The notes: a model not told the origin generated them from the sequence alone. A stretch of 32,000 bases of DNA from Archaeoglobus fulgidus DSM 4304 (GCF_000008665.1 NC_000917.1:1920001-1952000), one strand, 5' to 3'; shown: positions 1-32,000, counted from the first letter of the stretch. A program made the numbers and translations.

Positions 1-694
1 GCGGGATCGATAGGTGCAAGAGGATGGGGAACTTTTCACGCGCTACCATTCTTCCGGTTACGCCGAAAATGGCGTTCATGGTTGCAATAATTAACAGATT
101 GAAGACCCCATCGTTGAGAGCTTTAAAATAAGCTTTCTGGAACGGTAGCTCCGAGGGTTGCACTAACACTTTCGATATGATTATTAGCAAAATTACGAAC
201 AAGTGAATCCAGATCCAGAAATTGAAAAAGTTAGCTCGCAGTAAGCTCTTTTTCCTAACTCGCTCGTAAACTTGCAGCATGGCAACGAAAAAGGAGATTC
301 CGAGGAATAGGAGAGGAGAAAGGGCGAATATTAATGCGAAGAGAGATAAAAATTCTGCAATCGCTGGTGTAAACTCTCCGTAGTAGAAAATAAGAGCTCC
401 AAGAAAGGCGATGGGCATTAAGTGGATGAAGACAAGGCGCTGAAACTCGTAAATGAAGTCGGCAATATTTTGCTCCAATGCAACGTGAACTTGTCTCAGT
501 GAGTAGCCGTGCTGCTTGAGGAACCTTGAGAGGTTAAAGGCGAGTAAGATTGCAAAGATGGGCGATATGAGAAGAACCATAACAATTCTATCAGCGGTGA
601 AGTTTTCGGGCGGGACGGCGAGCAACCAGAAGAAAACAATGACTGCAAAGCACGCAGCAAATGTGAAGAGCAAAGCGAATTTTCCTTTGTTCAT
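1..694 (-). CDS. Multi-pass membrane protein; 3' end runs off the window start (absent from ORF track because no stop lies in the window)
   Basis: Hand translation from ATG at 694: MNKGKFALLFTFAACFAVIVFFWLLAV...RFLKQHGYSLRQV... The frame stays open to position 2. Several long hydrophobic segments. Shares an L-x-[KQ]-H-G-Y motif with the adjacent ORF 752..1612. Confidence 0.5.
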   Translation of the reverse strand, partial: MNKGKFALLFTFAACFAVIVFFWLLAVPPENFTADRIVMVLLISPIFAILLAFNLSRFLKQHGYSLRQVHVALEQNIADFIYEFQRLVFIHLMPIAFLGALIFYYGEFTPAIAEFLSLFALIFALSPLLFLGISFFVAMLQVYERVRKKSLLRANFFNFWIWIHLFVILLIIISKVLVQPSELPFQKAYFKALNDGVFNLLIIATMNAIFGVTGRMVAREKFPILLHLSIP

Positions 695-751
695 GGTGTC
701 ACCATAATCCGACAGAATAAAAATCTTGCAGGTGAGGAAGAGAAAATTGGT

Positions 752-1612
752 TTACAGCATGTTGGGGGAAATTTCACCACGCTCCATAAACGAAGCGATA
801 AGCAGTCCGAGTGAGGTTAGCATGATCCAGGCTATCCAGATGATTGGATCTCTGAGGGGATTGTATTTTCCCTGTTTTATGGCTGCTTTCCTTTTCTCAG
901 AAAGCTCCCTCAGCGATTTGTATCCGAAGACCTGCAGAACCAATGCAACTGCAGCTAAACTCGCAAAGATTAGAACTGCCAGTTTAACTAAAAAAGTCGC
1001 TTGGATTCTCAACGAGCATTCGGATTTCGCCAATAGAATCGGCAAAATCGCTCCCGGACATTTTACGGAGAGGAGGGCGAGAGGAGCTATTAGAAGCAGG
1101 AAAACCAGGACTTCAAATCTCCTATTCGTGAAGAAGCTAACGAAGCCCGCAGCGATCCAGAAAAAGCCCACAAGCAGGGGGTCCCACCAAAGTTGTTCGA
1201 GTTTCTCGTAAACTATTAGACTCGAAACAGTGCAGATAAGTCCGTGGGAAAGCAAGAACTGCGGATTGCTCGGAGGAAAATTCTTCTCGAATGCTCTTAC
1301 GACGGGGTACAGAAATAAGAAGGCGAGCGGCGCGTAAAGCATTACGCCACTCAACATCACCACGAAAATAGCAATCAAATCCAAGATCTTTAAACCGATT
1401 AGCACGTAATGCGCAGTAAAGAGAATTGCTCCGTTTGCAACAATTATTGTCCAAAGAATCTCGTCAACGATTCCCCATCTGAGTTTAGCGCTTAAATCCT
1501 TTTGCCTCCTTAGTTCTTCCCCTTCAAGGATTGTGTAAAGATTTTTTATATCTGCAGCCCTGTATCCGTGCTTGATGAGCTGGTAAGAGATAAGGAGCAA
1601 AGCAATGAGCAC
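752..1612 (-). CDS. Multi-pass membrane protein, unknown family (likely paralog of the ORF at 1..694)
   Basis: Track ORF of 286 aa with a GTG start and many hydrophobic helices. QLIKHGYRAADI resembles FLKQHGYSLRQV in the neighbour. Confidence 0.6.
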   Translation of the reverse strand: MLIALLLISYQLIKHGYRAADIKNLYTILEGEELRRQKDLSAKLRWGIVDEILWTIIVANGAILFTAHYVLIGLKILDLIAIFVVMLSGVMLYAPLAFLFLYPVVRAFEKNFPPSNPQFLLSHGLICTVSSLIVYEKLEQLWWDPLLVGFFWIAAGFVSFFTNRRFEVLVFLLLIAPLALLSVKCPGAILPILLAKSECSLRIQATFLVKLAVLIFASLAAVALVLQVFGYKSLRELSEKRKAAIKQGKYNPLRDPIIWIAWIMLTSLGLLIASFMERGEISPNML

Positions 1613-1686
1613 GAAAAGAGCTGAAATTACAATTATCGTTAGTAGTTTTTCCGAGTTTAGCTCTAAATGTCTATATACTTAGATTC

Positions 1687-1977
1687 GTGCTGGCAAGCGT
1701 TCTCATACTGGGGGCCATTGCAGTGGGCAGTGCGATACCGACGATTGCCGAGCTGAAGGTGGACAGGTCGCTCTGCAGAAAAAGTCCGATGGAGGAGTTT
1801 TACGTTTTCGAGAACGGAGAGTGGGTGAAGAAAGAGGAGCTTGCAGACTGGTGGCTCTGCATCGATGTTGACAGCATAGAGCGTTCGGACTACTACTCCG
1901 CAGCGAAGAAGGCGATTGAGCTGCAGAAGTTGGGAAGAGACTCGCCGTACTACGGTGGAGAGTGGATAGGTTGTTAA
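1687..1977 (+). CDS. Small hypothetical protein with N-terminal hydrophobic anchor or signal
   Basis: Track ORF of 96 aa with a GTG start. N-terminus LASVLILGAIAVGSAIPTIA. No family recognised. Confidence 0.4.
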   Translation: MLASVLILGAIAVGSAIPTIAELKVDRSLCRKSPMEEFYVFENGEWVKKEELADWWLCIDVDSIERSDYYSAAKKAIELQKLGRDSPYYGGEWIGC

Positions 1978-2032
1978 GGGAAAGTACAGCTACAGCCAGC
2001 TTTACAGGTGGAAGGATGCGATCTTTGACGAA

Positions 2033-2416
2033 ATGAGCAGGGATGCCTTTCTTGGTAAGTATTTATCCATGGCAGGACCTGATGAAGCTAGGAACAAAGT
2101 GTTTATTGGTGTGACGAAGATAAACGGTACGATCTTGGAGAGAATCAAAGCGCTCGCCGAAAGGTTGGGAATTCCTGCCGATGCGATAATGGTCGAAAAG
2201 GCAGGAATTCTTGTCCCCGACGTTCCAGAGGGCAAGTTAAATGCGACAATCAAATTATCCAAGGTCGAGATTTCACTGCCTGAGCGTTCCAGCATTCAGC
2301 CACCTGAGAACTACACAGTCAATTCAGACCGCTGGAACAATCAAGAAACATTACTCCGACCGCTTTTCGGCGTTTTCGAGACACTTGCACGACTGATAGA
2401 CTGGCTGATAAGCTGA
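2033..2416 (+). CDS. Hypothetical protein
   Basis: Track ORF of 127 aa, co-directional with flanking plus-strand ORFs. No motif recognised. Confidence 0.4.
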   Translation: MSRDAFLGKYLSMAGPDEARNKVFIGVTKINGTILERIKALAERLGIPADAIMVEKAGILVPDVPEGKLNATIKLSKVEISLPERSSIQPPENYTVNSDRWNNQETLLRPLFGVFETLARLIDWLIS

Positions 2417-2438
2417 TGAGCCAGCATGAAACTTTATT

Positions 2439-2978
2439 ATGCTCCGAACTAACAAGAGTTCAATGGTATGGGTGTTAAAGCCAGAAACCTTAGAGGCTTT
2501 ACTGTCTCCAACAAGAGTTCGAATTCTCAAACTCCTTAGAGATAGGAACATGACCCTCAGCGAAATTTCACGAAGCCTCGACATGTCAAAATCCACCGTC
2601 AGCGAGCACATTGAGAAGCTGCTCAACGCCGGGCTTGTAGCCAAAAACAGAAGGAGCAAGTGGGTTTACGTCAGCCTCACAGAATTTGGCAGGAAAGTCG
2701 TTGACGGCGACGAGCTTTTCGTGAAAATTATCCTTTCTATCGGCGTGGCTCTTTTTGTGGGCGGAATATGCGAAATCTACCGATACCTCACCCGTCCAAA
2801 GATTACCGTAATTTTAGATAGCACCACACCACCTCAACAAACAATGGAAGAAACCACCTACTTCACCATAATCAACAACCTCTTCGGCCCTGGTCATGAT
2901 ATTTGTGGTGCATTGCTGACGTTCATCGCACTCAAAAAACACGAGCAAACCAAACTCAGCAGAAAGAGTAGCTTTTAG
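2439..2978 (+). CDS. ArsR-type winged-helix transcriptional regulator with a C-terminal membrane segment
   Basis: LEALLSPTRVRILKLLRDRNMTLSEISRSLDMSKSTVSEHIEKLLNAGLV is a typical ArsR/SmtB HTH. It is followed by the hydrophobic stretch ILSIGVALFVGGICEIY. An alternative start lies at Met9 (2463). Confidence 0.7.
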   Translation: MLRTNKSSMVWVLKPETLEALLSPTRVRILKLLRDRNMTLSEISRSLDMSKSTVSEHIEKLLNAGLVAKNRRSKWVYVSLTEFGRKVVDGDELFVKIILSIGVALFVGGICEIYRYLTRPKITVILDSTTPPQQTMEETTYFTIINNLFGPGHDICGALLTFIALKKHEQTKLSRKSSF

Positions 2979-3162
2979 CATGCACGGATGCGAGTTGCTT
3001 CCTGGCACTGCAAACACCTGCGGGATTTGCTGCAGCGCTTAAAGAAAGGAGTGTTTGCATTGTATTGGCGGGAGACGAATCGTACAACATAAGTAAAAAC
3101 GCCAAACCAATTTCACAATCTTTACTGAAGTGGATTCCAACCACTGCAATCTAATCGACCTC

Positions 3163-4014
3163 TCAGTATAACTTCCTCCTACGCCCATCGTGGGGGCAGA
3201 AGTGGACGGATATGTGCTTCACCTCAGGATGCTTTGCCATTATCGCCTCGGCTATCTCCACCGAGAGCTTGTCGGCCTCCTCTATCGTCATCGCCCCATC
3301 AACAGTCACGTGCAAATCGAGGTGGACGGAGTTCTCCCCAGTGTAAACGCCCACCATGTCGTGAACGCCCTTAACCCTCTCAATTTCGAGACAGGCGTCC
3401 TCAACGCTGCGATAAAAATCCTCTGAAGGGGACATTCCGATTAAAAGTCTTGCATTGTCCCTTACCAGCCTGAAGGAGTTGTAAAAGATTATAAAGGCAA
3501 TAGCAATGGTGGCGATGCCGTCAAATATCGGGTAGCCTGCCCAAACAAGTCCAACACCGACAATAGCGGCCAAAGTGGAAAGGGAGTCGTTTAGGCTCTC
3601 AACGAGAAGTGTTCTGTTAAGAATTCCTGACCTTCTGGCAGATATCAGCGCAGCAATTACGAGCAGGGCAAGAACTGCAACCTCCGCACCCAGGGCGACT
3701 TCCACATTGCTGTATCCCGAAGCCGGGTGAAGGACCTTAAGAAGACCCTCCTTCATGAGCTCGAAGAACATGAAGGTTATGAAGCCCACACCTACGGCAA
3801 GTGACGCAACATTTCTCGCCATCTCGTGGCCGAAGGGGTGCTGGTAATCCGCTTCCTTCTCAGCATACCTTTCAGAGAGAAGCAGAATTAGTATCATGGT
3901 TATATCGATTACGGAATGAAAAGCATCAGCCAGAATCGCCGTAAATCCCGACAGGAAGTAGGCGTAGAGCTTAATTCCGAGAGTCAGCAGGTAGATGAAA
4001 AGGATATCTCTCAT
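3163..4014 (-). CDS. Cation diffusion facilitator (CDF) family metal efflux transporter
   Basis: CDF signatures AILADAFHSVID, HPFGHEMARNV and ESLNDSLST, plus a C-terminal cytoplasmic domain. The start overlaps the serB stop as ATGA. Confidence 0.85.
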   Translation of the reverse strand: MRDILFIYLLTLGIKLYAYFLSGFTAILADAFHSVIDITMILILLLSERYAEKEADYQHPFGHEMARNVASLAVGVGFITFMFFELMKEGLLKVLHPASGYSNVEVALGAEVAVLALLVIAALISARRSGILNRTLLVESLNDSLSTLAAIVGVGLVWAGYPIFDGIATIAIAFIIFYNSFRLVRDNARLLIGMSPSEDFYRSVEDACLEIERVKGVHDMVGVYTGENSVHLDLHVTVDGAMTIEEADKLSVEIAEAIMAKHPEVKHISVHFCPHDGRRRKLY

Positions 4015-5168
4015 ACCTTTTTTCTGAACTCTGCTGGCAGCTTAAGGACGCTTGCCAGTCCAACAAGGTTCTCTTTGGAAATGCTGCCGTCTGCAACATC
4101 CTTCAGAACCTCCTTCGCGTTGAAGGCTATCCCCAGTCCGGCCCTCTCAATCATAAGCCTGTCGTTCGCGCCATCTCCCACCGCAACCACATTTTCAGGA
4201 CTTATCCCCTCCTTCCTCGCAATCTCCTCTACAATCCTGGCCTTCTCACTAGCATCGATTATCCTGCCCTTAATCCTGCCCGTAAGCCTGCCGTTCTCAA
4301 TTTCAAGCTCGTTGCCGAAGGCGTAATCCAAACCAAGCTCCTCCTTAAGCCTGTCGGTGAAGTAGCTGAAGCCCCCGCTGACGACTGCGACCTTGTAGCC
4401 GGCCTCCTTCAGGCTCCTGACAAGCTCCTTTGCCCCCTCCGTTAGCTTTATTCTTGAGTAAATCCTCTCGAGCACCTCTACTGGCAGCCCTTTCAGCAGC
4501 CTCACCCTCTCCTCGAGGGCCTCTTTAAAGCCTATCTCTCCCCTCATTGCCCTCTCGGTCAGCTTCGACACCTCATCCCCAACTCCAGCCTCCTTGGCAA
4601 GCTCGTCTATGATTTCAGCCTCCACGAGCGTGGAGTCCATGTCAAAAACGATCAGCCTCTTCTCTCTGTTGAAGGTGGAGTAGGGCTGCATTACTATGTC
4701 CAGCCCAAGCCTCTCAGCCTCTCTCCTCAGCCTTTTCCTGACTTCAGCCGCATCCCTCTGCCCGAGGTCAACGAGGAACTCTATGGAGATTAGCTCCTCC
4801 CTCGCCGTCAAGCTCGTTCTCTCGATGTTGATGCCGAAATCGAGGAAAGCTCTCGTAATGTCCCTCACTATCCCAACCCTGTCCTTGCCCAGAATCGTCA
4901 CGACGTAGAGGTTTTTCTCGGCCTTCTCCCTTCTCTGGAAGGGAGTCAGGCTGACGTGAACTCCAACCTCACCCGCTGCCCTCTCCACCTCTCTTTTAAC
5001 ACATACCTCATCATCAACCTCTGCAACGATGAACATGACGAACATGCCCTGCAGGACGGTCTGCTCAATATCAACTATGTTCGCTCCGCAGTCAGCGAGT
5101 GCTTTCGAAATCGCGTGGATGATTCCCGGTTTGTCCTCTCCGTACACTGAGATGGCAACGAGCTTCAC
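4011..5168 (-). CDS. serB: Phosphoserine phosphatase with two N-terminal ACT domains
   Basis: HAD motif I FDMDSTL, later motifs VSGG and GDGANDRLMIERAGLGIAF. The N-terminal ~160 aa form two ACT-like repeats (ISVYGEDKPGIIH..., VTILGKDRVGIVR...). Confidence 0.9.
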   Translation of the reverse strand: MKLVAISVYGEDKPGIIHAISKALADCGANIVDIEQTVLQGMFVMFIVAEVDDEVCVKREVERAAGEVGVHVSLTPFQRREKAEKNLYVVTILGKDRVGIVRDITRAFLDFGINIERTSLTAREELISIEFLVDLGQRDAAEVRKRLRREAERLGLDIVMQPYSTFNREKRLIVFDMDSTLVEAEIIDELAKEAGVGDEVSKLTERAMRGEIGFKEALEERVRLLKGLPVEVLERIYSRIKLTEGAKELVRSLKEAGYKVAVVSGGFSYFTDRLKEELGLDYAFGNELEIENGRLTGRIKGRIIDASEKARIVEEIARKEGISPENVVAVGDGANDRLMIERAGLGIAFNAKEVLKDVADGSISKENLVGLASVLKLPAEFRKKV

Positions 5169-5240
5169 AATCCATCTTTAACTCACCAAATTTAAAGGTG
5201 TCGTGGAGAAGGTGTTAAATATTTTCAGACTAAGTTATGG

Positions 5241-5789
5241 TTAAGTGCATAACATCTTAAACTTATCCCCCAAGAACTTCTCAATCCAGCCCTTCGCAAA
5301 TGATATCGACCCTGTTAACTTTTTGAAGGCCTTAGCAATCGTTTCTTTAAGTTCATCTACATTCAGAGGAGATGTTTCTGAAACTGCTCTTTTAACACTC
5401 TTCCAGACGTTTTCAATCGGATTCAAATCGGGAGAGTAAGGAGGAAGATAAACCAGCGAAATGCTAAGCTTCTCAGCTTCCTCTTTCACCTTTTTAGCAT
5501 GATGCGTTTTGAAATTGTCGAGAACGATTACAATCCTTTTCTTGGGATTTTCCTCTCTGATTTTCCTGAGAAAAGATATGAAGTCTTCTGACCTGTTACT
5601 CTTAAGAAACTCTATTACGCTTTTCCCGTTCAAGCTATAGAATCCTGAAACCTTAGCTTTGACGTAAGTAGCGACTCTTTTAACAGGCCTTCCAAAACTC
5701 CACAGCTTTGCTGTATTTGCATTCGCTTCGACTGCCATCTCATCGATGAATCCTATTACGTCTGATTGGCGAATTTCGGCTTCATCCAT
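5241..5789 (-). CDS. IS630-family transposase, DDE catalytic part (orfB)
   Basis: GFIDEMAV (D), IVIVLDNFKTHH (D) and PYSPDLNPIENVW (E). The second D lies 35 residues before the E, the Tc1/IS630 DDE-type spacing. Confidence 0.8.
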   Translation of the reverse strand: MDEAEIRQSDVIGFIDEMAVEANANTAKLWSFGRPVKRVATYVKAKVSGFYSLNGKSVIEFLKSNRSEDFISFLRKIREENPKKRIVIVLDNFKTHHAKKVKEEAEKLSISLVYLPPYSPDLNPIENVWKSVKRAVSETSPLNVDELKETIAKAFKKLTGSISFAKGWIEKFLGDKFKMLCT

Positions 5790-6267
5790 GTTTTTTTAAA
5801 GAATCTTCAGCATTTTCAGGCTTTCTGTAATCCTTTTGATAGGGCTTGGCGTATTTCATGCCGAATGATTTCAGAATTCTCCTGACCTGCCACGAAGAGT
5901 AAGAAACTCCAAATTTCGCTTCAATTAGCTCCTGAACTTCTTTCGTTGTCCACGAGTCTCTTTCCTTGAGCATTTCTTTGAGTTCTTCCTTCTGATCTTT
6001 TGTAAGTTTTGAAGGTCTACCACCTCCAAATTCGGGAATTAAGCCTTCATAACCTCTGGTATTCCATCTCTTGAGCCATGTGTAGCCAGTAGCCTTTGTA
6101 ATTCCTACCAGTTCGGCAGCTTCCTCAACGCTCATTCCTCTGTAAAGGTATCTTATGAAGTAGAGTCTTTGAAGGACTCTTGTATCTTTTTCGAGCTTTT
6201 TGATCCTTTTATCGAGTTCTTCTGCTGGTAGGTGCTTTACAACTTCGTAAACTCGCTTTCTGCCCAT
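5782..6267 (-). CDS. IS630-family transposase, N-terminal HTH part (orfA)
   Basis: 161 aa with HTH-like MSVEEAAELVGITKATGYTWLKRW and a second wHTH WTTKEVQELIEAKFGVSYSSWQVRRILK. It ends just after an A7 run. Confidence 0.8.
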   Translation of the reverse strand: MGRKRVYEVVKHLPAEELDKRIKKLEKDTRVLQRLYFIRYLYRGMSVEEAAELVGITKATGYTWLKRWNTRGYEGLIPEFGGGRPSKLTKDQKEELKEMLKERDSWTTKEVQELIEAKFGVSYSSWQVRRILKSFGMKYAKPYQKDYRKPENAEDSLKKHG

Positions 6268-6475
6268 GCAACTGGTCTATTATCTATAGTATAAATAGTT
6301 TTGCTCAGGACAATAAACTGTGCGCAGAGAGGTGACGCTGCGGCTTAAAAGCGCTGAGGACGACATTTTCGTTGCAAAGTACTGATGGGAAACTTGGAGG
6401 TGCTTCCCTACACACCAGATGAGATTGTGGAAAGTGTTTTTGGGCTGACGCGAAGAAGTACTGGAAAAGGTTGCT

Positions 6476-7162
6476 TTAACCTTGCTTCTCTAAAAGCATT
6501 GCAAAAAACCTGTTTATCTCGTAAAGCGGGGCCTTCGCCCTTCCAAAAGCTCCACATCCCACAGTAGGGCTTATCAGCCCAGCACCCTTCATCTCCGCAA
6601 TCACAACTCCTCCGTCTCTTCCGTACTTCATCGAGATGTCAACTATATCCTCACCGCAGATAATGAGGTTCTTGCTTCTCTCGACCATTTCCTCAAAAAT
6701 TTTCACGAAGTCTTCCGCTCTTTCCTCGCCAATCGCCCTGAAGTACCTTTCCACGGTTGCCTTCCAGTCCCCAATTCCCCTTTCCACGTCCTCTATGAAA
6801 AACCTCACTATGTAGGGAACTTCCATGTCCTCTATTGCAAAAAACCTCATTTTCCACGATAGGGAATCGTGGAAGGAGCTTACGGGTAGTGCAAGTCTGA
6901 AATAATCGAGAGTCAAGGCCGTTTCAACGTCAAGCTCGTCTTTCGGAATTTTTCCCCTTCTAAAGTGCTTCCTCAGCAACGCTACCGCTTTTCTCGCCTC
7001 ATCATCTCCTCCGAGAAGCTGAATAATTCCTTCAAAGCTCAGTCCATAACGATTAGCGCCCCGTACGGACATGCCTTCACGCACTCGTAGCACTCCTTGC
7101 ATTTGCTTTGGTCTATTCTCACAACCTTCCCGCCCTCTCTGATTATCGCATCCGTCGGGCAT
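6476..7162 (-). CDS. Hypothetical protein, last gene of the redox operon; 5' end uncertain
   Basis: Track ORF of 228 aa. The first ~40 codons overlap the ferredoxin gene in another frame and look non-native (R/G/C-rich). The real start is probably internal, for example Met31 at 7072. The remainder is a well-formed soluble protein with no family recognised. Confidence 0.55.
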
Positions 7163-7209
7163 ACCCTACTGCAGGTTCCACACCCCTGACATCCGAGTAC
7201 CGCTATCAT
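7039..7209 (-). CDS. fdx: Small 2x[4Fe-4S] ferredoxin (56 aa; below the ORF-track length cutoff)
   Basis: Hand translation: [56 protein letters not shown]. It has two canonical CxxCxxCxxxCP cluster motifs. Confidence 0.7.
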
Positions 7210-7573
7210 CCGTAAACTCCTCCAGAGCTTTTCTAACTCTCTCCACCAAGGCCGTTAAAACTTTCTCGACCTCCTCCACAACCTTCTCCCTCGGCGCGGG
7301 TTTATAAATAAAGTAGTAACCGCCGCCATCCAGCGGCATCTTAACTCTGTAGGCCATTCCGGCAAGGAGGAGTCTCTGAAGGGATTTGTAAACCGCACTC
7401 TCTCCCCTTCCGACGCACTCGCTTATCTCGTCAACTCTCTCCTTGCCTCGCAGCAAGGCCTCGTAAACCATCACGTCCGCGGGAGTCAGGCCGAGAACGC
7501 ACTCAAGCAGGTTTCCGCAGTTGAGGGTTGAAACCATCTCTTTGAGGGACCTCATGGGGACTTCAGGCTCCAA
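7166..7573 (-). CDS. TrmB-like winged-helix transcriptional regulator
   Basis: LLECVLGLTPADVMVYEALLRGKERVDEISECVGRGESAVYKSLQRLLLAGMAYR matches the TrmB-type N-terminal HTH pattern (GLT..e..vY..Ll ... vY..L..L). Confidence 0.65.
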   Translation of the reverse strand: MEPEVPMRSLKEMVSTLNCGNLLECVLGLTPADVMVYEALLRGKERVDEISECVGRGESAVYKSLQRLLLAGMAYRVKMPLDGGGYYFIYKPAPREKVVEEVEKVLTALVERVRKALEEFTDDSGTRMSGVWNLQ

Positions 7574-7889
7574 GTGCTTTCTCTATTTCCGCCCTCACCG
7601 CACTTTCAGGCATCGCTCCAATGAATCCACCAACAACCTTGCCGTTCCTGAAGAACAGCACTGTTGGGATGCTCGCAATGCCGTATTCAAAGGCCACATC
7701 CTGGTTTTCATCGACGTTGAGCTTGTAGAACTCCACTTCGCCGTTGTACTCCTTCGAGAGCTTCTCAAGTATCGGCGAGATGTACCTGCAGGGCATGCAC
7801 CAGTCGGCGTAGAAGTCCACCACCACCAGCTTGTCGCTCTGGATTACCTCCCTAAACCTCTCACTGTTAAGACGCTCCATACTCCTCAC
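7563..7889 (-). CDS. trxA: Thioredoxin
   Basis: VVDFYADWCMPCRYISP has a CxxC active site (CMPC) in a thioredoxin-fold context. IASIPTVLFFRNGK carries the cis-Pro loop. Confidence 0.9.
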   Translation of the reverse strand: MRSMERLNSERFREVIQSDKLVVVDFYADWCMPCRYISPILEKLSKEYNGEVEFYKLNVDENQDVAFEYGIASIPTVLFFRNGKVVGGFIGAMPESAVRAEIEKALGA

Positions 7890-8142
7890 CTCCTTTAAGC
7901 TTTCTTATCAACTGCCTAAGCTCACCCTCATCCGGAACACCGAGGATGAGGTACTTATCGTTAATTACCAACGCCGGAACTCCCCTTATTCCGAACTTGA
8001 GAGCTTCCTTCAACCCCTCATCCGTATTAACGGGAAGGTTAATGGCCAGCACACCCTCTTCCTTAGCCACCTTGCTAACCACCTTCTCCGCCTTGGGGCA
8101 GTACGGGCATGTGGGGGACGTGAACAACTTCATCATCACCAT
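7867..8142 (-). CDS. Glutaredoxin-like small thioredoxin-fold protein
   Basis: KLFTSPTCPYCPKAEKVV has a CPYC active site. 91 aa. GVPALVIN is typical of small archaeal glutaredoxin-like proteins. Confidence 0.8.
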   Translation of the reverse strand: MVMMKLFTSPTCPYCPKAEKVVSKVAKEEGVLAINLPVNTDEGLKEALKFGIRGVPALVINDKYLILGVPDEGELRQLIRKLKGGEEYGAS

Positions 8143-8175
8143 CTTACATCACCTCAGCATTAACTGAGACGTCCA

Positions 8176-8215
8176 TATATAAATGCTTTTACCGGTTTTG
8201 ACAAAATCGGTAAAA
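8176..8215 (-). promoter_or_regulatory. Promoter of the grx-trx operon: TATA box plus adjacent 29-bp near-perfect palindrome
   Basis: On the minus strand TTTATATA lies at 8183..8176. GAGGTG at 8155..8150 is a Shine-Dalgarno-like element 7 nt before the ATG at 8142. The palindrome TTTTACCGGTTTTG-a-CAAAATCGGTAAAA spans 8187..8215 with 13 of 14 arm positions complementary. Confidence 0.5.
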
Positions 8216-8216
8216 A

Positions 8217-17956: not shown

Positions 17957-18442
17957 TTACTTGGTATCAATGAAATAAGAAGTTTTCGATTTCCTCAGCA
18001 TTTCGGCAAGTTCTTCTGAGTAAGGAATAGGCAATCGCCTTCCCGAAGGTAATCTAAGGATGATTTCGTCTTTTTCAATCTCAAATTTGATTTTTTGCCA
18101 CTCAAAGAGGTATCCGTCAATCACTAAACCTTTGTCTGCAACAAATATTCTTTCGGATTTTAGTCCTGCATTGGCCCCTCCAAAGCTGAGAGAATCCTCT
18201 ACAACCACCTCTCCAATCACTTCCACCTCTAAAGTTTCCGTTTTATCCGTAATTTCGCTTATAAATGGAACGGCCAGAAGGGCGATTAGAATTCCCAACC
18301 CAGCAGCCATCACAGCGGAAAAAACCTCAATGGCAGAATTGGCATGAGGTATTAGAACCGCAAGACCTAAAATGGAGGTGTATAAAGCTGCGAAAACAGC
18401 GGCAACCTTTGCTCCCCACCCAACACTGCAGCTCTTAACCAT
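17957..18442 (-). CDS. Membrane protein with a soluble C-terminal domain, unknown family
   Basis: 161 aa with two N-terminal TM helices (AAVFAALYTSILGLAVLI, VMAAGLGILIALLAVPFI). First gene of the co-directional array. Confidence 0.5.
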   Translation of the reverse strand: MVKSCSVGWGAKVAAVFAALYTSILGLAVLIPHANSAIEVFSAVMAAGLGILIALLAVPFISEITDKTETLEVEVIGEVVVEDSLSFGGANAGLKSERIFVADKGLVIDGYLFEWQKIKFEIEKDEIILRLPSGRRLPIPYSEELAEMLRKSKTSYFIDTK

Positions 18443-18468
18443 TCTACGCTGACAGAGAATAGCAAAAA

Positions 18469-18718
18469 TTAGGATAAAAATCTTTTGAGAATTCTAAGCA
18501 CGATTTCAGTCTCCCCGTCAAGCTCCTCTTCAAGGAACACGTGCCTCAAAACAACCCTCGCAAGGTACTTCTCCACAAGCTCTGCCGTCTCCGCATCCAA
18601 GCGTGCTGAATCGTAGCTCTCAACTACCTCAGCTATCAGGTCCCTCAAACTCCTCGACCTCCTCCGCCGATACCTTCTTCAGCAGCTCAAGACTCACAAC
18701 CCACACTCCAGAAATCAT
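18469..18718 (-). pseudogene. Small acidic helical ORF (~82 aa) interrupted by a 1-nt frameshift; absent from the ORF track
   Basis: Frame 1 reads MISGVWVVSLELLKKVSAEEVEEFEGPDS* (18718..18629). The +1 frame reads LRDLIAEVVESYDSARLDAETAELVEKYLARVVLRHVFLEEELDGETEIVLRILKRFLS* (18648..18469). Removing one G from GAGGGA joins them as ...EEVEEFEDLIAEVV... Confidence 0.35.
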
Positions 18719-18734
18719 AAAAATAATTTGACAT

Positions 18735-19268
18735 CTAATCAAATAAATATGTTTTGGTTGGCTCGCACTTCCACCGCTGCCTCAAAGCGTCAAGCTGGGG
18801 GATGAGGGCTTTGTCAGGAATGAAGGTTCTGAAGAGGACGAAGCCGTGCTCATCCTTTGCTCTGACCACAATGGCATCTGTTTTAACTTCAGTGCCCTCT
18901 TTCACCAGCAAAATCTTGGCCATCCCTTTAACCTGACGGTCGTTGATGGTGAAGAAGTTGTTTGTGAAGGAATCGTAGAAGGAGACGGACCAGTAAGTGT
19001 TCTCAGGAACTTTTGCTTCAATCAGCAAAGGCCCCTCGGAGACGTCGTAGATGCAGAAGGAGTAAAGCAGGTTGGGGCTTGGCAGAACGACGGTTCTCTG
19101 GCTTGAGTTTATTGGAGGTGCGTGGTAGATTTTGTTCTCTTCGTAGCCTGCCGAGGTTGTTGTGTAGAAGTAGAAAACCATTATCAGCTTGGGAAGGAAG
19201 GCTACAAAGGCGATGTGAGCGATGATGGCGGAAATTGCGAAGACTGCGATATACTTCCTCATCTGCAC
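18735..19268 (-). CDS. Membrane-anchored DUF1254-like protein
   Basis: N-terminal TM IAVFAISAIIAHIAFVAFL. PSPNLLYSFCIYDVSEGPLLIEAKVPENTYWSVSFYDSFTNNF resembles the DUF1254 core, from memory of the family pattern. Confidence 0.55.
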   Translation of the reverse strand: MQMRKYIAVFAISAIIAHIAFVAFLPKLIMVFYFYTTTSAGYEENKIYHAPPINSSQRTVVLPSPNLLYSFCIYDVSEGPLLIEAKVPENTYWSVSFYDSFTNNFFTINDRQVKGMAKILLVKEGTEVKTDAIVVRAKDEHGFVLFRTFIPDKALIPQLDALRQRWKCEPTKTYLFD

Positions 19269-19837
19269 CCCTCCAGAATAATTTCTGGCAGCTGGACTGA
19301 CTGCGGGCTCTCGTAAACGATTTGTTCGGGATTGTAAAGCCTCAGGACGAGAATGAAGTTCCCTTCACCCCTCAGAGGAATCCAGCTGCCCTCCCGATGC
19401 CTCTGAGAGAGCTTCACAACCCACTTCCCGTCACTCCACTTCACACTCTCTCCAGTCACTGCATAGATGTCGTATTCGTTGGGAATGAGAAAGTGGTCAG
19501 AGCCGTAAACGGTGATGCTCCACCATCTCGCTGGAAACTTTCCTCCCTCAATTCTGTAGTCGCAGTTTAGCCTCAGGGGCTGATTGCTGCTATCCGTTGT
19601 TGCGATAAAGTAAACAGCCTCAGACCTGTTGAGGGCGAAAAGGGCGTGGATGGCAATGGCAGCTCTGGTGTAGATGTCGGCCTTTTCAGAGCCTGCAAGC
19701 AAGTTAGTCTCCCACGGACCGTTTTTCACGCTGAAAAGGTCTGCGATGTAATCAACGGCGTAGTAGGCTGTAATCACTCCGAATGCAATGCCTGCGATGG
19801 CAGCGAGAATCAGCCACTTCACAATTCTCCTATTCAA
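19259..19837 (-). CDS. Membrane-anchored DUF1214-like protein
   Basis: N-terminal TM WLILAAIAGIAFGVITAYYAV. FPARWWSITVYGSDHF and GNFILVLRLYNP resemble DUF1214. The track start is a TTG at 19837. A GTG at 19822 lies ~25 nt downstream of a TATA-like TTTATAAG, which would give a leaderless mRNA. Confidence 0.55.
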   Translation of the reverse strand: MNRRIVKWLILAAIAGIAFGVITAYYAVDYIADLFSVKNGPWETNLLAGSEKADIYTRAAIAIHALFALNRSEAVYFIATTDSSNQPLRLNCDYRIEGGKFPARWWSITVYGSDHFLIPNEYDIYAVTGESVKWSDGKWVVKLSQRHREGSWIPLRGEGNFILVLRLYNPEQIVYESPQSVQLPEIILEGCR

Positions 19838-19847
19838 AAATCCTTAT

Positions 19848-19868
19848 AAATATTACTGACAAATTGCT
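19848..19868 (+). repeat. Left copy of a perfect 21-bp direct repeat AAATATTACTGACAAATTGCT
   Basis: Identical 21-mer at 26582..26602 in the same orientation. Both copies overlap TATA-like elements. Confidence 0.9.
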
Positions 19869-19991
19869 TTACATTCTACCATCCCGTGTCAGCAAACCGC
19901 ACGATGTGGGATTGGTATGGCTAGAGCAATCGACAGAAAGATCGCAAGCACGAGTCTGTTCGCCAGCCTCAATTTATCCATGCTCCCTCTC

Positions 19992-20390
19992 CTAAGAAAC
20001 ACCAACAAAAGCCATAAACAAGCCCGAAGAGGCGACGTTCGCAGCGATCCACGTTGCTGCGAGATGCCTTCTGCTCGCATTAACGAGGGCGAGGGACGAG
20101 GTGAGGGCTAAAGCTAATCCTTCCAGGATACAAAGAGATGTTAGTATCACAACGCCGAGGTACGCTGGAATGCCGACGAATAGCCTTAGACCTTGAATGG
20201 ATGTAAAGTCGATTGCCACAAAGGAGAGTGTTACTGGGATGAACGCCTTCTCCTTAACCTCCACCCCAAAAATCCGTGAGTACAGCAGCAAGAGCGTAGC
20301 GTTGAGGGCGTAGGATAGCGAAACAACGAAGGCGACATATTCCGGGAAGGACGAGAAGCTGTTGGGAGGAATTAAAAAATTGAAGAACAT
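19992..20390 (-). CDS. Small 4-TM membrane protein M2, partner of peptidase-like P2
   Basis: 132 aa, starting 6 nt after the P2 stop. Paralogous to M1: both start MxFxFxIP and share [NS]R[KR]HLxxxWxxAN near the C-terminus. Confidence 0.6.
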   Translation of the reverse strand: MFFNFLIPPNSFSSFPEYVAFVVSLSYALNATLLLLYSRIFGVEVKEKAFIPVTLSFVAIDFTSIQGLRLFVGIPAYLGVVILTSLCILEGLALALTSSLALVNASRRHLAATWIAANVASSGLFMAFVGVS

Positions 20391-20396
20391 AAGCCC

Positions 20397-21140
20397 TCAG
20401 ATGTACATGTTGCAGTTGCCCACTTCCCTGTCCAGATCGCAGAACCATGCAGCGCTGTTCGCTTCAATCCTCGCCTCGTGTGCCGTCCTTTTCTGGTAAT
20501 TTGCATCGGAGTTTCCTGTCACGTGATCCCAGAATACGTCGGCCCAAGTTCTACAGGTTGGCAATCCGAAAGCATCGTAGTCGTGTATGCTCCCCGAAGC
20601 GCCAATAACGCACTCAACCCCCTTCCTCGCGAGGACGTTTGCCAGCGAATTCGGGTTTTCGTTTGCCGCGTAGCAGGCTTGAATCACGAAAAGCCGAGTC
20701 CGTAAGCCGTATACTGCGTGGTGGTAGCAGTACCAGAGCTCTGGGTGTTTACCTGTTCCCTTAACAACTATGCACTCTCCCTTTCCGTATCCTCCGCCCT
20801 CCTTGTTTCCGTGACCGGAATAAAACACAGCCTCGTAGTTTCTAAGAATTTGATTTACAGCGTTTGTGTTGTCTACAACGCCAAAGTCATCAACATCAGG
20901 ATCCCAATTCTTTTCCATCGAATTTTTTGCAGCGTTCGTGTTATCTTTAACCCACCAATCACCCGCTCTAAACACCGCTCCCTGATCGTTATCCACACCA
21001 ACCACCATTCCAAGCAGCCCACTCTGAACTAACTGAAACCACCTCCGTCCGCCTAACACCTGTATGGTGGCATGCCGCAGAAGTGCGGAACGAAGAAAAT
21101 TGCAACCACCAAGGTGGAAATGGAGTTGGCGAGCATCCAC
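20397..21140 (-). CDS. P2: predicted His-Cys (clan-CD-like) peptidase-domain protein, shorter paralog of P1; real start probably Met45 (21008)
   Basis: Aligns with P1 over ~200 aa: GVDNDQGAVFR, SMEKN, VNQIL, EAVFYSGHG, TRLFVIQACYA, WADVFWDHVTGNSDA, HEARIE, GNCNMYI. The first 44 codons overlap the M1 gene and look non-native. Confidence 0.65.
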   Translation of the reverse strand: MDARQLHFHLGGCNFLRSALLRHATIQVLGGRRWFQLVQSGLLGMVVGVDNDQGAVFRAGDWWVKDNTNAAKNSMEKNWDPDVDDFGVVDNTNAVNQILRNYEAVFYSGHGNKEGGGYGKGECIVVKGTGKHPELWYCYHHAVYGLRTRLFVIQACYAANENPNSLANVLARKGVECVIGASGSIHDYDAFGLPTCRTWADVFWDHVTGNSDANYQKRTAHEARIEANSAAWFCDLDREVGNCNMYI

Positions 21141-21517
21141 GAAATCACCAGATGCTTCCTGTTGACCTTCGTAAAAGCGAAGGATGCGGAATATCCAAGA
21201 ATTATCCCGCCAACGATCGCATCAAGCGCTCCAAGCTCTCCTCTGTATCTCGCCAGCTCGTCCATCAGTCTCCAGTCCCCCCACAGCCAGTAGGGCATGC
21301 TTACTATGCCCCAGCTAACGAGCCCACCAGCCAACATGGCGGCGAAGTCGAGTGGAACGAGCAGCATAGTCACGATCGGGAATTTGATCTTATCCACTTT
21401 TGATTTCGTTATCAAAGCGTATGCAGCAAGGAAGATTGCGTTTGTGGCGTAGGAGTTGATAATAAAGCTGAAATCGCCGAGTCCCGGATAGTAGGGGATG
21501 TAAAAAATGAAGAGCAT
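21053..21517 (-). CDS. Small 4-TM membrane protein M1, partner of peptidase-like P1 (start moved to Met42 of the track ORF)
   Basis: MLFIFYIPYYPGLGDF... starts 4 nt after the P1 stop. The upstream part of the track ORF overlaps P1 and is T/G/R-rich. Paralog of M2. Confidence 0.6.
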   Translation of the reverse strand: MLFIFYIPYYPGLGDFSFIINSYATNAIFLAAYALITKSKVDKIKFPIVTMLLVPLDFAAMLAGGLVSWGIVSMPYWLWGDWRLMDELARYRGELGALDAIVGGIILGYSASFAFTKVNRKHLVISWMLANSISTLVVAIFFVPHFCGMPPYRC

Positions 21518-21521
21518 GCTA

Positions 21522-22463
21522 TCAAATGTAGAAGTTGCAGTCTCCCCTCTCAACGTCGAGGTTGCAGTTCCTTGGTATCCAACCAAATAGGTTGTTAGTT
21601 TCAATCCTCGCTTCGTGTGGTGTCCTCCTGTACCCCGCATCTACATTGCCCGTTACTCTGTCCCAGAAGGCGTCAGCCCAAGCGGCACATGGTGACCAGT
21701 AGTTGTAGTCGTACAACTCCCCATCATCAGCGATAACGCACCTAACCCATTTCTCTACCAGCCACTCAGCCAGTCCATTGCCCGCATAGCAGGCTGAGAC
21801 AACGAAGAGCCTCGTTTGTCTGCCGTATGCAACATCTTTCGAGCAGAAGTTGATCTTGTTGCTGTTCTTCTCACCTTTAATCAGAATGCAGTAGTTGCTT
21901 CCGTGTCCAGAATAATACACCGCCTCGTTTTCCTCAAGTATCTGGTTTACAATGTGAGCGCATCCACTCTCACTGGAGCAGTCTAAAACGTCTCTGTTGT
22001 CCACGTTGCTATCCCACGGATAGTCTTTTGGTCTGTTTTTCTCCATCGAGCTTTCAGCAGCCTTTATATCATCCCAACATTTCGGATCGTCCACTCTGAA
22101 AACTGCCCCTTGGTTGTTGTCTACACCTTTAACGGAAGTCCTAAGAAAACCGTCATTCTCAAGACCCATCCCGCCCAACTTCCATCCAAGCTCGCTGAAG
22201 TTGATGTTTGTTTTGTATTTTTGCATAACCACCTTCAAAATTTCTTCGCCAACCTCTCTCTCGTTCTCCAAACTTATGATCCTGCTCGGCTTTGGCGTAA
22301 CCCACACCACACCAACGTCAGGAATGAACATCACACCCCCCTTCATGTTCTCCTTCATTATTTCCAACCTCTTCTTAATTCTCGGATTGAGATCAAACTT
22401 GAAATCACTCACCGGCATCTTCCTGAACGCTGCAATCTTACCAATCATCCTGTTAATTACCAC
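21522..22463 (-). CDS. P1: predicted His-Cys (clan-CD-like) peptidase-domain protein with a ~105-aa N-terminal extension; possibly frameshifted from an upstream signal peptide
   Basis: EAVYYSGHG, and 38 residues later TRLFVVSACYAG: a hydrophobic strand plus His-Gly, then a hydrophobic strand plus Ala-Cys. The C-terminal blocks are shared with P2. GTG start at 22463. Confidence 0.7.
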   Translation of the reverse strand: MVINRMIGKIAAFRKMPVSDFKFDLNPRIKKRLEIMKENMKGGVMFIPDVGVVWVTPKPSRIISLENEREVGEEILKVVMQKYKTNINFSELGWKLGGMGLENDGFLRTSVKGVDNNQGAVFRVDDPKCWDDIKAAESSMEKNRPKDYPWDSNVDNRDVLDCSSESGCAHIVNQILEENEAVYYSGHGSNYCILIKGEKNSNKINFCSKDVAYGRQTRLFVVSACYAGNGLAEWLVEKWVRCVIADDGELYDYNYWSPCAAWADAFWDRVTGNVDAGYRRTPHEARIETNNLFGWIPRNCNLDVERGDCNFYI

Positions 22464-22699
22464 ATAGCAATCTTCGCCGAAAACGGGGATACTGTTTCCC
22501 TCCCCGCGTACAGCTCAACAGAGGGCTTTGCGGTTGCCGTACGCTCAGCATTACCAAAACCAGCAGCACCGCAGCAATCCTTACCATGCCACAACACCTC
22601 TTAGCTCATGATACACAATGTCTAACAAAACTTAAATTTTTCGGTGCCAGTTTTTAACTTTTTAACATTAACATCTGAATTCCGCATCCGACAAAAATC

Positions 22700-23107
22700 T
22701 CATGAGACCATCTGCTCCAAGTCCTCTCTCGTTATCCTGTTCCTCCTTTCCTGATCTTTCCACAGCTTTCTGAAGTGGTAGAAGTATTCATACAGCTCCA
22801 ACTCATCTCTGCAGAACACGATTACGTGCTTTTCAATCACTTCAATTTTCATGTATAGGGGGAGTTCCTCAAAAAGCCAGACGTCGTATTTCTTCCCCAC
22901 CACATCGACTCTCTTGAAAACCTCCCTGATGTCATATCCCTCCGGCGAGACGATGCAAACGTCAATGTCTCTGCTTGAACTGCAATCTACCGCCGAGCCA
23001 AACAGGAGGACAGCAAGAACATCGTCTTTCAGGAACTCAAAGTCCCTATAAATTACATCTTTTTTCTCAGCCACGACTTCATCACCTTCACAAATTCCTG
23101 AAGGCAC
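22700..23107 (-). CDS. mntA: Minimal nucleotidyltransferase (MNT) of a HEPN/MNT pair
   Basis: VLLFGSAVDCSSSRDIDVCIV carries the GS...DxD polymerase-beta signature. ~125-135 aa. An alternative GTG start lies at 23074. Confidence 0.85.
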   Translation of the reverse strand: MPSGICEGDEVVAEKKDVIYRDFEFLKDDVLAVLLFGSAVDCSSSRDIDVCIVSPEGYDIREVFKRVDVVGKKYDVWLFEELPLYMKIEVIEKHVIVFCRDELELYEYFYHFRKLWKDQERRNRITREDLEQMVS

Positions 23108-23463
23108 GGAATGATCTCCTCTATTGAGTTGAGGGCAATTCTATCATCAAGTCCATTGTAGCGGTGAACCAGCCTGTTTCTAAGCCCATTCGCAACTTTT
23201 AAACATTCTGAAATATTTTTATCAACCATCTCCCCCCATTTCTGGAAGTTGGTGTAATCGTCTTTTGGGGGAACGCCAGAATCTCTAAGAAACATCGCCA
23301 CAAGATCGCATGCAGCTTCAACAGCCTCCTGAGCAGCTTTATAAACTGCCAGTCTCGACTTTTTGTCAACTTTTGCCTCCTCAATCCAGTTCAGAATGTC
23401 ACCAACTCTCTCCTCAATGTGTCCAAACTTGTCGAGATATCTGGCAATCCTCTTTTCGTCCAC
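23053..23463 (-). CDS. hepT: HEPN-domain protein (DUF86 type), putative RNase toxin of a HEPN/MNT pair
   Basis: RNRLVHRY is the R-x4-H HEPN motif near the C-terminus. 136 aa with a GTG start. It overlaps the MNT gene. Confidence 0.85.
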   Translation of the reverse strand: MDEKRIARYLDKFGHIEERVGDILNWIEEAKVDKKSRLAVYKAAQEAVEAACDLVAMFLRDSGVPPKDDYTNFQKWGEMVDKNISECLKVANGLRNRLVHRYNGLDDRIALNSIEEIIPCLQEFVKVMKSWLRKKM

Positions 23464-23492
23464 AGTTCAACTGTGACACAGTCATATATTAC
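23461..23492 (-). promoter_or_regulatory. HEPN/MNT promoter with an overlapping hexamer palindrome cluster
   Basis: The minus strand reads AATATATG (TATA-like) then gACTGTGtCACAGTtgaACTGTGgac. Three alternating ACTGTG/CACAGT hexamers (23461..23482) span the expected transcription start and the GTG start codon. Confidence 0.5.
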
Positions 23493-24463
23493 TGTTTTCC
23501 GTTATTGGGTCGGTATTTCTTGACATCATCGTTCAGAAGTTGAATGAAATTAACGCACTTATCGCCCCTGTAATCGTATCTCAGAATTTCGTTCGCATAG
23601 CCATCCTTCGTGTATCCTCCGAAAATGTAGATGTACTCGCCCCCGACAGCCACCGCCTGACCCCTTGCAACTGGAAGCTTGGTCCTCATCTCGCACAGCT
23701 CTCCTGTTTTCGGGTTAAATCTGATGATCTCATCCTTCGTTTCTGCGATTCCGCTGCTACCGCCGATGGCGAAGATGTAGCCATCCGCCACCGTAGCAGC
23801 TCTGACCCACACTCTGTCGGTGAAGGCTATCCACTTAAATCCTCCCATGGGGTCGAAGCTTGCAACCCCTTCGCCACAGAAAAAGTATGCTTTGCCGCCG
23901 TACCAAACGACCGAGTGAACACATCCTCCCGGATGCTCGATGGGGCAAGAAACATCCAATTTCGCAAAGCTTTCGTTGCTCGGATAAAAGGCGTAAACCT
24001 CGCATCTCTCGCTGTTGTTCAGGAAGATGTAAACCCTACTATCTCCCCACACCGCTGCCACGTCGGAGGTTGGATGGGGAAGAGATGCGTTTAGAACTCT
24101 TAACCTCTCCAATTTTGGGTTGAAGCTCAGTATCTGATCTGTGGGGGAATACTTTCCGTTCTCGAAGACAGTTCCGCCGAAGATTAGAATCTCCTCTCCA
24201 TCCCACACCGCCGCCTCCCTCTGACTGAAATCCTCACTGCTGAGAAGAATCTCCAGACGATTTGGAGGGTGGAATTCTGCAAAGGATGTTCCGTCAACAG
24301 TCCCCAAACCGAGGTAAACCCTATCTTCCGCCTTCACACTCCACCAGACGTACACGATAGACTCATCAGCTATTTTGCCGAGACTTGTAATCTTGTCTCC
24401 TTCATCAGTCACGCAGCAGCAAAGCAGTGCAATTGCGATGAGCAGAAGTGGCTGCGGTTTCAT
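23489..24463 (-). CDS. Secreted (lipoprotein-like) Kelch-repeat beta-propeller protein
   Basis: Signal MKPQPLLLIAIALLCCCV. Repeated Kelch-type strands ILIFGGT, RVYIFLNN, AYFFCGEG, YIFAIGGS, YIYIFGGY. GGGGATGA Shine-Dalgarno-like element before the ATG. Confidence 0.8.
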   Translation of the reverse strand: MKPQPLLLIAIALLCCCVTDEGDKITSLGKIADESIVYVWWSVKAEDRVYLGLGTVDGTSFAEFHPPNRLEILLSSEDFSQREAAVWDGEEILIFGGTVFENGKYSPTDQILSFNPKLERLRVLNASLPHPTSDVAAVWGDSRVYIFLNNSERCEVYAFYPSNESFAKLDVSCPIEHPGGCVHSVVWYGGKAYFFCGEGVASFDPMGGFKWIAFTDRVWVRAATVADGYIFAIGGSSGIAETKDEIIRFNPKTGELCEMRTKLPVARGQAVAVGGEYIYIFGGYTKDGYANEILRYDYRGDKCVNFIQLLNDDVKKYRPNNGKQ

Positions 24464-24579
24464 TTTATCATCCCCTTATTTCAGGCATCAAACTCCAAGT
24501 TTGCAGCGTAAAATACCACATGAGCAGAGGTAGGTTTATACCTCATACTCTACTCGGGACCCTAAAAATAAGCAACATT

Positions 24580-25215
24580 TTAAAGTTCACCCCCGCAAGA
24601 AACGGGAACTTTCATCCATCTGCCCCTCTTGTCCTCGGTAATATTAACGGGAGTTGTCTTGCACCATAGATAGTTGTAATGGCCGAAGTTGGTGTAAATC
24701 CTTTTTCCGAAAATGTCCACGTAGTCCAGTTCAAGGTAATACAACATGACCTGCAGGCTGACGTAGCTTGAGTTTGTGTAATCGAGAAGGACACTAACAT
24801 TCCCGTCGTCTATTCTGTATTCAGTGAGGTTCTCTATCTTAATTTCTGGGAATTCGACTGTGATGTCCATTCTGTAATTGGTTAAGGTTTCATTTTCTCC
24901 ATGCAGTCGATAAATCTCATAGTAAGGTTTTTCGCGAGCTATTTTTATATACGTTCTGTTGCCAATTTTAACAATTTCGAAATTTGCCGGTACTATCTCC
25001 AGCGAGCCCAGCTTGGCTGCAGGGATCAAGACCGTTACGTTTTCGAATGGCTTGCGGCTTTCAAGATATATGTAGTAGCTTAGCGTGTATCTTTCCTTGG
25101 TTGCGAGAGGGTCCAGCAGTCCAAAACCACCATAAACAATGAACATCGGGAGGAATAACAGTCCCAAAAAAAGGAGTATTAGAAACACCACCAATGCTGC
25201 AGATGTGCGCTTCAT
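24580..25215 (-). CDS. Membrane-anchored extracellular protein rich in N-glycosylation sequons
   Basis: N-terminal TM ALVVFLILLFLGLLFLPMFIV. Seven N-x-S/T sequons (NVT, NRT, NET, NLT, NVS, NSS, NIT). It starts 6 nt after the upstream stop. Confidence 0.55.
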   Translation of the reverse strand: MKRTSAALVVFLILLFLGLLFLPMFIVYGGFGLLDPLATKERYTLSYYIYLESRKPFENVTVLIPAAKLGSLEIVPANFEIVKIGNRTYIKIAREKPYYEIYRLHGENETLTNYRMDITVEFPEIKIENLTEYRIDDGNVSVLLDYTNSSYVSLQVMLYYLELDYVDIFGKRIYTNFGHYNYLWCKTTPVNITEDKRGRWMKVPVSCGGEL

Positions 25216-25221
25216 CCTCGA

Positions 25222-26243
25222 TCAAAACATCCGGCTTAAAATTTTTGCAGTGTTCTCGGGAAGTTCGCCCGATTTTACCATGTTTCGCAGGACTTGCTCA
25301 GCGATTTTGTCCGCTTTCGCTTTGTCGGTCATTTTGAACTCGATTACCAACCACCCGTTTTCGAATTTTCTGCTAACTTTTATTGCTCCAGACTTCTCAA
25401 GCATCGTAGCATATTCTTTCACCCATTTTTTGATTTGCACGTTAGTGCCTTTGGCATCCTTAGCAACGAGGGGGCTAAAGGTTGCTGACATTGCGTTTGG
25501 ACTTCTCGTCAGTTCAATCGATTTCTCGTACGGATTGCAATTAACTTCTTGAACGTAATCATCGTAGTCTGCAACGACGCCCGTTAAATACAGAGATAGA
25601 TAGAGTGTGTTCCCTGCAGGTGAGTTCCAGAAAGTCAGTTCAGCATAATATTCGGCAGCGAACTTGTTGTAGGCGTTGCTCAGGTCACTCTCACTTGGGG
25701 AGGAGCCGTAAAGCGATTTCATGGCCTTTGCAATAAGTTTCGTAGGGATGGCGATCCTCACGAAGTCCCAGTTCCAACCTTTTTCGTGGATGACTCTGCC
25801 GTTCACGTAAAATTCTGCTGTTATGTGATCTATTCCGTATTTCTGTGCAGCGTAGTTTGAGTAACCCACACCGTAGGTGCGATCATTGGGCAGTCCTTGT
25901 CCGTTTCCGTGGGCCACCCTATCCTGCATTAAATGGGCTAGCCATCCTTTTGCGAATGCTTTTTCGTCGGTTCCTTTTGCCAAGCTCAACATTGTGTTCG
26001 CTATTTTGATTGCCTTATTCACGTCTTCACCATGGAATTTTTTACCCCAGTCAACAGAGATCGTATAGCCAGCATCCGGCGCAATGGAGCCAGATAAGTA
26101 TTCCATTTTAAATCCCGGATGGGGGTTTCCAGCTTCTGATGACACCTGACGTGCGTTATGGTTCCCCAAGCCATCACCGGTGTCACTAAACTTCCCAGCA
26201 CTACAAACACCAGCACCAACCCAAGCGCTTTGCTACCCCACAT
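25222..26243 (-). pseudogene. Secreted Zn-dependent phospholipase C / S1-P1 nuclease-fold hydrolase, split by a 1-nt frameshift after the signal peptide
   Basis: ORF 26019..26243 encodes the signal MWGSKALGLVLVFVVLGSLVTPVMA followed by WGTITH (the W1/H6 Zn-ligand pattern). The remaining ligand-like blocks GSIAPDAGY, FHGED, WLAHLMQDRVAHG and DHITAEF lie in ORF 25222..26169, in the -1 frame. Confidence 0.6.
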
Positions 26244-26308
26244 AGTATCACCATTGCATCTTGCAACCTCTTAGCATATAAATCTTTCGTTTATTTCTAT
26301 ATTAAAAA

Positions 26309-26366
26309 GTTTAGATAATATCTAAATGTTTAGATGCGGGCTAAACTGTTTAGACGTTAGCTAAAC
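26309..26366. promoter_or_regulatory. Three abutting 19-20 bp palindromic units, GTTTAG-N7-CTAAA[CT] (operator-like array)
   Basis: Unit 1 is 26309..26327 (GTTTAGataatatCTAAAT). Unit 2 is 26328..26346 (GTTTAGatgcgggCTAAAC). Unit 3 is 26348..26366 (GTTTAGacgttagCTAAAC). The array sits between the TATA-like box of the PLC-like gene (26275..26282, minus) and a plus-strand TATA-like box (~26395..26405). Confidence 0.6.
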
Positions 26367-26581
26367 GGTCTTATACTTGAGCTATCATAAGGCAATTTTT
26401 TAATACTTTGCACATAGCATCAAATATGCTCATGCACCTGCTAACGTCAAAGAGGGGAATTGAGGTGCTCAAAGCTCTTGCATCAGGTCCCAAGAGCAGA
26501 ACTGTTTGAGTATGTTAAAGTGAACTCTGCGAGATTGGGGTTTAGATTTACTGGAATAGTTCAGAAGCAACAAATGTTTTA

Positions 26582-26602
26582 AAATATTACTGACAAATTG
26601 CT
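26582..26602 (+). repeat. Right copy of the perfect 21-bp direct repeat AAATATTACTGACAAATTGCT
   Basis: Identical to 19848..19868. It overlaps TTTAAAATA (26578..26586), a TATA-like box 23 nt upstream of the ATG at 26605. Confidence 0.9.
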
Positions 26603-26604
26603 CT

Positions 26605-27429
26605 ATGAACAGGATTGCTAAACTCCTCAAAACGAAGTATCCGATAGTTCAGGGCCCGATGGCCGGAATAACTCTCGGAGAATTTGCTTCTACAGTGTCT
26701 GAGGCTGGCGGGCTTGGAGTTATAGCTTCTGCCGGCCTTTCGCCTGAAAAACTAAAAGAGGAGATAGAGAAAGTTAAGAACAGGACTGATAAGCCCTTCG
26801 CCGTGAACATTCCAATATATCAGCCCGGCTCGGAGAAGAATCTTGAGACTGCACTTAAAGCTGATGTTGGGATTATTTACACCTCTGCAGGAAGCCCGGA
26901 GAAATACACTGAGAGAGTAAAGGAATCCGGGGCAAAAGTCATACACAAGGTGTCGAGGTTGAAAGAGGGGCTGAAAGCGGAGAAGGCGGGAGTGGATGCT
27001 GTGGTTGCGATGGGCTTTGAGGCGGGAGGGATTATAGGGAGGAGTGGTGTAACATCCTTCTGCTTGATTCCTGAGCTTGCCGACAACCTCAGCATTCCAG
27101 TTGTAGCCGCTGGCGGGATAGCAGATGAGAGGGGATTTGCTGCAGCCCTGATTCTCGGAGCGGAAGGTGTTGAGATTGGCACGAGACTGCTTGCAACCAA
27201 AGAGTGTCCCGTGCCGGAAAGCATTAAGCAAGCTATTTTAAAAGCCACCTGCGACTCCACGATGGTTATTGAGAGCCCGGTTGTAATGAGAGCTCTCAAG
27301 CCAGAGCTGAGCGGAGATTCTGAGAATCCTGCTCTGGGAGGGCAGGTTTCAGGGCTGATTAAGGAGATTCTTACGGTTGAAGAGGTAATCAGGAAAATTG
27401 CAGAGGGGCTGAATAAAGCTAAATTCTAA
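26605..27429 (+). CDS. Nitronate monooxygenase / FabK-like FMN-dependent oxidoreductase (NMO family)
   Basis: YPIVQGPMAGITLGEFASTVSEAGGLGVIA, and later AGGIADERGFAAALILGAEGVEIGTRLL. These are typical NMO (2-nitropropane dioxygenase-like) TIM-barrel blocks. Confidence 0.85.
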   Translation: MNRIAKLLKTKYPIVQGPMAGITLGEFASTVSEAGGLGVIASAGLSPEKLKEEIEKVKNRTDKPFAVNIPIYQPGSEKNLETALKADVGIIYTSAGSPEKYTERVKESGAKVIHKVSRLKEGLKAEKAGVDAVVAMGFEAGGIIGRSGVTSFCLIPELADNLSIPVVAAGGIADERGFAAALILGAEGVEIGTRLLATKECPVPESIKQAILKATCDSTMVIESPVVMRALKPELSGDSENPALGGQVSGLIKEILTVEEVIRKIAEGLNKAKF

Positions 27430-27453
27430 GTTGGGGCTTCTTGTTTCCTCTCC

Positions 27454-27948
27454 TATGTATTCATCATCAAACAAATGCCGTCAATAAGCTTTATACCCTC
27501 CTCTTTGCATGCCCTCTTAAAATCACCATCAAACGAAATCAGATATTTTACTCCATAAAATTTACAGGTGGAAAGGATTATAGCGTCATTTGGCAATAAA
27601 CCATCTTCTTTACAAATTCGTAGGCCAGATTTCTGATTTCCCTGTTAATTTCCAGTTCCTCAAAAATCTCAAAAAGCATGAAAAGCTCTTCCAGTTCATT
27701 TTCCCTCTCTATGATCAGTTCTGGATTCTTTTTCAGTTCGTAGGTTCTTTTTTCCAGTAATAGCCTTTAAATACACGAGGAAAACCTAGCTAAAAACGAT
27801 AGCGTTTGAGCAGAGTTTGTATAGTGCAATGCTATTTAAAGGATTTTACACCTCAGAATTAAGAGAATGAGTTTTTACGAATATAGGTTTAAGCTGCGTT
27901 TTTCTTTCTGCATTCACAGCCTTAACCCAACCAGATTCGAGAACCATT
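27454..27948 (-). pseudogene. Decayed PIN-domain (VapC-like) gene with several frame disruptions
   Basis: Hand translation gives three pieces. MVLESGWVKAVNAERK... runs from 27948. ...LEINREIRNLAYEFVKK spans 27761..27579. In the -1 frame DGLLPNDAIILSTCKFYGVKYLISFDGDFKRACKEEGIKLI* spans 27606..27454 and is a classic PIN C-terminal half. Confidence 0.5.
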
Positions 27949-27969
27949 AACCCGAATTTGGCAAAATAG

Positions 27970-28791
27970 TCATAGGCAGTACTTCCTAACCTCACAGAAC
28001 CTGCACTTCCAGTTTTCTCTTGTTTTTAAAGCCTCCCTCTCTCCCGCCCAGTACTCCCTCGAAAATTGCAGAATCCTCTCAATTTCCTCCCTCTGAGCTT
28101 TAAACCTCACCTCACCTATCCTCTCACCAGTCTTCTGGCTTTCGTAAATAACCACGACCTCCTCATCAAGTTCAGGAATCATGGGGAGCTTTGAGTCCAG
28201 CGTTCTGAGCATGGCCTTAACATTCCTCTCTGTCATCCCCACAGCTTGAGAGAACTCCTTGCTGATTGCTGCTCTCTCCACGACACCATAGGCCCTCTTC
28301 ACATTCCTACTGACCTTCTGTCTCCTCGCCTCATCAAGCATTAGGTGGTAAAGAAGCCCCTGAACTTTGTGTGATTCATTCTCAGGCACCTCTTCCCTCA
28401 GCCTCGTCTTCCTTTCCACCACCTGAGTTCTACCACCCTTTTTCCTGATTTCGTCGATGGAACCGCTGAGATACCACCTCCAGCCGTCACCATCAACTTT
28501 TGTAACGAGAAAAACCTCCCTGCCAAGGCCAGATTTAAGAAAGCTCTCAATGGAAAGGTTGGTGAAGTAAATCTGCCCGCCCAACCAGTCGATGAAGTTT
28601 TTGGGCCTCGGAAGGCTTGCTTTGCCAGATATTTCATCGTGAATTCTCTTTCCTTTCCGAACAAGAGCGTTCGAGGGCTTTATGTCGTAAAGAAGCTTCA
28701 GCTCAACTTTCATCTCGCACCAGAATTGCTCTGCAATCTTACCAACTGAAATAACCCTTTTGTGCTTCCTCTTAAGTCGGGAGAGCTTCAC
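27970..28791 (-). CDS. Stand-alone Cas4-like PD-(D/E)xK nuclease with a four-Cys Fe-S cluster signature
   Basis: N-terminal Cys in EQFWCEMK. Nuclease motifs GSIDEI...VVERKT (D...ExK) and QGLLYHLML (QxxxY). C-terminal WKCRFCEVRKYC (Cx2Cx5C). GTG start. Confidence 0.75.
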   Translation of the reverse strand: MKLSRLKRKHKRVISVGKIAEQFWCEMKVELKLLYDIKPSNALVRKGKRIHDEISGKASLPRPKNFIDWLGGQIYFTNLSIESFLKSGLGREVFLVTKVDGDGWRWYLSGSIDEIRKKGGRTQVVERKTRLREEVPENESHKVQGLLYHLMLDEARRQKVSRNVKRAYGVVERAAISKEFSQAVGMTERNVKAMLRTLDSKLPMIPELDEEVVVIYESQKTGERIGEVRFKAQREEIERILQFSREYWAGEREALKTRENWKCRFCEVRKYCL

Positions 28792-28812
28792 TTACCTATG
28801 TGACAGCAAGAG

Positions 28813-29688
28813 TTAAAGTAATTTACTGAAAATGGCATCGGCGAAAATGGCTGCAAGAAGTGCCGAGCTGACGAGGGCATTGACGTAAAAGAAGGCAATC
28901 TGAATTTTTGCCTCATCGTAGCCATCCCTGACAATGTAATGCTCGTAGAAGAGCAAAAGGGCGATTAAAGGAAGAAAAAGCTCTGCAAGCTTAGCGTTAT
29001 GGATTTGAAGGGCGATGGCGATGAGGGCGAAGAAGATGACGTGGTTTAGCCTTGAAAGCCAGAGGGCAGCTCTAACACCAAAATGAGCACCAATTGAGTG
29101 AAGGTTGTTGCTGCGGTCGAAATCCACATCCTGAAGGCCGTATATCATGTCGAAGCCAGCAACCCAGAACATCACAGCTACACCAATAAGAGTGGGGACG
29201 AGCTCGCTGCCGAAAATGTCGATTGAGTCTGTGACGGCAATCCACCCTCCCAGCGGGGCAAAAGCAAGGTTCAGGCCGAGAACGTAGTGGCAGAGGCAGG
29301 TGAAGCGCTTGAGGTAGGGATAGATGTAGGCAGTTATTGCGGGGATTGGGGAGAGCATGAGGGCAGTTTTGTTGATGAGTGCAGCTGAGATGAAGTAAAT
29401 CGCAAGAGCCAAAAATGCTATGGTATAGGCTTCCTTCAGGCTAATGAGGCCAGCTGGGAGATGTCTCATCGCCGTTCTGGGATTCTTTGCATCAATCTCC
29501 CTATCTATAATCCTGTTGAAGGTCATCGCTGCCGTTCTAAGGCCGGTGAAGGCTGTTAAAATCAAAAAAGCCAGCCTGAGGCTTATAAGTCCCCCCTCTG
29601 CGAGAAAGGCTCCAGCGTAGGCGAACGGGAGGGCGAAGAGCGTGTGCTCGATCTTTATGAAGTCCAGATACATCTTAATTCGCTGCAT
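28813..29688 (-). CDS. UbiA-family aromatic or isoprenoid prenyltransferase
   Basis: NRIIDREIDAKNPRT (NxxxDxxxD), a second Asp-rich motif DMIYGLQDVDFD, and about 8-9 TM helices. Confidence 0.85.
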   Translation of the reverse strand: MQRIKMYLDFIKIEHTLFALPFAYAGAFLAEGGLISLRLAFLILTAFTGLRTAAMTFNRIIDREIDAKNPRTAMRHLPAGLISLKEAYTIAFLALAIYFISAALINKTALMLSPIPAITAYIYPYLKRFTCLCHYVLGLNLAFAPLGGWIAVTDSIDIFGSELVPTLIGVAVMFWVAGFDMIYGLQDVDFDRSNNLHSIGAHFGVRAALWLSRLNHVIFFALIAIALQIHNAKLAELFLPLIALLLFYEHYIVRDGYDEAKIQIAFFYVNALVSSALLAAIFADAIFSKLL

Positions 29689-30610
29689 TCTGAATCACGC
29701 CCATTACCTTCTCGTGAAGCTCCTTCAGAATCTTCCTCCTGTCCTCCATAAGCACTACGTCCTGCTCTCCCAGCAGGTACATGTTGAAGGCGAAGGGAGA
29801 GGGATAGGGCGTTCTTACAATCACAAGCTCCATCTCTCTGCCAACCTTTGCCAGAAACTCCATCGCATCCTCAATGTTCATTGCATCCTCCATTATCTCC
29901 CTGTAGGTCTCCTTAAGCACGGGGAAGTCGGGGTAGTAGCGCCTTAAAAAGCTTAGTATTGAGTCCGCAGAGAACTGCTGCCTCCAGACACTCTTCTCCC
30001 TCCCCATGTAGTTCCTCAGAATCATCAGGCTTCTCACCGCAACATGCCTGAACCTCCTCCTCAGAATCTCTGTCCTGTCCAAAGCTTTTCTCAGATGGCC
30101 CTCAAACTCAGGGATGACGAAGAGCCCCTCAATCTCCGCATCGCTGAGCCTTTTGTAAGATGGAAGGATGAGGACAAAGCCGTTATCGTTTATCCCCATC
30201 TGAACGTTGCAGTTCTTGATTAAACCTGCCCTGTAGGCAAAAACCCTCGCAATTGCGCTGTTCGCCCTTCTCCCAATCAGAGTGTGGAAGAAGTAGTAGT
30301 TCCTCTCCGCTTCGTACTTCTCCACCACCAGCTTGCTGTCAGTCGGAATTTCGCTGAATAGCTTCTGCTCCATGAAGTAGCGGTAGATGGCGTTGGCAGC
30401 GTTTCTCTCAATCTCGAAGTTTTCCATAAGAATGGCAATAATTTCCTCCCTGCTTTTCTTCTCAAGCATTTCCTCCATCCAGCCCCTGAACTTCCTTATC
30501 CTCTCAGCTAAATCGTAGCTTAAAGGCAGCTGCTCGCTGAACCAGCTTGGGACGGTGGGCTTCTCCCCCTCAACCTCCTCGACGATGATGCTCATTCCCT
30601 TGGCCTTCAA
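29675..30610 (-). CDS. lhr: Lhr-type helicase, C-terminal portion (separated from the core by a frameshift)
   Basis: The frame stays open upstream of the TTG at 30610 and reads ...[50 protein letters not shown]. This is the segment that follows the helicase core in Lhr-family proteins. Confidence 0.7.
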
Positions 30611-32000
30611 AAACCTGAAGGTCTTTCCTGCAAGACGAAAATGTCTCCCGGCAGTAAATTCTCGGCAAACTCTTCCTCAACCTTTCCAACTCTCTTTCCG
30701 TCCTTTGTGATTACCTTCACAGCCACCTCGTCGGGAATCGTGCCAGTGTTGAGGTAGTAAATCGGCCTGATCATCTTCCCTCTTCTTCCGAAAACGCCCT
30801 CTTCCTCGTCAAACCAGATTTTCGCATAAACCTTCTTCTTTTCCAGCTCGGAGAAGTTGCCGGAGAGGTATCTCAGCACGGAGAGAAACTCCTCCCTCGT
30901 TAACTCTCTGTAGGGATAGGCGTTTCTGATCAGGGCAAGGGCCTCATCAACGCTCCAGACTTTCTCAATGGCCATTCCAACGACATGCTGGCACAGCACA
31001 TCGAGACACTTCCTCGGTATCTTTACTCTGTCCAGCCTCCTCTCCCTCGCCTCTTTCGCCAAAACTGTGCACTCAACGAGGTCGTCCTGATCAACGACCA
31101 CAATTCTGCCAACACTCACCTCATGCAGCCTGTGCCCGCTTCTCCCGATTCTCTGCAAAGCCCTGTTTATGCTCTTGGGCGAGCCCAGCAGAATGACGAG
31201 GTCGATGTATCCTATGTCAATGCCGAGCTCAAGGCTCGTTGAGGAGACAACGCATCTCAGCTCCCCGTTCTTCAGCTCGTTCTCCACCTCAAGCCTCACT
31301 TCCTTGGAGAGGGAGCTGTGGTGAGCTTTTATTGGGAAATCCTTCAACCTCTTCTTGAGGTGGTAAACCACTCTCTCTGTCGCGCTACGCGTGTTTGTGA
31401 AAATCAGCGTGGTTTTCGAGCTTTTTACGTACTCCGCAAGCAAGTCGTAAAGCCTGTCGCTTATTTCTTCAGCACTGGCGGAGAAAAAGTCGTTTATAGG
31501 AGAGACAACCTTTATGTCCATCGGCTTCTCGAAGGTGACATCAGCTATCACGCAGTCTCTCTCCTCACCGTAGTTGTATCCCACCAAGAACCTCGCAATC
31601 TCCTCAAGGGGCGATATGGTGGCAGAAAGGCCTATTCTTACCATCTCTCCCTCCTGAATTCTCTGCAGCCTCTCCATTGAGAGGGTTAGGTGAACTCCCC
31701 TCTTGTTCTCCGCAATTGCATGGATTTCGTCAACGATGAGAAATCTGACGTTCGTGAGGGACTTGCTGAACTTGGGGCTGCAGAGAACGATTGCGAGGGT
31801 TTCTGGAGTTGTAATCAGAATGTGAGGTGGTTTTCTCGCCTGCTTCTGCTTTTCAGCAGCATCCGTATCGCCTGTTCTGACAGCAGCTCTTATTTTCTGC
31901 AGCTTGATTCCCTTTTTCTCAGCAAGGGCGTAAATCTCCTCAAGCGGCTCCTCAAGGTTCTTCCTTATGTCGTTGTTTAGGGCTTTAAGGGGAGAGACGT
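30607..32000 (-). CDS. lhr: Lhr-type DExH helicase core; 5' end beyond the window
   Basis: Hand translation upstream of the track Met (31677) is open to the window edge: [15 protein letters not shown]...[28 protein letters not shown]...[19 protein letters not shown] (motifs Ia, Ib, II DEIH). Further motifs are GLSATI (III), [17 protein letters not shown] and LQRIGRSGH (VI). Confidence 0.85.

Follow-up and report, generated by a model that had tools for sequence, protein, structure and literature searches.

A 21-bp direct repeat around an accessory block of Archaeoglobus fulgidus as the probable core of a duplicated and split promoter

A perfect 21-bp direct repeat brackets a ~6.7-kb accessory block in Archaeoglobus fulgidus DSM 4304, which raises the question of whether the two copies are attachment junctions of an integrated element, as an earlier note on this DNA had proposed, or have a different origin. 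In the whole stretch of DNA that was analysed (32,000 nt, hereafter the window), the 21-mer AAATATTACTGACAAATTGCT was found exactly twice, at 19848-19868 and 26582-26602, both on the + strand, and no further site was detected in the window when up to three mismatches were allowed. None of 100 dinucleotide-preserving shuffles of the window contained a match to the 21-mer. The chance expectation for such a repeat is none, and the repeat is exact and non-random, in agreement with its original description as a perfect repeat in one orientation. The features at the two ends of the block are as follows.

19259..19822, - strand: GTG-initiated DUF1214 gene, left neighbour of the block (Pfam; called as 187 aa in locus L001 and other loci)
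19832..19871, no strand assigned: extended duplicated segment on the DUF1214 side, partly diverged, with a TATA-like TTATAAATATT at 19844-19854
19848..19868, + strand: 21-mer copy 1, adjoining the DUF1214 gene and positionally orthologous to the DUF1214-upstream spacer of relatives
19869..26564, - strand: apparently inserted accessory block of ~6.7 kb, its intact genes all on the - strand
26565..26605, no strand assigned: extended duplicated segment on the NMO side, with an altered TATA-like TTTTAAAATATT at 26577-26588
26582..26602, + strand: 21-mer copy 2, which starts at the TATA element, stops 3 nt short of the NMO ATG and thus spans the TATA-to-start segment of the putative NMO promoter
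26605..27429, + strand: NMO/FabK-like flavin oxidoreductase gene, right neighbour of the block (Pfam, NCBIfam)

The Pfam and NCBIfam assignments bear out the identification of the flanks as DUF1214 and NMO genes, and the DUF1214 gene is followed by a DUF1254 gene. In three related loci (L034, L035 and L047), which represent two outgroup Archaeoglobus lineages, L034/L035 and L047, NMO and DUF1214 are divergently arranged around a single symmetric TTTATAAATATT element, with start-to-start distances of 52 bp, 53 bp and 52 bp, respectively. This is nearly the empty site that had been predicted, with the two genes divergent about one TATA-like element, and the absence of the block between them supports its being an insertion relative to these genomes. 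The empty site reconstructed for A. fulgidus would measure 49 bp from start to start, and the spacer of the outgroup empty sites is homologous to the A. fulgidus 21-mer. In L034 and L035, an oppositely oriented NMO lies between Lhr-UbiA-Exo5 on one side and DUF1214-DUF1254 on the other; L047 shares the NMO-DUF1214 layout in another wider context. With the DUF1214-adjacent NMO of these three loci, the A. fulgidus NMO shares 72-73% identity, compared with ~40-50% for its best bacterial matches, and it is the predicted ortholog of the outgroup NMO.

The repeat does not end with the 21-mer. Where no flanking similarity had been reported, ungapped extension yielded a 34-nt repeat with 85% identity (19838-19871 versus 26572-26605; family D5), and each 21-mer copy is adjoined on its DUF1214 side by 16-17 nt homologous to the same single ancestral spacer. 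Measured against the L034 16-mer AAGCAAAAATGTTTAT, the edit distance was 4 for the copy 1 flank ATTCAAAAATCCTTAT and 3 for the copy 2 flank AAGCAACAAATGTTTTA; such matches were reached at 1.4e-4 (distance 3) and 5e-4 of window positions with fixed-position matching. Copy 1 aligns with GCAAAATTTGTCAGCAATATTT of L030 and with the spacers of L034, L035 and L047, and blastn homology between L034 and the window extends from NMO through copy 2 to position 26565. The spacer alignment, the blastn match to 26565 and the edit-distance test agree on the homology of both copies to one spacer. In the alignment, the duplication covers at least 37 bp, of which only the 21 bp nearest NMO remain identical; on the NMO side the identity between the copies ends sharply.

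The direction of the change can be read from the neighbouring genes. Exo5 of A. fulgidus is 87% identical to that of L011, 74-76% to those of L029/L030 and 45-47% to those of L034, L035, L043 and L047, and DUF1214 gives the same grouping (76-77% for L029/L030 versus 63-65% for L034, L035 and L047). Because of these identity groupings, the empty-site lineages are taken as outgroups and the block as derived. Since the outgroups have an empty site with a homologous spacer, sequence comparison places the insertion of the block in the A. fulgidus/L011 lineage. Every listed A. fulgidus-level contig of sufficient reach carries the block, and L011 has its right part on a contig that begins inside the block, whereas L029, L030 and L031 lack it. 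Beside the TATA, copy 1 and L029/L030 have a C where copy 2 and every outgroup have a G; an insertion that predated the L029/L030 split, with one large deletion there, would fit this C/G distribution equally well.

It is very unlikely that the block and both repeats were instead ancestral to the whole group, with the empty sites of L034, L035 and L047 arising as secondary deletions through repeat recombination. Recombination between direct repeats would regenerate exactly a one-copy spacer, and the locus is prone to deletion (L029, L030 and L031 lost NMO, and L032/L033 lost 408 bp), but at least two outgroup lineages, with L047 in another wider context, would each need an independent and precise loss. 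The A. fulgidus copies are also identical in the segment that is most variable between species, which makes the duplication younger than those splits, and a host promoter duplicated at both ends would still demand some insertion or duplication event.

The content of the derived block was largely as first described: duplicated peptidase/TM modules, a HEPN/MNT pair, three secreted proteins of which one is frameshifted, and a palindrome array were all recovered, while the proposed wHTH remnant remains a tentative assignment. The features of the block are listed below.

19992..20390, - strand: 132-aa membrane protein, TM-partner paralogue 2, 29% identical to the 154-aa protein; its gene is deleted in L032 and L033
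20397..21008, - strand: 203-aa peptidase-like protein, paralogue 2, with a GHG...ACYA motif and 46% identity to the 308-aa protein
21053..21517, - strand: 154-aa membrane protein, paralogue 1, 29% identical to the 132-aa paralogue
21522..22448, - strand: 308-aa peptidase-like protein, small family with 9 homologues
22700..23074, - strand: MntA-like nucleotidyltransferase antitoxin (Pfam Polbeta; NCBIfam MntA below its cut-off)
23053..23463, - strand: HepT-like (HEPN) RNase toxin (Pfam HepT-like, E = 2.6e-20)
23489..24463, - strand: 324-aa protein with Kelch repeats and a signal or lipobox-like sequence at its N terminus
24580..25215, - strand: 211-aa secreted or membrane-anchored protein, no family match
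25222..26243, - strand: Zn-dependent phospholipase-C-like secreted protein, frameshifted here (Pfam Zn_dep_PLPC)
26310..26365, no strand assigned: three TTTAGA-N6-CTAAA palindromes at the right end of the block (0.03 expected by chance)

No Pfam, NCBIfam or PDB match was obtained for the 308-aa protein; the named members of its family belong to Archaeoglobus and Geoglobus, one of the family being annotated as 'C13 family peptidase' in one source. The four-gene peptidase-like/TM cassette is also present at unrelated loci in other Archaeoglobus species, and Geoglobus has a single peptidase-like/TM gene pair. Because the cassette recurs at unrelated Archaeoglobaceae loci, the block is regarded as a mosaic of lineage-specific Archaeoglobaceae-type accessory cassettes. 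Its secreted proteins vary between genomes, with different genes at the position of the 211-aa protein in L011, and with a Zn-PLC-like gene that is intact at 340 aa in L001, L003, L005, L006 and L008 and encodes 294 aa in L002, L004 and L007.

Could such a block be the remnant of an integrative element (provirus, plasmid or ICE-like) that entered by means of an integrase, with the 21-mer as the att core and the integrase lost later? Identical direct repeats lie precisely at both ends with a sharp identity edge on the NMO side, a single homologous copy occupies the empty sites of L034, L035 and L047, and the cargo, with a toxin-antitoxin pair and secreted proteins that vary, is typical of islands. 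The Geoglobus peptidase-like/TM pair has an IS240 transposase and an MNT gene in its vicinity, and a donor-derived att arm could explain a copy 2 flank that is homologous to the copy 1 flank yet diverged from it. We nevertheless consider this origin unlikely. Pfam, NCBIfam and PADLOC scans of all ORFs in the block detected no integrase, recombinase or transposase domain, in line with the initial reading that the block holds no integrase, and only four non-coding gaps of ~120-340 bp each are left in the block, so that there is no room for an integrase pseudogene. No tRNA gene that could have served as a target was found anywhere in the window, and no terminal inverted repeats were found at the block ends, where local alignment scores were no better than those of shuffles. 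A compositional contrast with the flanks, suggested in the earlier note as a check, was not seen: GC and GC3 are within the host range (GC3 of 0.547 in the block versus 0.586 in the flanks, with single flank genes at 0.38-0.70), and the GC profile has no step at the block boundaries. Searches of IMG/VR and of phage and plasmid collections returned no relatives, and the lone match to the motif in a viral collection was a chance match in unrelated low-GC DNA. Excised or empty alleles, which would have been a sign of mobility, were found in none of the listed A. fulgidus-level contigs that reach far enough.

The nature of the repeat itself also argues against attachment junctions. For at least 37 bp, each copy with its flank is orthologous to promoter DNA of the host; the other arm, beside copy 1, has no homology to the NMO side. 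The repeat is thus better read as duplicated host NMO-DUF1214 promoter DNA, and the locus as an ordinary genomic island with a duplicated promoter, not a live mobile element; the island seems to be fixed and to have lost any mobility. Comparison with known systems is consistent with this reading. As in InsI/InsII, an accessory block with toxin-antitoxin and hypothetical-protein cargo lies within exact direct repeats, and relatives have a one-copy site. Unlike InsI/InsII, which have 42% GC against the genome average, the A. fulgidus block is host-like in composition, shows no integrase, tRNA target or sign of current mobility, and has as its bounding repeat host promoter DNA that was duplicated and whose extensions have diverged. 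Transposons, IS elements and casposons likewise generate target-site duplications, in which the host sequence of the insertion point is repeated directly on both sides, but these are typically 2-15 bp long, compared with at least 37 bp here, and the A. fulgidus block has no terminal inverted repeats, transposase or Cas1. A genuine IS insertion at the same locus, inside NMO of the outgroup L043, carries its own inverted repeats and an rve-family gene, and is quite unlike the A. fulgidus block.

We consider it likely that the 21-mers represent the core, still identical, of a promoter that was duplicated, and that insertion of the block split a promoter shared by NMO and DUF1214. In the ancestral state, the two genes would have been divergent with starts ~50 bp apart and a single symmetric TATA, TTTATAAATATT, serving both, a layout that would correspond to an archaeal shared-TATA bidirectional promoter with leaderless or near-leaderless mRNAs. 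The ~6.7-kb block would then have been inserted on the DUF1214 side of the spacer, in the common lineage of A. fulgidus and the L011 species, and the presumed physical event would have duplicated at least 37 bp of the spacer. NMO would have kept copy 2 (26565-26605), with an upstream element, the TATA and the TATA-to-ATG segment, and DUF1214 would have kept copy 1 (19832-19871), with the upstream/BRE region, TATA and leader, so that both flanking genes would have been left with a complete promoter. We infer a promoter role for either copy from position, sequence and analogy.

The analogy is with the shared-TATA promoters of Thermococcales. In P. furiosus, BRE-TATA-BRE promoters have transcription start sites 49 bp apart (PMC6640164), and in T. 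kodakarensis divergent start sites lie 52 bp apart around a shared TTATAAA (bioRxiv 10.1101/2020.01.31.928960). The likeness lies in a near-symmetric TATA of the TTTATAAA type midway between divergent starts 49-53 bp apart; in L034, L035 and L047, TTTATAAATATT is central, with 52-53 bp between the starts. A-rich stretches are present on both sides of the TATA, where the BRE assignment was made by eye only, and Rfam gave no match at the locus. Unlike in the Thermococcales cases, two real genes are involved here rather than a gene and an antisense by-product, and in A. fulgidus the promoter is duplicated and split by the island.

After such a split, the halves of the copies that had lost their gene would have diverged: in copy 1, on the former NMO side, GT would have become CC beside the TATA, and in copy 2 the TATA would have changed from TTTATAAA to TTTTAAAA, with one inserted base, whereas the 21 bp would not yet have diverged in this strain. 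Between the copies, 0/21 core sites and 7/~16 flanking positions differ. The probability that all seven differences fall in the flank is ~1e-3 (C(16,7)/C(37,7), calculated by hand), and a separate estimate with a count of five differences gave 0.01. This pattern would not be expected from a simple, recent and neutral duplication; it needs flanks under relaxed or adaptive change, a constrained 21-mer, or two spacer alleles that differ in origin. The changed positions may have been under selection.

Constraint on the 21-mer would be expected if its identity were kept as the binding site of a putative transcription factor co-regulating NMO and DUF1214/DUF1254, and so reflected function rather than insertion history. 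The contrast between core and adjacent duplicated flank is compatible with this, as are two further observations: A. fulgidus, L030 and L047 share an ACAAAT(T) core in the stretch from the TATA to the NMO start, and L029/L030 have retained the segment upstream of DUF1214 despite the loss of NMO. We regard this explanation as quite unlikely, however. The NMO-proximal 14 nt vary strongly across species (ATGGTAAATGTCTCC in L034/L035, GCCAATAATTTTTAC in L029), and each copy has already acquired one substitution, at the distal end of copy 1 in L032/L033 and in copy 2 in L011 (AAtTATT...), which is near the neutral-drift expectation. In the stretches of DNA that were examined, only two copies of the 21-mer occur, and this also tells against the suggestion of a common regulator site in the sense of a frequent motif. 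The site lies downstream of the TATA for NMO and upstream for DUF1214, so that one factor would have to act differently on the two genes. A binding site would also leave the flanking of the block unexplained; it would add to the insertion history and not replace it.

A PIN remnant lies on the other side of NMO. Given this remnant, the NMO deletion in sister species and the IS in the outgroup NMO, the NMO-DUF1214 locus is a hot spot.

The 21-mer AAATATTACTGACAAATTGCT was found on the + strand both at 19848–19868 (copy 1) and at 26582–26602 (copy 2). No third site was present in the window at up to 3 mismatches, and there were no matches in 100 shuffles of the window, in good agreement with the earlier note, which had held that the pair did not arise by chance. 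Copy 1 adjoins TTATAAATATT (19844–19854), and the centre of this element lies 26 nt from the GTG of the DUF1214 gene (19822, - strand). Copy 2 spans from the TATA-like TTTTAAAATATT to 3 nt short of the NMO ATG (26605). After removal of one copy and the ~6.7 kb accessory block between the copies, the predicted start-to-start distance of the two genes is 49 bp. Exact-pattern scans of metagenome and viral collections returned the 21-mer only from a known NMO contig and from 3 chance matches, and gave no attP candidate or empty-site allele. The chance matches were in unrelated DNA of 26–34% GC that was otherwise dissimilar to the window.

The window shares 99.6% identity with CP006577 (strain 7324) and 99.98% with a Logan contig; a paper that compares strains 7324 and VC16 of A. 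fulgidus contains no discussion of the locus. The block and both copies were present in every shown contig with an identical NMO protein and enough reach, and no empty allele was seen among the A. fulgidus-level contigs shown that reach far enough. The right part of the block was also present in a separate Archaeoglobus species (L011; NMO 95% and Exo5 87% identical), where copy 2 had one substitution. Two further contigs, L032 and L033, were about 94–99% identical to the window. They have a single substitution at the distal end of copy 1, and a 408-bp deletion in the block has removed the 132-aa TM gene. In the assembly GCA_001684035.1 (L032 1–4005 and 9877–9932; L033), the PLC-like gene is followed on the right by unrelated genes (AF_1016-family and HTH-abhydrolase), and a second contig of this assembly (L009) has the window-type junction with NMO; the right-end difference may reflect a mixed assembly or an alternative arrangement. 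At 1887–4040 of L011 (corresponding to 24464–26189 of the window), unrelated secreted proteins of 221 and 358 aa stand in place of the 211-aa protein and the PLC-like protein. The 5′ end coding for the signal peptide (MW.SKALGLVLV...) is retained together with the upstream region, and the difference looks like a cassette exchange behind a conserved leader.

Empty sites were found in three outgroup Archaeoglobus contigs (L034, L035 and L047), as expected from the earlier proposal that the block is an insertion into a one-copy site. The gene order there is Exo5, NMO on the opposite strand, DUF1214 and DUF1254 (the wider context of L047 differs), the start codons of NMO and DUF1214 are 52, 53 and 52 bp apart, respectively, and a central TTTATAAATATT lies between them. 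NMO from these contigs was 72–73% identical to that of A. fulgidus; the best bacterial matches were at roughly 40–50%. In L029, L030 and L031, from two related species (DUF1214 76–77% and Exo5 74–76% identical), neither NMO nor the block is present, and the Exo5 stop codon is directly followed by GCAAAATTTGTCAGCAATATTTATAAAG, a homologue of the 21-mer, and then by DUF1214 (9946–10000 in L029/L030; also L031). Hence, the copy 1 sequence belongs natively to the region upstream of DUF1214. Loss of the NMO coding sequence is clean in these contigs, and the predicted DUF1214 promoter is intact.

A search of genome contigs with NMO found L011 and otherwise only bacterial homologues of ≤40% identity. 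This suggested that NMO was itself part of the insertion, and the position of Exo5 directly beside DUF1214 in L029/L030 seemed to agree. That reading was dropped because NMO adjoins DUF1214 in L034, L035 and L047, which the Exo5 and DUF1214 identities place as outgroups. For Exo5, identity was 87% between A. fulgidus and L011, 74–76% to L029/L030, and 45–47% to L034, L035, L043 (a further outgroup) and L047; DUF1214 identities group the genomes in the same way. These identities make the block a derived feature, probably of the stem of A. fulgidus and L011, with NMO lost in L029/L030. More distant Archaeoglobaceae (L036–L038) were uninformative as outgroups, with DUF1214-DUF1254 in unrelated contexts and synteny absent.

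The duplication extends beyond the 21-mer. The copies had been described earlier as lacking flanking similarity, whereas ungapped extension gave a repeat of 34 nt at 85% identity (family D5). By blastn, L034 matches the window from NMO across copy 2 as far as 26565, 17 nt into the supposed block side. In an alignment of the spacer copies, the copy 2 flank AAGCAACAAATGTTTTA and the copy 1 flank ATTCAAAAATCCTTAT align to the same outgroup nucleotides AAGCAAAAATGTTTAT, with edit distances to this 16-mer of 3 and 4, respectively; matches that good occur at 1.4e-4 (distance 3) and 5e-4 (distance 4) of all window positions. At least 37 bp of the ~50-bp ancestral spacer therefore occur in duplicate. 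Towards NMO, the similarity stops sharply, within a few bases of the 21-mer end, and the sequence preceding copy 1 showed no similarity to the NMO 5′ end. A tandem-duplication origin was rejected: no DUF1214 remnant follows copy 2, and the sequence before copy 1 is not repeated downstream of DUF1254. A candidate Exo5 3′-end remnant beside copy 1 (GGTAGAATGTA vs GGTAAGAATGTA in L030) was judged too short to be meaningful.

Between the two copies, all 21 positions of the 21-mer agree, but 7 of ~16 positions in the duplicated flank differ. The probability that all seven differences fall in the flank is ~1e-3 (hand calculation, C(16,7)/C(37,7)), or 0.01 when five differences are counted. Each 21-mer has acquired about one change per lineage since the L011 and L032 lineages split off, which is roughly neutral, and perfect identity in the type-strain lineage is therefore unremarkable in itself. 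What needs explaining is the excess of flank changes rather than the identity of the 21-mers. The post-insertion changes are GT to CC in copy 1, and AT to TA plus one inserted C in copy 2; every change is in the TATA itself or on the TATA side that lost its gene. Speculatively, this pattern would suit two promoters that now work one way and have been re-tuned, either adaptively or under relaxed constraint. The base beside the TATA is C in copy 1 and L029/L030, and G in copy 2 and all outgroups. This distribution fits a parallel change in the A. fulgidus and L029/L030 lineages; it also fits an insertion older than the L029/L030 split, with NMO, copy 2 and the block lost there in one deletion.

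Bidirectional promoters of similar layout have been described in other archaea. In P. furiosus, a BRE-TATA-BRE motif gives TSSs 49 bp apart in vitro (PMC6640164), and the divergent TSSs of T. kodakarensis flank a shared TTATAAA, mostly at a distance of 52 bp from each other (bioRxiv 10.1101/2020.01.31.928960). The ancestral spacer resembles these in having one symmetric TATA midway between starts 49–53 bp apart. By analogy, we infer that NMO and DUF1214 were ancestrally served by one bidirectional promoter, probably with leaderless or near-leaderless mRNAs. The insertion would have copied the spacer, so that each flanking gene would have kept a full predicted promoter. A Shine-Dalgarno-like AGGAG (19827–19831, - strand) precedes the DUF1214 GTG by 4 nt and is found only in A. 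fulgidus; L032 reads ATGAG at this site and the outgroups have nothing similar. DUF1214 may now also be translated from read-through transcripts of the block, rather than only from a leaderless mRNA.

The earlier note had read the repeats as att-like junctions of an integrated element. The direct repeats themselves are the sole support for an att-flanked mobile element, and they are accounted for as a duplicated host predicted bidirectional promoter. Domain scans (Pfam, NCBIfam, PADLOC) found no integrase, transposase or Cas1 in the block, in line with the first reading of the sequence, in which no integrase was seen, and non-coding room in the block consists of 4 short gaps of about 120–340 bp each. 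There is no tRNA in the window, there are no terminal inverted repeats at the block ends, and no relatives were found among IMG/VR contigs, phages and plasmids. The GC and GC3 of the block are inside the host range, and the composition comparison proposed at the outset thus gave no foreign signal. An att-flanked mobile element is not supported. Staggered breaks, template switching and the Campbell-type entry of a circular DNA with a spacer copy are candidates for the physical origin of the duplication. An integrase-independent route, such as widely staggered breaks or template switching, could have copied the whole target promoter, and the identical 21-bp pair could let the island be lost and regained, re-fusing or splitting the bidirectional promoter. 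Taken jointly, we consider it very improbable that the duplication of at least 37 bp marks such an insertion route and/or that the 21-bp pair is a working recombination substrate. If these novel readings were true, the TATA-adjacent changes would represent a natural conversion of a bidirectional promoter into two one-way promoters. The locus holds a genomic island of an ordinary kind whose promoter duplication is instructive, and reveals no new mobile element and no new mechanism. It offers a clean, dated example of a compact archaeal genome tolerating an island that landed in a 50-bp two-way promoter, and a natural experiment on promoter directionality, with an ancestral symmetric promoter and two diverged daughters.

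ORF and domain results agreed with the gene content listed for the block in the earlier note. It encodes two paralogous peptidase-like/TM pairs (46% and 29% identity), a HepT/MntA pair, a Kelch protein, a 211-aa protein and a frameshifted Zn-PLC-like protein, and a weak wHTH remnant lies at about 26430–26580 (+ strand; HTH_5 E = 0.03, below cut-off). Repeated elements and cassettes related to the block were as follows:

26310–26365 of the window: three tandem TTTAGA-N6-CTAAA palindromes (0.03 expected by chance)
9001–11827 of L039–L041: four-gene cassette of 429, 145, 213 and 156 aa, other Archaeoglobus species
9001–10769 of L042: pair of 426 aa and 161 aa, near an IS240 transposase and an MNT gene, Geoglobus acetivorans

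The peptidase-like/TM family is small (9 proteins), with named members from Archaeoglobus and Geoglobus, and the same four-gene cassette stands at an unrelated locus in the other Archaeoglobus species. The module is a conserved cassette occurring at unrelated loci, and the block therefore appears to be a mosaic that recombination put together from lineage-specific accessory cassettes. PADLOC gave no match that would identify the block as a defence system, and the peptidase-like protein had no match in PDB, Pfam or NCBIfam. The palindromes sit between the start of the Zn-PLC-like gene and the wHTH remnant, and together with the latter they look like an orphaned operator array. The Zn-PLC-like gene (25222–26243) is intact (340 aa) in L001, L003, L005, L006 and L008 and split (294 aa) in the window, L002, L004 and L007; the frameshift is strain-specific. 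A non-coding RNA at 19869–19991, 3′ of copy 1, was rejected, with no Rfam match and ordinary folding on both strands (z-scores -0.56 and 0.10).

The NMO/DUF1214/Exo5 junction is a recurrent insertion/deletion hot spot in Archaeoglobus. In the window, a 540-bp spacer (27430–27969) separates the NMO and Exo5 stop codons and contains a frameshifted PIN/VapC remnant (about 27450–27700, - strand; Pfam PIN E = 1.4e-6). In the outgroups L034, L035 and L043 only 2 nt separate these stop codons; the PIN-bearing spacer thus represents a second insertion at this locus, independent of the first. In L043, from an outgroup Archaeoglobus, an rve-family IS with terminal inverted repeats GGACTATACA (1–986) lies inside NMO and leaves it truncated at 194 aa. 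The ends of several metagenome contigs (L044–L046) fall at this IS point.

Follow-up and report, generated by a model that had tools for sequence, protein, structure and literature searches.

The window, that is, the whole stretch of 32,000 nucleotides from Archaeoglobus fulgidus DSM 4304 that was analysed (NC_000917.1:1920001-1952000), carries two pairs of genes, each composed of a gene for a peptidase-like protein (P1, P2) and one for a small membrane protein (M1, M2). In an ORF check of the window all four ORFs were found at the positions given by an earlier, sequence-only reading (Table 1), and the motif details described there were reproduced on recomputation: the His of the SGHG motif and the Cys of the ACYA motif are separated by 38 residues in P1 (H187, C225) and by 46 in P2 (H110, C156), and the distance between the stop codon of the P gene and the ATG of the M gene is 4 nt for P1-M1 and 6 nt for P2-M2. 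Protein comparison confirms that P1 and P2 (45% identity over 222 aa, E 9e-51) as well as M1 and M2 (29% identity over 141 aa, E 2e-8) are paralogues, the similarity being in both cases far above chance. Both P genes had been taken as intact, which they are not: the signal peptide and the N-terminal domains of the full-length relatives have been lost in both (see below).

Table 1. Features of the two P-M pairs; positions are counted from the first nucleotide of the window.
Feature	Position	Strand	Remarks
P1, listed ORF	21522..22463	-	starts with GTG at 22463
P2, listed ORF	20397..21140	-	starts with GTG at 21140
M1	21053..21517	-	154 aa; intact M-family member; four hydrophobic segments
M2	19992..20390	-	132 aa; intact M-family member; subtype differs from M1
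P1 gene, 5' relic	22498..22587	-	three-frame translation; original ATG at 22587, preceded by GAGGTG
P1, open frame	21522..22514	-	stop to stop, up to 22514
P1, catalytic domain	21522..22148	-	208 aa; predicted clan-CD caspase-like fold (AlphaFold and Foldseek)
P1, His187 codon	21903-21905	-	computed from the ORF
P1, Cys225 codon	21789-21791	-	computed from the ORF
P2, orphan catalytic domain	20397..21008	-	homologous part begins with the GVDNDQGAVFR block (20999) and extends to the stop codon
P2, His codon	20811-20813	-	computed from the ORF
P2, Cys codon	20673-20675	-	computed from the ORF
Inserted cassette	21000..22404	-	present in the window, missing from L012 (blastn, protein alignment)

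In the full-length P protein, a predicted signal peptide precedes two PepSY/DUF4901-like domains, and a clan-CD domain forms the C-terminal part. The full-length homologues open with K/R-rich, hydrophobic, Ala-rich leaders, and leaders of the Sec type were recognised by eye in P0002, P0003, P0006 and P0013 and in the proteins of loci L015 and L029; the N-terminal region matches DUF4901/PepSY with an E-value of 3e-5 (1.8e-7 in a distant clade), the DUF4901 score of P0003 (24.6 bits) lying below the cut-off of 27 and those of the distant member P0037 for DUF4901 (31.8 bits) and PepSY (27.3 bits) both lying above threshold. The full-length relatives are thus predicted to be Sec-secreted, and the ancestral protein was probably a secreted and not a cytoplasmic one; its numerous invariant Cys would agree with a disulfide-bonded, extracellular P. 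In A. fulgidus, the open frame of P1 represents the 3' two-thirds of the gene and codes for the last part of PepSY-like domain 1 and, after it, for PepSY-like domain 2 and for the catalytic domain (positions 121-427 of the 427 of the profile in the HMM match); frameshifts and a deletion interrupt the 5' part, up to the original ATG, the signal peptide is absent and PepSY-like domain 1 is mostly deleted. In one frame the 5' relic codes for the signal peptide MVRIAAVLLVLVMLS, in a second one for TATAKPSVELYAGRE, neither of them being the frame of P1, and the ELYAGRE of the relic matches EFYAGRE, the motif found directly after the signal peptide in full-length homologues. Since these leader relics lie upstream of P1 and the full-length relatives are apparently secreted, the absence of signal peptides from the copies of the window is evidently due to secondary decay. 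The database protein corresponding to P1 (P0001), the only one from A. fulgidus returned by the protein searches for the P family, begins at the ATG at 22448, compared to the GTG of the listed ORF.

In P2, the region homologous to the P family is limited to about 20397..20999, and neither a signal peptide nor a PepSY-like domain is present; upstream of it the listed ORF runs over the end of M1, and past the stop of M1 the sole start codon in frame is the ATG at 21008. The syntenic locus of Archaeoglobus sp. CTOTU24189 (L012) contains a single full-length P gene, made of a P1-type 5' end and a P2-type catalytic domain and followed by M2; according to blastn, its positions 254-346 correspond to 22497-22405 of the window (91% identity) and its positions 603-2834 to 20999-18761 (94.5%), the additional 1.35 kb of the window carrying M1 together with the part of P1 that encodes its second PepSY-like domain and its catalytic domain. 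At the protein level, P2 and the catalytic domain of the L012 full-length P are 99% identical, and between M2 and its orthologue the identity is 95.5% (12 differences are synonymous, 6 non-synonymous). Because L012 has one hybrid gene followed by M2, it is seen that in A. fulgidus the P1-M1 cassette is lodged within such a gene, P2-M2 having been displaced: as the alignments of the two loci demonstrate at the level of sequence, the former catalytic domain and M2 now form a start-less orphan downstream, and the hybrid P1 gene has since been deprived, at its 5' end, of the signal peptide and of PepSY-like domain 1. In contig L025 (99.3% identical) P2 is frameshifted and M2 mostly deleted, so that an orphan M is not kept in every case.

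The two pairs, P1-M1 and P2-M2, are accordingly best described as what appear to be old, distinct module types joined by cassette insertion and displacement, and the proposal that the whole unit was duplicated, with both pairings kept, is contradicted by the comparison with L012. A simple local tandem duplication, in which all four A. fulgidus genes would be intact and functional, agrees with the head-to-tail arrangement of the pairs, with their common orientation and spacing and with the open catalytic-domain frames of both P copies; it is nonetheless hardly credible, given the low identities between the copies, the single gene of the syntenic relative, the loss from both P copies of N-terminal parts present in homologues and the observation that the closer relatives of each pair are found in other genomes and not next door (P2 and M2 in L012, M1 in L004).

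The catalytic domain of P1 was modelled with AlphaFold (pLDDT 92.3, pTM 0.91), replacing a first model of full P1 built on a 15-sequence alignment, less diverse than the one finally employed, which had reached a pLDDT of 51 and yielded weak Foldseek matches. Compared by Foldseek to the PDB, the domain gave 12 matches at E <= 1e-3, all of them clan-CD enzymes (including 8tl0, 1cvr, 4awb, 6l4y, 6n9j, 4m9r and 8imy_K), with TM-scores, normalised to the query, ranging from 0.47 to 0.64; the best structural match is SAVED-CHAT (8tl0, E 4.6e-8, TM 0.62), and others are gingipain R (C25; 1cvr, E 1.5e-5, TM 0.64), legumain (C13; 4awb), the clostripain-like C11 enzyme 6n9j, the caspase CED-3 (C14), GPI8 (C13; 8imy_K) and separase (C50). 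In the predicted model H82 (= H187) comes after strand 76-80 and C120 (= C225) after strand 114-118, and both residues are invariant in an alignment of 16 diverse sequences, distant members at 18-29% identity included. These data support the earlier idea of a clan-CD caspase/gingipain/legumain fold with a His-Cys dyad, and peptidase activity is predicted. P, as modelled, and the clan-CD enzymes have in common the alpha/beta fold and the strand order, the His-Gly after one hydrophobic strand and the small residue and Cys after the next, and the order and spacing from His to Cys; moreover, gingipains, C11 enzymes and legumain are secreted with a prodomain, as P seems to be.

Unlike the known clan-CD families, P has its own motifs (the first strand DN[ND]QGAVFR, six invariant Cys and the C-terminal CxLDxEKGxCNIYI) and is fused to PepSY/DUF4901-like domains; with 37 proteins among 1.84 billion the family is tiny, is found almost solely in Archaeoglobi and gained no members in a further homologue search with the catalytic-domain profile. 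The statement of the sequence-only reading that no named family could be assigned holds, no Pfam or NCBIfam model reaching its threshold: with PF00656 (Peptidase C14, cut-off 21.4 bits) P2 scores 13.4 bits (E 0.063), P0036 13.8 bits and P1 gives no match; with PF01650 (Peptidase C13, cut-off 22.8 bits) P0006 and P0014 score 13.4 and 11.9 bits, in the His-to-Cys region only, and the UniRef name of P0006, 'C13 family peptidase', is not borne out by a match at threshold. The CHAT model PF12770 gave nothing at E <= 1-5 for P1, P2 and four homologues, although SAVED-CHAT heads the structural matches; NCBIfam had no match for the P and M proteins of the window, a profile search of PDB sequences with P returned no relative, and the literature searched contained nothing on the family or on DUF6345 in such a context. 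In the absence of a Pfam family at threshold, P is regarded as a new, tiny family.

M1 begins with MLFxFxIP, ends with the tail FCGMPPYRC, is 57% identical to the M protein encoded downstream of P0007 in L004 and matches the M-family HMM with an E-value of 2e-61. The Cys-ending tail, FCGxxPYxC, is common to three M subtypes and is lacking in the M2 and x subtypes; the tails of M at its N-terminus and its C-terminus are conserved, and the loop between TM2 and TM3 is variable and predicted to face outward, the topology being derived only from hydropathy and the positive-inside rule. No sequence relationship of M to described families was found in Pfam, NCBIfam, PADLOC or a profile search of the PDB, the latter giving a single, spurious transmembrane match.

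The expectation that in other genomes as well the peptidase gene is followed by a 4-TM gene holds across Archaeoglobi: an M-family ORF lies directly after every P or P remnant in about 20 of the loci fetched (L001-L005, L007-L014, L016, L017, L021, L025-L027, L029, L032), many of which are near-identical copies, the independent arrangements being about 10. The partner gene is found 2-35 nt downstream of P and usually codes for a small 4-TM M-family protein; in other clades it codes for a different membrane or lipoprotein-like protein, and the different partner families (DUF2330-like, lipoprotein-like, Cys-rich 3-TM) go with different catalytic types. Likewise, the C-terminal type of P correlates with the type of M (Mantel r 0.44, p 0.001), M being about twice as divergent as P (mean identity 34% vs 63%). 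About eight modules combine a short or broken P with an intact M (L004, L009/L013, L014, L016 and L017 among them), the P remnants having 35-130 aa in many cases, and none combines an intact P with a broken M. The two tandem P genes of L029 do not differ from residue 1 to about residue 165 (100% identity), the identity dropping to 40-67% thereafter; downstream of one lies a gene for a DUF2330-like membrane protein, downstream of the other an M gene; P0005 is, by inspection of its sequence, a further mosaic. As these alignments establish, the N-terminus of P is constant, and the segment running from PepSY-like domain 2 through the catalytic domain to the partner gene is exchanged as a cassette, with recombination points at two conserved blocks of coding sequence, MTGKIAAFRKMP and DN[ND]QGAVFR. 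Specialised recombination sites had been considered at these points and were dropped, since the junction blocks have no excess of synonymous-site conservation and the breakpoints coincide with the most conserved coding blocks.

What is left in A. fulgidus may well be, at slightly less than an even chance, a worn remnant of a polymorphic system composed of a Sec-secreted cysteine-protease effector and a membrane-immunity-like protein; among the roles that had been suggested for M, that of an immunity partner is the one favoured by the comparative data. P would be an extracellular effector protease held latent by its PepSY-like domains, M would shield the cell surface from the cognate protease, and the A. 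fulgidus window would be largely an 'immunity-only' relic. Somewhat more tentatively, an undescribed archaeal Sec-dependent polymorphic effector system can be envisaged, endowed with a new, PepSY-latent clan-CD warhead and with cognate polytopic membrane immunity proteins (M, DUF2330-like and others), in which strains would swap cassettes of catalytic domain and partner and gather orphan immunity modules, A. fulgidus being an 'immune non-producer'.

Caspase-like toxin domains ('Tox-Caspase') occur in bacterial polymorphic toxins (PMC3482391), and displaced orphan toxin/immunity modules are known for the CDI (cdiA-CT/cdiI) and Rhs systems (PMC4927057). P-M has in common with CDI and Rhs a constant N-terminal part, predicted to serve secretion, and a variable C-terminal enzymatic part, a co-varying cognate gene directly downstream, start-less C-terminal fragments displaced downstream together with their partner, and mosaic genes that recombine at conserved junction motifs; it differs from them in being archaeal, in relying apparently on Sec alone, with no filamentous, Rhs or T5/T6/T7 delivery module, in having polytopic membrane or membrane-anchored partners and, compared to polymorphic toxins in general, in having homologous proteases as variable domains in place of many unrelated folds. 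A different parallel is offered by the staphopain/staphostatin operons and by the C10 proteases of Bacteroides with their lipoprotein inhibitors, where a secreted protease is co-transcribed with its cognate inhibitor; in such pairs, paralogous copies of which have matched specificity, the small gene comes right after that of the protease and its product presumably protects the producing cell. Such inhibitors as are known are soluble beta-barrels and the proteases are papain-like, of clan CA, whereas M is a 4-TM protein, and we know of no orphan-cassette dynamics described for these pairs. M can also be set beside the immunity proteins against membrane-acting bacteriocins and T6SS/T7SS toxins, which are small, multi-TM, encoded right after the effector gene, highly divergent among strains and often kept as orphans; the toxins cognate to such polytopic proteins are pore-formers or lipid-targeting proteins, not proteases.

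To our knowledge, very little is known of competition and recognition among Archaea, and polymorphic effector/immunity systems have been worked out nearly exclusively in Bacteria. The P family would add a new branch of caspase-fold proteases, and P-M would provide an archaeal case of cassette displacement and orphan modules; if the proposal is true, it would imply protease-based antagonism or kin discrimination between archaea. That a small membrane protein should act as protector against a secreted protease is a testable proposal, and this mode of neutralisation would be without a worked-out precedent. For annotation and for the choice of a family member it matters that the 'hypothetical proteins' P1 and P2 of A. 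fulgidus are relics; the full-length genes of Geoglobus acetivorans or Archaeoglobus sp. are those to be studied.

A defensive role had been suggested by the surroundings of the module, and the HEPN/MNT pair next to it is indeed recognised by domain matches (HepT-like, E 2.6e-20; Polbeta nucleotidyltransferase, E 6.9e-7). The repeat-bracketed block that had been described is based on one 34-nt repeat present in two copies, 85% identical (19838-19871 and 26572-26605); synteny with L012 runs straight across the first copy, so that a boundary of an island at this point is not confirmed. In the corresponding explanation, P would be an intracellular caspase-like infection sensor controlling the membrane effector M, acting abortively within an anti-virus island together with HEPN/MNT; the missing signal peptides of the window copies, the adjoining HEPN/MNT pair and the SAVED-CHAT protease, associated with CBASS and CRISPR, as top structural match would agree with it. 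Such a role is, however, very improbable, because the loss of the leader appears secondary and the ancestral P secreted, as the relics upstream of P1 and the full-length relatives indicate, and the many invariant Cys fit an extracellular protein; moreover, P1, P2, M1 and M2 have no match in PADLOC-DB at E <= 1, a scan of viral contigs found no relatives, and the HEPN/MNT adjacency is absent from the other loci fetched, with the exception of an NTP_transf_2 gene about 3.5 kb away in L001.

Among the functions compatible with a secreted P, an ordinary extracellular protease, devoted to nutrient acquisition or to the maturation of surface proteins and anchored, activated or positioned by M and the other partners, with mosaicism arising from recombination between paralogues where an island of secreted proteins evolves rapidly, and without a part in any conflict, is a less likely but serious alternative. 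A PepSY-like prodomain is typical of secreted zymogens, P and M are tightly coupled with co-varying types, other pairs of secreted and small membrane proteins abound in the related loci, and M2 was lost in L025 once P2 was broken; an anchor or activator would nevertheless be useless alone, and yet intact M genes persist behind short P remnants, M2 has a low non-synonymous rate despite a start-less P2, and for a housekeeping enzyme it is difficult to account for N-terminal halves that are identical yet combined with alternative catalytic domains and with partners lacking homology. It is rather improbable that M is instead a substrate, P being a sortase- or transamidase-like enzyme (as are GPI8, PorU and plant asparaginyl ligases) that cleaves or ligates the external C-terminal tail FCGxxPYxC or the N-terminus of its cognate M: the matches to GPI8 and to peptide-ligase asparaginyl endopeptidases, the conserved tail of three M subtypes and the co-variation of the P and M types fit this possibility, against which stand the tail-less M2 and x subtypes, the alternative partners, equally devoid of such a tail, and the persistence of orphan M without a working P. 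The effector/immunity proposal has in turn to face the deletion of M2 beside the frameshifted P2 of L025, the rapid divergence of M, which a weak constraint acting on so small a membrane protein could explain, the short external segments that a 4-TM protein offers for neutralising a protease, and the fact that neither a dedicated delivery apparatus nor a target is known. Also, the variable catalytic domains are all homologous clan-CD domains, 40-60% identical, unlike the unrelated warheads of classical polymorphic toxins; the only hint of another warhead comes from P0019, a chimera with a neighbouring HExxH protein.

The four open reading frames of the tandem module lie where the sequence-only reading had placed them (see the table below), each gene for a caspase-like peptidase-domain protein (P1, P2) being followed by a gene for a small membrane protein with four TM segments (M1, M2), with gaps from the P stop to the M start of exactly 4 nt (P1-M1) and 6 nt (P2-M2). 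The two P copies are paralogous (45% identity over 222 aa, E 9e-51), as are, more distantly, M1 and M2 (29% identity, E 2e-8), and the SGHG and ACYA motifs with their His-Cys spacing of 38 (P1) and 46 (P2) residues are exact; P1 is about 99.7% identical (one substitution in 308 aa) to a database entry labelled 'hypothetical protein [Archaeoglobus fulgidus]'. Two further proposals, namely that P1 and P2 are intact and that they arose by local duplication of the P-M unit, have to be abandoned for the reasons detailed in the following.

Coordinates of the features discussed in the window and in other loci
Feature	Sequence	Coordinates	Strand	Remarks
P1	window	21522-22463	-	peptidase-domain gene
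M1	window	21053-21517		4-TM protein gene
P2	window	20397-21140	-	peptidase-domain gene
M2	window	19992-20390		4-TM protein gene
DUF1214 + DUF1254 pair	window	18735-19837	-	E 4e-25 and E 2e-22; directly downstream of M2
307-aa protein	window	16847-17970	-	N-terminal TM, DUF7490, PGF-CTERM archaeosortase signal (E 5e-6)
HepT-like HEPN + MNT nucleotidyltransferase pair	window	22700-23463	-	55-nt gene overlap
Kelch-repeat protein	window	23489-24463	-	signal peptide
Zinc-dependent phospholipase C domain protein	window	25222-26169	-	E 2.8e-11
34-nt direct repeat, first copy	window	19838-19871
34-nt direct repeat, second copy	window	26572-26605
P0020	L024	5001-8834		1277 aa
P0050	L022	448-1593		permuted clade
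DUF6345 protein	L009	3681-4475
DUF6345 protein	L018	2516-3310
DUF6345 protein	L019, L020			likewise
373-aa secreted + 148-aa multi-TM protein	L007	2411-3975		HEVSH zincin-like motif, weak Reprolysin_5 match
213-215-aa protein	L002	7740-8381		N-terminal TM, Cys-rich C-terminus
213-215-aa protein	L004	3241-3882		as above
213-215-aa protein	L009	7451-8098		as above

The P homologues of 340-470 aa display a predicted secretory architecture, composed of a Sec-type leader, two propeptide-like PepSY/DUF4901-like domains and the catalytic domain, and the ancestral P protein appears, on these sequences, to have been secreted. Since a distant clade carries the same two modules in reversed order, a functional link between the catalytic and the PepSY-like domains is suggested. 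The window copies are relics of this architecture, having lost their N-terminal parts: upstream of P1, three relics persist in three different frames, the first with the original ATG at 22587, GAGGTG ahead of it and the leader MVRIAAVLLVLVMLS, the second with the ELYAGRE motif and the third with the IPVFGEDCYVV block, while the first PepSY-like domain is mostly deleted; P2 keeps the catalytic domain only, its ORF extension overlapping M1 and ATG 21008 being the sole in-frame start past the M1 stop. The window thus holds a decayed example, of lower direct experimental value, which is still an entry point to the family.

P has very few homologues: word-index searches found 15 clusters, and a profile search run exhaustively over 1.84 billion representatives returned 37 proteins at E <= 0.001. 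Family library searches gave only sub-threshold matches, of Peptidase_C14 to P2 (E 0.063) and of Peptidase_C13 to two P homologues (E 0.055 and 0.16), and by the Pfam criterion P belongs to none of C13, C14 and CHAT; NCBIfam and PADLOC gave no matches to P, and a PDB sequence search found no relative. In an alignment of catalytic domains that included distant members at 18-29% identity, only three residues are invariant, namely the His and the Cys of the putative dyad and a second Cys in GVxCVIG. The model of whole P1 was poor (pLDDT 51); that of its catalytic domain, built on 208 residues with a diverse alignment, reached pLDDT 92.3 and pTM 0.91, with the predicted secondary structure b-a-b-a-b(His)-hairpin-b(Cys)-a-b-a-a-b. 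The top Foldseek matches of this domain in the PDB are exclusively clan-CD enzymes, including SAVED-CHAT (8tl0, E 4.6e-8) and gingipain R (1cvr, E 1.5e-5), followed by legumain, asparaginyl endopeptidase/ligase, C11 proteases, CED-3, GPI8, caspase-4, caspase-11 and separase; the guess of a caspase/gingipain-like fold, made from the motifs, is therefore supported, and P is, by its modelled structure, a new family within clan CD. In the literature searched, which did not take in the most relevant archaeal review, no description of this family was found.

The origin of the tandem arrangement emerges from L012 (Archaeoglobus sp. CTOTU24189), a locus syntenic with the window: its positions 603-2834 correspond at 94.5% to window 20999-18761, which spans the catalytic domain of P2, M2 and the DUF1214 and DUF1254 genes, and its positions 254-346 correspond at 91% to window 22497-22405, where the 5' block of P1 lies. 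The one P gene of L012 is full-length, P1-like in its 5' part and 99% identical to P2 in its catalytic domain, and is followed by an M2 orthologue, which argues for cassette displacement rather than local duplication. The extra segment of A. fulgidus (about 1.35 kb, roughly 22404 to 21000), consisting of the second PepSY-like domain and catalytic domain of P1 together with M1, sits within the P gene, the former catalytic domain being left with M2 as an orphan that lacks a start. The opposite course, in which the orphan fused to the upstream gene and the catalytic domain of P1 was deleted along with M1, would produce an identical arrangement; both routes have been described for orphan modules of CDI and Rhs, two bacterial polymorphic toxin systems (PMC4927057). 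Although the site counts are small, the event looks recent: window and L012 are separated by 6 synonymous and 2 non-synonymous differences in the P2 catalytic domain and by 12 and 6, respectively, in M2. Moreover, in L025 (LZQN01000057.1), 99.3% identical to the window, P2 is frameshifted and about 410 nt (window 19901-20310), most of M2, are missing, showing that the orphan module turns over at strain level.

The same mosaicism is seen elsewhere. In L029, two tandem full-length P genes are 100% identical over about 165 N-terminal residues and 40-67% identical over the remainder, the first being followed by a DUF2330-like membrane protein, a partner also found after the P gene of L015, and the second by an M; the switch point lies directly past the MTGKIAAYRKMP block, at the position of the left breakpoint between window and L012. 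Junctions recur, secondly, at the DN[ND]QGAVFR block, with which the catalytic domain begins, and P0005 is a mosaic joining the second PepSY-like domain of L012 to a different catalytic type. A codon-level analysis found no surplus synonymous conservation in the junction blocks, which are ordinary substrates of homologous recombination and not dedicated recombination sites.

P and M were mapped by HMMs in L001-L005, L007-L014, L016, L017, L021, L025-L027, L029 and L032, loci that belong to Geoglobus acetivorans, to several Archaeoglobus and Archaeoglobi MAGs, to one 'Euryarchaeota' MAG and to further contigs from metagenomes. Throughout these loci, an M-family ORF directly follows every P, be it complete, truncated or a remnant. 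Frequently an intact M stands behind a P remnant of 35-130 aa or a frameshifted one, as in L004 (twice), L009/L013, L014, L016, L017 and the window; a broken M behind an intact P was not encountered in the mapped loci, and in one module of L013 both are broken. P C-terminal types and M types vary together (Mantel r 0.44, p 0.001), M being about twice as diverged as the P C-terminus. At least five M subtypes exist, with 15-35% mutual identity, sharing an N-terminal M[LF]FxF[LI]xP motif and the NRKH...W..AN loop with the fourth helix; a FCGxxPYxC tail is conserved in three of them, and the stretch joining helices 2 and 3 is variable, both in length and in sequence. Hydropathy together with the positive-inside rule predicts that both termini and this variable loop face outward, and Pfam, NCBIfam, PADLOC and the PDB gave no family match for M. 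In other clades the downstream partner is a 150-aa lipoprotein-like protein (L018-L020, L031) or a 187-aa Cys-rich protein with three TM segments (L006). In a further such case, P0020, a Cys-rich secreted giant, carries the P catalytic domain at residues 857-1046, with a PepSY-like domain after it, and paralogous multi-TM proteins (207 and 188 aa) stand on either side of it. In the one long contig seen from the permuted clade, which is probably bacterial, a neighbour of this kind is absent. To this clade belongs P0050, with the catalytic domain first and the PepSY-like domains last; the table 11 translation of its called gene differs from the recorded protein and its neighbours (HU, M50 peptidase) are bacterial-looking, which together suggest a lineage using an alternative genetic code.

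As to function, P would be an extracellular protease, latent through its PepSY-like domains, from which the downstream extracytoplasmic or membrane protein would guard both the producer and the carriers of orphans, the system serving competition or kin discrimination among Archaeoglobi; we favour this reading tentatively, at slightly less than an even chance. Caspase-like domains are already listed among the toxin/processing domains of bacterial polymorphic toxins (PMC3482391). Orphan cassettes are common to P-M and to polymorphic effectors with cognate partners; unlike the bacterial ones, P-M is archaeal and apparently Sec-only, with homologous protease warheads and membrane-embedded partners. 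Ranked next, and rather unlikely, is a protease uninvolved in conflict, with M as its membrane anchor or activator, to which the loss of M2 in L025 would conform, whereas M genes that persist after a dead P speak against it. That M is a substrate processed by P is improbable. An intracellular role in defence, after one of the options raised by the sequence-only reading, is rated lowest, as very improbable, because the absence of a signal peptide in the window is secondary, PADLOC gave no matches and the HEPN/MNT neighbourhood is not conserved.

Concerning the surroundings, the HEPN and MNT genes reported upstream are confirmed and resemble a typical type VII toxin-antitoxin locus, which is not conserved beside the P-M modules of other genomes. 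A 34-nt direct repeat, AAATCCTTATAAATATTACTGACAAATTGCTTTA, whose copies are 85% identical, flanks the P/M, HEPN/MNT and Kelch genes; its first copy, situated immediately upstream of where the DUF1214 gene starts, includes the TATA-like TTATAAATA, and because L012 synteny crosses this copy the repeat may represent a shared promoter element and not the border of an island. The DUF1214 and DUF1254 proteins have N-terminal hydrophobic segments, and the pair is kept beside M2 in L012. The 3' end of the DUF7490 gene and the beginning of a gene for a 73-aa hydrophobic protein share 22 nt, so that here, too, a surface protein is paired with a small membrane protein; the Kelch-repeat and phospholipase C proteins add more secreted or surface-type functions near P-M. 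In L007, a secreted peptidase and a small membrane protein, non-homologous to P-M, occur in the same island, their genes overlapping by 4 nt and the 148-aa protein ending in YPPCGTV; P0019 is a chimera of residues 123-172 of the 373-aa protein (68% identical) and a P catalytic domain. DUF6345 genes recur a few kb upstream of P in two different clades, their products having a signal peptide, a FAGHG motif and, later, a (T/S)GC or SC motif; hhalign places their GHG and Cys on the His and Cys of P, though at only 21% probability. They may represent a further clan-CD-like family of secreted proteins that has gone unrecognised. The 213-215-aa Cys-rich protein, which has no family match, is conserved between successive P-M modules in three loci. 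Finally, a gene for an HTH_20/HTH_5-type regulator, with C-terminal TM segments in some loci, lies at most 1-2 kb from P in the otherwise unrelated loci L001, L007/L008, L015, L018-L020 and L031, and its product could regulate the P module.
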